Positions 1 to 64,000 of a DNA stretch of 64,000 bases are shown here, piece after piece. Location: positions 265,743-329,742 of the forward strand of contig DJLZ01000005.1 of the NCBI GenBank assembly GCA_002436405.1. The letters are read 5' to 3'. The notes beneath the pieces are model-generated. The model saw nothing but the letters and a program-made list of their open reading frames with translations. It had not been told where the DNA came from and did no database searches. The position numbers and the translations under genes are program-made. Within the stretch, counting starts at the first letter, position 1. The number at the start of each line of letters is the position of its first letter. The stretch is from Proteobacteria bacterium UBA6503. GTDB taxonomy: Bacteria > Pseudomonadota > Alphaproteobacteria > UBA1280 > UBA6503.

Positions 1-1
1 C

Positions 2-439
2 GATGCCTACCACCTAAGCTCACCAGACCCTGACCACAAAGGTTCAGAGGCTGCAATGCGCATGGCACTTCAGCAAGCGGGTATTGATGCTTCAGAGGTT
101 GGCTACGTAAACGCCCACGCAACATCAACCCCAGCGGGTGACGAGATTGAATCAAAAGCGATTGAATCAGTATTTGGCCCTAACGTTTTGGTTTCAGCGA
201 CCAAGTCAATGTCAGGCCACTTGCTAGGTGCTGCTGGCGGTTTTGAAGCTGCTATTAGTATTATGGCTATGCGTGAGGGTATCCTACCGCCAACCATTAA
301 CCTTGATAACCTGAGCGAGTCTTGCAACCTTGACTACATTGCAAACACAGCCCGCGAGGTGAAGGTTGATAACATTCTATCTAACTCGTTTGGCTTTGGT
401 GGTACCAACGCTGCGCTTGTGTTCGGTAAAGCAGAATAG
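2..439 (+). CDS. fabF: 3-oxoacyl-ACP synthase II (FabF), C-terminal fragment truncated by the window start
   Basis: The ORF is open to the window edge. The C-terminal KAS motifs are present (NAHATSTPAGD, SATKSMSGHLLGAAG, SNSFGFGGTNAALVFGK). The fabF-mltG-gmk order is conserved. Confidence 0.8.
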   Translation, partial: DAYHLSSPDPDHKGSEAAMRMALQQAGIDASEVGYVNAHATSTPAGDEIESKAIESVFGPNVLVSATKSMSGHLLGAAGGFEAAISIMAMREGILPPTINLDNLSESCNLDYIANTAREVKVDNILSNSFGFGGTNAALVFGKAE

Positions 440-451
440 GGGCCACGTAAG

Positions 452-1447
452 ATGACAAGCCAAGGTATCATGAAATTCATTATCATTTTTATGTTGGCTG
501 TTGCGGCCGTATGGGGTGGTTTTACTTACTGGATGCAATCACTTAAAGCTACAGGGCCATTGCAGTTCCCTGCGGTTATTGTTATTGAACCAGGCGAAAG
601 CACTCGCAGCATTGCTAAAGACTTGCATGACAATGGCGTGATTGAAAGCGAATTTGTTTTCCGTCTAGCGGCCCGCGCAAGCTTGGCTGACCGTATTGTA
701 AAAGCAGGCGAATACAGCTTTGAACCGGGTGTTTCAGTACGTGGGGTTCTTAAAAAAATTACAGGCGGTGACGTTGTTCAACGCAGTATTACAATCCCTG
801 AAGGTTTGACCTACCAACAAGTGCGCCAAGTGCTACTTGATGAAGAAGGTATGCGTGGCCCACCACTTGAGTTTGAAGAAGGCGCACTCCTGCCTGAAAC
901 TTACGACTACCGCTGGAATGATAAACGCACCGACATCATGCGCCGTATGGCTCGTGCGATGACTGAAACTGTGAACATCGCATGGGAAAACCGCATTGAA
1001 GGCCTACCGTTTGAATCACCACGTGATTTGCTAACGATTGCCTCAATTATTGAAAAAGAAACACGTGTTCCAGCTGAATACCCATTGGTTGCAAGTGTTT
1101 ACATTAACCGCCTAAACCGCGGCATGCGCCTGCAGTCAGATCCTACAGTTATTTACGGTGCTTCAAACTACACGGGCGACATTACCTACGCCCACCTTAA
1201 AGAAGACCACCCGTACAACACTTACGTTCATAAAGGCCTACCGCCAAGCCCAATCGCAAACCCTGGCCGTGGTGCGATTATGGCTGCAGCAGCACCAGCA
1301 GATACTGATTACCTATATATGGTTGCTGATGGTTTTGGTGGGCATGTTTTCTCAAAAACTTATGCAGAACACAAAATTCATGTGGCAGCTATGCTTGCCC
1401 GTCAGAAAGAATTGCAAAAAGAACTAAGAACCGAAGGGAACAACTAA
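452..1447 (+). CDS. mltG: Endolytic murein transglycosylase MltG (YceG family)
   Basis: 331 aa with an N-terminal TM helix followed by a YceG-like domain. It sits immediately after fabF as in other proteobacteria. Confidence 0.8.
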   Translation: MTSQGIMKFIIIFMLAVAAVWGGFTYWMQSLKATGPLQFPAVIVIEPGESTRSIAKDLHDNGVIESEFVFRLAARASLADRIVKAGEYSFEPGVSVRGVLKKITGGDVVQRSITIPEGLTYQQVRQVLLDEEGMRGPPLEFEEGALLPETYDYRWNDKRTDIMRRMARAMTETVNIAWENRIEGLPFESPRDLLTIASIIEKETRVPAEYPLVASVYINRLNRGMRLQSDPTVIYGASNYTGDITYAHLKEDHPYNTYVHKGLPPSPIANPGRGAIMAAAAPADTDYLYMVADGFGGHVFSKTYAEHKIHVAAMLARQKELQKELRTEGNN

Positions 1448-2121
1448 TGGAAAAGAGAGACCTACACCAACGCGGTATGATGCTTGTAATTTCAGGCCCA
1501 TCTGGCTGCGGTAAAGATACAGTTGCTGACCTTCTTGGCAAAGATGAGCCTTTTATTGAGCGCACAATTACCACAACAAGCCGCTCGATGCGCCCAGGCG
1601 AGCAAGACGGTGTGGACTACAACTACGTGACCCGTGAAGAGTTTGAAGACCAAATCACTGAAGGTCACTTCCTTGAGTACAACGAATTTGTGGGTAACTA
1701 CTACGGTGTACCTCGTGGCCCAGTTGAAAAGAAATTGTCTGAAGGTAAAGATGTTATCTTCGTTATCGACTGGAACGGCGCACGTAAACTGCGTATGGCG
1801 ATGCCAGAAGATGTTGTAAGTGTATTCCTTCTACCGCCATCACTTGATGATCTGCGTGAGCGTTTGGTTTCTCGTGGTCGTGATGCGCAAGACGATATCG
1901 AAAACCGTATTAAACAAGGCAAGATTGATATTACCCACTACGACGAGTATGACTTTGTTGTTGTGAACGACGATCTTGATAGTGTGCTGCGTCGCTTTAA
2001 GCGTATTCTGCGTGCTGAGCGTCTTAAGCGCTACCGCCAGCCTTGGCTGAAAGACCTTGTGCAAGATATTCTGAAAGGCCATAAGCCTTCGCCAGAAATT
2101 ATGAAGGCCGCCTCAGAGTAG
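1447..2121 (+). CDS. gmk: Guanylate kinase
   Basis: P-loop GPSGCGKDT and guanylate kinase core motifs. The start overlaps the mltG stop (ATGA), suggesting coupling. Confidence 0.85.
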   Translation: MEKRDLHQRGMMLVISGPSGCGKDTVADLLGKDEPFIERTITTTSRSMRPGEQDGVDYNYVTREEFEDQITEGHFLEYNEFVGNYYGVPRGPVEKKLSEGKDVIFVIDWNGARKLRMAMPEDVVSVFLLPPSLDDLRERLVSRGRDAQDDIENRIKQGKIDITHYDEYDFVVVNDDLDSVLRRFKRILRAERLKRYRQPWLKDLVQDILKGHKPSPEIMKAASE

Positions 2122-2143
2122 TTTTTATAATAATCGCATTAAA

Positions 2144-2172
2144 AAACGCCCCAGCAAAACTGGGGCGTTTGT
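2144..2172. terminator. Rho-independent terminator between convergent gmk (+) and the EEP-family gene (-)
   Basis: GC stem acgcccca...tggggcgt followed by a T-rich tail. Confidence 0.5.
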
Positions 2173-2187
2173 CGTTAAAAAGGACCG

Positions 2188-3126
2188 TTAAAAGCTAAAG
2201 CTTACCTGATAACCATAATGGTCAGTGTCAGGCGCGCGCAAAGCACTGGCTTTATGCACAGTTGCCTTTTGGGGCAACAGCACAAAGTCAAACGGTGCTA
2301 CGGGCAGCAGCTTAAGGCGTACGCCCAAAAGGCGGAACTCAGCCGGCAAGGTTGCTTTGGGCAACGATGCGAGCTTCAAACCTTGAGCTTTGCTCACTTT
2401 GCGCACATGAACATCCCACGGCACGTTGTTAAAGTCGCCGCCAACCACAATGGGGTAGGGCGTCTTCACATCGCAAATCAGGTCCGTAATCGCATTGCGC
2501 TTATCGGTCCGTTGCGGCGTAAACGGCGCATGAGGGTGCAAGTGAACAAAATGGAAGGTACCATTCGGGTGGTAAACCTCGTAGTGCACCATGCGCCCAT
2601 TGGCATCAGTCTTCACGTGCTTTAGCGGCACTTTTGACAATATAGCCATGCTATAACCCAACACACTGTCGGTAATGCGAACCACATATTGGTGCGGGTA
2701 CATACTTTTCAGCTGTGCAAAGGCCTTGCGCATTTTGTTGTTCACTTCACAAAGGGCGAGAACATCGGCCTTTTGCTTTTTCAGAAAATTCACCTGTGCG
2801 GTCACGTCTTTATTGTAGGTATAGACGTTCAGCAACAGCATATTGATGTTTGGCTTGTTGTTGGGGTTTCCTTTGGGCTTTTCAGCATTCACGAAAACCT
2901 TAAAAGCAGGCCAATGTTTTGCCAAGGGGGCAAGTTTACGGCGCCATTTGGGCTGATGGATACCAGCTTTATAGAGGCACATAAACAAAATACCACGCCA
3001 CGGCGTCATAAGGGCGATTGCGGTGAACAGCAGTAGCCAATAGGGCGAACCTGGCAGCGAGAGCACAAGGCCCAGCAACCAGATAACTGCGCAAACCAAC
3101 GACACACCCAAGCGGATGTAGTGCAT
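2188..3126 (-). CDS. Endonuclease/exonuclease/phosphatase (EEP) family protein with N-terminal TM helices
   Basis: 312 aa with a hydrophobic N-terminus. The C-terminal half has an EEP-like pattern (GGDFN, histidine-rich catalytic region). Confidence 0.5.
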   Translation of the reverse strand: MHYIRLGVSLVCAVIWLLGLVLSLPGSPYWLLLFTAIALMTPWRGILFMCLYKAGIHQPKWRRKLAPLAKHWPAFKVFVNAEKPKGNPNNKPNINMLLLNVYTYNKDVTAQVNFLKKQKADVLALCEVNNKMRKAFAQLKSMYPHQYVVRITDSVLGYSMAILSKVPLKHVKTDANGRMVHYEVYHPNGTFHFVHLHPHAPFTPQRTDKRNAITDLICDVKTPYPIVVGGDFNNVPWDVHVRKVSKAQGLKLASLPKATLPAEFRLLGVRLKLLPVAPFDFVLLPQKATVHKASALRAPDTDHYGYQVSFSF

Positions 3127-3369
3127 AGTTTCACCTTAGGTTAGAGGGAAAGAAAGAAAAGGATATAAGATAGTTGCTTTAAGCCTGAGGATACCTGAAT
3201 CCATGTTAAAGCCCAAGCCTAATCCCGAACATAAATAAAAAATCTTTTAGAATCACGAGCTTGTAAATACAAAGAAAATTAAAAAAAATGCAAAAAAATC
3301 AATTTTTTCCTTTGAAGTAGCGTAAAAACTACCTATCTTTAAAAGTACGAGAAATCTTTTCCGTAACAT

Positions 3370-3417
3370 CTTACTTTCTTTTTCCCTTTTCTTTTTTTTC
3401 CTCCAAGGAGAATACCT
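3370..3417 (+). promoter_or_regulatory. Polypyrimidine (CT-rich) 5' leader with AAGGAG RBS in front of the ClpP-fold gene
   Basis: The sequence cttactttctttttcccttttcttttttttcctccAAGGAG lies 7 nt upstream of the ATG at 3418. A near-identical architecture recurs at 4717-4773. Confidence 0.4.
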
Positions 3418-4524
3418 ATGTTTACTGATAACCTCCCGCAGCCGACGACGCTGGAAGAGGCCGAGAAGGCATTCACCGATGCGGTGAACGCTTACCACAT
3501 CACCATTCCCGATGATTCGCATGGTGGCCGTGGCTTCGCTCTTCCCTCGATCATGTTCAAGCACCGCATCCTGTACCTGCACGGTCCTGTTACCCAGGAA
3601 GCCGTTCAGGCGCTCTGCATGCAGCTGCACTACCTGTGCAGTGAACCGGTGCTCAAGCAGCCGAACCGTTCGCGTCGCATCACGCTGTACGTGAACAGCC
3701 CTGGTGGTCTGGTGGGTGAGGGTCTGACCCTTTTCTACTACCTCCGTCAGGCGGAAGAAATCACCCGTGAACCGGTCGCCACCGTCATCCAGACGATGGG
3801 CGCCTCCATGGGTTCGTTCCTCCCGCAGGCGGCTACGCCTGGTTACCGGCTGATGATGCCGTATTCGCAGATGATGATTCACTCGCTCTCGTACGGTGTA
3901 CAGGGCAAGCGTGAAGATCACACTCGTAGTGTGGGCCAGACCCGCAATATGATGGCTGCGATGTACGAAGTCTACGTCGACAAGATGGCTGAAGCGCGCG
4001 TGCTCTTCGGCGGCAAGGAAGACACCCCGGAACTCCGTGGTGAAATCCTTCGCTGGCTGTTCGAGCAGATGGAAGACGACGATGTTTTCATGTCGCCTCT
4101 CCAGACGCTCGATGCCGATCTGACCGACTTCGTCGTGCACTCCGAGGCCGAGCAGTTCGAGTACTACAAGGCACTCGACTGGTACCACGGTCTGTACAAG
4201 GAAGGCCCGAATCCGGAAGAACCCGGCAAGACGACCCTGATTCGTGCGGAAGCCGATCAGCAGTCTGGCCGTGTGACGCCGTTCGAGCTCAGCGATGCTG
4301 AGAAGGCCCGTGCCCTCGCCGAGATCAAGCGCTTGCGCAAGATCAACCGTGAGAAGACGGTCGCTTTCGAAGGTCGCCGTGCACCGATCGAAGCTGCTCT
4401 GGCTGCTCTCGATACGGTTCGTATCCAGGAAGGCACCGGCACCCGTAAGGGTAACGGTCCGGCCTATGATACGGCTATCGAAGCGTTCGAAGCCGCTCTG
4501 AAGGGTTCGTCCAAGAAGAGCTAA
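3418..4524 (+). CDS. ClpP-fold (S14-like) serine peptidase with about 170-aa C-terminal coiled/acidic extension; compositionally foreign
   Basis: The ClpP core is recognisable: LYVNSPGG..GL (compare INSPGG), a GASMGSF serine motif, and a MMIHSLS histidine motif. The CDS is GC-rich with CTG/CCG/CGT/ACC/ATC-biased codons, unlike the flanking genes. Confidence 0.6.
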   Translation: MFTDNLPQPTTLEEAEKAFTDAVNAYHITIPDDSHGGRGFALPSIMFKHRILYLHGPVTQEAVQALCMQLHYLCSEPVLKQPNRSRRITLYVNSPGGLVGEGLTLFYYLRQAEEITREPVATVIQTMGASMGSFLPQAATPGYRLMMPYSQMMIHSLSYGVQGKREDHTRSVGQTRNMMAAMYEVYVDKMAEARVLFGGKEDTPELRGEILRWLFEQMEDDDVFMSPLQTLDADLTDFVVHSEAEQFEYYKALDWYHGLYKEGPNPEEPGKTTLIRAEADQQSGRVTPFELSDAEKARALAEIKRLRKINREKTVAFEGRRAPIEAALAALDTVRIQEGTGTRKGNGPAYDTAIEAFEAALKGSSKKS

Positions 4525-4538
4525 TAGCGAAAACGGAA

Positions 4539-4569
4539 AGCCGCCCCATTAGGGGCGGCTTTCTTTTTG
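4539..4569 (+). terminator. Rho-independent terminator after the ClpP-fold gene
   Basis: agccgcccc-atta-ggggcggct followed by ttctttttg. Confidence 0.6.
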
Positions 4570-4716
4570 CCTAAATAGGGGGGATTTAAAGGGCTTAACC
4601 TAGTGCGGCATATGCATGGATTTTCGGAATAAATATCGAATTTAATTAAAGTTTTAGCCCAAAAAGGCTTGGTCAATTGGCTTGATTTGGGGTAATGTGT
4701 ATACCAATTGTGTAGA

Positions 4717-4773
4717 TTTTCTTCTTTTTCTTTTTTTCTTTCCTCTTTTTACTTACATGCCTAGGAGTTTCTT
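4717..4773 (+). promoter_or_regulatory. Second polypyrimidine leader with TAGGAG RBS in front of the acidic/vWA gene
   Basis: ttttcttctttttctttttttctttcctctttttacttacatgccTAGGAG, then ATG at 4774. Confidence 0.4.
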
Positions 4774-6564
4774 ATGGCAAATCCCAATCAAGAGGCACTG
4801 AACCAGGTGCGTGCGCTTTTGCGTGCGTATGTTCGGTTTGGCGCCAGTATCATGGTCGACACCGAAGGTGTCGTTCCTGCTGAACTGTACCTTGTGTTGC
4901 AGCAGGTCCTGGGTATCGAACCCGGCCAGCCGCTTCCCAAGGAAATCATGGACGTGCTTCATGCACACGCCAAGTCGCTTGCTCAAGTTGAGTCAAGCCT
5001 TTCCGAAATGGAACGCAAAGAGCTTGAAGCTTTCTGGAACCGCCTGAAGGCGGCCAAAAACCAGAAGCAGCTCGAAGCCGCCGAAGATACGAAAGCCGAT
5101 ATGAGCCCCAATGCTCAGAAGGCTGTCGATCTGCAGCGTCGTCTGCGCCAGAGCATTGCAACGCAATTGCTTGATGCGTGGAAGGCGAAGAATGATCCTG
5201 AAGAGTCCGAAGAGGACCAGCAGGACGAAGGCGGTGATGACGATCAGCACTCCGATGCTCAGGACATGGACGAACCCTCTGAAGACGAAGCCGACGGCCA
5301 AGATGGCGAAGGCGACGACGAAGGGGACGACAAGTCTGACGGCTCCGGCGGCGGCGAAGGTGATGACGATGGCGAAAGCGATGGTCAGGGCCAGGACGGC
5401 GACGGTGAAGGTGAACCTGGCGAAGGTCAGGGGCAACCCGGAGATGGCAAAGGCCAGCCCAGCGATGGGAAGGGTCAGCCTGGTGATGGCAAAGGCGAAC
5501 CTGGCGAAGGCCAAGGTGAAGCCGGCAAGGGTGAAGGTCAGGGGCAGCCCTCCGATGGTGAATACCAGGAGAGCAACGCTGCCGAAGACAAACAGCCCGG
5601 CCATGACGAATGGATGGAACAGCTCCAGAAGGAGCTGGAAGAGCAGGCGCAAGCCGAAGCTGAAGCCGAGGCTGAAGCCGAAGGTGAAGGCGACGGTGAC
5701 GGCGAAGGCGATGGTGAAGGCGATGGTAAGGGTGAAACCGATACCACCGACCCCAACCGTAGCAAGGATGTTGAAGGTGTCTTTGACCTTTCGAACCTTG
5801 TGCCCGACCCGGCAGACGTCAACGCTGCAAAGCAGGCTCTGTCTCGGATGATTGCAAAGGGTCTCGATAACCCCACGCAGCTTCCGCGCTGGAAACTTGG
5901 CGAGTTCGTCAAGCGCCAGACCACGCTTCGTAACCTGAAGGGTGCAAAAAAGCCTACGCTGGAACGGAAAGCGGTGATGTTCATCATCGATAACTCGCCC
6001 AGTATGGCTCACTTGCAGGCTCAGTCGCGCGCCCTTGCGGCCGCACTGTCCGCCACCGGTGGTCCCGCAGGGGCCGACGTTGTGGTTGCCCTCAGCTTTA
6101 ACGGTCACTACAGCGACTCCAAGCCCCTGACTGAGAAAAATCAGGATGGTGCGTGGTTCCTTAACGGGAAGCTGATGGGGCAGTTGCCGAAGCCCAGTAA
6201 GTCCAGCGGTGTTGATGAAAAACACCATGGTAACTGCTGGAAGTGGTTCATCCAAAAAGTCTTGCCCAAGTACAAGGTGAATGTCCATCTGATCGGCATT
6301 TACGGCGACTACGACGGGACCAAGGAATGGTGCTACATCTCGAACGAGATGAAAGGCATTCAGACCCTCTGGTTTAACCCGGAAAACAAGGAGCTGGAAG
6401 GCGTTCTCGAACGCAAAAACCCCAACTTCTCTGAACGTTTGGGTTCCAGCTACGGTTACGTCAAAGGTGACCGTCGCTTTGAGCTTTTCCGAGGCACGTT
6501 CTTCACGCAAGTGGATACTGTCCAGGATATTGCCCAGGCCCTTCGTAAGGTCGCAGGCGTATAA
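4774..6564 (+). CDS. Large acidic low-complexity protein with C-terminal vWA-like domain; compositionally foreign
   Basis: 596 aa. The N-terminus is helical, residues about 140-330 are D/E/G-rich heptad-like repeats (DGKGQPG units, EAEAEA, GDGEGD), and the C-terminal block VMFIIDNSPSM (DxSxS MIDAS-like) ... VVVALSF ... VHLIGIYGD fits a vWA fold. GC and codon usage match the upstream ClpP-fold gene. Confidence 0.5.
   Translation: MANPNQEALNQVRALLRAYVRFGASIMVDTEGVVPAELYLVLQQVLGIEPGQPLPKEIMDVLHAHAKSLAQVESSLSEMERKELEAFWNRLKAAKNQKQLEAAEDTKADMSPNAQKAVDLQRRLRQSIATQLLDAWKAKNDPEESEEDQQDEGGDDDQHSDAQDMDEPSEDEADGQDGEGDDEGDDKSDGSGGGEGDDDGESDGQGQDGDGEGEPGEGQGQPGDGKGQPSDGKGQPGDGKGEPGEGQGEAGKGEGQGQPSDGEYQESNAAEDKQPGHDEWMEQLQKELEEQAQAEAEAEAEAEGEGDGDGEGDGEGDGKGETDTTDPNRSKDVEGVFDLSNLVPDPADVNAAKQALSRMIAKGLDNPTQLPRWKLGEFVKRQTTLRNLKGAKKPTLERKAVMFIIDNSPSMAHLQAQSRALAAALSATGGPAGADVVVALSFNGHYSDSKPLTEKNQDGAWFLNGKLMGQLPKPSKSSGVDEKHHGNCWKWFIQKVLPKYKVNVHLIGIYGDYDGTKEWCYISNEMKGIQTLWFNPENKELEGVLERKNPNFSERLGSSYGYVKGDRRFELFRGTFFTQVDTVQDIAQALRKVAGV
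5408..5563 (+). repeat. Imperfect 21-bp tandem repeats encoding DGKGQPG-type heptads
   Basis: cagcccagcgatgggaagggt / cagcctggtgatggcaaaggc / gaacctggcgaaggccaaggt and related units in tandem. Confidence 0.6.
5653..5736 (+). repeat. 6-bp tandem repeats (gccgaa/gctgaa then ggYgaM) encoding (EA)n and (GD/GE)n
   Basis: Direct reading of the sequence. Confidence 0.6.
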
Positions 6565-6579
6565 ACCATTAACGACTAA

Positions 6580-6607
6580 GGCCCCCAGCAATGGGGGCCT
6601 TTTTTTG
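6580..6607 (+). terminator. Rho-independent terminator after the acidic/vWA gene
   Basis: ggccccc-agcaat-gggggcc followed by tttttttg. Confidence 0.6.
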
Positions 6608-6719
6608 TGCTTAAACCTTGGGAAGTCTAAAATTTAGGCAGTTTAGATAAATAAAATGATAAAAACCTCATTTTTGCTATTGCAATGCGGTGCGGTTTTG
6701 GCTAAAAATACATCTCGTT

Positions 6720-6795
6720 GCGGGTGTAGCTCAGTTGGTAGAGCGCAACCTTGCCATGGTTGAGGTCGAGAGTTCGAGTCTCTTCACCCGCTCCA
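6720..6795 (+). tRNA. tRNA-Gly (anticodon GCC)
   Basis: GCGGGTG acceptor stem with CACCCGC-T-CCA at the 3' end. The anticodon stem-loop caacc-TTGCCAT-ggttg gives anticodon GCC. The T arm has GTTCGAGTC. Confidence 0.9.
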
Positions 6796-6800
6796 AATAA

Positions 6801-6836
6801 AAGCCCTTTGCTTAGCAGAGGGCTTTTATTTTTGCC
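6801..6836 (+). terminator. Terminator downstream of tRNA-Gly
   Basis: aaagccctttgc-ttag-cagagggcttt followed by tattttt. Confidence 0.5.
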
Positions 6837-6943
6837 GAATGTCTTAATATTCCTTCAAACTGCCCAGTTAAAGTACACCTCGGCTTGTGCCACCCCCTAT
6901 AAAGAACTAAGATATTTGCAAAAGAACAAAGGCAATAGCTCAT

Positions 6944-9646
6944 ATGTCTAACTGGCTTCGGGTGCCAACCTTACAAGATCCTCGTCCGTATGCTGCATCC
7001 TTGCAGCTTTCTTTCCTTGTGATTGGCATGTACCTATTAGGCTTTAACCGCACATGGGGGCAGGTGCTGTTTATTGTGGGTGCTTGTATTGTGCTCGACT
7101 TTATTCTGCACTTTGTGATTCACCGTAAGCTGCTCTTTCCGTTTAGTGCGCTGCAAACAGGTTTGTCGCTCGCTATTCTAACCAGCTTTGGTTTGGGCTT
7201 ATGGTTGGCGCTGGTGCCTGTGTTTTTATCAATCCTTTCAAAGTATGTGGTCACCTACAAAGGTCGCCATATTTTTAACCCGTCACTGTTTGGTCTTGCC
7301 GCTACCATTTACTTTATGGGCGACCTTATTGCCGTAAGCCCTGCAAAGCAGTGGGATGGCAGCGTAGGGGTGCTAGTTTATATTTTGGCGGGCGCCATTA
7401 TTTTTGTAATGCCTAAGATTAAACGTACGGCGCTTGTGTTGTCGCTATTGGGATTCTTTGGGTTGCAGGTATTGGCCCGTGCATACTGGCTTACGCCTGA
7501 AATTCCGTTAGAGACGATCTTTTACGGCTTGTTCTTCTCGCCAGCGTTTTACTTGTTTGTGTTCTTCTTTTTGACTGACCCTGCCACAACGCCGAATGAC
7601 CCTAAAAAACAAGTGGCCATGACGGCGGCCATTGTTTTGATTGATACGCTATTCCATGCGTTTCAAATTCTATCGAGTGTATTTTACGCGGGCTTTATTT
7701 ACTTTGCGCTTCGTTGGTTATGGCTTGTGGCAAACGACGCCCTGAAAGAGCCTGATCTTAAACACCGCCTTAAACGCCTTGCCTTACCAGTGGCTGGGCC
7801 TGTTGTGGCCATGGCTGTGCTTGTAGGCTTAAGCTACGGGGTGCATGAGGCTGCAAAGGCGCACCTGCCAACCGTACAGGCTAACTTTAAGCTAGAACGC
7901 ATGTATGTAGGCATTGAGGGCCGTAAGGGCGACACCCTTGATCAGATTGACCCCCGTGCAAAACACATTGCTAAATGGCTGCTGGCTGCGGGCGAGGGTG
8001 TCAATGTTGTGGATGTAAACAACGATGGCCTGCTGGATGTATTCTTGACCCAAACGCAAAAGCGTGGGGCTGACCGTGTGCAGCTTTATATTGCTAAGGC
8101 CCCATTTGTGTATGAGCAGTTTGCTTTACCTCAGTTGCAGCGCTACCGTGAAAATGAAAAACAAAACGGAGTGCCTGCCGGTGCTATGTTCTTTGATGCA
8201 GATAACGACGGCGATAAAGACCTGCTGATTCTTGCCCTTTCGGGTAAGCCAATGTTTTTGCAAAATATGCTCACTGAAACGGGTGAGCTTGGCTTTACCG
8301 AAGCACCACTACCTGGTGATGCCGCAGGCCATCAAAATGCCGTTGCCGTTACTGCGGCTGACTTTGATAACAACGGCTACCTAGATGTGGTGTGGAGTAA
8401 TTACTTCCCTAAATACCATGAGGCTTACCCTGGCGCGCAGCGCTTACTGAATATCTTTAACCTACCTGAAGCTGAATATGAGGGCGATAACCGCCCACAG
8501 CATATTTTGTACAACAGCTGGGCTAATGCCACTAACGGTGGCCTAAGCCGTTATATGGCAGGTGGTGCAGGCGGCTTTGAAGATGTGGGCGACCCTTTTA
8601 ACCGCACCACTTGGACGCTAGCACTTGGTGCAGCTGACCTTAACAACGATGGCCTGCAAGATATTTACTTTGCCAATGATAACGGCCCAGACGACATGTT
8701 TATGCAAAAAGCCAGCGGTAAGTTTATCCGCCTTATTGGCCTTAACCGTAGCGGTGTGGGTCGTGATACTTATAAAGGGATGAATGTCTCGTTTGCGGAT
8801 TTTGATAAAAACGGCATGCCCGATATTTATGTTTCAAACATGCATGAACCTACACTTGTTGAAGGCAGCATGCTGTGGCTGAATAATACAAAAGAGGGCG
8901 AGTTTAACGGCAATGCCTTTACAAACTCAGCCAGTTCAAAAGGAACTTGGAACGAAAAGCGCTTTGGTTGGGGCGCTGGCGTGGGGGATTTAAACCTAGA
9001 TGGCCAACCTGATATTGTGCAAGCGAACGGCATGATTGATACAAACTATGACTCACCACTACTGTGCACCAGCTATTGGTATGCCTCAGGCCTACTTACG
9101 GGTGCCGTATCACAAGTATTACCGTATGCCGATAAATGGCCGTCAATGGTGGATAAATGCATGTTTGCCGGTGAAAAGAACCGTGTATACCTTAACGAAG
9201 GTGGTTACTTTGCTGATGTTGCAGATGAAGTAGGTTTTGCAACGCCTAATACAGCACGTGCCATTGCCTTAGCTGACCTTGATAACGATGGCGACCTTGA
9301 CGTTATTGTAGCGCATCCAACAGCTGCCCCAAGCTTTTATAAAAACACCCGTAATGAACCCATGGGGGATTGGCTTGGCGTAAAGCTTGTGGGTAATGGC
9401 CAAACCTGTAACAGCGATGCTGTGGGTACACGTGTGCACCTAACCTATGGCGGTGCAGACCCTGTAACGCTTGAACAGCGTGTATATGCTACGCAAGGAA
9501 TGTCAGCCCAAGGCGACCAGCGCCTACTGTTTGGCCTAAATGGCTACAGCGGCATGGTGAAGCTAAAAGTTGATTGGTGCGGGCAGGGGGCTGATGTAAC
9601 AACGGCCCAAGTTGCCTCGGGCCGTTATACAACTTTAAAGCAGTAG
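6944..9646 (+). CDS. Polytopic membrane protein fused to FG-GAP/VCBS-like Ca-binding repeats and ASPIC/UnbV-like C-terminus (CRTAC1 family-like)
   Basis: 900 aa. The N-terminal roughly 300 aa carry several predicted TM helices. Repeated Dx[ND]xDGxxD motifs follow (VNNDGLLDV, DADNDGDKDL, DFDNNGYLDV, DLNNDGLQDI, DFDKNGMPDI, DLNLDGQPDI, DLDNDGDLDV). The C-terminus has the VGTRVHLTYGG ... Q tail typical of ASPIC/UnbV. Confidence 0.6.
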   Translation: MSNWLRVPTLQDPRPYAASLQLSFLVIGMYLLGFNRTWGQVLFIVGACIVLDFILHFVIHRKLLFPFSALQTGLSLAILTSFGLGLWLALVPVFLSILSKYVVTYKGRHIFNPSLFGLAATIYFMGDLIAVSPAKQWDGSVGVLVYILAGAIIFVMPKIKRTALVLSLLGFFGLQVLARAYWLTPEIPLETIFYGLFFSPAFYLFVFFFLTDPATTPNDPKKQVAMTAAIVLIDTLFHAFQILSSVFYAGFIYFALRWLWLVANDALKEPDLKHRLKRLALPVAGPVVAMAVLVGLSYGVHEAAKAHLPTVQANFKLERMYVGIEGRKGDTLDQIDPRAKHIAKWLLAAGEGVNVVDVNNDGLLDVFLTQTQKRGADRVQLYIAKAPFVYEQFALPQLQRYRENEKQNGVPAGAMFFDADNDGDKDLLILALSGKPMFLQNMLTETGELGFTEAPLPGDAAGHQNAVAVTAADFDNNGYLDVVWSNYFPKYHEAYPGAQRLLNIFNLPEAEYEGDNRPQHILYNSWANATNGGLSRYMAGGAGGFEDVGDPFNRTTWTLALGAADLNNDGLQDIYFANDNGPDDMFMQKASGKFIRLIGLNRSGVGRDTYKGMNVSFADFDKNGMPDIYVSNMHEPTLVEGSMLWLNNTKEGEFNGNAFTNSASSKGTWNEKRFGWGAGVGDLNLDGQPDIVQANGMIDTNYDSPLLCTSYWYASGLLTGAVSQVLPYADKWPSMVDKCMFAGEKNRVYLNEGGYFADVADEVGFATPNTARAIALADLDNDGDLDVIVAHPTAAPSFYKNTRNEPMGDWLGVKLVGNGQTCNSDAVGTRVHLTYGGADPVTLEQRVYATQGMSAQGDQRLLFGLNGYSGMVKLKVDWCGQGADVTTAQVASGRYTTLKQ

Positions 9647-10309
9647 TTATTTCTTCAAGAAAAAGCGTGCAAGCAGCACAAATACCATCGTAATAACCAG
9701 TACAGGAAGCATGTGGAAAATAGCCACGTGCTCTGGCGTGTCGAGGTAGCAGAAGTATGAAGTAAATACAAAAGAAAGTGCTGTTGAAGCTAAAGCCGCT
9801 GAAAGGCCAATAACGTATGGGCGCACCGGAAAACTATCATGCAGCATCACAAACATAAGGACGGTCATTGCTGAAGCGGATGCCGTGAGCACGCTAGCAC
9901 AACCAACGTGGCCTGAGTATGCCTCTTTTAGAAGGGCTTCGGCCGAAATATCGTACACTGTGTAGCCAAGTGAAATAAACCAAAACACAAGTGCGCCGTA
10001 GCACATGGCTGCCCAAATACGGTGTTTTGCTGGGCTATCAGGGATACCCAGTTTAAAGCCACTATAGGCACATACAGCAGACATAAAGAGCAATACTACT
10101 GACTTTACAAGGAACACACCTTCGTAAAGTTTATTGTCTTCAGGGCGCACCCCAAGCAGTAGGATAATAAGGCTAATCAGAATAACTGAGGCGACAAACC
10201 AAATAGCCATGTTTTTACAAGGGCGCTTGCACTTTACAGGCTTAAGGCCATCGCACATAGCTGCGATGATAGAATCAGTCTTTTGTTGCTTTGTATCGTG
10301 TTTCGTCAT
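9647..10309 (-). CDS. nrsF: DUF1109-family membrane anti-sigma factor (NrsF-like)
   Basis: 220 aa. The N-terminal TDSIIAAMCDGLKPV is followed by six hydrophobic segments. It lies immediately downstream of, and is translationally coupled to, the ECF sigma gene, with a 1-nt gap. Confidence 0.6.
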   Translation of the reverse strand: MTKHDTKQQKTDSIIAAMCDGLKPVKCKRPCKNMAIWFVASVILISLIILLLGVRPEDNKLYEGVFLVKSVVLLFMSAVCAYSGFKLGIPDSPAKHRIWAAMCYGALVFWFISLGYTVYDISAEALLKEAYSGHVGCASVLTASASAMTVLMFVMLHDSFPVRPYVIGLSAALASTALSFVFTSYFCYLDTPEHVAIFHMLPVLVITMVFVLLARFFLKK

Positions 10310-10310
10310 G

Positions 10311-10859
10311 TTATTGGCGTTCCAAAAATGTCTTCAACGTTTTATAGGCGCGGTGCGCAGCTACTTTAACTGTGGTTGGTTTCATACCCATCACTTTGCC
10401 AGCTTCGTCCGCTGTTAAACCATGTAGCTTCATCAGAATAACAGCCTGGCGAGGCTTTTCAGGAAGCTGCGCAAGAGCATTCATAAGGTCGTGCCTATCA
10501 AGCGCTTGCATTTGTTTATTCGCATCGTCTTGGAAAAAGGTTTCAATGTCTTCACCGGTTGAAAGCTCATCTTCTTTATTGCGGCCAACCTTACGGAAGG
10601 CATCAATGGTCTTATAGCGAATAATCGCATTAAACCAAGGCATGAAGGGCTTTGATGAATCATAGGTATGGCGGGCGTTGTGAATCCCGAAAAGAACTTC
10701 CTGAACGATATCTTCTACCAAAGCAGGGTCGTACACTTTGCTTCGTACAAACTTGGTAGCAACAAGGCGCATTTCGTTTAGCAGCTTATTATAAGCGGTG
10801 CTATTACCGTTTTGCGCTTTGACCATAAGGTCCTGCCATTGGTCAGTATTGGTGGCCAT
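10311..10859 (-). CDS. sigF: ECF-type RNA polymerase sigma-70 factor (SigF-like)
   Basis: 182 aa with sigma-70 region 2 (VQEVLFGIHNARHTYD) and region 4 (LTADEAGKVMGMKPTTVKVAAHRA). Confidence 0.75.
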   Translation of the reverse strand: MATNTDQWQDLMVKAQNGNSTAYNKLLNEMRLVATKFVRSKVYDPALVEDIVQEVLFGIHNARHTYDSSKPFMPWFNAIIRYKTIDAFRKVGRNKEDELSTGEDIETFFQDDANKQMQALDRHDLMNALAQLPEKPRQAVILMKLHGLTADEAGKVMGMKPTTVKVAAHRAYKTLKTFLERQ

Positions 10860-10905
10860 TGTGAGCAGCTATCATCCATAAAGTTAATAAAAAGTAACCA
10901 GTAAT

Positions 10906-10937
10906 AAAAAAGCAGCCAATTAAGGCTGCTTTTTGGA
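10906..10937 (-). terminator. Hairpin plus T-run downstream of tRNA-Asn (minus strand)
   Basis: aaaaaagcagcc-aattaa-ggctgctttttgg. Confidence 0.4.
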
Positions 10938-10940
10938 ATC

Positions 10941-11016
10941 TGGCTCCGATGGCAGGACTCGAACCTGCGACCCAATGATTAACAGTCATTTGCTCTACCA
11001 ACTGAGCTACATCGGA
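10941..11016 (-). tRNA. tRNA-Asn (anticodon GTT)
   Basis: The reverse complement reads TCCGATGTAGCTCAGTTGGTAGAGC...AATGACTGTTAATCATT...GGTTCGAGTCC...CATCGGAGCCA. The anticodon loop CTGTTAA gives GTT. Confidence 0.85.
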
Positions 11017-11118
11017 ATAACTAATAACCATTCTATGCCATTATTTAACCTGAAAGCCTAGCAAAAAATGACTCTGTGCTAAAAACTTGGGCAAAAAGTG
11101 CGTATATGGTTATTTAAG

Positions 11119-11195
11119 TGGAGGCGGAGACGGGATTCGAACCCGTGAATGACGGTTTTGCAAACCGCAGCGTTAGACCTCTTCGCCACCCCGCC
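11119..11195 (-). tRNA. tRNA-Cys (anticodon GCA)
   Basis: The reverse complement reads GGCGGGGTGGCGAAGAGGTCTAACGC-TGCGGTTTGCAAAACCGT-...GGGTTCGAATCCC...CCGCCTCCA. The anticodon loop TTGCAAA gives GCA. The exact ends are within about 1 nt. Confidence 0.8.
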
Positions 11196-11371
11196 GCCTA
11201 AAGTTCCCTAATGGGCAACAGCAACATGTTTAATAGATTGTTTAAGTTTCGTCAATGGTAAGTTTTGTAATCGTGCCTTTAAGGCGTAATTGAGTTGCAA
11301 AATAGGGCTTTTTTGCGTACAAATTAAGGACCTGCAAAACTTATAATGCAAATAATAAAAGTGTCTGATCA

Positions 11372-12037
11372 ATGCAAGCTGTAAAACTTACCTCAGAAGC
11401 CCGCCTAAATATGGTTGATAACCAACTACGTCCTAATAAAGTTGCTCGTGGCCCAGTGCTGCAACGCTTTATGGATGTCCCACGTGAACCTTTTGCTGAC
11501 GTTGGCTCGGCTGCCCAAGCTTACGTGGATAACCTTTTGCCAATGGGCCAAGGCCGCGTGATGTTTGCACCGCTAACCCTTGCACGTATGCTGCAAGAGC
11601 TTAACCTAACTGCTGAAGATAACGTGCTGATTGTTGCAGGTGGCACAGGCTACACAGCTGCGATTGCTGCACCACTTGTTAAAAAGGTAACCTTGGTAGA
11701 AGAAAACAACTACCTGCTTGATGTTGCCCGTAGCGCAACCATTGACCTTCACTTGAACAACATCGAATTTGTTAAATCAAGCCCAGAAGAGGGGCTTGCT
11801 AAAAACGCACCGTACAACGTTATTATCATCGATGCTGCTGTAGAAGAGGTGCCACAAGCCCTTATTGAACAGCTTGCCGAAAATGGCCGCATTGGTGCTG
11901 TAGTTGGTAAAGGTAAAGACCTAAAGCAAGCCACAGTTTACGTTAAAGTAGGTAAAACACTATTTGAAGAAAGCCTATTTGAGACTAAAGGCACCGTTCT
12001 AGATAACTTTAAACAAAAAGAAACCTTTGTTTTTTAG
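11372..12037 (+). CDS. Protein-L-isoaspartate O-methyltransferase-like protein (PCMT paralog, SAM-dependent MTase)
   Basis: 221 aa with a SAM-binding motif VLIVAGGTGYTAAIAAPL and overall PCMT-like layout. It is more diverged than the pcm at 29820. Confidence 0.55.
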   Translation: MQAVKLTSEARLNMVDNQLRPNKVARGPVLQRFMDVPREPFADVGSAAQAYVDNLLPMGQGRVMFAPLTLARMLQELNLTAEDNVLIVAGGTGYTAAIAAPLVKKVTLVEENNYLLDVARSATIDLHLNNIEFVKSSPEEGLAKNAPYNVIIIDAAVEEVPQALIEQLAENGRIGAVVGKGKDLKQATVYVKVGKTLFEESLFETKGTVLDNFKQKETFVF

Positions 12038-12078
12038 CCGCTTGAACGTTTAACCCAAGTCAAAAGAGAGTATGTATT

Positions 12079-12402
12079 ATGTTTAGTGAAATCACACCAT
12101 CAGACCTTAAAGAAAAGATTGCAAATAAGACTGAACTTCACCTGCTTGATGTTCGTGAAAGTGCTGAGCTTGATTTGGCTAAAATTGAAGACCACCCTTT
12201 GATTCACATCCCTCTAAACCAACTACCAGAACGCTACAAAGAACTACCTGCTGATGCTGAAATTACCATCATCTGTCGTTCAGGTGGCCGCTCAGGTCAG
12301 GCATGCCGTTACCTTGCCAGCATGGGCTACAAAGTGGTTAACTTAGAAGGGGGCATGCTTCGCTGGGCGAAGGACGTTGACCCTGAAATGGAAATTGAAT
12401 AA
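12079..12402 (+). CDS. Rhodanese-domain sulfurtransferase (single domain)
   Basis: 107 aa with the active-site loop CRSGGRSG. Confidence 0.8.
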   Translation: MFSEITPSDLKEKIANKTELHLLDVRESAELDLAKIEDHPLIHIPLNQLPERYKELPADAEITIICRSGGRSGQACRYLASMGYKVVNLEGGMLRWAKDVDPEMEIE

Positions 12403-12424
12403 ACCTACCCGGGGACATAACTGA

Positions 12425-13831
12425 ATGATTTTAAAGAAAATTGCGTTTTCTATTCCGCTAATTTTTCTGAGTCAGTCTGCGTCGGCGCTCACACTACCCG
12501 AAGCACTTGAATCTACTCTTGAAGCAAACCCAACGCTTGCTTCACAGCGCGAACTTACAAAACAATTTGAACAGCAAGAGCAAATCGACCTTGGCTACTT
12601 ATTGCCTGAGGTTTCAGCTGTCGGCTCGGTTACTGTAAAAGACGAGCGTAAATTTGGTGGCGGCACAACCGTTAATAACTCACCAAAATCGTATGGTCTT
12701 TTAGCTCGTCAGCCTTTGTTTATGGGTGGCGAATATACAAACCGTCTGGGCCGCTCAGAAAATCTTTTCGAATCTGCTGAAGCTACAATGCTGCAAACTG
12801 AGCAAGACACTTTGCTGCTGGCCGCCGAAGCCTACCTTAATGTTATGCTCAACCAACGCATTCTTGAACTTAATAACTTTCAGGTTGATGTTCTAAGTAA
12901 GCAGCTTGAAGCTGCAGATGCTCGTTTTGAACTGGGTGAGGTTACTAAAACCGATGTATCACAAGCGCAAGCCCGCCTAGCTGTAACCCGTGCAGCTGCT
13001 GTTGCTGCCCGTGGTAACCTTATTACTAGTAAAGCCGTATTCCGTGAGATTGTTGGCCTAGAAGCTGAAGACCTAAGTTGGCCTGAGGGCATCCAGTTTG
13101 ATCCGCCAGCTGACATTGAAGAGGCGCTAGACCGTGTATTGAACGAACACCCACAAGTGGTGGCCGCTCAAAAGAATGTAGATGCTGAAAAGCATGGCGT
13201 ACGCCAAGCCCGCAGCAGCTTTATGCCTGATGTAACAGCTGAAGCCCGCATTAACCGTGTAGAAGACGGTGTGTCATTCCAAGGTAATGGTTCAATTGAT
13301 GAAGTAAGCCTTGTTGTGAATGCTGAATTTCCGCTTTTCCGTGGTGGTCGTACAGTGGGTGAGGTTAAGCAAGCCCTTGCCACACGCCGTGAAGCTGAAA
13401 ACAACCTACATGCTGCTCGTCGTCTTGTGCAGCGTGAGCTTGTAGATGCTTTTAACAACTATCAAACAGTCCGTGCTGAGCTTATCTCACGTGAAGAAGC
13501 TGTGCGTGCGAACCTTGTGGCATACGATGGCGTAAGCCAAGAGTCTTTGCTAGGTGCTCGTACAACCCTTGACTTGCTAGACGCTGAGCAAGAATTGCTA
13601 CAAGCACGTGTAGACGAAGTAACCGCCCGCCATGGTAAGTTGCTGAGTACTTTCCGCTTACTTTCAGCAATGGGCCACCTGACAGGTGATCAGCTTGCGG
13701 CGATTTGGCCTCAGTTTGACTCAGGCCCAGATACGCCTGCACTTGAAGAGGTTAGCAATGATCCTCAAAACCCAGAAAATACTGAAGACCCTGAGGTTGA
13801 GGTTAAACCTACCGAAGCTACTGAAGAATAA
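12425..13831 (+). CDS. tolC: TolC-family outer membrane efflux protein
   Basis: 468 aa with a signal peptide and two TolC-type repeat halves (QARLAVTRAAAVAARGNL; LLDAEQELLQARVDE). A PCMT-like/rhodanese/TolC arrangement is recurrent in alphaproteobacteria. Confidence 0.8.
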   Translation: MILKKIAFSIPLIFLSQSASALTLPEALESTLEANPTLASQRELTKQFEQQEQIDLGYLLPEVSAVGSVTVKDERKFGGGTTVNNSPKSYGLLARQPLFMGGEYTNRLGRSENLFESAEATMLQTEQDTLLLAAEAYLNVMLNQRILELNNFQVDVLSKQLEAADARFELGEVTKTDVSQAQARLAVTRAAAVAARGNLITSKAVFREIVGLEAEDLSWPEGIQFDPPADIEEALDRVLNEHPQVVAAQKNVDAEKHGVRQARSSFMPDVTAEARINRVEDGVSFQGNGSIDEVSLVVNAEFPLFRGGRTVGEVKQALATRREAENNLHAARRLVQRELVDAFNNYQTVRAELISREEAVRANLVAYDGVSQESLLGARTTLDLLDAEQELLQARVDEVTARHGKLLSTFRLLSAMGHLTGDQLAAIWPQFDSGPDTPALEEVSNDPQNPENTEDPEVEVKPTEATEE

Positions 13832-13869
13832 AAAAAGAACCTGCCAAACGGCAGGTTCTTTTTTTTTAA
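13832..13869. terminator. Bidirectional rho-independent terminator between tolC (+) and the secreted operon (-)
   Basis: aaaaaag-aacctgcc-aaac-ggcaggtt-cttttttttt. Confidence 0.7.
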
Positions 13870-13882
13870 TAAATAGGGCAGC

Positions 13883-14290
13883 TTACTGCGAAGTTGTACC
13901 CACTGGGCAATCAGCAGCGGTACGGCTAATACCATCATCACCACGGATAACGCTAATACGGTCAACCTCGGTGCCATTGCTATAAAGCACAAGGGTTGTT
14001 GGGTTATTGGTGTTCGGCAGCCACTCGTGTGTAATACCAGCAAGGTCAACACAGTTGGTGCCGTCAAAGGTTTGGCCGTTTGCATTGCAGCTTTCTAGGC
14101 GACCTGCAAAGTTATCAAGGTCGTCAAGGCGGTCATCAATACGCACAAGCTCGTCCAGGCAGGCAGACTCTTGCGCTGCGTTTGAGCTCATACCACGGGC
14201 TGATTTGTTTTGTGCAACGGCTGTGCTTACGCTCAATGTCGCAAGTAGCAGGCCCAAGCATGTGTATTTAAAAGTGTTTTTCATCATCAT
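13883..14290 (-). CDS. Small secreted protein, MMMK-paralog 2 (unknown function)
   Basis: 135 aa with a signal peptide ending AVAQ and 4 Cys. It is paralogous to the upstream 142-aa gene. It starts ATGATGATG, preceded by GGGG. Confidence 0.5.
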   Translation of the reverse strand: MMMKNTFKYTCLGLLLATLSVSTAVAQNKSARGMSSNAAQESACLDELVRIDDRLDDLDNFAGRLESCNANGQTFDGTNCVDLAGITHEWLPNTNNPTTLVLYSNGTEVDRISVIRGDDGISRTAADCPVGTTSQ

Positions 14291-14298
14291 CCCCTAAA

Positions 14299-14727
14299 TT
14301 ATCCACCAAATGGCACAACGTTAACAGCGCCGTTTTCACCATCTAGGTTGTAGTAGCGTGCGTTTGAAGGGCCCGAGTCACCCATGTAGTTGCCGTTGGT
14401 ATCCTGAATGTACAGGCGCTTTTGCGTACCTGTATCTTCAAAGCGGATATCCACTGGCAGCAAACCGTTGGTGCAACTGCCGTCTTCTTCAGAAAGTTGG
14501 CCGGTTGCAGCACAGGCTTCAATTTGCGTAGTGATATCTGTGATGCGGGTCACCGTTAGGCCAAGGTCACGCACTTGTGGTGCCGCAACCGAAATAGCAT
14601 CGCTACCGGCGTTCACCCCGCGGCCCGATACAGTCTGAGCCATAGCAGAATTTGGAACCAGAGCAGGGGCCACGCCAACCGCTAATGCGGTGATTGTGAA
14701 AAGTGATTTATATAGTTTCATCATCAT
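14299..14727 (-). CDS. Small secreted protein, MMMK-paralog 1 (unknown function)
   Basis: 142 aa with a signal peptide ending AMAQ. It shares the C-x(3)-TGQ/NGQ ... DG-x-C core with paralog 2. It starts 6 nt after the stop of the 483-aa gene. Confidence 0.5.
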   Translation of the reverse strand: MMMKLYKSLFTITALAVGVAPALVPNSAMAQTVSGRGVNAGSDAISVAAPQVRDLGLTVTRITDITTQIEACAATGQLSEEDGSCTNGLLPVDIRFEDTGTQKRLYIQDTNGNYMGDSGPSNARYYNLDGENGAVNVVPFGG

Positions 14728-14733
14728 TACCCC

Positions 14734-16185
14734 TTACTGCTCACAGTATACTTTTACACTACCGCCACCCCATAGCAGCTTCTTATCTTGTGCGGCAGGG
14801 TCTGGTGTTATGTCTTCACAGCCAACTGAGGTGTGGTTCATCACACGTTCGATACGCTTGTTCGTCGGGAACATGTCTTTGTAAACAGTGCTCGCTACGT
14901 TCAGTTTATTAATGTCAGCACCACCAGCACCACCACTACTTACAGTAGGGTTGGTATCCGTCTTCCAACCACGTGGGTAGCTAGAGGCTGGCAAACACTG
15001 GTTACCGATAATGGCAGGGCCTTTAATATCGATAAACTTACCGCCTGCAAAGTTCTTCTTCTTGAAGATTTCAAGGCGTGTTTTAGGGCCAATGGCAATA
15101 AAGTCAAAGGTACCTGAGTTCGCCTTAGCAAACGGGACGGTTGCGTCAGGGTATGCGCCTGCACCAACGTGGTTACCTACAGAGTCACCACTCCAGCCCA
15201 CACTAGCGTAAGGCGGTGTTAGACCACTTACGTAGAAGAAACACTGCGAGGTAGGCGGTTGCGGCGTTGTTGGCAAGTCAGTCTCACAGCTTTCATACTG
15301 GAACGAGCCACTTAGGCTACCGTTTGTACAAACACGGTTTTCTGAGTTACAGCTACCACCAGCGCTTACACGCTCTACTTCATAGGCGGTAACACTGCCA
15401 CCATGAGGAACAGTTTCACCATTAAAGGTACATGGGTCTTCATCACCACATGTTGCAAACGCATATGTGCCGCTTAGGCTACCGTTGTTACATGTACGTG
15501 TCTGAGAACTACATGACTGGCCAGCACCTGGGTTGTCGGTTAGGTAAGCTGTTACGCTTTCACCATCCGCCAAAGTTTGGCCATCAAAGGTACAGTCGTT
15601 TGTATCGTTGCATGAGTCAAAGGCAAAAGAACCAGTAAAGGTACCGTTGTTACAGGTACGTGTTTCACGGTTGGTTGAGCTTTCACAGCTGCGGCCACCC
15701 AAAACAACGTCTTCACGGTAGGCCACAACACGGTCACCATGGTCGTATGAAGTTCCGTTGAATGTACAACCTACAGGGTCTTCCATACAGGTTACATTTG
15801 AACCGCGACGACCACCAACGCGAACAGCGGTACCGTTTGTACCGTTAGGGTTAACCAATGTCAGTGTGTCGCCAGAGTTATCATCAGCAAAAATGTGTTC
15901 TGGTGAAAGGGTTGGGCTCACACAAGCGCCTGAGCCTGGGTCGTACAATTGGCCTTGGTCATTACAGCGAAGCACACGGTTAATGCGCTGCTGAATAGTT
16001 AATGCACGCTCTTGTGAGCGTAGGGCGCCATCCTGACAGCGGTTAATACCGTTTTGGCTAGAGTTCTGAATCACACCTTTTGAACTAAAGATTTGAGCTT
16101 GCGCATCAGGAGCAACAAACACGACAAAAGCAAGCAACACGCTTGCCAGTGTATAAAACAAAGATTTCTTATTCTTATTCCCCAA
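14734..16185 (-). CDS. Secreted 483-aa protein with three tandem roughly 50-aa 4-Cys repeats and a C-terminal beta-rich domain (unknown function)
   Basis: Signal peptide AFVVFVAPDAQAQ. Repeats at aa 140-192, 198-246 and 252-300 follow CTF[ND]G-x(4,5)-[HD]G-x-[RS]V-x-AY ... GG-x-SC ... R-x-C-[NT]NG-[TS][FL][ST]G-[ST][FY]-x-[FY]-x-[ST]C. It is first in a coupled three-gene operon. Confidence 0.5.
   Translation of the reverse strand: MGNKNKKSLFYTLASVLLAFVVFVAPDAQAQIFSSKGVIQNSSQNGINRCQDGALRSQERALTIQQRINRVLRCNDQGQLYDPGSGACVSPTLSPEHIFADDNSGDTLTLVNPNGTNGTAVRVGGRRGSNVTCMEDPVGCTFNGTSYDHGDRVVAYREDVVLGGRSCESSTNRETRTCNNGTFTGSFAFDSCNDTNDCTFDGQTLADGESVTAYLTDNPGAGQSCSSQTRTCNNGSLSGTYAFATCGDEDPCTFNGETVPHGGSVTAYEVERVSAGGSCNSENRVCTNGSLSGSFQYESCETDLPTTPQPPTSQCFFYVSGLTPPYASVGWSGDSVGNHVGAGAYPDATVPFAKANSGTFDFIAIGPKTRLEIFKKKNFAGGKFIDIKGPAIIGNQCLPASSYPRGWKTDTNPTVSSGGAGGADINKLNVASTVYKDMFPTNKRIERVMNHTSVGCEDITPDPAAQDKKLLWGGGSVKVYCEQ
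15286..15768 (-). repeat. Three tandem in-frame coding repeats (about 150 nt each) inside the 483-aa secreted protein
   Basis: Protein-level repeats CTFNGTSYDHGDRVVAYRED... / CTFDGQTLADGESVTAYLTD... / CTFNGETVPHGGSVTAYEVE... Confidence 0.6.
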
Positions 16186-16305
16186 GTCCCATTGTTTGTT
16201 GGTTTTCCCCGTACATGCGCCTTAATAAATAAGTCACCGTAATACCTTATGAAGGGGCGTAATAATAAAAAACGAATAAAAACCTGACATTTTAGAGGTT
16301 TAGCG

Positions 16306-16336
16306 CAAAAAAAAGGCCTCCGAAGAGGCCTTTTAA
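16306..16336 (-). terminator. Terminator downstream of the LOG-family gene
   Basis: aaaaaaaaggcctc-cgaa-gaggccttttaaagc. Confidence 0.5.
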
Positions 16337-16340
16337 AGCT

Positions 16341-17432
16341 TTAAGCTTTCACTTTTTCACGTCGTGGACGTGGTGCGCGTTTGATTTCTTCTACTTCTGG
16401 TCGATCTTGACGACGTGTAGATGAGCTCAAAACTTCACGGTTAAGTGAACGAATAAGCAGGTACAAACCAACTGGTTTATGGCGGTTAGCCTTAATAACC
16501 AAGCGAGGTAGGTTTACCAAGTCAGGCTCGTCATGCTCTTCAGGAAGGGCAGCGTCATGCTCTTGGATACCAAAATCGCCTAGGAAGTCAGCGTATTCTT
16601 CGCGTAGCTCATCCAGTAGTGACTTAGGCACACGGGTGTTCAGGCGAATAACCACATTGTCGCCGATGTAGCGCATTGAGTGGTAGCGACGGTAGAAGTT
16701 ATGAATGTAATCAGCTGCTTCGTCTACGTCAGTAAAGCGGCGGAATAGGTACATATCTTCTGGGCTAATGTTACCTTTTTTCAGTAGGGCTTTTTTCACG
16801 TACTCAATCCATTCGTCCCAGTAGGTGCTACCAGGGTGGTCAAGCAGTACGAATGGTACTGGCATTGCACGACCTGTTTGGATAAGCGTAAGTACTTCAT
16901 AAGCTTCGTCCATTGAGCCGTAACCACCTGGGCAAATAACCACAGCGTCGGCTTCACGTACGAATGTAAGCTTACGGTTAAAGAAGTAACGGTATGTGAT
17001 CAGGTATTTGCTTTGTGCAATAAACTCGTTCACTGATTGCTCAAAAGGAAGAGCAATGTTCACACCGATTGAGTTTTCTGGGCCTGCGCCTTCGTGGCCA
17101 GCAGCCATAATGCCAGGGCCAGCACCTGTAATAACCATGTAGCCAAGCTGTGTTACACGCTTCGCAAATTCTTTACAGGTAATGTAGTCTGGATGGTCAG
17201 GCTTTGTACGCGCTGAACCGAAAATAGTAATTTTTGGACGATGGCGGATTTCTTTGAACATACGTGCTGTATGCGCAAGTTCGGCCACTGTGCTTGAAAT
17301 AAGTTTACGGTCGTATTCAGTGATTTCGTCACTTAGCAGCATTGCGGCTGCTTCTTCTGCGGTAACACGTGGTAGCGGTTCGCCAGCATCAGTTACCATA
17401 GCATCAAAGTTGATGTGCTTTTGTTTTTCCAT
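16341..17432 (-). CDS. LOG-family protein (PpnN/YgdH-like nucleotide 5'-monophosphate nucleosidase)
   Basis: 363 aa with a TIGR00730/LOG core (VICPGGYGSMDEAYEVLTLIQTG, PGxGGxxxE-type motif). Confidence 0.7.
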   Translation of the reverse strand: MEKQKHINFDAMVTDAGEPLPRVTAEEAAAMLLSDEITEYDRKLISSTVAELAHTARMFKEIRHRPKITIFGSARTKPDHPDYITCKEFAKRVTQLGYMVITGAGPGIMAAGHEGAGPENSIGVNIALPFEQSVNEFIAQSKYLITYRYFFNRKLTFVREADAVVICPGGYGSMDEAYEVLTLIQTGRAMPVPFVLLDHPGSTYWDEWIEYVKKALLKKGNISPEDMYLFRRFTDVDEAADYIHNFYRRYHSMRYIGDNVVIRLNTRVPKSLLDELREEYADFLGDFGIQEHDAALPEEHDEPDLVNLPRLVIKANRHKPVGLYLLIRSLNREVLSSSTRRQDRPEVEEIKRAPRPRREKVKA

Positions 17433-17651
17433 ATGTATGGGTCCTTAACAATTGTCTTTATCGTTTTTTTCGGTACCCATAATTGACCAATTTTGTATGT
17501 TTGTGCTAGAAAAAAAACACTTTTGCGCAATATTTTACGCTAAATGTAGGGCATAGCCTTGTTTTGGCTTTGTTTTTTTGCCCTCAGGCTGTATTGTGGT
17601 GAAATATTGTTTAAACACGTTTCAATCTAATATTTAAAGTCGGCTAATAAA

Positions 17652-18278
17652 ATGAACGAACAAAACGCCTCGATGGACGAAATCCTATCCTCAATCCGAG
17701 ACATTGTTAAAGAAGAAGCTGGAAGCGATGACGCTCAAGCAACTCCAACTGAAAAGAAGGAAGCTGCACCAGCCGCTGACTCTGCACCAACAACACCTCC
17801 AGAAGACGCTAAAGTTGATGACTCTGACATCGAAGCGATGATGGCTGCTGCCCAAGAAGAGGGCACAACAGAAGCTGCTGCTGAAGCGACAGACGAAGCT
17901 GAAGATGATGTTCTGGAGCTAACTGAAACTGTTGACGAATCAAACACACAAGCTACAGCAGAAGCCTCAGCTGAAGAGACAACACCTGACGAAACTCTTG
18001 CTGAAGAGCCTGCACCAGTTGCTGACCCTGAGCCACAACAAGAAGCTAAAGCTGAAGCACCTGCTAAGCCAGAAGCTAAAGTTGCACCAGGTTCAACAAA
18101 CGAACAAGTTTTCCTAAATGCTATGCCATCAGCAAAAGGCCTACAGTTGGCTTTCCCTGTTGAAGTACTAGCTGAAGCGCTACGCCCACTTGTTAAAGAC
18201 TGGGTGTCACAAAACCTACCTGATATCGTCGAGCGCTTGGTCCGTGAAGAACTTTCACGCCTCGTCGACAAAAAGTAA
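17652..18278 (+). CDS. popZ: PopZ-like polar organising protein (DUF2497)
   Basis: 208 aa. The N-terminal MDEILSSIRDIVKEE helix is followed by a long acidic Pro/Ala/Glu-rich linker and a conserved C-terminal LVKDWVSQNLPDIVERLVREELSRLV. It lies directly upstream of valS as in Caulobacter. Confidence 0.65.
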   Translation: MNEQNASMDEILSSIRDIVKEEAGSDDAQATPTEKKEAAPAADSAPTTPPEDAKVDDSDIEAMMAAAQEEGTTEAAAEATDEAEDDVLELTETVDESNTQATAEASAEETTPDETLAEEPAPVADPEPQQEAKAEAPAKPEAKVAPGSTNEQVFLNAMPSAKGLQLAFPVEVLAEALRPLVKDWVSQNLPDIVERLVREELSRLVDKK

Positions 18279-18343
18279 TCATACTTAAGGCGGCGCGAGC
18301 CGCCTTTCTTTAAACCTAAATCACAAATAAATTTAGATTTACC

Positions 18344-21001
18344 ATGCTTGAAAAACATTACACTCCGCAAGACGTAGAAACTCGCCTTTACACTAAATGG
18401 GAAGAAAAGGGCTGGTTTGAGCCTGATCTTTCAGCTGAAGGTAAGAAAAAAGAGCCTTTTGCTATCATGATGCCACCACCAAACGTGACGGGTACTCTGC
18501 ACGTAGGCCACGCCCTTGATAATACGCTGCCAGATATGTTGGTGCGCCGTGCTCGTATGGAAGGTAAAAACGCTATTTACCAACCGGGTACTGACCACGC
18601 AAGTATTGCGGTACACGTGGTGCTGGATCGTCAATTCCGTGAAGAAGGCACAAGCCGTTTTGAACTAGGCCGTGAAGAATTTATGAAGCGTGCTTGGAAG
18701 TGGAAAGAACACTCACACGGTGTCATTACAACGCAGATGCGCCGCCTTGGTGTTTCGTGCGCATGGCAGCGTGAACGCTTTACCATGGATGATGGTCTTT
18801 CTGATGCTGTTCAAAAGGTATTCATCGACCTTTATAACAAAGGTCTTATCTACCGTGGTACACGCCTTGTTAACTGGGACCCTAACATGCAAACGGCGGT
18901 TTCAGACCTTGAAGTAAAACATAAAGAAGTTGAAGGAAGCCTTTGGCACTTTAAATACTTCTTTGCTGAAGGCGAGAAGCCAGAAGGCTACGAATACGAC
19001 TACATTACCCTTGCAACCACACGCCCTGAAACCATCATGGCGGACTGCTGCATTGCCATTAACCCTGAAGACGAACGTGCAGCAATGCTTGTTGGTAAAA
19101 AGGTTATTGTGCCATTGATGGATCGTGAAATCCCGATTATTGCTGATGACTACGCTAAGCCAGAGTTTGGCTCAGGCATGGTGAAAATTACCGCAGCGCA
19201 CGACTTTAACGACTATGAAGTTTGGAAGCGCCATCACGAAGCGCTAGACTTGCCAATCATTAACCTTCTGAACAAGAACGGTACAATGAACGACAATGCC
19301 CACGCTGACTTTGTAGGCCTTGACCGTTTTGCTGCTCGTAAGAAGATTTTGGAAGTGTTGACCGAAAAAGGCCACTTCGTGAAAACTGAAAAGAACATCC
19401 ACCAAGTGCCACACGCCGAGCGTGACGATACGATTCTTGAGCCATTCCTCACACGTCAATGGTACGTAAAAGGCAAGCCACTGGCTGAAAAATGCCTAGA
19501 AGCTGCAAACACTGGCAAAGTGAAGTTTGTTAACAAGCGTGACGAAAACACCTACTACCGCTGGCTAGAAAACATCCAAGACTGGTGTATTTCGCGCCAG
19601 CTATGGTGGGGCCACCGTATTCCTGCATGGTTTAAAGGTGACGAGATTTACGTAGGCGCTGAAGCCCCAACAGGCGAAGGCTGGGAACAAGACCCGGACA
19701 TTCTGGATACTTGGTTCTCATCAGCCCTATGGCCATTCTCAACCCTTGGCTGGCCAGAGAAGACAGATGCACTAGAGCAGTTCTTCCCGCAGCACGCCAT
19801 TATGCCGGGCCGTGATATTCTGTTCTTCTGGATTATCCGCATGATGATGATGAGCCTTGAGTTCATGGAGGCGGTGCCATTTGAAACCATTTACACCCAC
19901 GCTATGGTGCTTGATGAGCAAGGCCAAAAGATGAGTAAGTCAAAAGGGAACGTGATGGACCCATTGGTACTTGCTGATAAATACGGTACTGATGCGCTGC
20001 GCTACGCACTTGTGCACCAAGCCGCTATTGGTCAAGACATTCGCCTGGGTGAACAAACCGTTGAGCAAAGCCGTAACTTCTGTACCAAGATCTGGAACGC
20101 CACACGCTTTGCCATGATGAACGGCGCTGAGTTTGACCCATCATTTGATGCAACCGCTGTACAGCATCCGTTTAACAAAGCGATTATTAGTAAGTTTGGC
20201 CAAACCGTTAAGGCCGTGAACGACGCTATGGACGCATACCGCTTTAACGAAGTTGGTCACCAGCTTTACCAGTTTACCTGGAACACCTACTGTGACTGGT
20301 ATCTTGAGTTAACAAAACCACTTGTTTACGGTGAAGACGCTAACATTAAAGCTGAAACCTTGAAGACGATGGGCTTTGTGCTTGAGCGTTTGATGCGCCT
20401 GATGCACCCAATGATGCCATACATCACCGAAGAGATTTGGCTAAAACTTACTGAAAACTGCCGCGATACTGCTGGCGAAACTATTATGTACGCTGGCTGG
20501 CCTAAGGCTGCTGATTACCCATACGCTGAACAAGCTGAAGAAAACTTCAACTTAGTTTCAGACGTGGTAACAGCCATCCGTAATGCCCGTGCTGAAAACA
20601 ACGTGCCCCCTAAGGGTGAGATTGAAGCCACTATCCGTGGTGAAGCCGCACTTGTTAAAGCCACGCAAGAGCTTGAGCCATTCATCGCATTCCTAACCAA
20701 GACCACTGGCTTTAAAGCCCACGAAGGTGACTTGGCGCAGACTGACGTTGTGGCGGTTGCTCGTGGTGCCGAAATCATCCTACCGCTTGAAGGCGTGGTT
20801 GATTTTGAAGCCGAGCGTGAGCGTATTGCCAAAGAAATTGCCAAGTTTGAAGCTGAGCTTCAAAAGATTAACGGCATGCTTAACAACGAAAATTTTGTGG
20901 CCCGCGCGCCTGAAGCCGTTGTGAATGAGCAAAAAGAACGCAAAGAAGCCCTAATGGGTGACCTTGCTAAGCTTAAGACGGTGCTTGACGCCCGCGCTTA
21001 A
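18344..21001 (+). CDS. valS: Valyl-tRNA synthetase
   Basis: 885 aa with class I HIGH (PNVTGTLHVGHAL) and KMSKS motifs and a C-terminal coiled-coil. Confidence 0.95.
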   Translation: MLEKHYTPQDVETRLYTKWEEKGWFEPDLSAEGKKKEPFAIMMPPPNVTGTLHVGHALDNTLPDMLVRRARMEGKNAIYQPGTDHASIAVHVVLDRQFREEGTSRFELGREEFMKRAWKWKEHSHGVITTQMRRLGVSCAWQRERFTMDDGLSDAVQKVFIDLYNKGLIYRGTRLVNWDPNMQTAVSDLEVKHKEVEGSLWHFKYFFAEGEKPEGYEYDYITLATTRPETIMADCCIAINPEDERAAMLVGKKVIVPLMDREIPIIADDYAKPEFGSGMVKITAAHDFNDYEVWKRHHEALDLPIINLLNKNGTMNDNAHADFVGLDRFAARKKILEVLTEKGHFVKTEKNIHQVPHAERDDTILEPFLTRQWYVKGKPLAEKCLEAANTGKVKFVNKRDENTYYRWLENIQDWCISRQLWWGHRIPAWFKGDEIYVGAEAPTGEGWEQDPDILDTWFSSALWPFSTLGWPEKTDALEQFFPQHAIMPGRDILFFWIIRMMMMSLEFMEAVPFETIYTHAMVLDEQGQKMSKSKGNVMDPLVLADKYGTDALRYALVHQAAIGQDIRLGEQTVEQSRNFCTKIWNATRFAMMNGAEFDPSFDATAVQHPFNKAIISKFGQTVKAVNDAMDAYRFNEVGHQLYQFTWNTYCDWYLELTKPLVYGEDANIKAETLKTMGFVLERLMRLMHPMMPYITEEIWLKLTENCRDTAGETIMYAGWPKAADYPYAEQAEENFNLVSDVVTAIRNARAENNVPPKGEIEATIRGEAALVKATQELEPFIAFLTKTTGFKAHEGDLAQTDVVAVARGAEIILPLEGVVDFEAERERIAKEIAKFEAELQKINGMLNNENFVARAPEAVVNEQKERKEALMGDLAKLKTVLDARA

Positions 21002-21016
21002 GCACACTAAATGTAA

Positions 21017-21050
21017 AAAGCCCCGCAAGGTTTTGCGGGGCTTTTTATTT
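21017..21050. terminator. Bidirectional terminator between valS (+) and the ABC exporter (-)
   Basis: aaaagccccgcaa-ggtt-ttgcggggctttttattt. Confidence 0.6.
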
Positions 21051-21060
21051 GGCGAATGAA

Positions 21061-23016
21061 TTAATACTCGTCTTCTAAGTCTTCAAGAGAAGGGCCGTTA
21101 TCAGGCTCTTCCTCGGTTTGGCTATTTACAGCGTTTGACTGCATGTTCCAAAGCTCGGCGTAGCGGCCGTTTTGTTCCATCAGCTCATGGTGGCTACCAT
21201 CTTCAACAACGCTACCGCCTTCCATGACAATAATGCGGTCCATGTTTACGATGGTCGATAAACGGTGCGCAATGGCAAGCACTGTGCGGCCTTGCATTAC
21301 TTTTTCAAGCGCTTGCTGAATGTGGTATTCAGATTCAGTATCCAAAGCAGATGTTGCTTCATCCAGTACCAGAATAGGGGCGTCTTTCAAAATAGCACGT
21401 GCAATGGCAATGCGCTGGCGCTGACCGCCTGAAAGTTTCATCCCACGGTCACCAAGTTGGGTGTCGTACTGGTTTTCAAGGTTCAGAATAAAGTCGTGTG
21501 CATGGGCTACTTTTGCAGCTTCAATCACTTCTTCATCGGTTGCGTCTAGTCGGCCGTAACGGATGTTTTCCATCACGCTACGGTTAAATAGGTTTGCGTT
21601 TTGCGGAATAACCGCAATGTTCTTACGCACCGAGTTTGGGTTCATTTTCGTGATGTTCTGACGATCAATAATAATCTCGTTATCATTCACGTCGTAGAAC
21701 TTAAGCAGCAAGTTAACAAGGGTTGATTTACCACTGCCTGAGTGACCAACAACACCAATCTTTTCACCTGCTTTTACGTGTAGCTGGAAGCCTTTAAATA
21801 GCTCACTCTCTTTGTTGTATGAGAATGAAAGGTTGTTAAAGATAATCTCACCTTTTTCGGCAGGGGCGTCTTTGTCTTGTGGTTCGCTTGGTGCTACAGG
21901 TACCGCAGCTGCTTTTTCCTTAGACTCGGCAACTTCTTCGTTAATTTGGTTCAGTGACTCTGCCATGCTGCCAACGTCTTCAGTAAATGTAATTACTTGG
22001 CTTGAGAAACTCCATAGGTATTCACTCAGCATCACAGCTGAACCTAGAATAAGGCTAATCTCACCAATGGTGATGCCTTGCTGTTGCCATAGCCAGTAAA
22101 TCAGAGCGGCGCTACCACCAAACAAAGTGATTTCAAGCAAACCTTGATAGGCGTGGATACCAAACACGGCAAGCAAGAATTTGCGACCTGCATTCGCTTC
22201 TTCACCGAGCATTTTTTGCAATAGGGTCATCTCGGTTTGTTTTGCAGCAAACAGTTTAACGGTTAAGTAGTTGGTAATACTGTCGGTAATCATGGCGCTG
22301 CCACGGCCTTTCTTTTCAGCAACCGATTCAATCAGGTTGCTAAGGCCAAGGGTCATGCCAACAATACCGCCAATGTATAGGACTAGCCATACAACAAGCA
22401 AAATTGAAAAGTACGGGTGCACCGTCATCGCCGTACCAATAAGGATGAATGATGTAATAAGTGGCTCCATGAATGACCAGCGCAGGTGGTCAATCAAGGC
22501 ATGCGAAGCACGAGTAATCTCGTTAATAGCGTGCACAAGACGGCCAGCAAACTTATCGCCTAAAAATGTCACTGAGCGTGACAGCGTATAGTCAGTCAAT
22601 CGCGCACGTGATAGGGCGCGGAATGCTGGCTCAAAGTTGGCCAGTACCAGCGAGTTTAAGCGGTAGAGAACTGTTGAAACCACAGCGATGCTCATAAAGA
22701 TAACGAGAACTTCAAAACTATGATCTGAAAACGTAAAGTCACCCACTTCAAAATCTTGCTGAAGGGCATCAAGCAGGCGCGACACCATAAATGGCAAAAA
22801 GCCGTTAAGCACAGTTGCCCCAAGGTAGGTTATAATATCTAAGGCAAATAGGCCTTTAAAAGGCTTTACGAGCTGAAAGAAAACTGAGCGTACGTTACGT
22901 AGGTTGGTTTCTAGCGGTGGGGTATCAAATGAAACAGCCTCGGTTTTTGGCTTAATGCGCTTGTAAGGGTTGTTTTTATGGCTACGGCTTCTTTTTAGTC
23001 TTCTTCCGATCAGCAC
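21061..23016 (-). CDS. ABC exporter, fused permease/ATPase (MsbA-like) with acidic C-terminal tail
   Basis: 651 aa with a 6-TM domain followed by Walker A GHSGSGKST, the signature LSGGQRQR and Walker B ILVLDEATSALD. The basic N-terminal approximately 50 aa may be upstream of the true start. Confidence 0.8.
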   Translation of the reverse strand: MLIGRRLKRSRSHKNNPYKRIKPKTEAVSFDTPPLETNLRNVRSVFFQLVKPFKGLFALDIITYLGATVLNGFLPFMVSRLLDALQQDFEVGDFTFSDHSFEVLVIFMSIAVVSTVLYRLNSLVLANFEPAFRALSRARLTDYTLSRSVTFLGDKFAGRLVHAINEITRASHALIDHLRWSFMEPLITSFILIGTAMTVHPYFSILLVVWLVLYIGGIVGMTLGLSNLIESVAEKKGRGSAMITDSITNYLTVKLFAAKQTEMTLLQKMLGEEANAGRKFLLAVFGIHAYQGLLEITLFGGSAALIYWLWQQQGITIGEISLILGSAVMLSEYLWSFSSQVITFTEDVGSMAESLNQINEEVAESKEKAAAVPVAPSEPQDKDAPAEKGEIIFNNLSFSYNKESELFKGFQLHVKAGEKIGVVGHSGSGKSTLVNLLLKFYDVNDNEIIIDRQNITKMNPNSVRKNIAVIPQNANLFNRSVMENIRYGRLDATDEEVIEAAKVAHAHDFILNLENQYDTQLGDRGMKLSGGQRQRIAIARAILKDAPILVLDEATSALDTESEYHIQQALEKVMQGRTVLAIAHRLSTIVNMDRIIVMEGGSVVEDGSHHELMEQNGRYAELWNMQSNAVNSQTEEEPDNGPSLEDLEDEY

Positions 23017-23037
23017 GAGGTGAATCTCCCTAGAGGT

Positions 23038-23436
23038 TTATAGGCTAAATGAGTTGCCACACCCGCACGAGCTGGTGGCGTTGGGGTTATTAATAACAAA
23101 TTGTGAAGCTTCTAGAGTTTCAACATAATCAATCACTGAACCCATAAGGTAGTTGTAGCTTACAGGATCAATTAAAACTGTGGTGCCATCTTTTTCAACG
23201 CGAACATCGTCATCGGCAGGGGTTTTCTCAAACATAAATTTGTAGCTGTAGCCGTTGCAGCCACCGCCATCAACACGCACACGAAGGTATTTTTCGTCTT
23301 CGGTTTTACGTGCCAAAATTTCAGTAATGCGTTGCGCGGCAGATGCGCTTAGTTCAACACCACCAGCACCAGCAGCGCCGTTATTTTCGACTGGTTCAAG
23401 TGTGTCTGGGGTATCGTCAAATGTGATTTTAATCAT
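23038..23436 (-). CDS. erpA: Fe-S cluster insertion protein, A-type carrier (ErpA/IscA, HesB family)
   Basis: 132 aa with C-terminal CGCGNSF and an upstream Cys (GGGCNGYSY). Confidence 0.8.
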   Translation of the reverse strand: MIKITFDDTPDTLEPVENNGAAGAGGVELSASAAQRITEILARKTEDEKYLRVRVDGGGCNGYSYKFMFEKTPADDDVRVEKDGTTVLIDPVSYNYLMGSVIDYVETLEASQFVINNPNATSSCGCGNSFSL

Positions 23437-23665
23437 TTTACTGCCGTACGTCTTACGTTTAATTACCTTCTAATATCATTAATATGCGCCAATTTGAGGC
23501 GTGTTTCAATCCTAGAAGGTCTGATATATGCAGTTTAATTTGCCTAAAACCTAAACTTTAGGCCAAATAGGGGGAAAAACTGTTTTGCAACAAAGGGCTG
23601 TGCGTCTATACTGTGGCGCATAATAATATTAAGACTGCTCTGTACAGACGAAGAAGGAAAACCCC

Positions 23666-24394
23666 ATGTTTAATAAAGACAACTCACGCACAACTTACAC
23701 CGTACAACCGCCATTGGCTTGGTTGAAAAAAGCCGTGCTTGTAGCCTCAATTGCAGGTTTTGCGGGCCTTATTTGGTATGTGGCAGCACAACGAGATTCA
23801 CTAAGCACCGAAATGGTTGAGCCTGAAATGGTTCGCGCCCCTAAGGTAGCTATTAAAGAGCGCCCAGACGCACCAGGCGGTATGGAAGTGCCTCACCAAG
23901 ACAAGCAAGTATTTAACCTTCTTGATGGTGGTGCCCAAGCTGAGCCTATCGCTGAGCCTGCACCAGAAGCAGAGCAACAAGCTGTAGCTGTTGCCCCTAA
24001 AGCTGAGGTAGTTCCTACACCTACACAGGCACCAGCCCCAGTAGCACCAGCTCCAATTAAAGTTGAAAAGAAACCTGAGCCTGCACCTGTGGCACCAACC
24101 CCAGTTAAGGTCGAGCCTAAGCTAGCAACAACAGTTGCAACAACTGCAAGCGGTTGGGCAGTACAGCTTGGTTCATTCCGTAGCGATGCTGATGCGCAAA
24201 ACGGTATTAAGATTATTCAAAAGAAATACGGCACAATGCTTGATGGCCTTAAGCCATACGTTCAGCGTGCTGACCTTGCGAAGGGTACATTTTACCGTGT
24301 GATGTTTGTGGGTCTTGAAAACAAGACTGCAGCTTCAAACCTATGTGCTGCTTTCAAACAACGCGGGCAGGGGTGCTTGCATGTTAACCTCTAA
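23666..24394 (+). CDS. SPOR-domain protein (septal peptidoglycan-binding), Pro/Ala-rich linker
   Basis: 242 aa with a TM anchor and a C-terminal SPOR fold (GWAVQLGSFRSDADAQ ... YRVMFVGL). Confidence 0.65.
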   Translation: MFNKDNSRTTYTVQPPLAWLKKAVLVASIAGFAGLIWYVAAQRDSLSTEMVEPEMVRAPKVAIKERPDAPGGMEVPHQDKQVFNLLDGGAQAEPIAEPAPEAEQQAVAVAPKAEVVPTPTQAPAPVAPAPIKVEKKPEPAPVAPTPVKVEPKLATTVATTASGWAVQLGSFRSDADAQNGIKIIQKKYGTMLDGLKPYVQRADLAKGTFYRVMFVGLENKTAASNLCAAFKQRGQGCLHVNL

Positions 24395-25421
24395 GAATAT
24401 TGCGCCCATTATCATGGGTTTTGACGGGTACACACTTACCCCTGAAACTCGTGAGCTTTTTTTGAAGCTTAACCCAGCGGGCTACATCCTATTTAAGCGT
24501 AACTGTAAAGACGCCGAACAAGTGAAAGCACTATGTGCTGAGCTTGGGCGTCTTTCGCCGTTTAAAACCCCTTTGATTTTTATCGATCAAGAAGGCGGTC
24601 GTGTGAACCGCATTCATTGGGACCCTTACATGGGCCCGACCCCACGTGAGATTGGTAAGATTTACGAACAATCGCCTGAAAAGGGCCTACGCGCTGCCGA
24701 ACTTAATGCCTACCTGATTGCCCGCCAGCTACGTGCTTACGGCATTACAGCAAACTGTGCCCCAGTTGCCGACTTGCTGATTGAAGGCGCAGACGACGTG
24801 ATTGGCGATCGTGCCTTTAGTGCTGACCCTAAAGTAATTTCAGCCCTATGTGCGGCCTCAATTAAAGGCCTGATGGCTGGTGGTGTATGGCCGGTGATTA
24901 AACACGTGCCTGGCCATGGCCGTGCAATGGCAGACTCGCACAAAGAACTACCCGTTGTAGATGCCCCGCTTGAAGAACTTAAGAAAGACTTTGAGCCATT
25001 TAAGGTAAATAACCAATGCCCATTCTTGATGACGGCCCACGTGCGTTACACCGCAGTAGACGAGGGGCGATGTGCAACAGTTTCATCACGTACGCTTAAC
25101 GGGCTTATCCGTGAAGACCTAGGCATGAACGGCCTTATCATTGCGGATGACATGTTTATGGAAGCGCTTGAAGGCTCACTGCTTGAACGTATTGAATCAT
25201 CACTTAGCGCAGGGTGTGACCTTGTTATTTGCGGCTCAACCAGCCACCTGACGGGTGAATTTACAGATAAATTCTGGCAGCAGATTAAAAACCTGCCAAC
25301 ACGCCTAAACCTAACACGTGAAGCAAAAGAGAAGCTTGAGAATCTACCTCAGCTCCCAAGTGATGACAGCCTAGACGCTGACGATATGCGCCAAGAAATC
25401 AGCAAGATTATGGCGGCATAA
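24381..25421 (+). CDS. nagZ: Beta-N-acetylhexosaminidase NagZ (GH3)
   Basis: GH3 N-terminal domain motifs (FIDQEGGRVNR, KHVPGHGRAMADSH). The start is taken at ATG 24381 (MLTSKNIAPIIMGFDG), overlapping the SPOR gene end. Confidence 0.8.
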   Translation: MLTSKNIAPIIMGFDGYTLTPETRELFLKLNPAGYILFKRNCKDAEQVKALCAELGRLSPFKTPLIFIDQEGGRVNRIHWDPYMGPTPREIGKIYEQSPEKGLRAAELNAYLIARQLRAYGITANCAPVADLLIEGADDVIGDRAFSADPKVISALCAASIKGLMAGGVWPVIKHVPGHGRAMADSHKELPVVDAPLEELKKDFEPFKVNNQCPFLMTAHVRYTAVDEGRCATVSSRTLNGLIREDLGMNGLIIADDMFMEALEGSLLERIESSLSAGCDLVICGSTSHLTGEFTDKFWQQIKNLPTRLNLTREAKEKLENLPQLPSDDSLDADDMRQEISKIMAA

Positions 25422-25423
25422 CC

Positions 25424-26110
25424 ATGACAGGCGGCACGCTAGACCCAACAACAATTTTGCAGGCAATCTCTATTTGGGGTGTACCTGTTTTGATTGCGAT
25501 TACCTTCCACGAGGCAGCGCACGGCTTTGTTGCCCGCCGCTGTGGAGACGATACCGCTTGGATGCTCGGTCGTGTAACCCTTAACCCGTTTAAACATATT
25601 GACCCTATCGGTACCATTGCTTTGCCACTGATGCTTTATATCTTTAGCGGCTTTATGTTGGGCTACGCTAAGCCTGTACCTGTGAACTTTCGACGTCTTC
25701 GTGATATTAAGTGGGACACTGTGCGTGTAGCAGCAGCAGGCCCGCTTATGAACCTTATTTTAGCCTTTGCCTCAGTGGCATTGCTATGGGTGGTTGTTTA
25801 CCTACCGCAGGCATTCTCAGTGCCATTGGCGAAGATGGTGGCCGCTTCGGTTGTGATTAATATTATTCTGATGGCATTTAACCTTATTCCGCTACTGCCG
25901 CTTGATGGTGGCCGTATTCTGCATGCGCTTTTGCCCATGCGCCTACAGATACCTTTCGGTCAGACCGAACGTTATGGTATCTTCATCGTATTAGGGTTGG
26001 CCTTTATGGGGTGGCTAGGGTTTATTATTTTGCCTGCGCTTAACCTAATTGTAGGCCTTTTGAACTATGTTTCGCCTGTTAACTTATTTTTAATTATCAA
26101 TAGCTTGTAG
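25424..26110 (+). CDS. Small M50-family (site-2 protease-like) membrane metalloprotease
   Basis: 228 aa with HEAAHGF (HExxH) in the first TM region and several TM helices. Confidence 0.6.
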   Translation: MTGGTLDPTTILQAISIWGVPVLIAITFHEAAHGFVARRCGDDTAWMLGRVTLNPFKHIDPIGTIALPLMLYIFSGFMLGYAKPVPVNFRRLRDIKWDTVRVAAAGPLMNLILAFASVALLWVVVYLPQAFSVPLAKMVAASVVINIILMAFNLIPLLPLDGGRILHALLPMRLQIPFGQTERYGIFIVLGLAFMGWLGFIILPALNLIVGLLNYVSPVNLFLIINSL

Positions 26111-26125
26111 TGCTAAATTTATAAA

Positions 26126-26926
26126 ATGCTTAAAGATATTCTGCTTTTCATATTTACCCCACCAGGCATCATCCTATGGCCGGGTATTTTGGCGCTATAC
26201 TTTTGGCGTAAAAAGCCTAAGCAAGCTTGGGGTTGGTTATTTATGGGCGTGCTGTTGGGGTGGATGTTCTCAACACCTGCGCTAGGCCGTGTACTTTCAA
26301 CAACGCTGATTTCAAACGTTAAAGCGCCGATGAACATCGTGCCCGAAAACGTAGACGCTATTATTGTGCTAACAGGTGGTATGAAGTACGTGGGTAATGC
26401 TGGGTGGATTCCGTCAGCAGCGTCATACCAGCGTGCGATGGTGGCTTATGATATTCAAGCCCGCGTAAACTCACGCGTACCTATTATTATTTCAGGCGGT
26501 AAAACAGCAGGGGTGCAATACCCGTCAGAAGCTAAAGTGGTGAGTGACCTTATTAACCGCCATAAAGCGCAGATTACGCCAACGATTTTGGAAGAAAACT
26601 CACTCAACACCTACGAAAATGCACAAGAAGTTGCCCGTATGGTGCGTGACCGTGGGGCTGATACAGTATTTTTGGTAACGGACGAGCTACACATGCTACG
26701 TGCGCTTGCAACGTTCCGTGCACGAGGGTTAGACCCTATGCCAATCCCTGTATTTACCATTAACCGTGGTAAACTTGATTTTTCAGACTTCATGCCAACT
26801 ATGGCAGGCGCTAAGGAAAACTATGCAGCAATGTATGAGTTATTAGGCCTTGCACGTTATATGATGGCGGGGTATGTAAGATGGGCAGACGTTTTTTATA
26901 CGCCTGCTGCAAATGAACTAAATTAA
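26126..26926 (+). CDS. DUF218 (YdcF/ElyC/SanA-like) envelope protein
   Basis: 266 aa with N-terminal TM helices and a DUF218-like core (IIVLTGG ... [13 protein letters not shown]). Confidence 0.55.
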
Positions 26927-26955
26927 TTAATAGCTTAAAGAAAGCGGAGGCTCAA

Positions 26956-27315
26956 ATGTTTGGTCTAGGTATCGGCGAACTACTTATTATTCTTGTTGTT
27001 GTACTTGTTCTGTTTGGCGCAGGAAAATTGCCAAACGTAATGGGTGATGTTGGCAAAGGCTTGTCAGAGTTCAAAAAGGGCATGGCTGGTATCTCAGAAG
27101 ATGAGAAAGAAGCTAAAGAAGAGCCTGCACCAACTGTTGTAAAAGCCACTGCTAAAAAAGCACCAGCTAAGAAAACAGCTGCTAAGAAGGCGCCTGCTAA
27201 AAAGACAGCTGCTAAATCAACAGCTAAAAAAGCGACAGCCACCAAAAAGCCTGCCGCTAAGAAAACAGCTGCTAAAAAATCTACAGCGAAGAAGTCAACC
27301 AAGAAGACTTCATAA
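26956..27315 (+). CDS. tatA: Sec-independent translocase TatA/E with a roughly 60-aa lysine/alanine-rich C-terminal tail
   Basis: [26 protein letters not shown] followed by an amphipathic helix, then (AKK/TAAKK) repeats. Confidence 0.8.
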
Positions 27316-27344
27316 GGCTTAACCTATAGGGCTTAAGGCTTAGC

Positions 27345-27554
27345 ATGTTTGATATTGGTCTCACCGAAGTTGCGTTAATCTTGCTCGTGGCAATTTTTGC
27401 CATCGGGCCTGAACGCATGCCTGAGGTTGCTCGTTTTTTGGTTAAAGCCAAGCGCATGCTAAACAAACTTACCCTTGATGTTAAAAGCCTTTGGGACGGT
27501 ATTGACCTGCCTGAAGACAACGTAAAAGACGTTAAGCATGACAGCAAAAAATAA
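27345..27554 (+). CDS. tatB: TatB (short form)
   Basis: 69 aa MFDIGLTEVALILLVAIFAIGPERMPE. It is the second TatA-family gene directly before tatC. Confidence 0.7.
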   Translation: MFDIGLTEVALILLVAIFAIGPERMPEVARFLVKAKRMLNKLTLDVKSLWDGIDLPEDNVKDVKHDSKK

Positions 27555-28350
27555 AACCCAAACCTCAGCAAAGCCTATTCAGGATGCCACGCAAGATACG
27601 GCACCTTTGGTTGAACACTTAAAAGAGCTGCGCACCCGCCTGATGATTGGCATTGGCGCCGTATTCGTAGGGTTTTTGGTGTGCTATGGCTTTAAGGAGG
27701 CTTTGTTTGTTTGGCTTACGGCACCGCTGTTTGAAAACTATGGCCATCAAATGGTGTTTACCGCACCGCACGAACTTTTCTTTACATACCTTAAGCTTTG
27801 TTTCCTTGGTGGGTTCTTTATTGGGATGCCATTCTTATTTGATCAAATCTGGCGTTTTGTGGCCCCGGGTCTGTACGCTGAAGAAAAGAAGGTTGTTCTA
27901 CCATTCTTACTAGCCACTCCAATTTTGTTTTACGCAGGTGGCTTGTTTTCATACTTCGTTATTATGCCGCTGGCGATTGAGTTCTTTTTTGGTTTTGCAA
28001 ACGAAGCCATTATGCCGCTGCCTTCAGCGCGTGAGTACTTAAGCTTTTTCATTAAGCTAACCTTTGGTTTTGGCTTGGCGTTTGAGTTGCCAGTTCTACT
28101 GCTTATCTTAGCCAAAGTAGGGCTTGTGAATGCTGACCGTTTGGTGTGGTTCCGCCGTTATAGCTGGTTGTGTATTCTTATCCTATCTGCGGTGCTGACA
28201 CCGCCTGATCCATTGTCGCAAGTGCTATTGGCACTGCCGATGGTCTTCCTTTACGAGGTTTCAATCTTCCTTATTCGCCGCAGTGAAAAGAAAAGCGAGA
28301 AGAAGGGCGAAAAGAAAGCCTCTAAAGCTTCTTCTAAATCATCCAAATAA
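27538..28350 (+). CDS. tatC: TatC
   Basis: 270 aa with a 6-TM TatC pattern and a lysine-rich C-terminal tail. Confidence 0.85.
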   Translation: MTAKNKTQTSAKPIQDATQDTAPLVEHLKELRTRLMIGIGAVFVGFLVCYGFKEALFVWLTAPLFENYGHQMVFTAPHELFFTYLKLCFLGGFFIGMPFLFDQIWRFVAPGLYAEEKKVVLPFLLATPILFYAGGLFSYFVIMPLAIEFFFGFANEAIMPLPSAREYLSFFIKLTFGFGLAFELPVLLLILAKVGLVNADRLVWFRRYSWLCILILSAVLTPPDPLSQVLLALPMVFLYEVSIFLIRRSEKKSEKKGEKKASKASSKSSK

Positions 28351-28521
28351 GCCCGTATAAAAGGCGCAAAATTGCTCAATTTTTCCTGCTGTTTTTAAGT
28401 AGGATAAAAAAGACGCACCCGTACCCCAAAACCTATGGGAAAAACATCCTCAAGGTGGTATTTTGAAGGCCCTCTTGTTAGGATTATGAATATAAATTTT
28501 TACAAATTTCTGAGTTATAAA

Positions 28522-29811
28522 ATGCACGATATTAAATGGATTCGCGAAAACCCTGAAGCTTTTGATGCCTCACTTGAAAAACGTGGCGCTCAGCCTCAAT
28601 CAGCTGAGCTTCTTAAACTAGACGAAGAACGCCGTACTTTGATGACGGAACTTCAAACGCTGCAAAGCAAGCGTAACGATATTTCAAAACAAGTGGGTAT
28701 TGCGAAGTCTAAAAAAGAAGATGCCTCACACCTGTTCGAAGAAATGAAGACCATTGGCCCAGCCGTTAAAAAGCTGGAAGAACAAGTGGCCGAGCTTGAT
28801 GAAAAGCAAACTGAAATTCTAGTAACGCTTCCAAACATCCTTGATGCCTCAGTGCCAGCAGGTAAAGACGAAGACGATAACGTAGAAGTGCTTAAATGGG
28901 GCGAGCCTAAAGACATCGCAAACCCACAAGCCCACTACGACCTTGGCGAAGCCCTTGGTATGATGGACTTTGAAATGGGTGCTAAACTAGCGGGTAGCCG
29001 CTTTGTTTGGTTGCAAGGTGGTTTGGCCCGTCTTGAGCGTGCGCTTACGGCATTTATGCTTGATACCCATACTCAGCGCCACAACTACACTGAAGTTTCA
29101 CCACCGTTTATGGTGAACGAAAAAGCACTATTCGGTACAGGTCAGCTCCCTAAGTTTGACGAAGATCTTTTCAAAACCGACATGAACTACATGCTGATCC
29201 CAACATCAGAAGTACCGCTTACAAACTCAGTACAGGGTGAAATTCTATCAGCTGAAACACTACCAATTAAGCTTACGGCGGCAACACCTTGCTTCCGTAG
29301 TGAAGCAGGCTCAGCAGGGCGTGATACACGTGGCATGATTCGTGTTCACCAGTTTACAAAAGTTGAAATGGTTCAGATTGTTCACCCAGAAAAATCATTC
29401 GAAGCGCTAGAAGAAATGCGCGGCCACGCCGAGCACATTCTACAGCAGCTTGGCTTGCCATACCGCGTTGTAAACCTTTGCAGTGGCGATATTGGCTTTG
29501 GGGCTCACAAAACTTACGACCTTGAAGTTTGGCTACCAGCCCAAGGCAAGTACCGTGAAATTTCATCAGTTTCAAACTGTGGTGCATTCCAGGCACGCCG
29601 CATGAAGGCACGCTTCCGCAGTGGTGAAAAACAAACCGAATTTGTACACACGCTAAATGGCTCAGGCCTAGCGGTTGGCCGTACGCTTGTTGCTGTTCTT
29701 GAGAACTACCAACTGGCCGACGGCAGCATTGCAATCCCTGAAGTGTTGCAGCCATACATGGGCGGCCAAAAGGTGATTAGCAAACCACAAGAACATAGCA
29801 AAGCAGGTTAG
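28522..29811 (+). CDS. serS: Seryl-tRNA synthetase
   Basis: The start is taken at [12 protein letters not shown]. It has an N-terminal coiled-coil and class II motifs ([29 protein letters not shown]). Confidence 0.9.
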
Positions 29812-29819
29812 GCGATTAG

Positions 29820-30560
29820 ATGTCGAACACCATGAACCTCCTCACACCTGAAGGCAAAATGGCTGCCGCGAAAGAGCGTCTGATTGACGAACTTCGTGCC
29901 GGTGGCATTGCCAATGAAAAGGTGCTTGAGGCTGTTCGTGCTGTACCTCGTGAAGCTTTTGTACCCGCACCATTCCAGCGTGATACTTACGCAAACCGTG
30001 CACTGCCAATCGGCGAGGGGCAAACAATCTCGCAGCCTTATGTTGTTACACTAATGACCTATGCAGCTCATGTTGAGCCGCATCATAAAGTACTCGAAAT
30101 TGGTACAGGCTCAGGCTACCAAGCTGCTATTTTGTGTAAGCTTGTACGTCGCTTGTTTACTATCGAACGCTTTGAGTCACTACGTGTAAAGGCCGAGCGC
30201 ACATTGCACAATATTGGCATTTTTAACTTTTCAAGTAAGCTTGGTGATGGTTCAAAAGGCTGGGCAGAACAAGCCCCGTTTGACCGTATTGTTGTAACAG
30301 CAGCATCGCCTAAGGTACCGCAAAGCCTGCTGAATCAACTTGCGCCTAATGGCGTATTGGTGATTCCGGTAGGTGAAACGGATGCCGAACAAAAGCTTAT
30401 GCGCTACACAAAAAACGCAGCAGGCGAGGTGGCTGAATACTGCCTAGGCCCTGTTAAGTTTGTGCCCCTTATTGGTGAAGAGGGTGCCCCTGACCATAGC
30501 GCAACAAACCAAACCATTGCCGGCCGTATTGCCAGCCTAACGATGAGAGGTTCTAAATAA
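29820..30560 (+). CDS. pcm: Protein-L-isoaspartate O-methyltransferase
   Basis: GEGQTISQPYVV...VLEIGTGSGYQAAIL, the canonical PCMT motifs. The serS-pcm-...-M23 peptidase order is conserved. Confidence 0.85.
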   Translation: MSNTMNLLTPEGKMAAAKERLIDELRAGGIANEKVLEAVRAVPREAFVPAPFQRDTYANRALPIGEGQTISQPYVVTLMTYAAHVEPHHKVLEIGTGSGYQAAILCKLVRRLFTIERFESLRVKAERTLHNIGIFNFSSKLGDGSKGWAEQAPFDRIVVTAASPKVPQSLLNQLAPNGVLVIPVGETDAEQKLMRYTKNAAGEVAEYCLGPVKFVPLIGEEGAPDHSATNQTIAGRIASLTMRGSK

Positions 30561-31144
30561 TGTTCCGCCAGCTATATAACCAAGTATTGCACCTTGCTGC
30601 ACACCCACGTGCCGAGCTTGCATTGTTTATTGTTGCTTTTGTAGAGTCTTCATTTTTCCCAATCCCACCTGATATGATGCTGATTCCGATGATTATCGTG
30701 AATCAAAAACGCGCCTTCCGTTACGCGTTCATCTGTACTGCAGGTTCAGTGATTGGTGGTATTTTTGGCTACTCAATTGGCCTGTTTGCCTACGATACCA
30801 TTGGCAAAACAGCCATTGCCTTTTACGGCCTACAAGAGTCGTTTAATACTCTGGCCGACTGGTACAGCAACTTTGATGTTTACATTGTGGCTGTGGCTGG
30901 TTTCTCACCGATTCCGTATAAAGTATTCACGCTATTTAGTGGCTTTATGCAGGCAAACTTTGTTGGCTTTGTGATGGCGTCGATTTTGTCACGTGGGGCA
31001 CGCTTCTTCCTGATTGCATGGTTGTTGTGGCGTGGTGGCGTATCGCTTAAAGGTTGGGTTGAAACAAACCTTTACCCACTCACAATGGCGGCAAGTATTG
31101 TGCTTATCTTTACGATTGTTTTAGTGAAGTACATTGCCCAATAA
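30560..31144 (+). CDS. YqaA-family (COG1238, DedA-like) membrane protein
   Basis: 194 aa with FVESSFFPIPPDMMLIPM. The start overlaps the pcm stop (ATGA). Confidence 0.6.
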   Translation: MFRQLYNQVLHLAAHPRAELALFIVAFVESSFFPIPPDMMLIPMIIVNQKRAFRYAFICTAGSVIGGIFGYSIGLFAYDTIGKTAIAFYGLQESFNTLADWYSNFDVYIVAVAGFSPIPYKVFTLFSGFMQANFVGFVMASILSRGARFFLIAWLLWRGGVSLKGWVETNLYPLTMAASIVLIFTIVLVKYIAQ

Positions 31145-31178
31145 CCCAAACCAATAACAAACTTAGAGATACAGAATA

Positions 31179-32240
31179 ATGACAAAAACAAAACTGACTC
31201 TCCCTGTTTTAATGGCGCTTACCGTTGCAGGTTGTGCAACCCAACCCCCTGCACCCGTAGAGCAAAGTTATTGGAATGCCAAAAACACCGACACACGCTC
31301 GGCGTTGCGTAGCACACCTAATGTTGTTGAAGAATACGAAGAGAAAACAACCACGGTTGAAACTTACCAACCACAAGGCAAGCAAGCCCTTTACCACGTT
31401 GTTCAAGAAGGCGACACTGTTTGGCGTATTGCCCAAAAATACGATACTGACGTTGCCACCATTAATGAGCTGAATAACATTGGATCTCGCCCAATTTACA
31501 AAGGTCAACGCCTTAAAGTTGCCGAAGCAACCGATGCTGCCGTTAGTGGTGACTACAGCCTAACGCGCACCACCACAACAACCACTAAAAAGGTAGCTGT
31601 AAGCGAAGCTTCAGCAGAAGCGCTTGCCGCAGTTGAACCTGAAGTAAACTACGAGCTTTACCGCGTACGTAAGGGTGAAAACCTATTCCGTATTGGTTTG
31701 AACTACCACGTTTCACCGCTTGATATTATGGCAGCAAATGATATGTCAAAACCTGAAGATTTGCAGGCAGGCTCTGTGATTAAGGTGCCAGTAGTTTCAA
31801 AAGAAGCAACGCCAACAGGTACAGCGATTGAGCGTACAATTAACGAAAAACTCGCCCGCCAAGAAGGCTTCATTTGGCCAACACGTGGTGTTGTAACCAG
31901 TAAGTTTGGCCGTCAGGGCGATGGTGTTGTGAACAACGGTATTAAAATCCGTGTGAAAGAAAGCACCCCAATTTACGCCGCAGAAGACGGTACTGTGATT
32001 TACGCCGATAGCGGCCTTAAAACATACGGTAACCTTATTTTGCTACGCCACAACAACGGCGTGATTACGGCTTACGCCCACAACAGCCAAAACATGGCTA
32101 AACGTGGCGAAAAAGTACAAAAGGGTGAGGTTATTGCCCTTGCCGGTATGACGGGTAACGCCACAGAGCCTCAGCTACACTTTGAGGTACGTCGTAATGC
32201 CCGTGCCATTGACCCACAAAAAGTACTACCAAAGCTATAA
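31179..32240 (+). CDS. LysM/M23 peptidase lipoprotein (NlpD/DipM-like)
   Basis: Lipobox LTVAGC, two LysM-like segments (YHVVQEGDTVWRIAQKY; YRVRKGENLFRIGLNY) and a C-terminal M23 (GIKIRVKE...HLHFEVR). Confidence 0.8.
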   Translation: MTKTKLTLPVLMALTVAGCATQPPAPVEQSYWNAKNTDTRSALRSTPNVVEEYEEKTTTVETYQPQGKQALYHVVQEGDTVWRIAQKYDTDVATINELNNIGSRPIYKGQRLKVAEATDAAVSGDYSLTRTTTTTTKKVAVSEASAEALAAVEPEVNYELYRVRKGENLFRIGLNYHVSPLDIMAANDMSKPEDLQAGSVIKVPVVSKEATPTGTAIERTINEKLARQEGFIWPTRGVVTSKFGRQGDGVVNNGIKIRVKESTPIYAAEDGTVIYADSGLKTYGNLILLRHNNGVITAYAHNSQNMAKRGEKVQKGEVIALAGMTGNATEPQLHFEVRRNARAIDPQKVLPKL

Positions 32241-32257
32241 GATAAGGAAATACCATA

Positions 32258-32770
32258 ATGGATCTTAAACAATACATCCGCGACGTGCCTAACTTCCCGA
32301 AAGAGGGGATCATGTTCCGTGATATTTCACCTCTTTTGGCTGACCCTAAAGCCTGGCAATACGCCATTGACCAAATGGCTGAACGTATTGCTGACTATAA
32401 GCCTGATATGCTGGCTGGTATTGATGCCCGTGGCTTTTTGCTAGCGGCACCTTTGGCCTACAAAATGGGTATTGGTTACTCAATGGTGCGTAAAAAAGGC
32501 AAGCTGCCTTGGCAAACCATCGATTACACCTACGAGCTTGAGTACGGTAACGACCATATTGAACTGCATGCCGATGCCTTCCCGAAGGGCTCACGTGTTG
32601 TGGTGTGTGACGACTTGCTAGCCACTGGCGGTACAGCAGGTGCAACGCAAATTCTTATCGACAAATGCGGGGCTTCACCAGTTGCTCTTGCTTGTTTGAT
32701 TGAACTTGAAGGCCTAGGCGGTCGTGAAAAACTAGGCGGTTTGCCAGTTGAAGCACTGCTTAAGTACTAA
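32258..32770 (+). CDS. apt: Adenine phosphoribosyltransferase
   Basis: PRPP-binding motif VVVCDDLLATGGT. Confidence 0.85.
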   Translation: MDLKQYIRDVPNFPKEGIMFRDISPLLADPKAWQYAIDQMAERIADYKPDMLAGIDARGFLLAAPLAYKMGIGYSMVRKKGKLPWQTIDYTYELEYGNDHIELHADAFPKGSRVVVCDDLLATGGTAGATQILIDKCGASPVALACLIELEGLGGREKLGGLPVEALLKY

Positions 32771-32782
32771 GCGATAACGTTT

Positions 32783-32815
32783 AAAAGCCCCCAGGTAGTA
32801 TGCTTGGGGGCTTTT
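32783..32815. terminator. Bidirectional terminator between apt (+) and nadK (-)
   Basis: aaaagccccc-aggtagtatgctt-gggggctttttatttgg. Confidence 0.6.
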
Positions 32816-32843
32816 TATTTGGATAAGCTATTTTAATATTGGC

Positions 32844-33749
32844 TTATTTGTTGCGCTTTGTATGCGGGCTATCCCAGCCAAACTTCTCACGCAGCACATC
32901 AAAGAAGTTATAATCTTCAGTCACTAAAATCTTCAGGCTATGTTCGCTCTTACCAATAAGCACTTCGTCGCCAGCTTGCATAGGGATGGTCTTACGGCCA
33001 TCAACACTCATGTGGGCAAGGGGGCTATCGTTTGTAATGCGAATATCAGACGGTGGAACCACAACCGGGCGGAATGACATGTTGTGCGGGCAAATAGGCG
33101 CCAAAACAATAGCGTCAATCTGTGGGTGCATAATCGGGCCACCTGCTGAAAGGTTATAGGCCGTTGAACCAGTTGGGCTTGAGATAATCAAGCCATCGGC
33201 ACGCATTTCAAGCACCTGCCACGTGCCGTGCTCAACTTTAAGGTTTAGCATTTTTTCGTCAGCGTTACGCTGAATCACAGCGTCATTCAAAAAGGGGCCT
33301 TGCCATACGTTTTTGCCATCACGGGTAAGTGTGGCTTCATAGTATGAGCGTTCTTGTACTTTAAAGTGGTCGGCTTTTAAATCGTCAATCAGGGTATCAA
33401 GCGTACCTGTGGTCAAAAACCCTAAGTGGCCAAGGTTTACACCCATAATTGGGCAATCGATACCGTATAGGCGTGTTGCGGCGTTTAAAAAGGTGCCATC
33501 ACCACCAAGAACAATAACGGCCTTAGCATCTTCAGCGATTGTACGTAAATCAGCTGAACGCAGACCATCTACCAGTGAACATACGTTCTTTTCGGTGGGT
33601 AGGTCTTTCAAGCTATCTTCCGAAACAATTGGCATAAAGCCCGCTGCCATGCAGTTTTCGGCAAAGGTAGCGGCTACGCCGTGGGCGCGTGGGTCGTTTG
33701 CACGAACAACAATACCAAGTGTAATCAGGTCTGAATTTTGAGAGGTCAT
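32844..33749 (-). CDS. nadK: NAD kinase
   Basis: GGDGT motif (VIVLGGDGTFLNA) and NAD kinase C-terminal beta-sandwich. Confidence 0.8.
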   Translation of the reverse strand: MTSQNSDLITLGIVVRANDPRAHGVAATFAENCMAAGFMPIVSEDSLKDLPTEKNVCSLVDGLRSADLRTIAEDAKAVIVLGGDGTFLNAATRLYGIDCPIMGVNLGHLGFLTTGTLDTLIDDLKADHFKVQERSYYEATLTRDGKNVWQGPFLNDAVIQRNADEKMLNLKVEHGTWQVLEMRADGLIISSPTGSTAYNLSAGGPIMHPQIDAIVLAPICPHNMSFRPVVVPPSDIRITNDSPLAHMSVDGRKTIPMQAGDEVLIGKSEHSLKILVTEDYNFFDVLREKFGWDSPHTKRNK

Positions 33750-33928
33750 AGGTTTAACCGTATTTCTTTTTGTTTAGCATCAAGGTTTTAGCTTGAGTCA
33801 CCATGGCATAAGTGTGCCTTTTTTTAATGCACTCGGCAAGGCTGTAACATAACCATGCTTGCTTATGCGATTAAACAAGAGTAAAAATAGTCATAATTTC
33901 AAACTAATATAATAAAAAGGCCTTTCAA

Positions 33929-34339
33929 ATGCTTATCGAAACTGCATACGCACAAACCGCAGCGGCCCCAGTTCAGGGTGACGCTATGATGACAATTTTC
34001 CCTCTAGTTCTTATGCTTGGTGTGTTTTACCTATTGGTAATGCGCCCACAAATTAAGCGTGAGAAAGAGAAACGCCAAATGCAAGACGACGTACGTCGCG
34101 GCGATAAAGTAATTACCCTAGGCGGTATCGTTGCTGAAATCGTTAAGGTTGAAGACGACCACTACCTAGAAGCTACAATCGCAGAAGGCGTAAACGTACG
34201 TATTGCAAAATCTGCTGTTGAAGGTGTTGTAACGAAGGGTATCCCTAAGGCAACTGCTGCTAAACCTGCTAAAAAAGCAAACGGCAAAACACCTGCGCCG
34301 AAAGCAAAGAAAACAGCTAAAAAGACAACTAAAAAGTAA
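33929..34339 (+). CDS. yajC: Preprotein translocase subunit YajC with lysine-rich C-terminal tail
   Basis: One TM helix followed by RGDKVITLGGIVAEIVKVEDD. It lies upstream of secDF. Confidence 0.8.
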   Translation: MLIETAYAQTAAAPVQGDAMMTIFPLVLMLGVFYLLVMRPQIKREKEKRQMQDDVRRGDKVITLGGIVAEIVKVEDDHYLEATIAEGVNVRIAKSAVEGVVTKGIPKATAAKPAKKANGKTPAPKAKKTAKKTTKK

Positions 34340-34380
34340 GTAATACTCAGGCTTTTGAGTACAGCTGACGGAGAATAAAA

Positions 34381-35967
34381 ATGCTGAACTTCCCACTTTG
34401 GAAAAAACTGATGGTTGGTGTCGTACTTGTTTGGAGTGTGCTTGCCGCACTACCAAACGTGCTAACACCTGCACAAATGGAAAACATGCCATCATTCATG
34501 CCAAGCAAAACCATTAACCTTGGTCTTGACCTTCAAGGTGGGGCGCACTTGGTTCTGCAAGTTGATATGGAAACTGCGCTTAAACAGTCATACGAAAAAA
34601 TGGAAGACGATGTTCGTGCTGCCCTTCGTGACCGTTCAAGCGGTACTCGTATTAACTACCGTGGCCTACGCTCAAACACTGAAACTGGTATTCACTTTAC
34701 TGTTCTTAACCCTGCGGATGTTCCAACGGTTAAAGAAAAGCTACACAGCGCCCTTACAGGCGTGTTTGTGCTAAACGAAGGGACAAATATTGCTGTGGCT
34801 TACACCCCAGAAGAACTTACAAAAATGCGTAAGCATGCTCTTGAGCAAACGCTTGAGATTTTGCGTATGCGTGTTGATGAGTTTGGTGTGTCTGAGCCGC
34901 TGATTCAGCGTCAGGGTGATGACCGTGTGATTATTGAGCTTCCAGGTGTAACTGATGTTAGCCGCGCGAAAGACATTATCGGTCGTACAGCGCAGCTAAC
35001 GTTCCACCTTGTTGACGAAAGCGCACGTGCTGGCCACCGTTTGCCAGCAGGTACAGGCGTGTTCTACGAACTTATTAAAGACGAAGCAGGCACCGTGCTT
35101 GATAAAGTGCCTTATTTCCTTGTTAAGCGCCCAGCACTAACAGGTGAAAACCTAAACAATGCAAGCTCAGCCTTTGACCAATACGGCAACCCAGTTGTAA
35201 GTATTACTTTTGACAGCCGTGGTACACGTAAGTTTGGCGATATGACCAAAGAAAACGTAGGCCGCCGCATGGCAATTGTACTTGATGGTAACGTTTACTC
35301 AGCCCCAGTACTGCGTGAGCCTATCCTTGGTGGTAAAGCGCAAATCTCAGGTAACTTTACAGTGACTGAAGCAAACGACCTTTCAACAGTTCTGCGTGCT
35401 GGTGCACTACCTGCGCCAATTAGCATTATTGAAGAGCGTACAGTAGGGCCATCACTTGGTGCAGACTCTATTGAAGCTGGTCGTATTGCAGTGGTTTACG
35501 GCTTTATTGCCGTGCTTATTCTGATGGCTATTTTCTACGGTGGTTTTGGTATGGCTGCAAACGTTGCATTGCTGTTTAACGTAGCGCTAATCCTTTCAGT
35601 GATGACATTCCTTGGTGCCACACTAACCTTGCCAGGTATCGCTGGTATTGTGTTGACCATTGGTATGGCAGTTGATGCGAACGTGCTTATTTTTGAGCGT
35701 ATCCGTGAAGAAACACAGCGTGGCCTAAGCCCAATGCTAGCTATTGATACGGGTTTCCGTTCTGCGTTCTTAACTATTTTGGACGCCAACATCACAACGC
35801 TAATTGCAGCGGTTGTTATGTTTGGTATGGGGTCAGGCCCCATTAAAGGTTTTGCGCTAACACTATCAGTAGGTATTTTGGCCTCAATGTTTACCGCTAT
35901 TTTGGTAACACGTTGGCAAATCCTTGCGTGGCTAATGCGTGCCCGTCCTAAAACACTAAAAGCTTAA
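34381..35967 (+). CDS. secD: Protein translocase subunit SecD
   Basis: 528 aa with a periplasmic domain and a 6-TM C-terminus. Confidence 0.9.
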   Translation: MLNFPLWKKLMVGVVLVWSVLAALPNVLTPAQMENMPSFMPSKTINLGLDLQGGAHLVLQVDMETALKQSYEKMEDDVRAALRDRSSGTRINYRGLRSNTETGIHFTVLNPADVPTVKEKLHSALTGVFVLNEGTNIAVAYTPEELTKMRKHALEQTLEILRMRVDEFGVSEPLIQRQGDDRVIIELPGVTDVSRAKDIIGRTAQLTFHLVDESARAGHRLPAGTGVFYELIKDEAGTVLDKVPYFLVKRPALTGENLNNASSAFDQYGNPVVSITFDSRGTRKFGDMTKENVGRRMAIVLDGNVYSAPVLREPILGGKAQISGNFTVTEANDLSTVLRAGALPAPISIIEERTVGPSLGADSIEAGRIAVVYGFIAVLILMAIFYGGFGMAANVALLFNVALILSVMTFLGATLTLPGIAGIVLTIGMAVDANVLIFERIREETQRGLSPMLAIDTGFRSAFLTILDANITTLIAAVVMFGMGSGPIKGFALTLSVGILASMFTAILVTRWQILAWLMRARPKTLKA

Positions 35968-35972
35968 TTGAA

Positions 35973-36929
35973 TTGGAGACTAGCAAAATGGCTTTGCGTC
36001 TTGTTCCGACAACTACAAACCTAAACTTCCTGCGTTGGCGCTTTTTGTGTGCGGCCGTATCACTTGTCCTGATTATTGTGACAGGCGCACTGCTTAGCAC
36101 GAAAGGCCTTAACTTCGGTATCGACTTTGCTGGCGGTACTTTGGTGCAGGTACAAATTGAAAAACCAACACCAGTCTCAGACATTCGTGGTGCCATGCAA
36201 CGCGCAGGCTGGGAAGGGCTTGTGATTCAAGAGTACGGCTCACCGAATGAGATTCTGATCCGTATGCCTGGTGATCTTCTGGATCCATCACAAGCAGGTA
36301 GCATTGCATCTGATATGTCAGAAGCTTTGGTACCAGTAGCGGGTGAAATTGAAGTTCGTCGTGTTGAATACGTTGGTCCGCAAATTGGTGACGAACTAAA
36401 GCGTAAGGGTTTGATGGCGATTATCCTTTCAGCCATTGCCATTCTGATTTACGTAAGTGTGCGATTTGAATTCCGCTTTGCGGTAGGTGCCGTTGTGGCG
36501 TTGATTCACGATATTGTGCTGACTGTAGGCCTATTCAGCTTTACGCAAAAAGAAATTTCAATGCCGGTACTGGCAGCACTTTTGACCATTATTGGTTACT
36601 CGCTGAACGATACCATTGTTGTGTTTGACCGTGTGCGTGAGAACATGCGCAAATTCAAGAAGAAGCAACTTACTGATGTGCTAAACCTTTCAGTAAACGA
36701 AATGCTAAACCGTACCCTAATGATGACCCTTACAACCTTGGTTGTATTGATTGCATTGTTTGTTTACGGCGGTGAAGTGATTCACGATTTTGCCTTCGCT
36801 TTGATTGTTGGTGTTGTTGTGGGTACATACTCTTCAACATACATCGCAGCACCTGTTGTTTTGTGGATGAATAACAAAAACAAAACAGCCGAACAGCAAG
36901 CGCTAGAAGAAGACGCAAATAACATTTAA
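35973..36929 (+). CDS. secF: Protein translocase subunit SecF
   Basis: 318 aa with the SecF TM pattern. The true start is possibly at MALRLV. Confidence 0.9.
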   Translation: METSKMALRLVPTTTNLNFLRWRFLCAAVSLVLIIVTGALLSTKGLNFGIDFAGGTLVQVQIEKPTPVSDIRGAMQRAGWEGLVIQEYGSPNEILIRMPGDLLDPSQAGSIASDMSEALVPVAGEIEVRRVEYVGPQIGDELKRKGLMAIILSAIAILIYVSVRFEFRFAVGAVVALIHDIVLTVGLFSFTQKEISMPVLAALLTIIGYSLNDTIVVFDRVRENMRKFKKKQLTDVLNLSVNEMLNRTLMMTLTTLVVLIALFVYGGEVIHDFAFALIVGVVVGTYSSTYIAAPVVLWMNNKNKTAEQQALEEDANNI

Positions 36930-36980
36930 TTAAGGAACTTTTTTTGTGGTAACATGTTGGGCATGGAAAAAGTGCTAACA

Positions 36981-37721
36981 ATGAAAAACATATCACGAAG
37001 AAATTTCATTGCGGCTACAGCGGCAACCACCGCGCTTATTGCAAGCGGGGGGAAGGTGGCTAAAGCCCAAACAAAGAAAAATAATAAACTTGTTAAGGAG
37101 CATTCGATGACTTACACCGTCCGCGAAGAACTTAAACCATCAAACCTAAACGGCATCAGCGCTGACCAAATCGAACAGCACTGGGGTCTATACAAAGGTT
37201 ACGTTGCACAATCAAACGGCCTTAAAAAAGAACTAGACGAGCTACGTGCTGCTGGCAAAGGTGACTCACCAGCTTACGCTGACCGTCGTCGTCGCTTCGG
37301 TTTTGAATTCTGCGGTATGACACTGCATGAATACTACTTCGGTAACCTAAAAGCTGACGTTAAAGAAGATTCAGCAAAGAACTTCAAAGAAGCTGTTGAA
37401 AAGCAGTGGGGCTCATTCGACGCCTGGAAAGAAGACTTTGCAAACGCTGGTAAAACACGTTCAATCGGTTGGGCTATCTGCTACATGGACCCAATGACTG
37501 GCGACATTAACAACCACTTCATTCAGCTACACGAAGAAGGCAACATCCCAGGTTACGAACCACTAGTGGTTATGGACGTTTGGGAACACGCCTACATGGT
37601 TGACCACGCCGCTTCAGGCCGTGGCGACTACATCAAGGCATTCTTTAGCAACATCGACTGGGACGCTGTTGAAGCGCGCCTACGCGACGCTAAAGCTAAA
37701 GCCGCTTCTAAGCGCTTTTAA
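36981..37721 (+). CDS. Fe/Mn superoxide dismutase-family protein with twin-arginine (Tat) signal peptide
   Basis: MKNISRRNFIAATAATTALIA is a Tat-type signal. The C-terminal DVWEHAYMVDH...YIKAFFSNIDWDAV matches the SOD C-terminal signature, and candidate metal-ligand His/Asp residues are present. Confidence 0.65.
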   Translation: MKNISRRNFIAATAATTALIASGGKVAKAQTKKNNKLVKEHSMTYTVREELKPSNLNGISADQIEQHWGLYKGYVAQSNGLKKELDELRAAGKGDSPAYADRRRRFGFEFCGMTLHEYYFGNLKADVKEDSAKNFKEAVEKQWGSFDAWKEDFANAGKTRSIGWAICYMDPMTGDINNHFIQLHEEGNIPGYEPLVVMDVWEHAYMVDHAASGRGDYIKAFFSNIDWDAVEARLRDAKAKAASKRF

Positions 37722-37735
37722 TCGGAAGCGATAGG

Positions 37736-38245
37736 ATGATGTGGGCTAAAGTAATTGGTCTTACAACAGCAGCAGGGCTATGCCTTGCTGCTGTTCCTGC
37801 TTATAGCATGGACAGCGAAACCATGACTGAAATCCGTCGTTTAGATCAGAACATGTCTGACCTAAACCGTAAGATGGAAAGCATCATGCGCGACATCCGT
37901 GAGCTACAGCGTGGTATCGATAAAATCGGTAAAGAGTCTTCGCTGGCTTCTAAAAACGCAGAAGAGACTTCAGACGCTTTAACCCGTACGCAAAACACTG
38001 ACATTGCAAACCTAGTGGCTGTTGATAAGCAAATTGCTCAACGCCTAAATGCCCTTGCAAAACACATGGAAGAGCAAACCCCTACCTGGAACTGGGGTAG
38101 CGAAACACGCTCATGTGATGATGTTGGTAAGCATCAGCAAATTCAATCAGTTCGCAGTGCTGATGGCCAGTTTACATTGCGCTACTTGTGCTTTGACGGT
38201 CGTCCGTTGCACCTAGGGACTGAAGTAAACCTACCTCCACAATAA
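37736..38245 (+). CDS. Secreted hypothetical protein (coiled-coil, two C-terminal Cys)
   Basis: 169 aa with a signal peptide LCLAAVPAYS. No recognisable family. Confidence 0.4.
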   Translation: MMWAKVIGLTTAAGLCLAAVPAYSMDSETMTEIRRLDQNMSDLNRKMESIMRDIRELQRGIDKIGKESSLASKNAEETSDALTRTQNTDIANLVAVDKQIAQRLNALAKHMEEQTPTWNWGSETRSCDDVGKHQQIQSVRSADGQFTLRYLCFDGRPLHLGTEVNLPPQ

Positions 38246-38260
38246 TAGGAGTCTTCAACA

Positions 38261-38752
38261 ATGACTGACGAAAACTACGTACACGAAGAAACGCAGCTCG
38301 ACTGGCTATACCAAAGCTTTGACGATCTTGACCGTCGTGACCTTTACGCCGCTTTGGCGCTTCGTCAGCATACATTTGTTGTTGAACAAAAACTAAACTA
38401 TCAAGACGCTGACTGGGAAGACCCATACGCCATGCACCTACTAGGTAAGGCCGAAGGCGAGCTTGTAGTGTACGGCCGCTTGTTTATGCCACACGAAGGT
38501 GAAGACCACGTGCGCATTGGCCGCATTGTAACTGCACCGGCTTTCCGTGGTGAAGGCTTTGGTGATCAGTTAATGCATAAGCTATTTGATATCATCGAAG
38601 AAAAAGTAGGCTCATGCCGTGTTGTTCTGTCTTCACAGGTTTCAATGCAGAAGTTCTACGAGAAATACGGTTTCCAAGCCCACGGCGATACCTACCTCGA
38701 AGCGGGCACTCCGCACGTGCGGATGGTTCGTATGTTGGCAAAGGCTGCATAA
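38261..38752 (+). CDS. GNAT-family N-acetyltransferase (ElaA-like)
   Basis: 163 aa with an acetyl-CoA binding motif IVTAPAFRGEGFGDQLM. Confidence 0.75.
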   Translation: MTDENYVHEETQLDWLYQSFDDLDRRDLYAALALRQHTFVVEQKLNYQDADWEDPYAMHLLGKAEGELVVYGRLFMPHEGEDHVRIGRIVTAPAFRGEGFGDQLMHKLFDIIEEKVGSCRVVLSSQVSMQKFYEKYGFQAHGDTYLEAGTPHVRMVRMLAKAA

Positions 38753-38756
38753 TTTA

Positions 38757-38784
38757 AAAGCCCCCAGTCGGGGGCTTTTTTTAT
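38757..38784. terminator. Terminator after the GNAT gene
   Basis: aaaagccccc-agtc-gggggctttttttatg. Confidence 0.6.
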
Positions 38785-39356
38785 GCTGCCGCACTTGCTG
38801 CTGAAATATCTGAGATGACTCTATCAACACGGTCTTCAACACTGCCTTCAAGGAAGGTGTAGCTTACGCCGTATTCTGAAAGTAAGCCTTTTAGGTGGGC
38901 ATCAAAGTCGATGGCTTGAGCTTCGGTATGGAAGCGGATGCCATTATCTTCGTACGGAAATTCTCGGCTAAGGAAGTACAGATGGTCGTAGTTCTTAGCG
39001 TCTTCTTTAAAAAGTGTTTGTAGGTCTTTAAACAAAAGCTGTTGGCGCTCACAGTATTCGCTGGCGCACTTTTGCATGGCATACGCATAACCCAACAGAA
39101 GAGGGGCATCGGTCACAACAACGTCGTGCTTGCTCATCATCTCAAGCTCGCGGCGGCGCTGCATAAAGTTAAAGCGAAACTGTTCGTAAACCAAGTGCTC
39201 TTGCGAGGGGATGCCGTTCACGGGAATATCATCAGTCACAAACTCACGGCACCAGCCAGCGTTATGGCCTTGCTGTTGCAGGTTATCATGTAGGGCGGTA
39301 CAAATGGTGGTCTTGCCTGTGCAAGGCCCGCCAAGAAAGCCAATAAGTTTCGCCAT
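38781..39356 (-). CDS. P-loop NTPase (AAA_28/NadR-NRK-like kinase or ATPase)
   Basis: MAKLIGFLGGPCTGKTT Walker A. The start is taken at MAKLIG to avoid overlap with trmFO. Confidence 0.45.
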   Translation of the reverse strand: MAKLIGFLGGPCTGKTTICTALHDNLQQQGHNAGWCREFVTDDIPVNGIPSQEHLVYEQFRFNFMQRRRELEMMSKHDVVVTDAPLLLGYAYAMQKCASEYCERQQLLFKDLQTLFKEDAKNYDHLYFLSREFPYEDNGIRFHTEAQAIDFDAHLKGLLSEYGVSYTFLEGSVEDRVDRVISDISAASAAA

Positions 39357-39379
39357 ATTTCCCCCGTGATTATAAATGT

Positions 39380-40735
39380 TTACGCCGCAGATTTTGTTTT
39401 CTGAGGTTTTACATTTTCTAACCAAGTGGCAATGTCTGTCAAGGCGCGTTTACCATAAAGTGCTTTACGCTCTTTTTTGCTGTGCTTAAAGCCAAGCTCA
39501 GGCAATAGGCCGTAGTTGATATTCATCGGCTGGAATGTCTTTGCATCGGCACCGCCGGTAATGTGGCTAAGTAGTGCGCCAAGCATTGTGGTGTTTGGTG
39601 GTGGGGTGATTGCGTCGCCGTTAAGTTCGTGCGCAAACAGAATACCCGCAAGGGCACCCATGGCTGTGCTTTCAACGTAGCCTTCAACACCTGATACTTG
39701 CCCAGCAACACGCACATTAGGGCGTGCCTTTAGGCGCATCACTTCATCAAGCAAGGTTGGTGAGTTAATAAAGGTGTTTTTGTGGATAACGCCATAGCGC
39801 ACAATCTCAGCGTTCTCGAGGCCTGGGATTGTTTTGAAAATACGCTTTTGCTCGCCCCATTTCATGCGGGTTTGGAAGCCCACCATGTTGTAAAGGGTGC
39901 CAAGCTTGTTATCTTGGCGCAGCTGTACGACAGCGTAGGCCTTTTCGTCAGGCTTGTGTTTGTTGGTAAGGCCACGTGGCTTCATTGGGCCATAGCGTAG
40001 GGTTTCAACGCCGCGTTCTGCCATAACTTCAATCGGTAGGCACGCTTCAAAGTATGGGACATTGGCATCTTCTGGGTTGTGGCCAATGCTTTGCTCGGCT
40101 TTAACAATAGCGTCAACAAACTCAAAGTATTGTTCTTTGGTCATTGGGCAGTTGATGTAGTCGCTGCCGTCGCCTTTGTCGTAGCGGCTTTGCATCCAAG
40201 CAACGTCCATATCAATGGTATCGGCTTGAACGATTGGGGCAACAGCATCAAAGAATGATAGATGCTCGTCCGCCTCGGTAATTTCAATCAGGTGCTGGGC
40301 AAGGTCGCTGGTTGTTAGTGGACCTGTTGCTAGAATTACAGGAACATCAGTCGGCAGCTCAGTAATTTCTTCGTGCTTAATTTCAATTAGTGGGTGGGCT
40401 TGAAGGGCTGCGGTGACTGACTCTGAGAACATATCACGGTCAACAGCAAAGGCACCGCCTGCAGGAACGCGGGCTTTTTCACCGCACTGCATAATAAGGC
40501 TATCAATCTTGCGCAGTTCTTCGTGTAGCACGCCTACGGCGTTCTTTTCAATGTCGCCACCACGGAACGAGTTTGAGCATACAAGCTCAGCACAGTTACC
40601 TGTTTTGTGTACGGCTGTTTTAACCTTAGGTCGCATCTCATGGATAATCACGTTAATGCCACGGTTTGCAAGTTGCCAAGCCGCTTCACTGCCGGCAAGG
40701 CCGCCACCAATAATGTAAACAGTTTTATTTTCCAT
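39380..40735 (-). CDS. trmFO: Methylenetetrahydrofolate--tRNA-(U54)-methyltransferase TrmFO
   Basis: 451 aa with an FAD-binding [11 protein letters not shown]-terminus and TrmFO/Gid family length and motifs. Confidence 0.9.
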
Positions 40736-41792
40736 GAGTTTTAGTCCTTACTTTCATAAAAATAGGGTAGAGGATGGGTGCAAATGTAAACACCAGCATT
40801 GCTCTAAACAGTGCGTGGGTTGTAACAAAACCTACGTCAATATTCAAGGCTAATGCGATGAGGCACATCTCAATCATGCCGCCGGGTACAAACCCAAGCA
40901 TGATGCCATAAAACGGTAAGCCCGTCATGCGCCATAGTACCCATGCAAAGAGTACGGCTAACCCAATAAAGATAACCGAAAGCGCCATGCTCGGCACAAA
41001 AAGTGCTTTAATGCGGCGCAAACTGTAGCCTGAGAATCGTGTACCAAGGCTACAGCCCACAACAATCTGAGCAAACACAACCAGTACAAATGGTGGTTGG
41101 GCGGTTGTCCAGCCCATGTAGTGGAAGATACCACTAATCACCAAAGGGCCAGTTAGTGCGTGCGCTGGCAGCTTTACCCACTTGCCACCGTAGTAACCAA
41201 AGAGGGCGGCTGCAATCAGCAAGCCAGCATCAATAAGGCTAAGCTCAAGCAGGCCACCTGTCGACTGCGACATGTTGGCGCCTGTATAGCCTTCAAAAAT
41301 ACGGAAGTATAGTGGTACAAATATAACAATGAGGAGCACACGCATGGTGTGCAGCACCATAACGGCACGGTCATCACCGCCACGCTCACGGGCCATGATT
41401 GACATTTCAAGCAGACCACCCGCAGTGCCGCCAAAGTAGCGGGTCGCAAAGTTATGCTTTGACATTAAAAACTTTAAAACGGCCTGACTACATAGAAGCT
41501 GCGTAAAGACCAAAACTAACACCCCTAAAAGTGTAATGGTCCAACCGCTAATGGTCGAAGCTGATCCCGCCTGAAACCCACTACCAAGCAATACACCTAA
41601 AACAGCAAGCATCGCTTGACGAAAGTTAACGGGAATAACTAACTTTAGGTGCCCCCATAATGAGAGGCCTGCAATACAAATAAGGCTGCCCAAAATCCAG
41701 GGCAGGGGCATTGTGAAAAAGTAAAGTACAACACCACCCACAAACCCCAATATTAGGGTTAGGAAGATACTGCTGACCTTACTCATGCTCAT
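40725..41792 (-). CDS. AbrB-duplication family membrane protein (putative transporter)
   Basis: 355 aa, highly hydrophobic polytopic protein with an internal duplication. Confidence 0.5.
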
Positions 41793-44662
41793 TAGGCGGT
41801 CTTCTTCGTCTTGCTATCAAGCAGCGGCTTTAGGTAACGGCCTGTGTGGCTGGTTTTGTGAGCGGCTACATCTTCGGGTGTGCCCGCAACCATAACGGTA
41901 CCGCCAGCGTCGCCACCTTCAGGGCCCATGTCTACAATCCAGTCGGCTGTTTTAATAACGTCAAGGTTATGCTCAATCACAACCATTGTATTGCCGTCAT
42001 CCACAAGTTTATGTAGGGCTTTAAGCAGCACGTCAATATCGTGGAAGTGTAGGCCTGTTGTAGGCTCATCCAAGATGTAAAGCGTGTTACCTGTGGCACG
42101 TTTTGCCAGTTCTTTGGCAAGCTTAATACGCTGTGCTTCACCACCTGATAGGGTAGTGGCTGACTGCCCAAGGCGAATGTAGCTTAGGCCAACGTCCATT
42201 AGTGTAGATAGGCGCTTTTTAATCGCAGGGATGTCTTGGAAGAAGTTCAAAGCATCTTCAACTGTCATATCCAGTACGTCGGCGATTGATTTATCGCGGT
42301 AGGTAATCTCAAGGGTTTCACGGTTGTAGCGCTTACCCTTACAAACGTCACACTGTACGTAAACATCAGCAAGGAAGTGCATTTCAACCTTAATCAGGCC
42401 GTCGCCTTCGCAAGCCTCACAGCGGCCACCTTTAACGTTGAATGAGAAACGCCCCGGCTTATAACCACGGGCTTTGGCTTCAGGTAGGCCCACAAACCAA
42501 TCGCGGATAGGGCTCATCACGCCTGTGTAAGTGGCAGGATTTGAGCGTGGCGTACGACCGATTGGTGATTGATCAATTTCAATAATCTTATCTAGCTGGT
42601 CGGTGCCTTCAATCTTAGTGTGCTTACCAATCTCTTTCACCTTTAGGCCCATTTGGTGAGCCACGCCATTGTGCAATGTATCAAGCGTCAGGGTTGACTT
42701 GCCTGAGCCTGATACACCTGTTACACATGTAAGCGCATTCAGCGGGAATGACGCATCAACATTTTTCAGGTTGTTAGAAGTTGCGCCCTTAAGGTGTAGG
42801 GCATGTTTTTTAATATCAACCTTGCGGCGTTTTTCAGGCACAGCAATGCTGCGCTTACCTGATAAGAACTGCCCTGTGATTGACTTAGGCTCGGCTAGAA
42901 TATCTTCAACTTTACCTTCGGCCACAACTTCACCGCCAGTTTCACCAGCGCCTGGGCCCATATCGATTACCCAGTCAGCGGTACGGATAGCGTCTTCGTC
43001 GTGTTCAACTACGATAATAGTGTTATCCAAGTCGCGAAGGTTCTTCAGGCTTTCAAGCAGGCGGTCATTATCACGTTGGTGCAGGCCGATTGAAGGCTCA
43101 TCCAATACGTATAGAACACCCGTTAGGCCTGAGCCAATTTGCGAGGCCAAGCGAATACGCTGTGACTCCCCACCAGATAGCGTGCCTGACTTACGTGCTA
43201 GGCTTAGGTAGCCAAGACCCACATGCTCCAAAAAGCCAAGGCGGGCGTTAATCTCTTTTAAAATAGGTTTGGCAATGTCTTGGTTTTTGCCTTTAAGGCG
43301 GCCACCCATATCGGCAAAGTGTTCAACACACTCATGGATAGGGATGTTGTTTACGTGGGCAATGTTTTTGCCATCTACCAATACATGGAGTGCGTCTTTG
43401 TTCAAACGGTCACCCTTACAGCTTGGGCAGGCTGACTGACTACGGAACTGTGAAAGTTCATCACGCTGCCAAGGGTAGCGTGCCGTGCGCCAGCGGTATT
43501 CAAGCTGAGGGATAAGCCCTTTAAATTTACGCTTAATCTTGCGGCCGCTACGGGCGGTATCTTCAAGTACAATAGCAACGTCACCTGTGCCATACATCAG
43601 GGCTTCTTGGGCACCTTTACTTAGTGTGTTGTAGGTTTTGTTTTGGTTAAAACCCATTTCTTTTGAAAGTGTTACAAGGGTTTCTTCTTGTAAGTCATTA
43701 AGAATATCACCCCAAGGGATAATACCCCCAGCGTTTAGCGGTTTATCGGGGTCAATAATCAAATCAGGGTTAAAGAAAACCACTTGGCCAAGGCCGTCAC
43801 AGGTTTGGCAAGCACCATATGGGCTGTTGAATGAGAATGTGCGTGGCTCAAGTTCGGCAATGGTATGGCCACATTTGGCACAGGCATATTTTTCTGAGAA
43901 TGTAAGCGCTTCAGGCAGCTCTTCATCGCCTTTTGCTACAGGCTCGGCCATGGCCATGCCATCTGCTAGTTTAAGCGCAGTTTCGAGTGATTCTGCCAAT
44001 CGGCCAGCAGCGTCTGGGCGCACAACCAAACGGTCAACGATGATATCGATGGTGTGCTTTAGGTTCTTGTTAAGTTCAGGTGTATCGCCAATGTCGTAAA
44101 CTTCGTCATTAATACGTACACGGGTAAAACCTTTTTTCTGCCATTCAAGCAGCTCTTTTTTATACTCACCCTTACGGCCACGGATAACAGGGGCAACCAG
44201 CTGTAGGCGTGTGCCTTCAGGCCATTCAAGAATAGCATCAACCATCTGGCTAACGGTTTGGGCTGAAATTGGTGTTTTGTGCGTTGGGCAGTGCGGGATA
44301 CCTGTTTGCGCATAAAGCAGACGCAGGTAGTCGTGCACTTCAGTAATGGTGCCCACAGTTGAGCGTGGGTTTTTGCTGGTGGTTTTTTGATCAATCGCAA
44401 TCGCTGGTGAAAGGCCTTCAATACTATCAACCTTAGGCTTGTTTGATAGGTTAAGGAATTGGCGTGCATAGGCCGAAAGACTCTCAACAAATCGGCGCTG
44501 ACCTTCAGCGTAAATGGTATCAAATGCCAACGAAGATTTACCCGAGCCTGAAAGGCCCGTAATCACTGTTAAGGTTTGTTTTGGGATGTCGATCGAAACA
44601 TTTTTAAGGTTATGTTCGCCCGCACCGCGGATTTTAATATGACTTACCGTGCTATTTGCCAC
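41792..44662 (-). CDS. uvrA: Excinuclease ABC subunit A
   Basis: 956 aa with two ABC ATPase modules (GLSGSGKSSL, GVSGSGKSTL) and zinc fingers. Confidence 0.95.
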   Translation of the reverse strand: MANSTVSHIKIRGAGEHNLKNVSIDIPKQTLTVITGLSGSGKSSLAFDTIYAEGQRRFVESLSAYARQFLNLSNKPKVDSIEGLSPAIAIDQKTTSKNPRSTVGTITEVHDYLRLLYAQTGIPHCPTHKTPISAQTVSQMVDAILEWPEGTRLQLVAPVIRGRKGEYKKELLEWQKKGFTRVRINDEVYDIGDTPELNKNLKHTIDIIVDRLVVRPDAAGRLAESLETALKLADGMAMAEPVAKGDEELPEALTFSEKYACAKCGHTIAELEPRTFSFNSPYGACQTCDGLGQVVFFNPDLIIDPDKPLNAGGIIPWGDILNDLQEETLVTLSKEMGFNQNKTYNTLSKGAQEALMYGTGDVAIVLEDTARSGRKIKRKFKGLIPQLEYRWRTARYPWQRDELSQFRSQSACPSCKGDRLNKDALHVLVDGKNIAHVNNIPIHECVEHFADMGGRLKGKNQDIAKPILKEINARLGFLEHVGLGYLSLARKSGTLSGGESQRIRLASQIGSGLTGVLYVLDEPSIGLHQRDNDRLLESLKNLRDLDNTIIVVEHDEDAIRTADWVIDMGPGAGETGGEVVAEGKVEDILAEPKSITGQFLSGKRSIAVPEKRRKVDIKKHALHLKGATSNNLKNVDASFPLNALTCVTGVSGSGKSTLTLDTLHNGVAHQMGLKVKEIGKHTKIEGTDQLDKIIEIDQSPIGRTPRSNPATYTGVMSPIRDWFVGLPEAKARGYKPGRFSFNVKGGRCEACEGDGLIKVEMHFLADVYVQCDVCKGKRYNRETLEITYRDKSIADVLDMTVEDALNFFQDIPAIKKRLSTLMDVGLSYIRLGQSATTLSGGEAQRIKLAKELAKRATGNTLYILDEPTTGLHFHDIDVLLKALHKLVDDGNTMVVIEHNLDVIKTADWIVDMGPEGGDAGGTVMVAGTPEDVAAHKTSHTGRYLKPLLDSKTKKTA

Positions 44663-44803
44663 AGGATTTCACCGTCTAATTGTAGATTTTAATTGGCTTT
44701 CTTGATATACGCAGTTATAAAGGTACGCAGCTAAAACTTCAATGGTTACAGTTGATGTTTTAGTTTTTATTTTAAAGTACAGAATTCTGAGAGAGGGAAT
44801 ACA

Positions 44804-45280
44804 ATGGCAGGCAGCTTGAACAAAGTAACACTAATCGGTAACTTGGGTCGTGACCCTGAAGTTCGTTACACTAACGACAACCGTCCAATTGCCAACCTTA
44901 CTCTTGCAACCAGCGAATCTTGGAAAGACCAATCAGGTCAAAAACAAGAGAAAACCGAATGGCACCGTATTGTGATTTTCGGTAACCTTGCTGATGTTGT
45001 TCAAAAATACCTTAAAAAAGGTGACAGCGTTTACTTTGAAGGTAAGCTTCAAACTCGTAAATGGACTGACCAATCAGGCCAAGAGAAATACACAACTGAA
45101 GTTGTTGTAGATCGTGGCGGCACCATGGTTATGCTTGGTAAAGGTGGTAGTGCAGGCGCTTCAGGCGGCGATAACTACAACTACAACCAAGACGCTGGCG
45201 CTGGCCAAATGAGCGGTGGCGCTACATCTAAGCCAGCTGTTAGCGAAGACACAGCTTTCGACGACGATATCCCATTCTAG
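44804..45280 (+). CDS. ssb: Single-stranded DNA-binding protein
   Basis: An OB fold, a Gly-rich linker and an acidic DDDIPF tail. It is divergent from uvrA. Confidence 0.9.
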
Positions 45281-45325
45281 GCCTAAGATTAGGGCGACCT
45301 ATCTTAACCCTTTAGGTTTTGTGAA

Positions 45326-46262
45326 ATGAGCAAAGATCTTAAAAAAGAAACCCCCGATGTTCAGCATGATCATTCAATCGAAGATCTGCTGACCGGGGGT
45401 TCTTTTGATGAACCACCAAAGCGCACCATTGGTGGGCGCATTGTCGCGTTCATTAAACTAAACCTCTTTGCGGGTATTGTGGTGCTTGCCCCACTTGTGG
45501 TGACCCTTTGGCTTTTCAAAACACTTGTGATTGCTGTTGATGACTACCTGCTTAGCTTCATACCTGCGCAATACCACCTAAACAACGTTATTTATAACCA
45601 CTTTAATGTGATTATACCTGTTGACCCTCATGGCCTAGGCTTACTAGGTGGGGTGGTCTTCCTTGTGATTGTGGGCCTATTGGTGCGTAACATCTTTGGC
45701 CGTACACTGCTTAACTGGGGCGAGCGTGTTCTAAGCCGCATTCCTGGTGTAAGTGCCGTTTATAACTCGGTAAAGCAAATCACTGAAACCATTACGGCTT
45801 CAAACTCAAAGTCATTCCGTAAAGTTGTGATGGTTGAATACCCACGTAAGGGTATTTGGGCTGTGGGCTTTGTTTCTGGTACGACCCAAGGCCAAGCGCA
45901 AAACAAGATTGATAAGAAGCTGGTAAACGTTTTCTTGCCAACAACGCCAAACCCAACATCGGGCTTTTTGTTGTTCTTCCCTGAGGAAGACCTGATTGAA
46001 CTTGATATGACCGTTGACCAAGGCCTGAAGATGATTATCTCAGCTGGTATTGTGACGCCAACCAAAGCCGAAGGTTTGGCTGCGCTGAAGAAACAAAAAC
46101 AAGCGCAAGCCCATGCCGCTGCGCTTGAAAAAGCAGAAGCTGCAAAGGCTGATGCAAAAGCTGCCAAAAAAAGAACCAAAGCAACACGAAGTTGCTGAAG
46201 TGGCTAAGCCAAAGAAAGTAGCTAAAAAGGCTCCGAAGAAGACAACTAAGAAAAAGTCTTAA
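45326..46262 (+). CDS. DUF502 (COG2928) membrane protein with lysine-rich tail; apparent -1/+1 frame break in an A7 tract at 46166-46172
   Basis: The DUF502 core includes RIPGVSAVYNSVKQI. In the window the frame ends at 46198, but removing one A from the A7 run yields a continuous K/A-rich tail to the TAA at 46260-46262. Confidence 0.55.
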
Positions 46263-46267
46263 TTCTG

Positions 46268-46765
46268 ATGAACTCGACTCGTCAGCCATTTCAGGTTCTG
46301 GTTTTCCCATACACAACCGATAATAACGGTGAATATAAGTTTGCACTTTTTCAACGTTCAGATGAATACTACTGGCAAGGCATTGCTGGTGGTGGCGAGC
46401 ATAATGAAAAACCAATAGATGCCGCCAGCCGCGAAGCTTTTGAAGAGGCTGCAATTAGTGGCGAGATATTAGAGTTGGTTTCTACGGCTAACCTCCCGGC
46501 GCCTGCTGTGGCTGGTTTTTTGTGGGGAGAGGGTGTATTTATCATCCCTGAGTATTCGTTTGGCATAGCTGTTAATGCAGATGCTCCGATTAAAATCTCT
46601 AGAGAGCATACAACCTATCAATGGTTCACGTTTGGTGAGGCTATTGAAAAACTAAAGTGGGACAGTAATAAAACAGCCCTTTGGGAGTTGAGCTATAGGC
46701 TTACCCATAACGGTATTGACGGGTACCACAACCGGAAACTTATTCAGAGTTTTAGCCAGACTTAA
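46268..46765 (+). CDS. NUDIX hydrolase
   Basis: Nudix box GGGEHNEKPIDAASREAFEEAAI. Confidence 0.7.
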   Translation: MNSTRQPFQVLVFPYTTDNNGEYKFALFQRSDEYYWQGIAGGGEHNEKPIDAASREAFEEAAISGEILELVSTANLPAPAVAGFLWGEGVFIIPEYSFGIAVNADAPIKISREHTTYQWFTFGEAIEKLKWDSNKTALWELSYRLTHNGIDGYHNRKLIQSFSQT

Positions 46766-48722
46766 TCAAAGTCGCGGCCTCGTGGCGGTTGAATATCTCT
46801 AACAGAAAATCCAAGTTTGCTTTTTGCTCGTCACTCATGGGTTGGGCCATAAAGCGCTGGGCCACTTCACGCGCTTCTTGAATAAGCTCTTTATCCGATT
46901 CAAGGTTGGCGACTTTGGTCAGCCAGTGGCCAGCTTGTTGCGTGCCTAATGCTTCACCTGGGCCTCGAAGGTCTAGGTCTTTTTCAGCGATAATAAAGCC
47001 GTCGTCCGTATCACGCATCACTTGTAGGCGCTGAGTACTAAAGTGCCCAAGTGGTGGGGCATATAGCAAAATACAGTGCGACTTATCAGACCCACGGCCC
47101 ACACGGCCACGCAGCTGGTGCAGCTGGCTTAGGCCAAAACGTTCGGCATGTTCAATAATCATGGTGGTGGCTTGAGGGACGTCAATACCAACCTCAATCA
47201 CGGTGGTGGCCACCATAATCATGTATTTGCCGGCTTTAAAGTCGGCCATAACTTCTTCTTTTTCCGCAGGCTTCATGCGGCCATGCAGCAGCACAACTTG
47301 GTCGCCGTAGCGTTGTTGCAGTTGCTCAAAGCGTTGGGTAGCGGCGGCAAGGTCGCTCTTTTCACTTTCTTCAACCAGTGGGCATACCCAGTAGGCTTGT
47401 TCGCCTAGGTTAATCACACGCTCTAAAGCTTCAACCATTTGGCCAATCTTCTCAGTGGCCATCACTGTTGTATGAATAGGCGTACGGCCTGGTGGTTTTT
47501 CACGAAGGATTGAAATATCCATATCTCCATAAGCAGTCAGTGCCAAAGTGCGGGGGATAGGCGTTGCCGTCATCACCAGTACATCAGGCGTGAGGCCTTT
47601 ATCTGATAGGGCCAAACGTTGGCGCACACCAAAGCGGTGTTGTTCATCAATAATGGCCAAGCTTAGGCGGTTAAAGTTTACCTTTTTCTGGATAAGGGCA
47701 TGGGTACCAAACACAACCTGAATCTCGCCCGATTCAATCGCCGCAGTAATTGGCTTACGTTCAGCCGCCTTCATTTTACCTGTAAGCAGCGCACACTTAA
47801 TGCCTAAAGGCTCAAGCATCTTTTGGGCGTTTAGGTAGTGTTGGGTTGCCAAAATTTCAGTCGGGGCCATCATCGCAACTTGGTAGCCACCAGCAACAGC
47901 ACGCACAGCGGCGGCAAATGCAACAACGGTTTTACCCGCACCCACATCACCCTGCAGCAAGCGCAGCATAGGGGTAGGGCGCATCATGTCTTCATCAATT
48001 TCGAGGATGACCTTTTTCTGGTCGCCCGTAAGTTCAAAAGGTAGCGTTTCAAGCATCTTATGGCGCAAGTCCATAGCTGGTGGGTGTGCGACACCTGTTT
48101 TAACGGCCACGTGTTTACGGGCACGAATAAGGCCAATTTGCCATGCTAGCATTTCGTCAAAGGCAAGGCGTTGGCGGGCAGGGCCTTCGTGTTCAATATC
48201 GTCAGGGTCTTGCGGTTTATGGATGGTATGCAAGGCTTCGGCAAAGCTTGGCCAGCCTTTGTTTTTACGTAGCTCATCAGGTAGCCATTCGTTATGGCAG
48301 CGCACGTCAGCATTCATGGTCGCCATGGCAACGGCAACGGCTTTACTGGCGGTGGCTTGGGTCACGCCTGCCGTCAGTGGGTATGTTGTCCAGATGCGGG
48401 CAACGGTATTAGGCTGCATACTAGCGGGGAAGCTCTCAGGGTGGAGGATCTGCTTTTCAGTTAGCATAGCCTCAACCTTGCCAGATACATAAACCTCAGA
48501 CCCTACCGGGAATTTCTTTTCAATCCATTTACCTGCATTAAAAAAGGCGAGCTCAAGGTGGCCTGTGGCGTCTTCGGTATCAATCTTCCAAGGTGACTTG
48601 CGGTAACGTGGACTAGGAGTATGACCTAGCACTTTAACCTTAATGGTGCAAAGCTTCCCTGCCTCAGCTTCGGCTACGGTGCACAGGTTACGGCGGTCAA
48701 TACAGCCTGTTGGTAGGTGCAA
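46752..48722 (-). CDS. recG: ATP-dependent DNA helicase RecG
   Basis: 656 aa with an N-terminal wedge/OB domain and helicase motifs (GDVGAGKT, DEQHRFG). Confidence 0.9.
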   Translation of the reverse strand: MHLPTGCIDRRNLCTVAEAEAGKLCTIKVKVLGHTPSPRYRKSPWKIDTEDATGHLELAFFNAGKWIEKKFPVGSEVYVSGKVEAMLTEKQILHPESFPASMQPNTVARIWTTYPLTAGVTQATASKAVAVAMATMNADVRCHNEWLPDELRKNKGWPSFAEALHTIHKPQDPDDIEHEGPARQRLAFDEMLAWQIGLIRARKHVAVKTGVAHPPAMDLRHKMLETLPFELTGDQKKVILEIDEDMMRPTPMLRLLQGDVGAGKTVVAFAAAVRAVAGGYQVAMMAPTEILATQHYLNAQKMLEPLGIKCALLTGKMKAAERKPITAAIESGEIQVVFGTHALIQKKVNFNRLSLAIIDEQHRFGVRQRLALSDKGLTPDVLVMTATPIPRTLALTAYGDMDISILREKPPGRTPIHTTVMATEKIGQMVEALERVINLGEQAYWVCPLVEESEKSDLAAATQRFEQLQQRYGDQVVLLHGRMKPAEKEEVMADFKAGKYMIMVATTVIEVGIDVPQATTMIIEHAERFGLSQLHQLRGRVGRGSDKSHCILLYAPPLGHFSTQRLQVMRDTDDGFIIAEKDLDLRGPGEALGTQQAGHWLTKVANLESDKELIQEAREVAQRFMAQPMSDEQKANLDFLLEIFNRHEAATLIKSG

Positions 48723-48859
48723 GGCAATATCAGCATAGCGAGGACCACATAGCGAACGTACCCGGGCTGATAGTTTTTCGCCGATACCGGGGATCGTTTC
48801 AAAAATGTCGGTGAATTGATTAAGCGAGGCCAGTTTTCCTGTTCCCTGATGTATTCTTC

Positions 48860-49138
48860 TTGTATTCTTTAGTTCAGCGAATTATACACGATACTATGCA
48901 TACCGAGAGACTTAAAAAACAAATTTTCTTTCGTTCACGCCGTGGGCTGAAAGAAACCGATATGATTTTCACCCGCTTTTTGAAGAACGGGCTGGATGAC
49001 TATTCTGAAAAACAGCTTGAAGATATTGCAGCCCTTATGGAACTACCCGACCAAACGCTACTAGGTTGGTTTGTTGACGGTAAGCCCGTACCCGCTGAAT
49101 ACCAAGCCACTTACCAGATGGTAAAAGAGGCTCAGTAA
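48860..49138 (+). CDS. sdhE: FAD assembly factor SdhE (DUF339/YgfY)
   Basis: RRGLKETDMIFTRFLK...LLGWF motif. It lies between recG and mfd as in many alphaproteobacteria. Confidence 0.7.
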   Translation: MYSLVQRIIHDTMHTERLKKQIFFRSRRGLKETDMIFTRFLKNGLDDYSEKQLEDIAALMELPDQTLLGWFVDGKPVPAEYQATYQMVKEAQ

Positions 49139-49139
49139 G

Positions 49140-52100
49140 ATGAGCCAGAAATTTCAGGCATTCATCAAAAAGCTAAAGCAGGGCGACCATGCCCAGCTTA
49201 AGCACATTGACGACCATACCCTCCCATTTTTGGTGGCTGACGCTGCGGCCGAAGCTAAAAAACACGGTAATGGTGCAACGGTTCTTGTGGCCTCAAACCA
49301 CAGCCAAATGACTGAATTTACAAATATTCTTCGCTTTATTGCCCCACAGCTAACGGTATTGCCATTCCCCGCGTGGGACGTGCAGCCTTATGATCGTTTA
49401 TCAGCCGATGCTGATGTACAAGCCCAGCGTATGCGTGTGCTTTCGGCGTTGCGCCGTGCCACCCAAGGCCTTGTGATTGTGACTACGGTAGGGGCGATGG
49501 CTACCAAAGTGCCACCTGAAAAGCATATTGGCCTAAGCTTGCAACTTAAAGCAGGCCAACAAGTGAACCGCGACAAACTTGTAACTGAGATGACCGAAGC
49601 TGGCTACCGCCGTGTGAACACCGTGATGGAAGCGGGCGAGTTTGCAGTACGTGGTGCGCTGATGGATATCTTCCCAAGTTCAGCGGCAAATCCCATCCGC
49701 CTTGATTTTTTTGATAATGACCTTGAGGAAATCCAAACTTTTGACCCTGCCTCGCAGCGCAGTATTGATAAGGTGAATGCGATAGATCTTTTCCCCGCGT
49801 CAGAGGTTGTGCTTTCTGAAGAGGCTATTAGCCAGTTTAGAACGTCATACCGTTCAAACTTCCCACAAGGGATGAAAGACCCACTGTATGTTGATATTTC
49901 AGAAGGGCGCAGCAGCCCTTCGATGGGGCATTATTTGCCACTATTTTACCCTGAAGCGCTAAGTACGCTAGCCAGCTTCCTGCCTGATGAAACCACGTTC
50001 TTTGGTTTATCGTCATTCACCCGTGCTAAAACATTGTGGGATGAACAAGTGCGTGATGCTTATGAGGCCCGTAAAGAAATTGAAGACCTTTCAAACGATG
50101 AAGAGCCTTACCGCCCGCTGCCACCCGAACTGCTATACGTCACGGGTAATGGCTGGGATGACTTGCTTGATAGGGGCAAATGGCTATTCGCAAGCTTTGA
50201 GGATAAAGGCGAGGGCAAAGCCTTTGACCCCGCGCTAGAGTCACACCTCACTTTAGCTAGCCAAAAAACAGCTGATAAAACCATTGCCAAACTGCTGGCT
50301 GAAAAAGTACGTAAGCAAGGTACAGCAGGTGGTACGGTTGTTATTTCAGCATTCTCACTTTCATCGATTGAGCGCATTAAGCGTATTCTGCAGGAAGAAG
50401 GCATTCATGGCTTTGCCTCGTACGAGTACTGGCCAGAAGAGTTTGATAAGAAACTGGTAAACCTTGTTGTAAGCCCTGTGACTTGGGGTTTTACCGATAA
50501 CGAAAAGCAAGTATTGCTGTTTACCGAGCAAGACATCTTCGGTGAAAAACAGAATACCTCAGCCAAGCGCCCACGCCGTAAAGCGGAAGAGATGATTCAT
50601 CACTTTAGTGACCTGAACCCGGGTGACCTTGTTGTTCACGCCGAACACGGCATTGGTAAGTTTGTTGACCTGCGTACAATGGAAACAGGTGGGCAAAAGC
50701 AGGATTACATCTGCCTTGAGTATGATAAGGGCGATAAGCTTTACGTCCCCGTTGTAGCGCTTGACCTTTTAAGCCGTTACAGTAGCGAAGAAACCGCAGG
50801 CTCTAAGGTTGATCGCCTAGGCGGTGCCGCATGGCAAGCCCGTAAAGCGAAGGTGAAAAAGCGCCTGCTTGATATGGCCGAAGACCTTATTAAAACAGCG
50901 GCCCAACGTGCCCAGCGCACACGCCCGCCATACCAAAAACCCGAAGGACTGTATGACGAGTTTTGTGCAGGCTTCCCGTATGTGCCAACACCTGAGCAAC
51001 AACAAGCCATTGATGACGTAGAGTCTGACCTATTTAGTGGCCAACCGATGGACCGCTTGGTTGTAGGTGATGTAGGCTTTGGTAAGACCGAGGTTGCCCT
51101 ACGTGCTGCGTTTGTTGCAGCGGCTGATGGTCGTCAGGTTGCTGTGGTGGTGCCAACAACGCTACTAGCCCGTCAGCACTACCTTGAATTTAAGCGCCGC
51201 TTTGCCGGTATGCCTATTAACGTTAAAGGCCTAAGCCGCCTAACTGCAGGTAAAGAAGCCAAAGAAGTTAAAGAAGGGCTTAAGAAGGGGACGGTTGATA
51301 TCGTCGTCGGGACCCATGCCATCTTAAGTAAGAGTATTGAGTTTAATAACCTTGGCCTTGTTGTGATTGATGAAGAGCAACGCTTTGGTGTGGCCCATAA
51401 AGAACGTATGAAAGAGCTTCGCTCAACAGTAGACGTGCTTACCCTTACGGCAACACCAATCCCCCGTACGTTGCATATGTCAATGAGTGGTCTAAAAGAA
51501 CTCTCAACCATTACAACGCCACCTGTTGACCGTTTGGCCATCCGTACCTTTATGATGGGCTTTGATAGTAAGGTTATCCGTGAGGCTATCCAACGTGAGA
51601 TACACCGTAATGGGCAAGTATATGTTGTGACCCCACGTGTCAACGGTATGAACAGTCTTGCACAAAAACTGCGTGAGCTTGTACCTGAAGCAAAAATCCG
51701 TACAGCCCATGGGCAAATGGATAAGAGTAGCCTAGAGAACATTATGTCGGATTTCTATGACGGGAAGTTTAACGTACTGGTAGCCACAACTATTATTGAG
51801 TCAGGCCTAGATGTGCCTACTGCGAACACAATGATTGTGCATCGCTCAGATAGTTTTGGCCTAGCGCAGCTTTACCAGCTACGTGGGCGCGTAGGCCGTG
51901 GTAAGACCCGTGCTTATGCATACTTACTTATCCCACCTGGTGGCCGTATGACAGAAGACGCCCATAAGAGATTACAAATCCTCAGTAAGCTAGACCATAT
52001 TGGCGCAGGCTTTAGTTTGGCAAGCTTTGATATGGACCTACGCGGGCCGGGGAATATCTTGGGGTCAGAGCAAAGTGGCTTTATCCGTGAGGTAGGCTTT

Positions 52101-52637
52101 GAGCTCTATAACCAGATGCTTGCCGATGCTATTAGAAAACGTAAGAGCGGGGAAGGCGACCTAGAAGTAGATGATGCCTTTACTCCAGTGCTTAACCTTG
52201 GCCTAACGTACCGTATCCCAGAAGAGTACGTAGATGACCTTGCAACCCGTATGCGTCTATACCGTCGACTGTCATCACTCTCGTCAGTAGAAGATGTTAC
52301 AGATATGCAGAACGAGCTTATTGACCGTTTTGGTAAATTGCCTCCAGAGGTAGAAGCTTTGTTTAAAGTTGTAGCACTACGGAACAAATGCCGTGAGTTA
52401 AACATTGAAAAGATTGAGACCGGCGATAAAGGTGTACTGATTGGCTTCTATAAGGATACATTTGCTAACCCTGACGGTTTGTTGCATTATATCCTAGCGC
52501 ATCCAGGGGTGATGAGCCTACGTGCAGATCAAAAAGTACTATGGCATCGTCGTTGGCCTGATGGGGTAAGTCGCTTACAGGCTATTGAACGCCTACTTGA
52601 AGAATTTAAAGACCTTGCCGCAAAGAAAGTGGCATAG
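49140..52637 (+). CDS. mfd: Transcription-repair coupling factor Mfd
   Basis: 1165 aa with a UvrB-homology N-terminus, an RNAP-interacting domain, a RecG-like translocase module (GDVGFGKTE, DEEQRFGV) and a TRG motif. Confidence 0.95.
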   Translation: MSQKFQAFIKKLKQGDHAQLKHIDDHTLPFLVADAAAEAKKHGNGATVLVASNHSQMTEFTNILRFIAPQLTVLPFPAWDVQPYDRLSADADVQAQRMRVLSALRRATQGLVIVTTVGAMATKVPPEKHIGLSLQLKAGQQVNRDKLVTEMTEAGYRRVNTVMEAGEFAVRGALMDIFPSSAANPIRLDFFDNDLEEIQTFDPASQRSIDKVNAIDLFPASEVVLSEEAISQFRTSYRSNFPQGMKDPLYVDISEGRSSPSMGHYLPLFYPEALSTLASFLPDETTFFGLSSFTRAKTLWDEQVRDAYEARKEIEDLSNDEEPYRPLPPELLYVTGNGWDDLLDRGKWLFASFEDKGEGKAFDPALESHLTLASQKTADKTIAKLLAEKVRKQGTAGGTVVISAFSLSSIERIKRILQEEGIHGFASYEYWPEEFDKKLVNLVVSPVTWGFTDNEKQVLLFTEQDIFGEKQNTSAKRPRRKAEEMIHHFSDLNPGDLVVHAEHGIGKFVDLRTMETGGQKQDYICLEYDKGDKLYVPVVALDLLSRYSSEETAGSKVDRLGGAAWQARKAKVKKRLLDMAEDLIKTAAQRAQRTRPPYQKPEGLYDEFCAGFPYVPTPEQQQAIDDVESDLFSGQPMDRLVVGDVGFGKTEVALRAAFVAAADGRQVAVVVPTTLLARQHYLEFKRRFAGMPINVKGLSRLTAGKEAKEVKEGLKKGTVDIVVGTHAILSKSIEFNNLGLVVIDEEQRFGVAHKERMKELRSTVDVLTLTATPIPRTLHMSMSGLKELSTITTPPVDRLAIRTFMMGFDSKVIREAIQREIHRNGQVYVVTPRVNGMNSLAQKLRELVPEAKIRTAHGQMDKSSLENIMSDFYDGKFNVLVATTIIESGLDVPTANTMIVHRSDSFGLAQLYQLRGRVGRGKTRAYAYLLIPPGGRMTEDAHKRLQILSKLDHIGAGFSLASFDMDLRGPGNILGSEQSGFIREVGFELYNQMLADAIRKRKSGEGDLEVDDAFTPVLNLGLTYRIPEEYVDDLATRMRLYRRLSSLSSVEDVTDMQNELIDRFGKLPPEVEALFKVVALRNKCRELNIEKIETGDKGVLIGFYKDTFANPDGLLHYILAHPGVMSLRADQKVLWHRRWPDGVSRLQAIERLLEEFKDLAAKKVA

Positions 52638-52646
52638 AGAGTTATT

Positions 52647-53117
52647 ATGGCTAAGAAGAAAAAGAAACCCGAAAATTCGATTACCGAAAACCGTAAAGCA
52701 CGGTTTAACTACGAGATTATTGATACCTACGAAGCGGGTATCATGCTTATTGGTAGTGAGGTAAAGGCCCTACGTGAAGGTAAAGGTAACCTTGACGATT
52801 GTTACGGCGTTTTTAAAGACGATGAGCTTTACCTAATGAACAGCTACATTGGCGAGTATTCACACGCCAGTGTTTTGCCACACGAAGACCGCCGCACCCG
52901 TAAGCTGCTTTTGCATAAGCGCGAACTTGCCGAACTTAAAATGGCTCGCGAGCGTGAAGGCCTAACACTTATCCCGCTACGCCTATACTGGAAGAGCGGT
53001 AAAGTAAAAGTTGCCCTTGGTGTGTGTAAGGGTAAGAAGAAGCACGATAAACGCGATACCCAAAAAGACCGTGATTGGCAGCGTAGCCGCCATCGTATCC
53101 TAAAGCAGGGTGTGTAA
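52647..53117 (+). CDS. smpB: SsrA-binding protein SmpB
   Basis: 156 aa. ENRKARFNYEI...GSEVKALR are canonical SmpB motifs, followed by a basic C-terminal tail. Confidence 0.9.
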   Translation: MAKKKKKPENSITENRKARFNYEIIDTYEAGIMLIGSEVKALREGKGNLDDCYGVFKDDELYLMNSYIGEYSHASVLPHEDRRTRKLLLHKRELAELKMAREREGLTLIPLRLYWKSGKVKVALGVCKGKKKHDKRDTQKDRDWQRSRHRILKQGV

Positions 53118-53120
53118 CCT

Positions 53121-53846
53121 ATGGAACGTGTGATTACAGGTCGCCTGCAACTGGCCGAAGCTATCGAGCGCAGCATTGCGGGTATTCCTGATGCGTCAAT
53201 TTCGGTTGTGTTCGTCACGGGTGGCGCTTTAACCGCTGATGATGTTGTAGCCATCCGCGAAGCGACGCGCCTGTGCGATGTTGCCATTACCGTAGCGCTT
53301 GAAAAACCATTGCCGCAGCCTTTTGCTAAAATTGCTTTTGAGGCAGGCGCTGACCTTGTTTACACCCATAAAGCTAAACCAAACCTTGGGGCAGGGTGTA
53401 CAGTGCGCCAAAAAGGTGGCGGGGATATTACACTCTTCCTTGAAGCGCTATTGCTGATTATGCCATCAGCTGTTGTGGTGTCAGACGAAAACCTGAATGT
53501 GCTGCGTATTGTGCGTGCGTTAGAATCGACCTTTAATAACTTCTTTAGCATTGTTGAAACCACAACGCCTGCGGCTATCCTAAGCCAGCGCCAGCAAGAA
53601 CTTACCGCAACCCTTATGTTTGCCCAAGACGTTCTCGATCAAGGTGAGCGCCGAGCACGTGTTGTTATGCAGCAAGTGGTTGAAGCTTTAGAGCAAAATA
53701 ACTTCCGTGAGGTGAAAAACCTCATCCTACTTGATGCTGAGACATTAGCCGAAGTGCAAACAAACGTGCCGAAGCACAGCTTTTTGTATGCTGATGTGAT
53801 TGAAGGCGAGCATACATTCCGTCGTTCAGTAAAACTCAGCGCCTAA
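53121..53846 (+). CDS. Hypothetical protein (241 aa); possible degenerate HIGH-superfamily nucleotidyltransferase-like fold
   Basis: There is a faint resemblance to pantoate-beta-alanine ligase-like alpha/beta proteins (VVFVTGG...DLVY...KDxQ-like spacing), but no HxGH motif. The start is 4 nt after smpB. Confidence 0.35.
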   Translation: MERVITGRLQLAEAIERSIAGIPDASISVVFVTGGALTADDVVAIREATRLCDVAITVALEKPLPQPFAKIAFEAGADLVYTHKAKPNLGAGCTVRQKGGGDITLFLEALLLIMPSAVVVSDENLNVLRIVRALESTFNNFFSIVETTTPAAILSQRQQELTATLMFAQDVLDQGERRARVVMQQVVEALEQNNFREVKNLILLDAETLAEVQTNVPKHSFLYADVIEGEHTFRRSVKLSA

Positions 53847-54156
53847 TTTTTCCTATTTGGGTGCATCTTTTCCTTTTCCTGCCTTACTGCGCTGCTCAGG
53901 TAGGTTGACTACATTCCGCTGCTCGTTGCGTTGAAAAAGAAAAACCTGCATCCAAAACGCTTTGCTTAGAAAAAATAAAGTTTCGACTTTTTGCTTTTTC
54001 TTGAGTTTCTGGGCATTCGGGTGTTGAAATTATCTACCCAATAGATTATATAGGAGTTTGTGCACTAAAATTTAGGGCAGGCCTTATTTTTAGCTAAGGC
54101 ATAAAATTAAAGAGCTAAAACAAGTTTTAATAAAAAGTTTTTTGGAAGGTGTTTTC

Positions 54157-54639
54157 ATGGCCCGCGTTACCGTTGAAGATTGCATTGAAGTTGTAAATAA
54201 CCGTTTCAAACTGGTTTTGATGGCCGCACAACGTGCGCGTGACATCAGCGCTGGTCAAACCCCACTTGTTGACCGCGACAACGACAAGAACACTGTTATC
54301 TCTCTACGTGAAATCGCAGAGCGTTTGGTTGACATGGGCGAGCTTGAAGCACACATCGCACGTGGTGTTAACCGTCGTACTGAAGCCACAAGCGAAGACG
54401 ATATCCTAGCAAGCGTACAATCAGAAGGCTGGTTGACCGAACAACAACTATCAGAAATCACTGATAGCGCTGGTACAACTATCGAAGAGATTACTTACGA
54501 AGCTGGTGAAAAAGACCCTTCAAACGAAGCTGACGACGAAGACGGCGACGAAGACGAAACTGAAGTTGAAGAACCAACTGAAGACGAGTTGAAGTCAATG
54601 GAAGAAGAAAGCAAAGTGGCTGACGCTGCAAACGCTTAA
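54157..54639 (+). CDS. rpoZ: RNA polymerase omega subunit with acidic C-terminal extension
   Basis: [31 protein letters not shown]. It is upstream of spoT. Confidence 0.85.
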
Positions 54640-54662
54640 GTTTCTGACTTCGGTAAGAATTG

Positions 54663-54697
54663 AAAAACCTCCGCATTTGCGGAGGTTTTTTGTTTTA
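54663..54697 (+). terminator. Hairpin plus T-run between rpoZ and spoT (partial terminator/attenuator)
   Basis: aaaaacctccgca-tt-tgcggaggttttttgtttt. Confidence 0.5.
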
Positions 54698-54777
54698 GTA
54701 CGCTAAGCAATGTGGCACAATTAAACCCTCACAATAAGGCCAATAAGACTAATTTTTTGAAGTAACTGCACCAAGCA

Positions 54778-56958
54778 ATGATCCGCCAATACGAACTTAT
54801 CGATAAAATTCTGAAATATAATGAAAAAGCAGATATTGCGCTGATTAACCGTGCATATGTTTATTCAATGAAAGCCCACGGCAACCAAAAGCGTGCCTCG
54901 GGCGAGCCTTACCTTACGCACCCGCTAGAGGTTGCATCTATTCTGGCTGACCTTCAAATGGACGAAGCCACCGTATGTACAGGCCTTCTACACGACACCT
55001 TGGAAGACACTCTTACAACGTACGACGAACTTAAAGAGATTTTTAGCGAAGAAATCGCCGACCTTACCGAAGGTGTAACAAAGCTTTCGCGTATTAACTT
55101 CAACAATAAGTCAGTCGAGCAGGCCGAAAACTTCCGTAAGCTGTTTATGGCGATGACGAAAGATATCCGCGTGCTGCTTGTGAAACTGTCTGACCGTTTG
55201 CACAACATGCGTACGATTGACCACATGAAGAAGGAAACTTCTAAGCTACGCGTGGCAAAGGAAACTATTGATATTTTCGCACCGCTAGCTGACCGTATTG
55301 GTTTGTACGCCGTGAAGGTTGAACTTGAAGACTTGGCATTTCGCACCCTAAACCGTGACGAGTACGACAAGATTGAAGAGCGTAAAACATTCCTCCGTCA
55401 GCAGGATGACTTGATTTCACGTGTTGAGAGCGAGCTACAAAGCGAGCTTGAAGAACACAAGATTGAAGCACGAGTTTCTGGCCGAGAGAAAACCATCTAC
55501 TCAATCTACAACAAGATGGTGAAGAAAAACCTAACCTTTGATCAGCTGACCGATATCGTGGCGTATCGCATTATCCTTGACGATAAAGCTAAGTGTTACG
55601 AGGTTTTGGGTCTTATTCACAACCTGTACAAGGCTATTCCGGGGCGCTTTAAAGATTACATCTCTAACGCTAAGCCTAACGGTTACCAGTCATTGCACAC
55701 CTCGGTTATTGGCCCATACGGTCAGCGTATTGAAATTCAAATCCGTACCCAAGAAATGCACGACGTTTCTGAGTATGGTGTGGCCGCACACTGGCTGTAC
55801 AAGCAGTCATCAGGCAATATTAACCCATCGTCATACCGCTGGGTGAAAGAGCTTAAAGAAATTCTGCAAACCACTGAAGACCCAGAAGAATTCCTTGAAA
55901 ATACCAAGATGGACTTGTTCTCGGACGAGGTATTTGTGTTTACACCAAAGGGTGACCTTATTACGCTGCCATACGGCGCTACACCCCTTGATTTTGCTTA
56001 TAACGTGCACTCTGATGTGGGTAACAAAACCCACTCGGCCAAGATTAACGGCCGTATTGTGCCGCTAAAAACCCGCCTTAATAACGGCGACCAGGTTGAG
56101 ATTGTAACCCGCAAAGGGCAGGTGCCAAACCCAGGCTGGCGCGAAATGGTCACGACGGCTAAGGCGCGTTCAGCCATCAACCGTTACCTGCGTGCGCAAG
56201 AGCTTGATGCCCAAATTAAGCTTGGCCGTGAAATTCTTGAAAAAGCAATGCGCCGTGATGGTTACTCGTGGGTTGAAAAAGACCTTCAAAAAGTGGCCGA
56301 TGCACAAAAGCTGCAAGGCATTGATGATGTGTTTGCCGGTATTGCTCAGGGGCGTCTGTTCCCACGTCAGGTGGTGGCAGTGCTCTTCCCTGAAGTGGCA
56401 GAAGCCAAAGAACGTGAAGAACGCGCCAAGGCCGATACACCTGCCACAACATCAACAGGTGGGGCAGCACAGCGCTTGTCACAAATGGATGATGAGAACG
56501 CTATTGGTATCGATGGCTTGGTAAGTGGCCTAGCCGTACAAATTGCGGGCTGCTGTACACCACTACCGGGCGAACCTATCGTTGGTATTATCAACACCGG
56601 TAAAGGTGTGAACATTCACGCGAAGAACTGTAAAAACCTTGAGCAGTTCGCTGAAGACCCTGACCGCTGGCTACCAGTTAAATGGCGTGAAAAAGACCCA
56701 GAAGGCGGCAAGGGCAAGGCCTTTGTTGCACGTATGCGCCTTACACTTACACACGCACCGGGCGTGCTATCATCAGTAACAACAGCTATCTTTAACGTTG
56801 AAGGTAACATTGTTGACCTTCACATCGAATCACGTGGGACAGACTCATACGATATGCGCTGCGACGTTGAAGTGCAGGACTTGGACCACTTCAACCGTAT
56901 GCTTACTGCACTGCGTAATCTGAAATGTATTATTAATGTAGAGCGTCTACAGGGGTAA
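54778..56958 (+). CDS. spoT: Bifunctional (p)ppGpp synthetase/hydrolase (SpoT/Rel)
   Basis: 726 aa with an HD hydrolase (HPLEVASILA...HDTLED) and synthetase domain followed by TGS and ACT domains. Confidence 0.95.
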   Translation: MIRQYELIDKILKYNEKADIALINRAYVYSMKAHGNQKRASGEPYLTHPLEVASILADLQMDEATVCTGLLHDTLEDTLTTYDELKEIFSEEIADLTEGVTKLSRINFNNKSVEQAENFRKLFMAMTKDIRVLLVKLSDRLHNMRTIDHMKKETSKLRVAKETIDIFAPLADRIGLYAVKVELEDLAFRTLNRDEYDKIEERKTFLRQQDDLISRVESELQSELEEHKIEARVSGREKTIYSIYNKMVKKNLTFDQLTDIVAYRIILDDKAKCYEVLGLIHNLYKAIPGRFKDYISNAKPNGYQSLHTSVIGPYGQRIEIQIRTQEMHDVSEYGVAAHWLYKQSSGNINPSSYRWVKELKEILQTTEDPEEFLENTKMDLFSDEVFVFTPKGDLITLPYGATPLDFAYNVHSDVGNKTHSAKINGRIVPLKTRLNNGDQVEIVTRKGQVPNPGWREMVTTAKARSAINRYLRAQELDAQIKLGREILEKAMRRDGYSWVEKDLQKVADAQKLQGIDDVFAGIAQGRLFPRQVVAVLFPEVAEAKEREERAKADTPATTSTGGAAQRLSQMDDENAIGIDGLVSGLAVQIAGCCTPLPGEPIVGIINTGKGVNIHAKNCKNLEQFAEDPDRWLPVKWREKDPEGGKGKAFVARMRLTLTHAPGVLSSVTTAIFNVEGNIVDLHIESRGTDSYDMRCDVEVQDLDHFNRMLTALRNLKCIINVERLQG

Positions 56959-56961
56959 TTA

Positions 56962-57660
56962 GTGTTTTTATTTAAAGTTCCAAAACGCCGACCACGTGGC
57001 CTACACCGCCGCCGCCGTTTGCATTTTTGGCACCATTCACGTGAATGGATTTGGCCAAGCATGGGTATTAAACCCACGCTGCGCTGGATGGAACTTAAAA
57101 TTAAGCGCAGCCGTGGCACAGCTTATAAAGCAGCTATGGGTGCAGCCATTGGGGTAGGGGTTTGCTTTACACCGTTTTTTGGTTTTCACGTTATTCTGAT
57201 TTACCTTCTTACAAAGCTTTTGCGTGCCAGCTTTTTGGTAGGCCTTGTTATTAGCTTTGTGGGTAACCCTTGGACGTTCCCGTTCATTACCCTTTGGACG
57301 TATGAACTTGGCCACTGGCTATTAGGGAATGATGGTGGGCACCAACCTGCGCTTGAAACTGCCCCAGGCTTTCAGGATATCTTTTCAAACTACGTATACT
57401 TCTGGAATGAATACATTTGGCCGATGACAGTAGGCGGCTTGCCTACGGCTTTGGTTGTTGGGGCGATTGTATTCTTTACGCTGCGTGGGAACATCCGTCG
57501 TTACCAAAAGTACCGTATTCAACGTATTCGTGCAGCACGCCAGCGCAATAAAGAGCGCGCTGAAGAAAGCCGTGTTGCAGCATTGGCTGAAAAAATTAAA
57601 GAAACTGGCCACGCCGCAACCGATAAAGTGAAGACAATCCTTCACATCGACGAGGAGTAA
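56962..57660 (+). CDS. DUF2062-family membrane protein
   Basis: 232 aa. It sits between spoT and acpS, a conserved alphaproteobacterial position. Confidence 0.55.
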   Translation: MFLFKVPKRRPRGLHRRRRLHFWHHSREWIWPSMGIKPTLRWMELKIKRSRGTAYKAAMGAAIGVGVCFTPFFGFHVILIYLLTKLLRASFLVGLVISFVGNPWTFPFITLWTYELGHWLLGNDGGHQPALETAPGFQDIFSNYVYFWNEYIWPMTVGGLPTALVVGAIVFFTLRGNIRRYQKYRIQRIRAARQRNKERAEESRVAALAEKIKETGHAATDKVKTILHIDEE

Positions 57661-57665
57661 CCTCA

Positions 57666-58037
57666 ATGATTTACGGTATCGGGACTGACATGTGCGACGT
57701 AAAGCGCATTGAAAAGCTTCTTGAAAAACGTGGTGACGTTTTTATTAACAAGATTTTATCGGATGAAGAGCGCGCCAAAGCGCCTGAAACCATTACCCCC
57801 AACTGGCTTGCTAAACGCTTTGCAGCTAAAGAAGCGGTAGTTAAAGCTATGGGTACTGGCTTTGTTGATGGTTTGTTCTTTGGGGATATCAAAGTTTTTA
57901 ACAACGATGCTGGTAAACCTTATGTTGAGCTATCAGCTAAGGCGCAGGCAATGTTGCCACAACAGATGAATGTTTTTTTAAGCCTAAGTGATGAGAAAAC
58001 TTACGCTTTAGCCTTTGCTGTGCTAGAACAAAAATAA
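57666..58037 (+). CDS. acpS: Holo-ACP synthase
   Basis: MIYGIGTDMCDVKRIE, the 4'-phosphopantetheinyl transferase motif. Confidence 0.85.
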   Translation: MIYGIGTDMCDVKRIEKLLEKRGDVFINKILSDEERAKAPETITPNWLAKRFAAKEAVVKAMGTGFVDGLFFGDIKVFNNDAGKPYVELSAKAQAMLPQQMNVFLSLSDEKTYALAFAVLEQK

Positions 58038-58061
58038 CAGAATTATTGAAAGCTCGATCAT

Positions 58062-58838
58062 ATGAGTACACAACAAGAAAAAATGCCAAGCCTATTTAAG
58101 CGTGTATTTTACCCACGCCACGAAGGCCCATACAAAGTGTTTATGGAATATGCACGTGTTATTGGTGTGGCGCTGCTTATTGCTTTTGTGTTCCGTACGT
58201 TTGTGGCTTCACCTTACAAAATCCCATCAAGCTCAATGATGCCAACACTGCTTGTGGGCGATTACCTATTTGTAAGCAAATACAGCTACGGACTACCAAT
58301 CTTGTTTACCGATGGTGACCGTGTGAATGAAGTATTGCCTGAGCGTGGCGATATTATTGTTTTCAAAAAACACCTCCCTCGTGGCGGCGAGCAAAACTAC
58401 ATTAAGCGTGTTATTGGCGTGCCGGGCGATATGCTGGCATACCGCAACAAGCAAGTTATTCTGAACGGTGAGCCTTTGGCCCTTAATGATGTGAAGACTC
58501 ACACCTACGAATACCACGGTGAAACTATTGAGACCGCACGCTACACCGAAACTTTGGTTGATATGCAGCACCCAGTTTTGCACCAAGCCGTTGAAGGGCA
58601 AGATGTTGAGCCTATGCGTGTACCGCCAAACCACCTTGTTGTGATGGGTGATAACCGTGACAGCAGCTACGACAGCCGCTTTTGGCATTACCCTGGTTGG
58701 GGCTATGTTTCAATGGATGATGTTGTTGGCCGCGCTGAGTTTATTTTCTGGTCGTGGGATGAGCACTTCCAACCACGCCTTGAACGCATTGGTACATCAT
58801 TGCGTAAAGTTATTCTGAAAGATGAAAAGGATAGTTAA
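58062..58838 (+). CDS. lepB: Signal peptidase I
   Basis: S26 motifs (SSSMMPTL, GDNRDSSYDSR). Confidence 0.9.
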   Translation: MSTQQEKMPSLFKRVFYPRHEGPYKVFMEYARVIGVALLIAFVFRTFVASPYKIPSSSMMPTLLVGDYLFVSKYSYGLPILFTDGDRVNEVLPERGDIIVFKKHLPRGGEQNYIKRVIGVPGDMLAYRNKQVILNGEPLALNDVKTHTYEYHGETIETARYTETLVDMQHPVLHQAVEGQDVEPMRVPPNHLVVMGDNRDSSYDSRFWHYPGWGYVSMDDVVGRAEFIFWSWDEHFQPRLERIGTSLRKVILKDEKDS

Positions 58839-59549
58839 ATGACTGATGCAGCCGTTAAGAAGCTTCAAGAAAAAGTAGGCTATACATTTAAAAACCAAAA
58901 TTTGCTAGGCCAAGCTTTGGTGCATAGTTCAGCACTACAAGGTACACCGCACGAGCATGATAACGAGCGCCTAGAATTTTTGGGCGACCGTATTCTGAAC
59001 TTCTGCGTATCTGACCTACTGTTTAAAACCTACCGTGGTGATAGCGAAGGTGTTCTATCAAAGCGCCATGCAGCGCTTGTTCGTCAGGACACTTTGGCTA
59101 TTGTTGCGCGCCAAATTGGTTTGGGTGACTGCCTAACACTTGGCCGCGGTGAAGAGGCCACAGGCGGCCGCGAGAAGGATTCTATCCTCTCGGACGCTAT
59201 GGAAGCCTTTATCGCTGCCCTTTACCTAGATATGGAGCGTGAGGAAGACCTCACCACCGCATGGAAGTTTATTAAAAAGTTCTGGTCGCCAATCCTTGAG
59301 CAAGTAGAACTGAAAGACCCTAAATCACGCCTGCAAGAGCTGCTGCAATCAAAAGGCCAGCCACTGCCAGAATATAAAGTGATTGAAATGAAGGGCGAAG
59401 CACACAACCCAACTTTTGTAATGGAAGTGCACACAACCTCATTTGGCAACGCCGTGGGCGAGGGGCCATCAAAGCAAGCTGCCCAGCAAGACGCTGCACG
59501 TATGCTGCTTGATAGCCTGCCAGAAGAACTTACACAACAAACAGCTTAA
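58839..59549 (+). CDS. rnc: Ribonuclease III
   Basis: RNase III signature ERLEFLGDRIL and a C-terminal dsRBD. Confidence 0.9.
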   Translation: MTDAAVKKLQEKVGYTFKNQNLLGQALVHSSALQGTPHEHDNERLEFLGDRILNFCVSDLLFKTYRGDSEGVLSKRHAALVRQDTLAIVARQIGLGDCLTLGRGEEATGGREKDSILSDAMEAFIAALYLDMEREEDLTTAWKFIKKFWSPILEQVELKDPKSRLQELLQSKGQPLPEYKVIEMKGEAHNPTFVMEVHTTSFGNAVGEGPSKQAAQQDAARMLLDSLPEELTQQTA

Positions 59550-59571
59550 GCGTTTAGAACGGAGACATATT

Positions 59572-60495
59572 TTGCAAACACGTGCTGGTTTTATTGCCAT
59601 TGTTGGCGCACCAAACGCAGGTAAATCAACCCTGCTTAACGGCCTATTGGGTGAAAAACTCGCCATTGTAAGCCCTAAGGTGCAAACAACACGTACAAAC
59701 CTACGTGGTGTGCTAACCGTCGACGAAAAACAATACATCTTTGTTGATACCCCAGGTATTCACAAAGCCCGCCGCCAGTTTGACCAAGCCATGGTTGATG
59801 CTGCTTACCAAGCACTTATCGATGCTGACGTTCTGGTACTGGTTGTTGACTGCATGAAGGGCTTCAACAAAGAAACTATGAACATCGTTGAAACCCTAGA
59901 GAGCATTAAGAAGAACACCAAAAAGTTCCCACCTTTGCTGTTGGCTTTGAACAAGATTGATAAGATTGATAAAACAAAGCTTCTGCCAATGATGGAAAAA
60001 GCAGGCACTATTGGTATTTTTGACGATATTATTCCGCTATCAGCGCTTAAAGCCAAAGGGTGCGATATTGTGCTACAAGTTGTGGGGCAATACCTGCCAG
60101 AAACGCCATTCCTTTACGACCCTGACACCCTAACCGATATGCCGTCACGCCTATGGGCCGCCGAAGCTACGCGTGAGCGAGCCTTCTTGCTGCTGGGTGA
60201 TGAGCTGCCATACTCACTGAGTGTTGAGACGATGGCCTTTGATCAGCGTGAAGACGGTAGTGTTGAAATCCACCAAAACGTTTACCTTGAACGTGATGGC
60301 CAGAAGAAGATTATTGTTGGTAAAAACGGCCAAATGCTGAAGAAAATTGGCGAGCAGGCCCGTAAAGCAATGAGTGTGATGTTCGGTGGCGAGGTTCACT
60401 TGTACCTTCAGGTGAAGATCCGTCCAAACTGGGCGTCTGACATTCATCACATGCGTATGCTTGGGCTTGAGCCTAACACCAAAAAGCGTAAATAG
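59572..60495 (+). CDS. era: GTPase Era
   Basis: G1 GAPNAGKST, then DTPG, then a KH domain. The start is placed at TTG 59572, 7 nt after GGAG. The longer ORF from 59443 would overlap rnc in another frame. Confidence 0.85.
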   Translation: MQTRAGFIAIVGAPNAGKSTLLNGLLGEKLAIVSPKVQTTRTNLRGVLTVDEKQYIFVDTPGIHKARRQFDQAMVDAAYQALIDADVLVLVVDCMKGFNKETMNIVETLESIKKNTKKFPPLLLALNKIDKIDKTKLLPMMEKAGTIGIFDDIIPLSALKAKGCDIVLQVVGQYLPETPFLYDPDTLTDMPSRLWAAEATRERAFLLLGDELPYSLSVETMAFDQREDGSVEIHQNVYLERDGQKKIIVGKNGQMLKKIGEQARKAMSVMFGGEVHLYLQVKIRPNWASDIHHMRMLGLEPNTKKRK

Positions 60496-60503
60496 GGCAA
60501 CGC

Positions 60504-61226
60504 ATGCAGCGCGAGAGCGAAGGCATCCTGCTTGAAGTTCGCCCCCACGGCGAAAGCTCATGTATCTGCAAAGTCTTTACTGAAGAATATGGTTTGGTGG
60601 CTGGCCTTGTAAAAGGTGGCCGTAAAAAACGTGCCGAACTGACCGAGGGCAACCTTGTGCACATTACCCACGCCCGCCGGCTTGAAAACCAACTTGGCAC
60701 CATGCGTATTGAGGTTTTGCACAATAACGCCATTGCTATTTTTGATGCGCCTGACCGCTTAAATATGCTGCGCTACCAGTGCGAGCTTATGGCGGCACTC
60801 TTGCCTGAAGATGTTTCTCAACCGAAATTTTATGACCGTACAAAGGCTATGATTAGTGGCCTTGCAGCGCATCCAATCCCGTGGCAAGCCCTCGCTGAGT
60901 GGGAGGTTGATATTCTTTCAGCCGTTGGTTTTGGGTTGTCGCTGCACCCTGATGAGGCCGTCCCATGTGAAGAGGGTAGCCCACTTTATTACGTGTCACC
61001 AAAGTCAGGAAGAGCCGTTTCTCAGGCAATGGGAAGGCCATATCACGATAAAATGCTCATTTTACCCCGTTTTTTTGGGGGGCAAGTAGGCGAAATCCTT
61101 GACGTTTTCGCATTAACAGGGCATTTTCTTAAGCACGCGCTAGATGAACTCGCGCCATTTAAGAAAGAAATCACCAGCCGCAATCTGATTATCGATATGC
61201 TAATCGCTGGTGAATCTAAAGACTAA
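60504..61226 (+). CDS. recO: DNA repair protein RecO
   Basis: 240 aa with a RecO N-terminal OB fold. The position after era is conserved. Confidence 0.75.
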   Translation: MQRESEGILLEVRPHGESSCICKVFTEEYGLVAGLVKGGRKKRAELTEGNLVHITHARRLENQLGTMRIEVLHNNAIAIFDAPDRLNMLRYQCELMAALLPEDVSQPKFYDRTKAMISGLAAHPIPWQALAEWEVDILSAVGFGLSLHPDEAVPCEEGSPLYYVSPKSGRAVSQAMGRPYHDKMLILPRFFGGQVGEILDVFALTGHFLKHALDELAPFKKEITSRNLIIDMLIAGESKD

Positions 61227-61240
61227 AGGGGACAAACCAC

Positions 61241-63751
61241 ATGGCAACTACTGTATTGCAAGGCTCATTTACCGATGAAATGAAGAGCCGCTATTTGACC
61301 TACGCCATGAGCACTATTATGGCACGTGCGTTGCCTGATGCTCGTGATGGTCTAAAGCCTGTGCACCGTCGTCTTCTTTACGTTATGCGTACCCTTAAGC
61401 TGGACCCTGAAAAAGGCTACAAAAAATGTGCCCGTGTTGTTGGTGATGTAATTGGTAAATACCACCCACACGGTGACCAAGCTGTTTACGACGCTATGGT
61501 GCGTCTGTCACAAGATTTTGCCGTGCGCTACCCAATGGTAGACGGCCAAGGTAACTTTGGTAACATCGATGGCGATAACGCAGCGGCCATGCGTTACACT
61601 GAGGCCAAGCTAACCAAAGTTGCTGCATGGATGATGAAAGACCTTGAGTCTGGCACTGTTGACTTCCGTGCAAACTACGATGAAACAGAATCTGAGCCGA
61701 TTGTATTTACAGCGGCATTCCCAAACCTTCTATGTAACGGCGCTACTGGTATTGCGGTTGGTATGTCAACCAGCATCCCACCACACAACGTGGGCGAGGT
61801 TTGTAGCGCCATTAAAAAGCTTCTTAAAAACCCAGAAGTAAGCGAAGCTGCCTTGATGAAAAGCGTGAAGGGCCCAGACCTTCCGACAGGTGGTATCATC
61901 GCTGAAACTGAAGAGGCTATCCAACAATGCTACACCACAGGCCGTGGTAGCATCCGTGTACGTGCCCGTTGGGAAGTTGAAGAACTACCACGTGGCCAGT
62001 ACCAAATTGTTGTGACTGAAATTCCGTACCAAGTACAAAAAAGCCGCCTGATTGAAAAAATTGCCGACCTTATCAACGCCAAGAAACTACCTTGGCTAGC
62101 GGATATCCGTGATGAGTCAACCGAAGATGTACGTGTTGTGCTTGAGCCTAAGTCACGTACTGTTGATGCTGAAGCTTTGATGGAAGCGTTGTTCAAAGCG
62201 TCTGAGCTTGAAACACGCCTGAGCGTTATCATGCACGCCATTAACGGTAAGGGCGAGCCTGAGCTACTAACCCTTAAGCGTATCTGTGAAGAGTTTGTTG
62301 ACCACCGCCGTAACGTACTCCTGCGCAAAACCAACTGGCGCCTTGGCAAAATTGCCGACCGCTTGCACATTTTGGCAGCGTACAAGGTTGTGCACCTGAA
62401 CATTGACGAAGTTATCGAGATTATTAAAAAGAACGATAAGCCAGCCCCAATCATGATGGAGCGCTTCGACATTGATGAAGTTCAGGCCGAAGCTATCCTA
62501 AACATGCGTCTACGCCGTTTGCGTAAGCTTGACGAAATGGAAATTGTGAAAGAGTTTGATGAACTTTCAGCCGAGCAAAAAGAGCTGCAAGCTCTACTTG
62601 CTAGCGAAGACAAGCAAACCGAATCATTGATTACCGAAGTTGACGAAATCAAAAAAGAATTTGGCGATAAACGCCGTACCGACATTGAAGGCGCACCTTC
62701 AGCTGTGGTTATTCCGCTAGAAGCCCAAATCGAGCGTGAGCCTGTAACAGTTCTACTTTCAAAGCACGGCTGGATTAAGACCATTAAAGGCCATATGGAC
62801 GATGATGCTGAAGCCAAGTTTAAGGAAGGTGACGAAGAAGCCTTCCGTCTGATGACCCAATCAACATCTGACATTTGCGTACTTGCAAGTGGCGGTAAGG
62901 TTTACACCGTTAATGCCAACAAGCTGCCATCTGGCCGCGGCTTTGGTGAACCTCTACGCTTGATGGTTGACCTTGGCGACGAAGACGTTGTGAGCATGTT
63001 CGAACCTGGTAAAGAGTCTAAGTACCTTGTGGCAACAAAAGGTGGCCAAGGCTTTATTGCTGAAGGCGAAAACCTAACTTCACAAACCAAGAACGGTAAG
63101 TCAGTGCTGAACGTAGGTAAAGGCGATGCTGCTGCCTACTGCCGTGAGATTAAAGCCGGTGAAGATATGGTTGCCGTATACTCAACCGAGAACAACCGCA
63201 TGCTTGTATTCGCCCTTGAAGAAGTGCCAACACTAGCCCGTGGTAAAGGCGTGAAGCTAATGAACGTGAAAGACGGTACACTTGATGATGTATGTGTATT
63301 TAGTTCAGCTGCTGGCCTAGGCCTAGCAAGCGGCCGCGAGCGTGTGTTTAAAGATCTTGAAATCTGGATTGGTAAACGTGCCCAAGTTGGTAAACTACCT
63401 CCGCATGGCTACCAAACCAACCTGAAGTTCTTCGCCCCAGAAACTGATGCACCAAAAGGTGATGCTGAAGAAGACACATCAACTGAAGCTTCAACAGAAG
63501 AAAAAGTTGAGTCTAAGTCTGAAGAAAAAGCATCAGAGAAGAAAGCTGAGGCGCCAAAAGCTGAAGAAAAAACTGAAGCTAAGAAAGAAGACAAACCTAA
63601 GGCCGAATCAGACTCTGATAAAGAAGATGATAAAAAACGCCTAGGTGAGTTGGTTTCAGCCGTAAGCAAATTCGACGATGAAGACGAAGGCAAAGACAAA
63701 GGCGACGATGATGACGAGCCAAACCTCTTCAAGTTTATGGATGATGAGTAA
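61241..63751 (+). CDS. parC: Topoisomerase IV subunit A (ParC) with acidic/lysine-rich C-terminal tail
   Basis: GyrA/ParC N-terminal domain (active-site region AMRYTEAKL) followed by a beta-pinwheel. The last approximately 100 aa are E/K/D-rich and end DDDDEPNLFKFMDDE. Confidence 0.75.
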   Translation: MATTVLQGSFTDEMKSRYLTYAMSTIMARALPDARDGLKPVHRRLLYVMRTLKLDPEKGYKKCARVVGDVIGKYHPHGDQAVYDAMVRLSQDFAVRYPMVDGQGNFGNIDGDNAAAMRYTEAKLTKVAAWMMKDLESGTVDFRANYDETESEPIVFTAAFPNLLCNGATGIAVGMSTSIPPHNVGEVCSAIKKLLKNPEVSEAALMKSVKGPDLPTGGIIAETEEAIQQCYTTGRGSIRVRARWEVEELPRGQYQIVVTEIPYQVQKSRLIEKIADLINAKKLPWLADIRDESTEDVRVVLEPKSRTVDAEALMEALFKASELETRLSVIMHAINGKGEPELLTLKRICEEFVDHRRNVLLRKTNWRLGKIADRLHILAAYKVVHLNIDEVIEIIKKNDKPAPIMMERFDIDEVQAEAILNMRLRRLRKLDEMEIVKEFDELSAEQKELQALLASEDKQTESLITEVDEIKKEFGDKRRTDIEGAPSAVVIPLEAQIEREPVTVLLSKHGWIKTIKGHMDDDAEAKFKEGDEEAFRLMTQSTSDICVLASGGKVYTVNANKLPSGRGFGEPLRLMVDLGDEDVVSMFEPGKESKYLVATKGGQGFIAEGENLTSQTKNGKSVLNVGKGDAAAYCREIKAGEDMVAVYSTENNRMLVFALEEVPTLARGKGVKLMNVKDGTLDDVCVFSSAAGLGLASGRERVFKDLEIWIGKRAQVGKLPPHGYQTNLKFFAPETDAPKGDAEEDTSTEASTEEKVESKSEEKASEKKAEAPKAEEKTEAKKEDKPKAESDSDKEDDKKRLGELVSAVSKFDDEDEGKDKGDDDDEPNLFKFMDDE

Positions 63752-64000
63752 TAGCCTCAAAAATACCTTTCACAAAATTTCCTATGACGGGCTTAATGCC
63801 CGTCAGCAGGAGAATTACAATTTCCACAAAATAGCCGCAAAACTTGCAGATTATGGGTTTACCTCAATTAAGCTAAGCGATGATTGGCAGGGGGCAGACT
63901 TTATTGCTTGTCATTGTAATGGTCTAGATTCTATTAAAGTTCAGCTTAAAGGCCGAGTGACGATAGATAAGAAGTACCTTGATAAAGATATTTACATCGG
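63744..64000 (+). CDS. Partial ORF (85+ aa, runs off window), low-GC, PD-(D/E)xK-like motif
   Basis: ATG at 63744 overlaps the parC stop by 8 nt. The protein reads MSNSLKNTFHKISYDGLNARQQENYNFHKIAAKLADYGFTSIKLSDDWQGADFIACHCNGLDSIKVQLKGR... The motif GADFIA-x(n)-IKVQLKGR resembles D...(E/Q)xK nuclease cores. It is visibly AT-richer than the flanks. Confidence 0.3.
   Translation, partial: MSNSLKNTFHKISYDGLNARQQENYNFHKIAAKLADYGFTSIKLSDDWQGADFIACHCNGLDSIKVQLKGRVTIDKKYLDKDIYI

What the first reader, a model, noticed from the sequence alone, without database searches (positions are those of the whole stretch)
3130..6610. Two-gene compositionally foreign island (ClpP-fold protease + acidic repeat/vWA protein) upstream of tRNA-Gly
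Both CDSs (3418-4524 and 4774-6564) are visibly GC-rich. Hand counts of a few 60-nt stretches give roughly 55-60%, against about 40-47% in neighbouring genes. They use CTG/CCG/CGT/ACC/ATC/GGC codons that the surrounding genes avoid. The DNA between and around them is AT-rich, and the hairpin/T-run terminators are of exactly the host style seen elsewhere in the window (4539-4569, 6580-6607). Each gene has its own strong RBS, its own terminator and a peculiar CT-rich leader. No integrase, transposase or phage structural genes accompany them. A ClpP-fold serine protease with apparently intact Ser/His motifs, paired with a large disordered acidic protein ending in a vWA/MIDAS-like domain, is not an arrangement I can assign to a described system. 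Hypothesis (a): a conflict or effector pair with a vWA sensor/scaffold and a protease effector, reminiscent of vWA-associated protease modules in NTP-dependent conflict systems but lacking the MoxR ATPase. Hypothesis (b): a domesticated remnant of a phage prohead protease-scaffold fusion plus a vWA tail or decoration protein. Hypothesis (c): laterally acquired secreted or host-interaction factors. The island sits immediately 5' of tRNA-Gly(GCC), and tRNA loci are common integration hotspots.
Basis: partly seen in the sequence, partly recalled or inferred. Interest (0 to 1): 0.85.

Follow-up and report, generated by a model that had tools for sequence, protein, structure and literature searches.

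The report
Codon-marked ClpP-like and MIDAS genes
The two GC-rich genes are not a foreign island: they are inherited, lineage-specific genes (a ClpP-family protease paralogue and the MIDAS partner of a MoxR-type ATPase) that share an unusual, conserved codon bias and a pyrimidine-rich leader, which suggests special co-regulation.

Summary
A (3418-4524) and B (4774-6564) have GC3 of 0.71 and 0.62, against 0.44 ± 0.05 for 55 other window genes. Each has its own terminator and a CT-rich leader, and tRNA-Gly(GCC) follows B.

The "foreign island / protease+vWA pair" reading fails.
- No integrase, att repeats or phage relatives were found.
- Relatives keep A at the same gmk/EEP/PfkB locus, with or without B.
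- In 7 other loci B follows a MoxR-type AAA_5 ATPase. B's linkage to tRNA-Gly and to NrsF…TolC is ancestral, so the A-B adjacency is a lineage-specific rearrangement.

A is a rare ClpP-family paralogue (10 clusters among 1.84 billion representatives). Its Ser-His-Asp triad is invariant, it has a ~125-aa C-terminal extension, and it sits behind a conserved σ32-like promoter. B has a helical domain, an acidic linker and a MIDAS/vWA domain closest to midasin's.

The composition signal is intrinsic. Orthologues of A and AAA5 (and of B in several lineages) exceed their hosts' GC3, avoid A-ending codons and show reduced dS with dN/dS of 0.1-0.25. In the window, the only intergenic polypyrimidine tracts lie directly upstream of exactly the three GC3-richest genes (EEP, A, B).

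Best reading: vertically inherited, co-marked and probably stress-regulated genes under synonymous-site selection. Interest is moderate.

The parts
2188..3126 (-). EEP gene: membrane-anchored endonuclease/exonuclease/phosphatase-family protein (312 aa). It is transcribed divergently from A and is the third GC3 outlier in the window.
   Evidence: Pfam Exo_endo_phos E = 1.2e-14. GC3 0.601, z = 3.2. It neighbours A in L007, L004 and L012 as well.
3143..3173 (-). Polypyrimidine (CU-rich) leader of EEP. It ends 17 nt before the start codon.
   Evidence: One of only three intergenic tracts in the 64-kb window with at least 27 of 30 pyrimidines. The same feature lies upstream of the EEP orthologues in L007 and L004.
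3311..3338 (+). σ32 (RpoH)-like promoter of A: TTTGAA-N15-CCTATCT.
   Evidence: The pattern TTGAA-N15-16-CYTATNT occurs once in the window, with 0.15 matches expected by chance. In the fetched loci it occurs only upstream of A orthologues: L007, L011 and L017, and L020 by eye. The consensus CTTGAA-N15-16-CCTATAT / CTTGCC-N15-16-CCTATCT is quoted in PMC4843759. Function is inferred, not shown.
3366..3407 (+). Polypyrimidine (CU-rich) leader of A. It runs into the AAGGAG Shine-Dalgarno sequence, 11 nt before the ATG.
   Evidence: It is conserved in L007, L011 and L020. It is predicted to be unstructured, with z = 0.04, and matches no Rfam family.
3418..4524 (+). Gene A: a ClpP-family (S14) serine protease paralogue of 368 aa. 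The ClpP core spans roughly residues 28-240, with the triad Ser130/His155/Asp222. A family-specific C-terminal extension of about 125 aa (β-hairpin plus helices) follows.
   Evidence: Pfam CLP_protease 80.4 bits. PDB profile hits to ClpP at about 1e-24. Foldseek against ClpP gives TM 0.7-0.79 on the target. The triad is invariant in 13 sequences. The AF2 model has pLDDT 74.8. The family has 10 representative clusters.
4535..4570 (+). Intrinsic terminator of A: a 13-bp GC-rich stem followed by a T-run.
4669..4698 (+). Conserved putative promoter of B: TTGGTC-N18-TAATGT. This is a weak σ70 match.
   Evidence: Read from the sequence. It is conserved upstream of B in L007 and L015. It falls below the threshold of the consensus scan, so this is an inference only.
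4713..4758 (+). Polypyrimidine (CU-rich) leader of B. It ends 16 nt before the ATG.
   Evidence: It is conserved upstream of B in L001, L003, L007, L008, L009, L013, L015 and L018.
4774..5208 (+). B N-terminal helical domain (aa 1-145).
   Evidence: AF2 pLDDT is 82-95 and the domain is all-helical. It is conserved across 15 homologues.
5209..5790 (+). B acidic D/E/G-rich disordered linker (aa ~146-339). It contains 21-nt (heptapeptide GQPGDGK-like) and 6-18-nt tandem repeats, and its length varies between orthologues.
   Evidence: pLDDT is below 50. Tandem repeats are shown. The alignment shows length variation.
5791..6564 (+). B C-terminal vWA/MIDAS domain (aa ~340-596). The MIDAS motif D406-N-S408-P-S410 lies at nt 5989-6003.
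6578..6607 (+). Intrinsic terminator of B.
6720..6795 (+). tRNA-Gly(GCC). It has been the downstream neighbour of B since before the rearrangement and is not an integration site.
   Evidence: L015 carries AAA5-B-tRNA-Gly and L007 has the same arrangement as the window. No att-like repeat was found.

Best explanation
The region holds three independently transcribed, vertically inherited, lineage-specific genes of an uncultured, probably alphaproteobacterial clade. It is not an acquired island.

Gene A is a catalytically competent ClpP-family paralogue with a novel C-terminal extension. It sits behind a conserved σ32-type promoter, so it is most likely a stress- or heat-induced protease subunit.

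Gene B is the MIDAS/vWA adaptor of a MoxR-class AAA_5 ATPase. Its layout is helical domain, acidic linker, MIDAS domain. This is a split version of the midasin/CobST/NorQD design. In such systems the ATPase remodels a client protein that the MIDAS domain holds through a metal-mediated contact.

In the window's lineage a rearrangement separated B from its ATPase gene and placed it after A. The ATPase gene probably persists elsewhere in the genome.

The "foreign" composition is a gene-intrinsic signature maintained by selection. EEP, A and B, plus the AAA_5 gene in relatives, share two features. One is near-complete avoidance of A-ending codons with a preference for C/G-ending ones, opposite to the ribosomal-protein genes of the same organisms. 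The other is an unstructured polypyrimidine tract directly 5' of the Shine-Dalgarno sequence. I infer that these two features together set a common translational regime, so that this gene set is co-expressed under a particular physiological state.

What is shown: the composition, synteny, domain identities, motif conservation and reduced dS. What is inferred: σ32 dependence, the translational role of the leader and codon bias, and any physical cooperation between A and the ATPase/MIDAS pair.
For: Not an island.
- The locus order fabF-mltG-gmk-EEP-A is conserved in L007. A stays at the gmk/PfkB locus in L011, L020, L004 and L012.
- Downstream of B, tRNA-Gly, NrsF, ECF σ, PCMT, rhodanese and TolC match L003, L009 and L015.
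- The window also carries the other half of the ancestral locus, AAA28-GIDA-AbrB-uvrA-ssb-DUF502, at 38.8-46.2 kb, without AAA5-B.
- No att repeat exists.

B's partner.
- An AAA_5 gene lies immediately upstream of B in L001, L003, L008, L009, L013, L015 and L019.
- The RI_95 MAG has A and AAA5-B about 63 kb apart on one contig.

Intrinsic signature.
- A's GC3 is 0.74 vs about 0.50 in L007, 0.73 vs about 0.47 in L011, 0.70 vs 0.39 in L020, and 0.95 vs about 0.72 in L004.
- AAA5 and B are elevated in L001, L008, L015 and L016.
- A-ending third positions are 0.07 in A vs 0.24 in the host. Ribosomal-protein and acpP genes follow the host pattern.
- The GC-rich stretch stops exactly at the CDS ends.
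- dS is reduced relative to flanking genes of the same genome pairs, while dN/dS is 0.08-0.25.

Leader.
- The only three intergenic polypyrimidine tracts in 64 kb sit 11-17 nt upstream of the three top-GC3 genes. The chance that these are the same three genes is 3e-5.
- The same tracts lie upstream of the orthologues across 172 kb of related loci.

σ32-like motif. It is unique in the window and conserved upstream of A orthologues.

Protein identities.
Against: - No expression data exist, so the σ32 promoter and the translational role of the leader and codon bias remain predictions.
- AAA5 and B show no GC3 excess in L003 and L009 although their leaders are present. The two marks are therefore separable and the codon bias is not universal.
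- Between the window and L007, A is 67% identical while flanking genes are 86-93%. This hints at allelic replacement, meaning some lateral exchange within the clade. B's very low dS between the window and L007 (0.44) could likewise reflect recent recombination rather than codon selection.
- The ATPase was not found in the 64-kb window. Its presence in this genome rests on L016, which comes from a different sample.
- Co-occurrence of A with AAA5-B could be checked directly in only one genome.
- The lineage assignment to Alphaproteobacteria rests on gene order and promoter type, not on a phylogeny.
Confidence: 0.6

Rival explanations
1. Recent horizontally acquired two-gene island integrated next to tRNA-Gly.
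For: GC and GC3 are strong outliers. The genes use codons the host almost never uses, for example TCC at 1% of host Ser codons. A tRNA gene is adjacent.
Against: - Synteny is conserved in relatives down to 46% protein identity.
- B-tRNA-Gly is the ancestral arrangement.
- The island would lie 5' of the tRNA, with no att repeat and no integrase.
- Intergenic DNA, terminators and leaders are host-style and are conserved with the orthologues.
- The GC3 excess tracks host GC in each lineage.
- For Arg, Gly, Ala, Glu and Asp, A uses the host's own preferred T/A-ending codons (CGT, GGT, GCT, GAA, GAT). This does not look like a GC-rich donor's profile.
Confidence: 0.03
2. Ancient acquisition, or repeated allelic replacement from GC-richer relatives, with incomplete amelioration. 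There would be no selection on codons.
For: The A gene tree is discordant with the flanking genes: window-L007 A is 67% identical against 86-93% for flanks, and the window allele groups with P0002 and lacks an 8-aa insert. GC-richer members of the clade exist, such as the RI_95 lineage.
Against: - Even in the GC-richest lineage, A (GC3 0.95) and AAA5 (0.85) exceed their own genome (0.62-0.72), so no lineage looks like a neutral source.
- The excess is confined to CDSs.
- dS is reduced rather than increased.
- The same genes carry a conserved cis-leader.
Confidence: 0.12
3. A and B, with the MoxR ATPase, form one functional machine: a MIDAS/AAA+-coupled ClpP-like protease used for conflict, defence or dedicated protein quality control. 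This is a refined version of the first reader's hypothesis (a).
For: - A, AAA5 and B share the rare codon signature and the CU-leader.
- Both families are very rare and are confined to the same clade.
- One MAG has all three genes.
- In this lineage B came to lie next to A.
- In mitochondria, loss of CLPP causes accumulation of the AAA_5+vWA protein VWA8 (PMC10743472), which is a loose analogy.
Against: - A is unlinked from AAA5-B in most lineages, for example 63 kb apart in RI_95.
- A and B have separate promoters and terminators.
- The leader and codon signature also mark unrelated genes: EEP, a DUF502 paralogue, a small TM protein and an Aas-like acyltransferase.
- PADLOC gives no hit.
- No evidence of physical interaction was obtained.
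Confidence: 0.2
4. Domesticated phage remnant: a prohead protease/scaffold plus a vWA tail protein.
For: PHROG head-maturation-protease profiles hit A's ClpP core (phrog_94, 2.5e-21). The C-terminal helical extension superficially recalls protease-scaffold fusions.
Against: - Cellular ClpP profiles score as well or better and cover more of the protein. NF045542 Clp_rel_HeadMat scores 48 bits against a cut-off of 120.
- No relatives exist in 2.9 million viral contigs.
- Phage genomes match only the core at under 30% identity, in jumbo-phage ClpPs. There is no match to the extension or to B.
- No capsid, portal or terminase neighbours appear in any locus.
Confidence: 0.03

Closest known systems
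ClpP (MEROPS S14, Pfam PF00574) and ClpP paralogues such as ClpP1/ClpP2
   Same: Same fold, with an aligned Ser-His-Asp triad and the handle helix. The genomes also carry a canonical tig-clpP-clpX-lon cluster, so A is an extra paralogue, as in organisms with ClpP1/P2.
   Different: - Only 25-29% identical to solved ClpPs.
- Far below equivalog cut-offs (70.6 vs 308.6 bits for TIGR00493).
- Has a family-specific N-terminal segment and a ~125-aa C-terminal extension with no detectable homologue.
- Is not next to clpX.
- Has a σ32-like promoter, a CU-leader and an aberrant codon usage.
- The family is extremely small (10 clusters).
MoxR-class AAA+ / vWA-MIDAS two-component remodelling systems (NorQ-NorD, CbbQ-CbbO, CobS-CobT, RavA-ViaA) and their fused eukaryotic counterpart midasin/Rea1 (also VWA8)
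   Same: - In relatives an AAA_5 ATPase gene lies directly upstream of B.
- B has an acidic D/E-rich linker followed by a C-terminal MIDAS domain with DxSxS. This matches the layout of CobT, ChlD and midasin.
- The best structural match is the midasin MIDAS domain, and NorD vWA is also hit.
- The ATPase profile weakly hits NorQ, CbbQ and midasin AAA domains.
   Different: - No Pfam or NCBIfam family claims B (VWA_2 E = 0.095; CobT only through the weak hit P0033).
- The ATPase's best NCBIfam hit is the "MadB family AAA-type ATPase" at 73-81 bits against a cut-off of 475. I could not find a description of that system.
- The client is unknown.
- In the window the ATPase gene is not adjacent and is not within 64 kb.
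Gene sets with their own composition or codon bias inside alphaproteobacterial genomes (RcGTA-like gene transfer agent genes)
   Same: Vertically inherited genes whose GC or codon usage departs from the host because of selection tied to expression under a special condition (PMC7360931, PMC9765227).
   Different: In GTAs the GC excess lies in codon positions 1 and 2, with GC3 not different. Their codon bias is toward abundant tRNAs. Here the signal is mainly GC3 and A-ending avoidance, runs opposite to the ribosomal-protein genes, and is coupled to a CU-rich leader. No GTA or phage genes are present.

Membership tests
ClpP family (Pfam PF00574 / MEROPS S14) | Profile match above the curated threshold | tested here: met
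   CLP_protease 80.4 bits against a cut-off of 20.2, residues 41-189.
ClpP family (Pfam PF00574 / MEROPS S14) | Catalytic Ser-His-Asp triad at the aligned positions | tested here: met
   S130, H155 and D222 are invariant in 13 family members. They align to ClpP's GASMGS, MIHQP and RD..MS motifs.
ClpP family (Pfam PF00574 / MEROPS S14) | ClpP α/β fold with handle helix | tested here: met
   Foldseek gives E about 3e-11 and TM 0.66-0.79 on the target over about 200 residues. The model's pLDDT is 74.8.
Housekeeping ClpP (TIGR00493 / PRK00277 equivalog) | Equivalog-level score and the tig-clpP-clpX context | tested here: not met
   70.6 bits against 308.6, and 80.8 against 249. The canonical tig-clpP-clpX-lon cluster is a separate locus in L004.
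Housekeeping ClpP (TIGR00493 / PRK00277 equivalog) | Tetradecamer assembly and docking of ClpX/ClpA IGF/L loops | not testable with these tools
   This needs complex prediction or biochemistry.
Phage ClpP-related head maturation protease | NF045542 / PHROG match at family level, with capsid, portal or scaffold neighbours | tested here: not met
   NF045542 scores 48 bits against a cut-off of 120. No viral-contig relatives exist. Phage hits are under 30% identity and cover the core only. No structural gene appears in any locus.
vWA/MIDAS domain | MIDAS motif DxSxS | tested here: met
   D406, S408 and S410 are invariant in 15 sequences.
vWA/MIDAS domain | Rossmann-like vWA fold | tested here: met
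vWA/MIDAS domain | Pfam VWA profile above threshold | tested here: not met
   VWA_2 scores 13.8 bits against a cut-off of 27. The domain is too divergent for sequence profiles.
MoxR-vWA two-component system | Adjacent MoxR/AAA_5 ATPase gene with intact Walker A and B motifs | tested here: inconclusive
   This is met in 7 related loci. AAA_5 E-values reach 5.5e-16, and GPPGxGKS and DELDK are invariant. It is not met in the window: no AAA_5 homologue lies within 64 kb. An unlinked copy in a close lineage is suggested by L016.
MoxR-vWA two-component system | Membership of a named subfamily (CobST, NorQD, CbbQO, RavA-ViaA) | tested here: not met
   No CobT, CobS, CbbQ_C or ViaA profile reaches threshold. 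PDB profile hits to CobT, NorQ and CbbQ are marginal.
tRNA-associated genomic island | Integrase, att direct repeat of the tRNA 3' end, and absence from relatives | tested here: not met
   There is no integrase ORF and no repeat of the tRNA 3' end. The genes are present at syntenic positions in relatives.
Known anti-phage defence systems (PADLOC-DB v2) | A match of either protein to a defence-system model | tested here: not met
   Zero families for both proteins at E ≤ 0.1.
RpoH (σ32) regulon, alphaproteobacterial type | Promoter CTTGAA-N15-16-CCTATAT or CTTGCC-N15-16-CCTATCT | tested here: met
   TTTGAA-N15-CCTATCT lies at 3311-3338. It is unique in the window, with 0.15 matches expected, and is conserved upstream of four orthologues. 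Actual RpoH dependence cannot be tested here.

The most novel reading that the evidence does not exclude
In this uncultured clade, a small set of scattered genes forms a translationally defined stress regulon. The set includes the ClpP-like protease A, a MoxR-type ATPase, its MIDAS partner B, a membrane EEP-family enzyme and a few others. The regulon would be written in two cis-codes. One is an unstructured CU-rich standby leader. The other is a coding sequence purged of A-ending codons, which are the codons that depend on U34 tRNAs. These proteins could then still be made when decoding of A-ending codons or normal initiation is compromised, for example under heat with σ32 induction. Within the regulon, the ClpP paralogue would work together with the MoxR/MIDAS pair as a new kind of AAA+/MIDAS-coupled protease.
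Probability: 0.15. Interest if true: 0.8.

Novelty: new variant of a known kind. Interest (0 to 1): 0.5.

Why it matters
- It is a cautionary example for island detection. A very strong GC3 and codon-usage anomaly next to a tRNA gene can be an inherited, selected property of particular genes rather than evidence of transfer.
- It defines two very rare protein families: a ClpP paralogue with a new C-terminal domain, and a midasin-like split MoxR/MIDAS pair. Both are confined to an uncultured proteobacterial clade.
- It shows that these genes carry a conserved dual signature, a CU-rich leader plus avoidance of A-ending codons, with reduced synonymous divergence. If this reflects condition-specific translational control, it would be a bacterial example of a codon-biased regulon that can be found from sequence alone. 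It would also suggest a functional connection between ClpP-type proteolysis and MoxR/MIDAS remodelling.

Tried and rejected
- PADLOC scan of both proteins: nothing.
- Viral-contig scan with the A family: none.
- tblastn against 50,697 phage genomes: only the ClpP core of jumbo-phage ClpPs for A, and nothing for B's MIDAS domain.
- Scan of 185,579 species genomes with the A family: a single unclassified MAG.
- Metagenome scan with the extended A alignment: the derived pattern (ASMGS) was too generic. Only L020 and L021 were true members, both on short contigs.
- tblastn for the AAA_5 partner in the window: absent.
- Rfam on the leaders and on L016: no family.
- RNA-thermometer idea, with the CU tract sequestering the SD: folding gives no structure beyond shuffled controls, z from -1.5 to +1.1. 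It is not supported and not excluded.
- Profile and sequence searches of A's C-terminal extension and of B against solved structures: nothing beyond low-complexity hits and a marginal CobT match.
- Literature search for the NCBIfam "MadB family AAA-type ATPase": no relevant paper found.
- The afdb50 fold library was unavailable.
- Cluster look-up of distant A-family members gave no sample information.
- GTA-like explanation of the GC excess: rejected as a direct analogue, because in GTAs the excess is in GC1 and GC2, not GC3.
- High-expression codon optimisation: rejected, because ribosomal-protein and acpP genes of close relatives show the opposite preferences.
- gBGC or regional mutational bias: rejected, because the GC-rich stretch stops at the CDS boundaries and intergenic GC is 0.31-0.38.

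Full report
**1. What is in the sequence**

The window has GC 0.475. ORF A (3418-4524, 368 aa) has GC 0.588 and GC3 0.710. ORF B (4774-6564, 596 aa) has GC 0.568 and GC3 0.620. Fifty-five other ORFs in the window have GC3 0.439 ± 0.050, with a maximum of 0.521. A third outlier is the divergently transcribed gene at 2188-3126 (minus strand), which has GC3 0.601. It encodes a membrane-anchored Exo_endo_phos (EEP) protein.

The GC-rich stretches end exactly at the CDS boundaries. The three intergenic spacers have GC 0.31, 0.38 and 0.38. Terminators lie at 4535-4564 and 6578-6601. tRNA-Gly(GCC) lies at 6720-6795. CT-rich leaders lie at 3366-3407 and 4713-4758.

**2. What the proteins are**

*Protein A.* A matches Pfam CLP_protease (80.4 bits). 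Solved ClpPs match at about 1e-24 in a profile search, and Foldseek gives TM 0.7-0.79 on the target. Ser130, His155 and Asp222 align with the ClpP triad. They are invariant in 13 family members down to 30% identity.

A is far below the equivalog thresholds for housekeeping ClpP and for the phage ClpP-related head protease. It carries a C-terminal extension of about 125 residues, modelled with confidence as a β-hairpin plus three helices. That extension has no detectable relative.

An exhaustive HMM search of 1.84 billion representative proteins finds only 10 clusters of this full-length family. Scores then drop sharply from 205 to 110 bits into ordinary ClpPs.

*Protein B.* B has three parts:
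- a conserved helical N-domain (aa 1-145);
- a disordered D/E/G-rich linker of variable length, with heptapeptide repeats;
- a C-terminal domain with an invariant DxSxS MIDAS motif.

**3. Context in relatives**

Both families are found almost only in metagenomes.

*Locus of A.* A close relative (L007) has the same order: fabD-fabG-acpP-fabF-mltG-gmk-EEP-A-B-tRNA-Gly. In L011 and L020, A sits between gmk and PfkB without B. In L004 and L012 (MAG RI_95), A follows two EEP genes, again without B, and a canonical tig-clpP-clpX-lon cluster lies 5 kb away.

*Locus of B.* B is directly preceded by a MoxR-type AAA_5 ATPase gene of 350-398 aa in L001, L003, L008, L009, L013, L015 and L019. Its Walker A and B motifs are invariant.

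L015 carries the closest B outside the window/L007 pair, and its order is AAA5-B-tRNA-Gly. L003 and L009 read uvrA-ssb-DUF502-AAA5-B-NrsF-ECFσ…PCMT-rhodanese-TolC.

*The rearrangement.* The window contains both halves of this arrangement:
- the left block (AAA28-GIDA-AbrB-uvrA-ssb-DUF502) at 38.8-46.2 kb;
- the right block (B-tRNA-Gly…NrsF-σ…PCMT-rhodanese-TolC) at 4.8-13.8 kb.

The ATPase is missing from both junctions and from the whole window. The A-B adjacency is therefore a derived rearrangement of the window/L007/L017 lineage. B's conserved partner is the ATPase, not A.

*Other linkage evidence.* The MAG RI_95 has A and AAA5-B about 63 kb apart on one contig. L016 shows a close AAA5 homologue (84% identical) that is not followed by B. 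This fits an unlinked ATPase gene in window-like genomes, but that is an inference.

**4. The island hypothesis fails**

- There is no integrase or transposase.
- There is no repeat of the tRNA 3' end.
- The only repeats are inside B's linker.
- The genes lie 5' of the tRNA.
- PADLOC gives nothing.
- No viral-contig relatives exist.
- Phage genomes match only the ClpP core at under 30% identity and do not match B at all.

**5. What the composition signal really is**

*It is conserved in orthologues and scales with the host*.

| Locus | GC3 of A | GC3 of flanking genes |
|---|---|---|
| L007 | 0.74 | ~0.50 |
| L011 | 0.73 | ~0.47 |
| L020 | 0.70 | 0.39 (gmk) |
| L004 | 0.95 | ~0.72 |

AAA5 and B are elevated in L001, L008, L015 and L016, but not in L003 or L009.

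*Codon detail in the window*.
- The host nearly bans TCC (1% of Ser), GTC (3%), CTC (4%) and CCC (6%). It favours CTA, CCA, TCA, ACA, AAA and CAA.
- A uses CTC (42%), GTC (32%), TCG (50%) and CCG (65%).
- A uses AAG and CAG at 100%, TTC at 93% and ATC at 80%. It has no CTA, CCA, TCA or ACA.
- A nevertheless keeps the host-preferred CGT, GGT, GCT, GAA and GAT.
- A-ending third positions are 7% in A, 14% in B and 13% in EEP, against 24% in the host.

*Causes excluded by this pattern.*
- It is not a GC-rich donor's signature, because the host's own T/A-ending preferences are retained.
- It is not ordinary high-expression bias, because S6, S18, L9 and acpP of close relatives follow the host pattern.
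- It is not a regional mutational effect, because it stops at the CDS ends.

*Evolutionary rates*. Synonymous divergence is lower than in flanking genes of the same genome pairs.

| Genome pair | dS of flanking genes | dS of marked genes |
|---|---|---|
| window-L007 | 1.5-2.4 | A 1.02, B 0.44, EEP 1.15 |
| L011-L020 | gmk 0.91 | A 0.47 |
| L008-L013 | 2.0-3.3 | AAA5 0.80 |

dN/dS is 0.08-0.25 throughout. This indicates functional genes with constrained synonymous sites.

**6. A second, linked mark: the CU-rich leader**

A scan of both strands of the window for tracts with at least 27 of 30 pyrimidines finds four. One is antisense inside a CDS. The other three are the only intergenic ones, and they end 11-17 nt before the start codons of EEP, A and B, which are the three top-GC3 genes. 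The chance that these are the same three genes is 3e-5.

The same tracts precede the orthologues of A, B, AAA5 and EEP across 172 kb of related loci. There they also mark a few further GC3-high genes: a DUF502 paralogue, a small TM protein upstream of AAA5, and an Aas-like acyltransferase. The leaders are predicted to be unstructured and match no Rfam family.

**7. Promoters**

Upstream of A lies TTTGAA-N15-CCTATCT (3311-3338). It is the only match to TTGAA-N15-16-CYTATNT in the window, where 0.15 are expected by chance. In the fetched loci the motif occurs only upstream of A orthologues.

It fits the S. meliloti RpoH1/RpoH2 consensus CTTGAA-N15-16-CCTATAT / CTTGCC-N15-16-CCTATCT, as quoted in PMC4843759. 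A is therefore predicted to be a σ32-dependent, stress-induced gene. This is an inference.

B has a conserved but weak σ70-like element (4669-4698).

**8. Best explanation and how it probably works**

A is an extra ClpP-family protease subunit that is probably induced by heat or proteotoxic stress.

B with its AAA_5 ATPase is a split, midasin-like MoxR/MIDAS remodelling pair. By analogy with NorQD, CbbQO, CobST and Rea1 (established knowledge of those families), the MIDAS domain grips a client through a metal-mediated contact. The ATPase then supplies mechanical work through the N-domain and acidic linker. The client is unknown.

The shared CU-leader and the codon set free of A-ending codons most plausibly set a common translational regime for this gene set. 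The leader would act as an unstructured standby or S1-type enhancer. The codon set would make expression independent of, or tuned to, a particular tRNA or tRNA-modification state.

Shown: composition, synteny, motifs, folds and rates. Inferred: σ32 control, the translational mechanism, and any A-ATPase-B cooperation.

**9. Caveats**

- A is 67% identical between the window and L007, whose flanking genes are 86-93% identical. The window allele groups with P0002 and lacks an 8-aa insert. Allelic replacement within the clade, or rate acceleration, has therefore occurred.
- B's very low dS in that pair could partly reflect recombination.
- AAA5 and B lack the GC3 excess in two lineages.
- The GTA precedent for selected compositional bias is only a loose analogy, because in GTAs the excess is in GC1 and GC2.
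- The CLPP-VWA8 relation in mitochondria (PMC10743472) is an analogy, not evidence.
- The taxon is unclassified ("Proteobacteria bacterium RI_95"). Assignment to Alphaproteobacteria rests on gene order and promoter type, from my own knowledge.

**10. Verdict**

The island and two-gene-system interpretation is not supported. The domain calls and the MoxR intuition were right.

The proteins are new, very rare variants within known superfamilies. The surprising element is the conserved, gene-set-specific codon and leader signature. Interest is 0.5.

Noticed in passing
whole window (55 ORFs outside 2188-6564): The host genome has an extreme codon usage. TCC is 5 of about 894 Ser codons. GTC is 3%, CTC 4%, CCC 6%, GGA 2%, and AGA, AGG, CGA, CGG and ATA are each about 1-2%. 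This suggests a reduced tRNA set lacking G34 tRNAs for Leu, Val, Pro and Ser, which could not be checked.
   Followed up: partly
L016:1780-2121: In L016 the AAA5 gene is followed by a GC-rich, structured-looking stretch of about 275 bp and the start of an unrelated ORF (MGVGCGEKLLKV…), not by B. No Rfam family matches it.
   Followed up: partly
window 3418-4524 compared with L007:8238-9368: The A gene tree disagrees with the flanking genes. Window-L007 A is 67% identical while fabF, mltG and gmk are 86-93%. The window allele (368 aa, like P0002) lacks the 8-aa insert of the 376-aa type. This points to allelic replacement or strong acceleration.
   Followed up: partly
L001:7491-7527; L008:7464-7504; L013:7490-7527; L018:5018-5058 and 12139-12183; L003:14929-14963: Polypyrimidine leaders with raised GC3 and low A3 also mark other genes in relatives. 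These are a second DUF502 paralogue, a 222-233-aa TM protein just upstream of AAA5, an Aas-like acyltransferase/AMP-binding protein (GC3 0.85), and a 161-aa hypothetical.
   Followed up: partly
L018:7555-9471 (GCA_016125375.1, WGLU01000001.1, about 258.2-260.1 kb): In the public MAG annotation no gene is called where B lies. tblastn finds 55% identity to B over residues 263-596, and the identical Logan contig L019 has the 638-aa gene.
   Followed up: yes
L003:10001-10213: The called start of P0026 (599 aa) is probably too far upstream. The CU-leader lies at 10162-10200 and the alignment places the real start at 10214, giving 528 aa.
   Followed up: partly
window 6944-9646: A 900-aa protein fuses an N-terminal RnfD/NqrB-like membrane domain to FG-GAP repeats and an ASPIC/UnbV domain. 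It evolves fast: 70% identity to L007 against about 90% for neighbouring housekeeping genes.
   Followed up: no
window 5281-5736: B's acidic linker is built from imperfect tandem repeats, with a 21-nt unit of about 7 copies and 6, 12 and 18-nt units. Its length differs between close orthologues (596 vs 589 vs 567 aa), so it is prone to slippage.
   Followed up: yes
L008, L013 and L018 (rpoH-like gene at L008:5210-6061, minus strand): In the RI_95-type lineage the AAA5-B pair lies about 2.4 kb downstream of an RpoH-like σ factor gene (Sigma70_r2/r4, 283 aa). Only rluD and the small TM gene lie between them. This may be coincidental.
   Followed up: no
AAA5 proteins P0034 and P0044: Their best NCBIfam hit is NF047784 "MadB family AAA-type ATPase" (73-81 bits against a cut-off of 475). 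I could not find what the Mad system is in the paper library.
   Followed up: partly

Follow-up and report, generated by a model that had tools for sequence, protein, structure and literature searches.

Pyrimidine-rich or U-rich enhancers that lie upstream of the Shine-Dalgarno (SD) sequence and depend on ribosomal protein S1 were described for the thrS and manY leaders (Boni et al. 1991/2001; bioRxiv 10.1101/808485). Unstructured 5' tails, tested as repeats of CA or AU, were also found to override structured ribosome-binding sites (RBSs) through ribosome standby, an effect that saturates at 16-18 nt (Sterk et al. 2018, PMC5934652; standby model of de Smit & van Duin). The leaders described here, from a 64,000-nucleotide stretch of DNA of an uncultured marine alphaproteobacterium (the window), resemble both systems. 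With the S1-dependent enhancers they share a single-stranded pyrimidine-rich stretch directly 5' of the SD, in which composition appears to count more than sequence; in contrast to those enhancers they are longer (21-47 nt), near purine-free, composed of C plus U and distributed as a lineage-wide class, with S1 binding putative. With standby sites they share the unstructured tail upstream of the RBS, and one of the genes concerned, together with its orthologue, has a predicted hairpin between SD and AUG, whereas no clearly structured RBS is seen in the two others. The S1 enhancers and standby tails characterised by experiment consist mainly of A/U or CA and span about 10-20 nt, while the present leaders are near-exclusively C/U over 35-45 nt.

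Tract 1 (3369-3404, + strand; 35 of 36 nt C or T, segment score 32) ends in CCTCC and lies in the 5' UTR of a gene for a ClpP-like protein. Positions 3370-3404 read cttactttctttttcccttttcttttttttcctcc, with a T8 run at 3392-3399, and are followed by the SD AAGGAG (3405-3410) and the start codon ATG (3418-3420), all on the + strand. Tract 2 (4717-4750, + strand; 34 of 34 nt C or T, score 34) contains a T7 run at 4731-4737, which is T8 in a sister strain, and runs on as acttac to 4756; an ATG (4757-4759) and then cctAGGAG, with the SD at 4763-4767, separate it from the start at 4774 of a gene called VWA-like here. The original prediction had both tract sequences and their coordinates right except at the end of the second, a 40-nt string that stops at 4756 rather than 4757 and is separated by that ATG from cctAGGAG. 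It had also held that no other gene in the window was preceded by a similar tract, which proved wrong, since a third tract (3143-3163, - strand; 21 of 21 nt C or T, and 28 of 31 over 3143-3173) fronts the gene of an EEP (endonuclease/exonuclease/phosphatase)-family protein. This tract reads tccttttctttctttccctct (3163-3143) and ends 5 nt upstream of the SD AAGGTG (3137-3132), followed by ATG at 3126-3124, on the - strand.

Tracts 1 and 2 are real and far above chance: the maximum segment score across 200 first-order-Markov simulations of the window was 25. A repeat finder independently recovered them as family D4 and placed tract 3 in the inverted-repeat pairs I1 and I3. Among 56 gene-sized ORFs, the best 25-nt stretch in the 70 nt upstream has a pyrimidine fraction of 0.92-1.00 in the three CT-leader genes and at most 0.80 elsewhere, and within the 100 nt upstream the three reach segment scores of 21-34 against at most 10 for the other 53. 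In the window, every tract occupies the sense strand between a predicted promoter and a strong SD, with 5-23 nt from its end to the start codon. The EEP and ClpP-like genes are divergent, and their tracts lie on opposite DNA strands, in each case the sense strand of the gene concerned. As for the T runs, the T8 of leader 1 is identical in nine of nine contigs, and the run of leader 2 is T7 in the window as well as in L001 and L002, and T8 in L003-L007. This T7/T8 difference is fixed and divides two strains that diverge elsewhere too, at about 0.3-0.8% of bases, with 8-44 substitutions and 3-5 further indels across 4-7 kb.

The ClpP-like gene (3418-4524, + strand) encodes a serine protease paralogue of 368 aa, with PF00574 at residues 41-189 and a C-terminal extension of about 180 aa. 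The EEP gene (2188-3126, - strand) encodes a protein with a hydrophobic N-terminus. The product of the VWA-like gene (4774-6564, + strand; 596 aa) has a helical N-terminus, a long acidic/Gly-rich low-complexity middle encoded with 21-nt repeats, and a C-terminal domain bearing a DxSxS MIDAS-like motif (IDNSPSM), from which its VWA/CobT-like label is taken; it had no Pfam match, and a search with the VWA-like domain gave a single homologue and no relative of solved structure. A promoter is predicted for the ClpP-like gene (3282-3339, + strand), consisting of an A-rich UP-like stretch, TTGAAG (3312-3317), a 16-nt spacer and TATCTT (3334-3339), from which a putative transcription start site was placed. 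This promoter is the most conserved non-coding block in four species (CATTTTTTCCTTTGAA-N16-YTATCTTTA.AAGTACG). It was not recovered by a strict sigma-70 scan, and we take it to resemble promoters of the sigma-32/RpoH type. As this conserved promoter-like block lies upstream of the tract, the tract falls within the predicted 5' UTR. For the VWA-like gene, a weak candidate promoter, TTGGCT-N17-TATACC (4677-4705, + strand), was seen by eye and is absent from the strict sigma-70 scan, and a by-eye check around the tracts for promoter motifs of an ECF sigma factor/NrsF type revealed none that is conserved. An intrinsic-terminator-like hairpin with a T run follows the ClpP-like gene (4535-4564, + strand), so that the two + strand genes are probably separate transcription units; a further terminator-like hairpin (6578-6601, + strand) follows the VWA-like gene, and beyond it lies a tRNA-Gly(GCC) gene (6720-6795).

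A model is tentatively proposed, at a probability of roughly 0.45, in which the tracts act as unstructured pyrimidine 5' UTRs that recruit the 30S subunit through ribosomal protein S1 or through ribosome standby. The tracts would make up most of the 5' leader in the EEP, ClpP-like and VWA-like genes, each transcribed separately, with transcription predicted to begin between a few and about 25 nt before the tract, so that a presumed transcript would present 21-36 nt of near-pure C/U and then a strong SD 5-12 nt before the AUG. Being almost without purines, the tract cannot fold on itself and would therefore leave a long single-stranded pyrimidine platform beside the RBS. This platform may be bound by the 30S subunit through bS1, in the pyrimidine/U-rich enhancer mode, or may serve as a ribosome standby site; loading by either route would raise or secure translation initiation and, in the VWA-like gene, would permit it despite a local hairpin that pairs the SD with the AUG. 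Throughout this uncultured marine alphaproteobacterial lineage, some genes but not all would use the same type of leader.

The predicted RNA structure is consistent with this model. The tract is unpaired in every minimum-free-energy fold, and the fold z-scores are near 0 (-0.9 to +1.2). Over positions -55 to -16 the CT leaders have a mean unpaired probability of 0.70-0.73, where the median of the window is 0.51, which puts them at ranks 5-10 of 56. A consensus fold of four orthologues reached -2.2 kcal/mol essentially without covariation, and no conserved structure was found in it. A small 5'-proximal stem-loop (UACG-A-GAAA / UUUC-CGUA; 3346-3365, + strand) is predicted between the presumed transcription start and tract 1, and L020 and L022 have a predicted counterpart; the stem-loop is absent from the consensus structure and hence weak. 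At the VWA-like gene, a hairpin of -7.9 kcal/mol (4758-4779, + strand) is predicted to pair the SD AGGAG with the AUG at 4774-4776, and a similar RBS hairpin of -9.3 kcal/mol is predicted in the orthologue L029; with z-scores of -1.3 and -1.8 the two hairpins are suggestive only. The predicted unpaired probability of this RBS is 0.23 (rank 55 of 56). Its predicted sequestration, and the hairpin of the orthologue, fit a standby arrangement. The ClpP-like and EEP genes are only average in predicted RBS accessibility (0.51 and 0.56), and for these there is thus no obvious need of a standby site. In a related genome, the genes with CT leaders show no sign of codon adaptation, so that a link to very high expression is not established.

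The leader type is conserved among relatives. A metagenome scan with the ClpP-like protein added just two further useful orthologues, and a scan of genome contigs with the same protein found nothing. Six ClpP-like orthologues, at 72-42% protein identity (L020, L022, L030, L024, L026 and L031), carry a pyrimidine-rich leader at the same position: in those at 72, 66, 66 and 49% identity the tracts measure 36-47 nt and are 94-97% pyrimidine, and in those at 46% and 42% the pyrimidine-rich leaders are interrupted. Tract sequence and T-run lengths drift among the orthologues while composition and position are kept, and selection on leader composition and position rather than on exact sequence is proposed. 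The EEP orthologues of L020 and L026 likewise have pyrimidine-rich leaders, and the divergent EEP/ClpP-like pairing is kept in L020 and L026 and probably in L024. In the related genome the same leader type precedes unrelated genes, which indicates a lineage-wide class and not an island signature. All leader-type tracts are on the sense strand and end 0-37 nt before the start codon, mostly adjoining the SD. Among tracts with a score of at least 18, the leader type accounts for 12 of 15 in the lineage loci and, in unrelated genomes, for 1 of 11 (Fisher p = 0.001, in a sample biased to ClpP-like loci).

Position, strand and conservation across species bear out the suggestion of the original prediction that the tracts are a shared cis element of leaders, and these together with the predicted single-strandedness favour its translational-enhancer/standby reading as the best fit. 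The restriction of the tracts to two island genes does not hold, given the leaders of a third, adjacent gene and of unrelated genes in the related genome. The possibility that such tracts stand before many unrelated host genes, which the original prediction had named as counting against it, was in part borne out, at the level of the lineage, in that related genome. If ribosome recruitment is true, the leaders would represent an extreme natural translational enhancer defined by composition, long and near purine-free, that is kept among species whose proteins have diverged by more than half. They would then offer a natural test of the S1 and standby models beyond E. coli, in an uncultured marine lineage, and possibly, for the design of expression constructs, a portable leader without structure.

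Near-exclusive C/U over 35-45 nt exceeds what the S1 or standby model needs, which hints at a more specific reader. In eukaryotes, 5' TOP and PTB-type tracts are pyrimidine-only stretches at or near the mRNA 5' end that mark a subset of mRNAs and are read by LARP1 and PTB. We know of no evidence for a bacterial counterpart, and the likeness is by analogy only, as the translation machinery and the readers differ without homology. In a bacterial analogue of such 5'TOP/PTB control, the tract would be bound by an RNA-binding protein dedicated to pyrimidine tracts (a cold-shock-domain protein, for instance, or an S1-like paralogue), which co-regulates a lineage regulon comprising the ClpP-like protease, the EEP enzyme, an AAA+/VWA pair and small envelope proteins. 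This is considered unlikely. The same leader type before unrelated genes of the related genome agrees with it, as do a tract purity and length beyond what simple unstructuredness requires and the origin of the host from cold mesopelagic water, judging by its Tara sample name. Of 10 independent tracts, 9 contain the motif CTTTTC (uncorrected p = 0.001), but its enrichment is not significant after correction for the post-hoc choice of motif (p = 0.22). Bacterial CspB binds pyrimidine-rich single strands with high affinity, with the consensus GTCTTTG/T (PMC1904285). The gene set, however, lacks an evident common function, and no candidate binding protein was identified. A fuller version, rather speculative and built on the eukaryotic analogy, sees a lineage-specific post-transcriptional regulon marked by near-pure 20-45 nt oligopyrimidine leaders and governed by a dedicated 5'TOP/PTB-like reader, possibly through a CUUUUC core and with coupling to cold or other stress; its mRNAs would be those of the ClpP-like protease, the EEP enzyme, a CobS/CobT-like AAA+/VWA pair and the small envelope proteins.

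The tract might alternatively be a rut-like loading site for Rho, at which transcription terminates early when ribosome loading at the SD is slow, so that transcription would depend on translation or on a factor covering the tract. In E. coli, the long cfa 5' UTR contains a CU-rich rut element of 16 nt that is gated by a stem-loop and sRNAs (PMC12691595). The leaders described here have in common with it a CU-rich, G-poor tract within a 5' UTR, with a C/G ratio of about 2.4-2.6, 9-14 YC dimers and no predicted structure. They differ in that the tract adjoins a strong SD and is T-rich instead of C-rich (T:C from 1.6:1 to 4:1). Moreover, tracts of 21-47 nt within predicted leaders of 59-75 nt are short in comparison with the typical C-rich rut region of about 80 nt, and with a strong SD 0-13 nt after the tract, ribosomes should usually reach the message before Rho does. 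Rho loading is accordingly judged improbable. Should either a specific factor or Rho read the tracts, a small new regulon would be at hand.

There is only a slim chance that the tracts act as DNA, through H-DNA, a site for a nucleoid protein or regulator or a promoter-escape element, or that they are a neutral by-product of composition. Homopurine-homopyrimidine runs are able to adopt non-B DNA, and the EEP and ClpP-like tracts form an inverted pair of 34 nt, 79% complementary, around a 198-bp divergent promoter region (I1). A role in DNA structure alone, however, gives no reason for the pyrimidines to be on the sense strand in every case or for the tract always to abut the SD, and drift would not hold 94-97% pyrimidine over 36-47 nt at 49-72% protein identity. 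It is very unlikely that the pyrimidines pair with the purine-rich SD as a fourU-type RNA thermometer or anti-SD mimic, switched by temperature or a trans factor. In the window UUUUCCU can pair with AGGAGAA over a 3-nt loop (-5 kcal/mol), and many tracts have a CCUC or CCUCC end next to the SD; but the pairing is weak (z = -0.75) and clear in the window alone, being missing from the minimum-free-energy folds of L022 and L024 and marginal in L020, whose centroid structure lacks it, and the consensus fold described above argues against it as well.

Contingency loci of Neisseria and Haemophilus are phase-variable promoters and genes with homopolymeric tracts. The proposal that the T8/T7 runs are slipped-strand contingency tracts which render expression phase-variable is weakly refuted and has hardly any likelihood left: the T7/T8 homopolymers and one T7/T8 polymorphism are indeed in common with those loci, but the runs lie between the predicted -10 and the SD, outside coding sequence and the -35/-10 spacer, at leader positions where gain or loss of one base would not obviously switch expression, the longest T run in orthologous tracts is anywhere between 4 and 8 nt so that no long run is conserved, the T8 of leader 1 is invariant in the nine contigs and leader 2 shows a single fixed difference, and comparison of contigs gives no sign of within-population switching.

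Other classes of leader were also considered. Tract 1 read in frame would encode Phe-rich peptides. A leader-peptide attenuator with Phe codons was rejected, as leaders 1 and 3 contain neither ATG, GTG nor TTG upstream of the SD, nor a terminator hairpin; leader 2 alone has a TTG-started ORF of 19 codons and, at 4757, an out-of-frame ATG. In a search of Rfam 15, tRNAs alone passed the gathering threshold and nothing matched the tracts at E-values up to 10; sub-threshold matches to Phe_leader fell on the terminator at 4535-4564.

The two genes on the + strand are atypical in composition, with GC of 0.57-0.59 and GC3 of 0.62-0.71 (0.71 in the ClpP-like gene) against a window GC of 0.475 and GC3 of at most 0.51; the host-like EEP gene also has a GC3 of 0.60. 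High expression was dismissed as the meaning of a high GC3, since GC3 is low (0.36) in acpP of L022, and all housekeeping genes in the window, including ssb, yajC and rpoZ, have a GC3 of at most 0.51 and no CT leader. Phage origin of the ClpP-like protein was likewise set aside: it has PHROG matches to phage head-maturation protease, but 0 relatives among 2.9 million viral contigs and no adjacent capsid genes. The original prediction had taken the shared element to argue for two genes acquired as a unit, and this view does not agree with the comparison of relatives. The repeat finder revealed no flanking direct or att-like repeats, no integrase was found, and just the two genes lie between the EEP gene and the tRNA-Gly gene. 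The VWA-like gene is patchy in relatives, and its context differs in the only other genome that carries it. By contrast, in relatives down to 46% identity the ClpP-like gene either follows gmk or is transcribed divergently from the EEP gene: it is directly downstream of gmk in L022, the divergent EEP gene lies between them in the window and in L020, and it stands next to the EEP gene in L020 and L026. Such synteny across relatives indicates that the ClpP-like gene is not a recent acquisition. At every locus compared it has the highest GC3 of its neighbourhood, and the reading of the locus as an island is corrected in that the compositional oddity of this gene is old and lineage-wide and not a sign of recent transfer.

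Pyrimidine tracts abut the ribosome-binding sites of three genes in the window, the pyrimidine strand always being the sense strand, including on both opposite strands of a divergent pair. On the plus strand, tract 1 (3370-3404) is followed by the Shine-Dalgarno (SD) sequence AAGGAG (3405-3410) and the ATG at 3418 of a ClpP-like gene, and tract 2, starting at 4717, is followed by an ATG (4757-4759), cctAGGAG and the start codon (4774) of a VWA-like gene. The original prediction gave both sequences exactly, its string for tract 2 ending at 4756. Its statement that such tracts precede no other gene of the window is refuted by tract 3 (3163-3143, minus strand), a 21/21 pyrimidine run 5 nt upstream of the SD AAGGTG of the divergent endonuclease/exonuclease/phosphatase (EEP) gene (2188-3126); a repeat finder pairs tract 3 with tract 1 and with tract 2. 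When maximal pyrimidine segments were scored (C/T = +1, A/G = -3), tract 1 reached 32 (3369-3404, 35/36 pyrimidines) and tract 2 reached 34 (4717-4750, 34/34), and none of 200 simulated first-order Markov windows contained a pyrimidine segment above 25. Furthermore, the best 25-nt stretch in the 70 nt upstream was at least 0.92 pyrimidine for these three of 56 gene-sized ORFs and at most 0.80 for the others. Just one further long pyrimidine segment was found in the window (28285-28318, minus strand, score 26), which lies antisense within tatC (27538-28350), at its 3' end, and reflects a Lys/Glu-rich coding stretch, not a leader.

The ClpP-like gene (3418-4524, plus strand) encodes a ClpP-family protease paralogue (PF00574) with visible GASMG serine and MIH histidine motifs and a C-terminal extension of ~180 aa. 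In L026, the locus from the most distant of the genomes carrying the EEP/ClpP-like pair, a canonical tig-clpP-clpX-lon cluster (12431-16472) was observed ~4 kb from that pair, which makes the ClpP-like gene an additional paralogue and not a replacement for housekeeping ClpP. The EEP protein was assigned by a family match. The VWA-like gene (4774-6564, plus strand) has no Pfam match; its product carries a MIDAS-like DxSxS motif (IDNSPSM) in the C-terminal domain and a long repetitive acidic/Gly-rich middle. This low-complexity region, of G-[EQK]-G-[QE]-P-[GS]-D-type heptads, is encoded at 5281-5735 by imperfect tandem repeats of 21 nt, six copies of which lie at 5377-5568, together with shorter GAx/GGx repeats. 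The only homologue outside the species, in 'Alphaproteobacteria bacterium OFTM141', is shorter (322 aa), without the low-complexity region and the N-terminal domain, and is the second gene of a pair (L029 6848-8969; GCA_021774615.1, JAJFIW010000014.1) after an AAA_5 (CobS/MoxR-like) ATPase that matches the phage 'porphyrin biosynthesis'/CobS-like family phrog_249 (3.7e-10). These matches suggest that the pair may form a two-component machine of the CobS/CobT or MoxR/VWA type. A general look at the genes of the window brought no partner ATPase to notice. Intrinsic-terminator-like hairpins follow both the ClpP-like gene (4535-4564, plus strand) and the VWA-like gene (6578-6601, plus strand), and so the three genes are probably transcribed as separate units, a CT leader heading each of them.

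A pyrimidine-rich leader occupies the same position in all six ClpP-like orthologues recovered from relatives, namely L020 (72% protein identity; 47 nt, 45/47 pyrimidines), L022 (66%; 36 nt, 34/36), L030 (66%; 37 nt, 35/37), L024 (49%; 37 nt, 36/37) and, in interrupted form, L026 (46%) and L031 (42%). Inside these tracts the sequence resists detailed alignment, and the maximum T-run length ranges from 4 to 8. EEP orthologues also have CT leaders, that of L026 (33/34 pyrimidines) reaching the ATG itself. In OFTM141 the tract-SD-ATG layout precedes the VWA orthologue, its AAA_5 partner, a lipoprotein gene and a 184-aa hypothetical gene, so that leaders of this type form a class at the level of the lineage, serving unrelated genes; together with the third gene of the window, this leaves the view that the tracts are specific to an island unsupported. 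The observation now extends to that third gene and, in related loci, to 10 orthologous leaders and 3 in front of unrelated genes, 13 in all. Of the tracts, 12 of 15 scoring at least 18 in the lineage loci, a sample biased towards ClpP-like loci, are sense-strand leaders ending at most 45 nt from a long ORF, compared with 1 of 11 in 211 kb of unrelated genomes (Fisher p = 0.001).

Upstream of the ClpP-like tract, a block that hardly differs among four species (CATTTTTTCCTTTGAA-N16-YTATCTTTA.AAGTACG, with A-rich sequence before it) lies at 3282-3342 in the window and at about 2985-3050, 4865-4930 and 830-895 in L020, L022 and L030. From its sequence we read this block as a putative promoter (elements TTGAAG, 3312-3317, and TATCTT, 3334-3339), which would place tract 1 in the 5' UTR, behind a small predicted 5' stem-loop (3346-3365). 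A strict sigma-70 scan did not call the block; its TTGAAg-N13-aCCTATCT pattern presumably resembles sigma-32/RpoH-type consensus promoters, and if so, the ClpP-like protease would be a heat-shock-type gene.

The sense-strand rule and the abutment on the ribosome-binding site argue for a role at the RNA level and not in DNA structure. The tracts are unpaired in all minimum-free-energy folds (fold z-scores -0.9 to +1.2), with a predicted unpaired probability of 0.70-0.73 against a median of 0.51; searches revealed neither conserved RNA structure in the leaders nor an Rfam match to the tracts. Pyrimidine-rich sequence just upstream of the SD is described as an S1-binding translational enhancer (bioRxiv 10.1101/808485), and unstructured 5' tails serve as ribosome standby sites (PMC5934652). 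We favour a model, at slightly less than even odds (roughly 0.45), in which the pyrimidine leader would stay single-stranded beside the ribosome-binding site and recruit the 30S subunit through ribosomal protein bS1 (S1). S1-type enhancers and standby tails would be closest to it in working and share its position and predicted structure, but the leaders here are set apart by their length, their near-total exclusion of purines and their conservation as a lineage-wide class. The standby or enhancer role in the original prediction is plausible from position, sense strand and predicted openness. The VWA-like SD and AUG are paired in a predicted hairpin of -7.9 kcal/mol (-9.3 kcal/mol in the orthologue; z-scores modest), and this leader would fit the standby picture well; the ribosome-binding sites of the ClpP-like and EEP genes are of average predicted accessibility, and for them a simple enhancer role may apply. 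Anatomy and conservation are established; everything beyond them we infer.

Recognition by an RNA-binding protein specific for pyrimidines, for example a cold-shock protein (PMC1904285), is hinted at by how pure and how long the tracts are and by a CTTTTC core in 9/10 independent tracts, although this core fails correction for post-hoc selection (p = 0.22). The leaders could also act as rut-like entry sites for Rho, being G-poor (C/G about 2.5), with 9-14 YC dimers and no predicted structure, as has precedent in cfa (PMC12691595), but they are T-rich and short and a strong SD follows at once. Cis sequestration of the SD, or an RNA thermometer, would depend on a hairpin that is weak and not conserved. 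The T8/T7 runs had been proposed to make expression phase-variable, which is not supported: they lie outside the coding sequence and promoter spacer, their length is not conserved, and nine contigs agree in the T8 of leader 1. The T7 of leader 2 (4731-4737) is T8 in five assemblies of one sequencing project (L003-L007, SRR275409xx), which belong to a sister strain with 99.2-99.7% identity to the window; the two strains between which this difference is fixed are further separated by 8-44 substitutions and 3-5 indels over 4-7 kb. A DNA-level role or neutral origin is contradicted by the strand and position rules and by the kept composition. A Phe-rich leader-peptide attenuator was rejected, the start codon being absent from two of three leaders. 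The VWA leader contains a TTG-started, Phe/Ser-rich frame of 19 codons (4706-4765) ending at a TAG inside the SD, and the out-of-frame ATG at 4757 opens a 14-codon frame (4757-4801) overlapping the main start; these two frames probably arose by chance, but either could modulate initiation.

At 0.57-0.59, the GC content of both plus-strand genes exceeds that of the window (0.475), and they adjoin tRNA-Gly; the original prediction had them acquired or regulated as a unit. Several results argue against recent acquisition, and acquisition as a unit is not supported. The ClpP-like family is tiny but syntenic, its fabF-yceG-gmk neighbourhood being shared by the window, L020 and L022; both the window and L020 have the divergent EEP gene between gmk and the ClpP-like gene, and the divergent pairing is kept down to 46% identity (L026). 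The GC3 of the ClpP-like gene tops its neighbourhood at every locus (0.71, 0.79, 0.73, 0.75 and 0.95; neighbours roughly 0.45-0.72), at 3418-4524 in the window, L020 3122-4222, L022 5001-6131, L024 1105-2226 and L026 7183-8472; the oddity is therefore old and maintained. It is a long-maintained codon or composition peculiarity that other genes usually expressed well (acpP in L022; ssb, yajC, rpoZ) lack. No integrase is present, a repeat search of the window revealed no att-like repeats, and no relatives were found in viral contigs. The VWA-like gene is patchier in distribution than the ClpP-like gene.

The window is otherwise ordinary alphaproteobacterial chromosome (yceG, gmk, valS, serS, secDF, uvrA, ssb, recG, mfd, smpB, rpoZ, spoT). 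Its first 9 kb, the part compared, are 100% identical to DBGZ01000003.1 of GCA_002295585.1, a marine metagenome-assembled genome that is also contained in Tara Oceans mesopelagic samples and whose proteins carry the NCBI label 'Magnetococcales bacterium'. Directly after tRNA-Gly(GCC), an 18-nt hairpin with 94% complementarity (6795-6831) is probably the terminator of the tRNA transcript. In a second assembly 99.86% identical to the window (L002; GCA_002707865.1, PAOA01000019.1), yceG is called as two fragments (3035-4030) and the VWA-like gene (7357-9147) is uncalled, with zero indels relative to the window, which points to stops from point mutations or assembly errors.

Follow-up and report, generated by a model that had tools for sequence, protein, structure and literature searches.

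ClpP is among the best-studied self-compartmentalized proteases and a drug target, and its regulation depends on the apical docking cleft together with a switch that takes it between an extended and a compact state. The HQP and QXT motifs and an arginine sensor stabilize the active, extended tetradecamer (PMC9035409). Natural variants, including Pseudomonas aeruginosa ClpP2 (PaClpP2), Mtb ClpP1P2, and human CLPP with its C-terminal extension, are informative on this switch. In PaClpP2, ClpX is blocked by C-terminal residues that fold into the cleft, and the 28-residue C-terminal extension of human CLPP is proposed to modulate ClpX binding (PMC12451819). On its own, PaClpP2, which is conditionally expressed, forms an inactive heptamer (PMC13056064). 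We analyzed a ClpP-like gene located in a 64-kb stretch of bacterial DNA, hereafter the window. Very probably, the gene encodes an active ClpP paralogue that is chromosomal, not of phage origin, and equipped with a novel apical domain.

The open reading frame was confirmed exactly (Table 1). It starts with ATG and encodes 368 amino acids, against about 200 for housekeeping ClpP. The protein matches the Pfam CLP_protease model (PF00574) at residues 41–189 with 80.4 bits (cut-off 20.2, E = 2e-22), and a profile of its family matches ClpPs in the PDB at E ~1e-24. In Foldseek, the full-length AF2 model, which is of medium quality (pLDDT 74.8) and was built from an eight-sequence alignment, matches PDB ClpP structures at E ~3e-11 with TM(target) values of 0.66–0.79. 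The SppA/S49 model (TIGR00706) remained below threshold, at 19.6 bits against a cut-off of 155.45. The protein is a ClpP-fold (S14) serine peptidase, with a similarity far beyond chance. An earlier note, made from the DNA letters, had recognized this similarity by eye and had remarked on the unusual length, both of which are borne out, while its placement of the ClpP domain at residues 55–200 is corrected to about residues 28–242. Cellular ClpP models of NCBIfam match from residue 28 and include the axial-loop region; the N-terminal axial-loop segment aligns colinearly with its ClpP counterpart and is highly conserved in the family (PDDxHGGRG). The extra length beyond ClpP consists of a 126-residue C-terminal extension, a 27-residue leader, and three internal insertions. 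The leader carries indels of up to 25 residues in the family alignment and is modeled with pLDDT below 50. Its end coincides in the alignment with the start of mature E. coli ClpP, and its removal as a propeptide is possible.

Table 1. Features of the ClpP-like locus, in positions of the window
Feature	Position	Strand	Remarks
Endonuclease/exonuclease/phosphatase (EEP)-family gene, membrane-anchored, divergent	2188..3126	-	Pfam PF03372; conserved neighbor
Promoter-like TTTGAA-N15-CCTATCT (RpoH/sigma-32 type)	3311..3338	+	start codon about 80 nt downstream
CU-rich (polypyrimidine) 5' leader	3367..3406	+	directly upstream of the Shine-Dalgarno sequence
Shine-Dalgarno AAGGAG	3405..3410	+	7-nt spacing to the ATG; evident in the sequence itself
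CDS, 368-aa ClpP-like protein	3418..4524	+	MBA43701.1, deposited as 'hypothetical protein', Magnetococcales bacterium MAG
N-terminal leader, residues 1-27	3418..3498	+	length differs between lineages; possible propeptide
ClpP (S14) peptidase domain, residues 28-242	3499..4143	+	Pfam, NCBIfam, PDB profile, Foldseek, E. coli ClpP residue mapping
Catalytic Ser130, in GASMGS	3805..3807	+	E. coli Ser97
Catalytic His155, in MMIH	3880..3882	+	E. coli His122
Third triad residue Asp222, in MEDDDVFMS	4081..4083	+	E. coli Asp171
Family-specific C-terminal domain, residues 243-368	4144..4521	+	helix, beta-hairpin, three long helices (model)
Intrinsic terminator, 13-bp stem with 9 G-C pairs, then T-run	4535..4564	+	11 nt after the stop codon

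The active site is intact, as residue mapping onto E. coli ClpP shows. The three motifs picked out by eye were correctly assigned, with YVNSPGG containing the oxyanion residue Gly97, GASMGS the nucleophile Ser130, and MMIH the catalytic His155. The aspartate that would complete the triad, which the earlier note had proposed to look for, is Asp222. Together with Gly97 and Met131, which correspond to E. coli Gly68 and Met98 in the oxyanion hole, the three catalytic residues are invariant in all eight aligned family members. The ClpP-like core shows dN/dS values of 0.09–0.18, indicating strong purifying selection.

Because the ClpP domain reaches residue 242, the true extension measures 126 residues and not the approximately 170 first supposed. 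It is helical and charged, as had been described (about 60% helix in the AF2 model, 33% charged residues), but the presence of a beta-hairpin does not fit a plain coiled coil. Nor is the tail acidic: its 21 acidic and 21 basic residues leave it net neutral, with a pI of 6.9. Over most of its length, the tail is modeled with pLDDT values of 85–95 in both the full-length and the isolated AF2 predictions, and its dN/dS lies at 0.14–0.33. By these measures, the tail is conserved, functional, under purifying selection, and confidently folded. With the tail alone as the query, no homologue outside the family was found among 1.84 billion representative proteins. This search returned a single family member besides P0074, a repeat-rich, eukaryote-like kinase, whose match was judged spurious because its score sums five repeats and its composition is biased. 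No sequence match was found in Pfam or the PDB, no match in PHROGs, and none at E ≤ 1e-3 among the viral folds of BFVD. The tail is a domain without a known sequence or fold relative.

The ATPase-docking cleft is altered throughout the family. A sequence-level comparison was made at the 16 positions of the ADEP/IGF cleft of E. coli ClpP (bioRxiv 10.1101/2023.03.01.530711). Of these residues, one is retained and 15 are replaced in the ClpP-like protein, against 12 retained in canonical ClpP from the related locus L002. The replacements L48H, E51C, and F82I are invariant in the family, as is M92Q except for a lysine in one member, while R22 gives way to isoleucine, methionine, or leucine; in the 368-residue protein, the new set includes His71, Tyr72, Cys74, Ile115, and Gln125. 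The tail begins three residues after the equivalent of E. coli Leu189, a residue that lines the ATPase-docking cleft. The elements that stabilize the tetradecamer differ as well. The HQP motif reads H(S/A)L in the family, the QXT region changes from QGQATD to QGKR-- with a three-residue deletion, and the position of the oligomerization sensor Arg170 is variable, being occupied by Asp, Glu, Lys, Ala, or Arg. Judged by these substitutions, both the ATPase-docking and the 14-mer-stabilizing elements of ordinary ClpP are replaced in the family.

The family is small, comprising 11 clusters among 5.8 billion proteins, and none of its members occurs in the viral collections. A profile search for more distant tailed relatives added only three members, and pattern scans of genomes and metagenomes otherwise returned canonical ClpPs. 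It is confined to a small group of uncultured (pelagic) marine bacteria. In the window, the gene is surrounded by fabF, mltG, gmk, the EEP-family gene, a tRNA-Gly gene, and a gene for an FG-GAP protein, with valS, serS, uvrA, recG, mfd, spoT, and secD further out in the 64 kb. The arrangement fabF-mltG-gmk ... PfkB surrounds the gene in every lineage that has it, and the order mltG-gmk, EEP, ClpP-like, PfkB, deoxyribosyltransferase, and HAD spans lineages that are 42–72% identical. The same housekeeping synteny across lineages indicates that the gene is vertically inherited, chromosomal, and lineage-restricted. The EEP gene and the ClpP-like gene are arranged head-to-head both in the window and in L002–L006, L007/L008, L009/L010, and L013, and the EEP gene is absent in L001. 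PADLOC matched neither the protease nor its three neighbors to a defense system, and membership in such a system was rejected on this result.

Within the 64-kb window, no tig, clpX, or lon gene is present, in agreement with the earlier note, which had observed that the gene lacks the usual linkage to them; nor does an AAA+ gene lie nearby. In the related loci L002, L006, and L013, a tig-clpP-clpX-lon cluster with a separate, canonical clpP lies 5–7 kb downstream. The canonical ClpP of the related genomes is 70% identical to E. coli ClpP, and the ClpP-like protein is 30–32% identical to it. The gene is an extra ClpP paralogue, present with and not instead of housekeeping ClpP, as seen in these three loci; coexistence is read from the relatives, the genome of the window itself having been covered over 64 kb. 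The earlier note had also considered that a canonical clpP-clpX operon might exist elsewhere, with this gene as a simple recent duplicate lacking the extension. The operon does exist in related genomes, but the gene is not such a duplicate, since the extension is kept in every family member and the 30–32% identity likewise excludes a recent origin.

The gene carries its own expression signals. Over both strands of the 64-kb window, the pattern TTGAA-N15-16-CYTATNT has a single match, against 0.15 expected, namely the promoter-like element of Table 1. Both boxes recur unchanged ahead of the orthologues in L001, L007/L008, and L014, while the spacer has diverged. The element fits the consensus of Sinorhizobium meliloti RpoH1/RpoH2, CTTGAA/CTTGCC-N15-16-CCTATAT/CCTATCT (PMC4843759), and we infer the identity of the sigma factor. 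No RpoH-type motif was found upstream of the 408- to 429-residue members or of the 373-residue member of L009. Control heat-shock genes gave no match to an RpoH-like motif, the compared sequences containing no positive-control heat-shock gene. As read from these promoter sequences, expression in the subclade of 368- and 376-residue members is probably stress-induced through an RpoH-type promoter. The CU-rich leader is one of only four tracts in the window with at least 22 pyrimidines in 24 nucleotides, and similar tracts stand in front of the orthologues in L001, L007, L009, L011, L014, and L015. The EEP gene has a likewise CU-rich leader of its own (3170–3138, minus strand). An RNA thermometer or riboswitch in the 5' leader of the ClpP-like gene was rejected, as the fold z-score of -0.38 is not significant and no Rfam family matches. 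A 7-bp hairpin could sequester the Shine-Dalgarno sequence but is not claimed, because any CU tract beside a purine-rich Shine-Dalgarno sequence would form one.

Since the terminator follows 11 nt past the stop codon, the ClpP-like gene is monocistronic. The terminator separates it from the downstream gene for an acidic protein, which is absent beside the homologues in all other lineages. Cleavage of this acidic protein by the protease, suggested earlier, accordingly finds no genomic support, and an operon or substrate link between the two was dismissed.

Considering these features together, the protein would form a ClpP-type heptameric ring that encloses the active sites and carries seven tail domains on the apical face, at the docking site of ClpX and ClpA. 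Because the tail starts three residues past the Leu189 equivalent, the tails must sit on this face. The remodeled cleft would most likely bind the protein's own tail in place of an IGF loop, a contact suggested by geometry only. Since the HQP, QXT, and Arg170 elements are altered, the ring would probably need a partner for activity. The most likely partner would be the ring of housekeeping ClpP, giving a ClpP7:ClpP-like7 hetero-tetradecamer capped by an unfoldase on the housekeeping side only, as in P. aeruginosa ClpP1-ClpP2. It is equally conceivable that the changes in the handle and sensor preclude pairing with the canonical ring. On the best reading, the protein is an atypical ClpP, induced by stress and with its own tail placed over the apical face, that probably partners housekeeping ClpP or else acts alone. 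Taken whole, the reading as a lineage-restricted extra paralogue that works in such a heterocomplex is tentative, and falls slightly short of an even chance.

The ClpP-like protein might instead be a stand-alone, ATPase-independent, homo-oligomeric protease, in which seven C-terminal domains per ring serve as a cap, gate, or substrate receptor without an unfoldase or housekeeping ClpP; a standalone protease had been the other option named in the earlier note. A monocistronic gene with no AAA+ gene nearby, located away from clpP and clpX in the lineage of the window, would suit such an enzyme, as would the remodeled docking cleft and a tail that is large, folded, and conserved. However, the HQP, QXT, and arginine-sensor elements that stabilize an active homo-tetradecamer are lost, and in other atypical ClpPs such a loss accompanies dependence on a partner ring (PMC9035409, PMC13056064). 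The axial-loop segment PDDxHGGRG is, moreover, kept, and in ClpP this segment contacts the unfoldase. Independent action is therefore unlikely on balance. More specifically, a crown of seven tails over the axial pore of a heat-inducible, self-capped ClpP could replace the AAA+ unfoldase as gate and substrate receptor, which we regard as distinctly unlikely. If true, it would represent an ATP-independent self-compartmentalized protease of new architecture in a small pelagic marine clade.

A further possibility is that the protein is a non-proteolytic or regulatory subunit resembling ClpR, or that the ClpP fold serves another chemistry or oligomeric state as a scaffold for the tail. The identity of 26–32% to ClpP and the altered ring-ring interface motifs are compatible with this, and every NCBIfam equivalog cut-off is missed widely, including those for housekeeping ClpP (TIGR00493, 70.6 against 308.6; PRK00277, 80.8 against 249). 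ClpR-type subunits characteristically lose the catalytic triad, whereas the serine, the histidine, the aspartate, and the two oxyanion residues do not vary among the members compared here and the core is under strong purifying selection, so this alternative is improbable.

The leading idea of the earlier note had been a likeness of the protein to fusions of a phage prohead protease with a scaffold. Phage head maturation proteases often bear long C-terminal fusions and have core residues of about 80–190 in common with the ClpP-like protein. The head-maturation family phrog_94 scores 77.8 bits over residues 85–190, a match to the core only in a collection without curated cut-offs, and scaffolding domains have the helical, charged character that is also seen in the tail. 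However, the NCBIfam head-maturation models reach 48 bits against a cut-off of 120 (NF045542) and 41 bits against 475 (NF045540), and true capsid maturation proteases match from about residue 80 only, at E values of 1e-4 to 1e-5. They have no ClpP N-terminal segment, whereas the ClpP-like protein has this axial-loop region, and its closest matches are ClpP proper rather than phage proteases. The best phage matches are ordinary jumbo-phage ClpPs (Agrobacterium phage Atu_ph07 and Pseudomonas phage PA5oct; query residues 28–245). Like the ClpP-like protein, they have the complete ClpP domain with its N-terminal loop region, but they are less than 30% identical to it, about 200 residues long, phage-encoded, and without the tail domain. 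Among the 120 phage records that match in tblastn, coverage of the protein never exceeds 59% and the tail is always left uncovered; the 2.9 million contigs of IMG/VR yielded no relative. The tail has no BFVD or PHROG match, an absence that is weakly informative for poorly conserved scaffolding proteins. Phage proteases lie in head-morphogenesis modules, whereas this gene lies among chromosomal housekeeping genes across lineages, with no capsid, portal, or terminase gene nearby in the window. A domesticated or prophage-borne prohead protease fused to a scaffolding domain is thus rejected as almost certainly wrong.

The family would stand as the most extreme bacterial example in this analysis of a ClpP equipped with a large apical domain of its own. 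It combines a fully remodeled cleft and the loss of the HQP, QXT, and sensor elements with an untouched active site. Should the tail plug the ATPase-binding site or stand in for it, the family would let gating and allosteric activation be studied in a natural experiment. Practical impact is limited, because the family is rare and confined to uncultured marine bacteria.

Compared with housekeeping ClpP (E. coli; MEROPS S14; TIGR00493), the ClpP-like protein has in common the fold, the Ser-His-Asp triad, the oxyanion glycine and methionine, a colinear axial-loop segment, and the handle region. It differs in its greater length, the three internal insertions, the added C-terminal domain, the changes at 15 of 16 cleft positions and in the HQP, QXT, and arginine-sensor elements, and a gene position outside the tig-clpP-clpX operon. 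Human mitochondrial CLPP provides the best PDB sequence matches of the family profile (E ~2e-24). Its C-terminal extension is short and described as flexible, and its docking cleft and HQP motif are canonical, unlike those of the ClpP-like protein. PaClpP2 resembles the ClpP-like protein in its features: it is likewise an extra ClpP beside a canonical one, with an altered ATPase cleft and a C-terminal sequence at that cleft. Its conditional expression has a probable counterpart in the ClpP-like protein. The hetero-oligomer is a prediction in the present case, and the C-terminal element of about 13 residues with one helical turn in PaClpP2 contrasts with a folded domain of 126 residues in the ClpP-like protein.

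The open reading frame proposed in the earlier note is real, encoding 368 residues from an ATG start, and its by-eye likeness to ClpP was borne out by Pfam, a PDB profile search and AlphaFold2/Foldseek. Pfam CLP_protease matches residues 41–189 (80.4 bits, cut-off 20.2, E=2e-22), and a profile of the family matches solved ClpP structures at E~1e-24. In Foldseek, the AlphaFold2 model (pTM 0.74, pLDDT 74.8) matches bacterial and human ClpP with TM(target) values of 0.66–0.79 (E~3e-11). The catalytic triad (Ser130, His155 and Asp222) and the oxyanion-hole residues Gly97 and Met131 are invariant in all eight aligned family members. The ClpP domain spans residues ~28 to 242, instead of the previously suggested 55–200 or so, and opens with an axial-loop segment, in which YHITIPDDSHGGRGFALPSIMFK is colinear with its E. 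coli ClpP counterpart.

Since the ClpP domain ends at residue 242, the C-terminal extension (tail) comprises 126 residues (243–368), fewer than the ~170 first estimated; it is net neutral with 33% charged residues, and not acidic as had been described. The tail is a real domain. The predicted models contain a helix, a beta-hairpin and three long helices, mostly with pLDDT 85–95. Tail identity among closer family members is 54–62%, and its dN/dS is 0.14–0.33 versus 0.09–0.18 for the ClpP core. No Pfam or PDB sequence match to the tail was obtained, and a search of 1.84 billion representative proteins returned, besides one member of the family, just a spurious repeat protein. This protein, the sole non-family match (P0074, a metagenomic eukaryote-like protein kinase of 866 aa), reaches E=1.6e-8 summed over five tandem repeats of ~80 aa each and was judged a compositional or repeat artefact. 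The tail starts three residues past the equivalent of Leu189, a cleft residue, and therefore must emerge on the apical face.

The docking cleft for ADEP and IGF loops is lined by sixteen residues in E. coli ClpP (bioRxiv 10.1101/2023.03.01.530711). One of them is retained in the ClpP-like protein (Tyr62, here Tyr91), against 12 in the canonical ClpP from a related genome. The replacements L48H, F49Y, E51C and F82I are invariant in the family, M92Q occurs in all members except one, and R22 is replaced by I, M or L. The invariance of several replacements indicates a binding surface that is conserved but different. The HQP and QXT motifs and the Arg oligomerisation sensor stabilise the active extended ClpP tetradecamer (PMC9035409, review). 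In the family, HQP becomes H[S/A]L and the sensor position is occupied by D, E, K, A or R; the QXT segment is altered, with a three-residue deletion.

These analyses establish the combination of a ClpP fold and full catalytic apparatus with an apical tail that is conserved and folded, a rebuilt cleft and altered ring-stabilising motifs. The protein is very probably a chromosomal ClpP paralogue that is active, is not of phage origin and carries a novel apical domain. It coexists with canonical ClpP in related genomes, and we tentatively favour, at somewhat less than even odds, a mechanism in which its ring is activated by that of housekeeping ClpP. The protein would form heptameric rings, possibly after cleavage of the N-terminal 24–27 residues as a propeptide, with the tail on the apical face and probably also in the rebuilt cleft, so that neither ClpX nor ClpA could dock there. 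Alone, the ring would probably be inactive until stacked on a housekeeping ClpP ring, yielding a singly capped mixed-ring protease. The main competing reading, a rather unlikely one, is a protease that works alone and independently of ATPases, with the tails serving as its own cap or receptor.

The suggestion of a phage prohead protease-scaffold fusion was rejected: the best phage matches are ordinary jumbo-phage ClpPs (<30% identity, query residues 28–245), none extending over the tail; genuine capsid maturation proteases match the catalytic core only, from about residue 80 (E 1e-4 to 1e-5); with the NCBIfam head-maturation model the protein reaches 48 bits, where the cut-off is 120; PHROGs phrog_94 (77.8 bits) matches residues 85–190 only; and neither a viral fold match to the tail nor head-morphogenesis genes near the ClpP-like gene were found.

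The window is otherwise ordinary chromosome, carrying fabF, mltG, gmk, valS, serS, uvrA, recG, mfd, spoT and secD, together with a gyrA/parC-type gene, a TolC-like gene and an ECF sigma/NrsF pair, which is flanked by tRNA genes. The fusion architecture of a 900-aa protein is unusual: a multi-pass membrane region at its N terminus, weakly similar to the NqrB/RnfD family (residues 24–124), is followed by FG-GAP repeats and, at the C terminus, an ASPIC/UnbV domain. The neighbourhood of the ClpP-like gene is constant in every lineage, with mltG-gmk upstream and PfkB, nucleoside deoxyribosyltransferase and HAD hydrolase genes downstream. A divergent gene of the endonuclease/exonuclease/phosphatase family (EEP), whose product is membrane-anchored, usually lies between mltG-gmk and the ClpP-like gene. 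In the 429-aa lineages, the other side holds a tandem pair of EEP-family paralogues plus an MFS transporter, and L002 also carries a HipBA toxin-antitoxin pair close by. In three such loci (L002, L006 and L013), the canonical tig-clpP-clpX-lon cluster lies 5–7 kb beyond the ClpP-like gene, with lon itself observed only in L002 and the L013 contig ending inside the gene after clpP. The cluster's ClpP shares 70% identity with E. coli ClpP and 30–32% with the long paralogue. Given the shared synteny and this divergence from a coexisting canonical ClpP, the ClpP-like gene is an additional paralogue of long standing, passed on vertically; it neither replaces clpP nor arose from it by recent duplication. 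Its position upstream of the canonical cluster in the 429-aa lineages is compatible with an ancient local duplication of clpP.

Coordinates of features in the window, in related loci (L numbers) and in the ClpP-like protein
Feature	Position	Strand	Remark
ClpP-like gene	3418-4524	+	Shine-Dalgarno AAGGAG 7 nt upstream of ATG
RpoH-like motif	3311-3338		TTTGAA-N15-CCTATCT
CU-rich leader, EEP gene	3138-3170	-	
CU-rich leader, ClpP-like gene	3367-3406	+	
CU-rich leader, acidic gene	4715-4756	+	
Fourth CU-rich tract	28282-28318	-	antisense within ORF 27538-28350
Intrinsic terminator, strong	4535-4564		between ClpP-like and acidic genes
Acidic protein gene (596 aa)	4774-6564	+	also L018 8848-10969
tRNA-Gly	6720-6795		
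900-aa protein	6944-9646	+	
ECF sigma (182 aa), then NrsF-family membrane anti-sigma factor (220 aa)	9647-10859	-	
tRNA-Asn, tRNA-Cys	10941-11195	-	
Upstream block, 408- to 429-aa members	L002 7000-7183; L013 3950-4128; L015 400-568; L011 200-326		
Long paralogue and canonical clp cluster	L002 7183-18323; L006; L013 4128-12974		
Triad	Ser130, His155, Asp222		Ser97, His122, Asp171 of mature E. coli ClpP (alignment)
Oxyanion hole	Gly97, Met131		Gly68, Met98 of mature E. coli ClpP (alignment)

In the window's lineage, a 596-aa acidic protein stands in the place of PfkB, together with tRNA-Gly and an FG-GAP protein. The proposal that this acidic protein is the cognate substrate finds no genomic support, because a terminator intervenes and the acidic gene was found beside no other family member. 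The ClpP-like gene is monocistronic. The central 200 residues of the acidic protein are D/E/G-rich and of low complexity (72 acidic, 46 Gly), and its C-terminal domain of ~260 aa carries a vWA-like DxSxS motif (VMFIIDNSPSM) but reaches no better than E=0.095 with Pfam VWA_2. Outside the protein's own cluster, just one homologue was detected (P0080, 322 aa, 60% identity); it is encoded directly 3′ of a 343-aa AAA ATPase gene, like MoxR-vWA-type pairs. The raised GC content (55.8% in 4001-6000 versus about 47% elsewhere), the abutting tRNA-Gly and the displaced PfkB suggest a lineage-specific insertion.

The RpoH-like motif upstream of the ClpP-like gene is the sole match to TTGAA-N15-16-CYTATNT on either strand of the window (0.15 expected). 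At orthologous positions in L001, L007/L008 and L014, both boxes and the next 12 nt are invariant, but the spacer is diverged. PMC4843759 quotes the Sinorhizobium RpoH1/RpoH2 consensus as CTTGAA/CTTGCC-N15-16-CCTATAT/CCTATCT, which the motif fits. Its uniqueness, conservation and fit suggest heat-shock-type (sigma-32) control in the motif-bearing subclade. The boxes are absent upstream of the 408- to 429-aa members (L002, L013, L015 and L011), which share a different block, TTTTTTTGT[GT]G-N18-20-[GA]GTAT[CA][AG]T, including an inverted repeat GGCG...CGCC; regulation may thus differ between subclades. Furthermore, a 40-nt polypyrimidine (CU-rich) tract directly precedes the Shine-Dalgarno sequence. 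Such long tracts are rare (four in 64 kb), and three lead the adjacent EEP, ClpP-like and acidic genes. They also mark orthologous leaders in L001 (257-307, minus strand), L002 (6876-6914, minus strand), L007, L009, L011, L014 and L015. No significant RNA structure or Rfam family was detected in the CU-rich leader. The tracts suggest a small post-transcriptional regulon. It could depend on an RNA-binding protein or an sRNA target, or the tracts could serve as an S1-type translational enhancer or a fourU-like thermometer.

The window belongs to a contig of 769 kb; the contig comes from a mesopelagic MAG of the Tara Oceans collection, deposited under the name 'Magnetococcales bacterium', and the ClpP-like protein is MBA43701.1 ('hypothetical protein'). 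Among 5.8 billion proteins, searched with a single sequence and with a profile, 11 family clusters emerged (366–429 aa, 42–99% identity to the query); scores then fall from 352 to 86 bits, the level at which ordinary ClpPs of ~200 aa begin. The gene occurs in one of 185,579 species-representative genomes and on two additional JGI metagenome contigs; the family was not found in IMG/VR viral contigs. Its rarity and its occurrence only in uncultured marine bacteria limit its interest for the Clp field to a moderate level.

The fold, the chemistry and the theme of atypical second ClpPs are already known. None of the families, structures and papers searched showed the present combination: an intact triad together with an orphan apical domain of 126 aa, a cleft remodelled wholesale and loss of the HQP, QXT and Arg-sensor features. 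Activation of the ClpP-like ring by a housekeeping ring would follow the logic of P. aeruginosa ClpP2, a conditionally expressed protein that alone is an inactive heptamer, whose cleft is filled by a short C-terminal segment, and in which only the ClpP1 ring binds ClpX (PMC12451819; PMC13056064).
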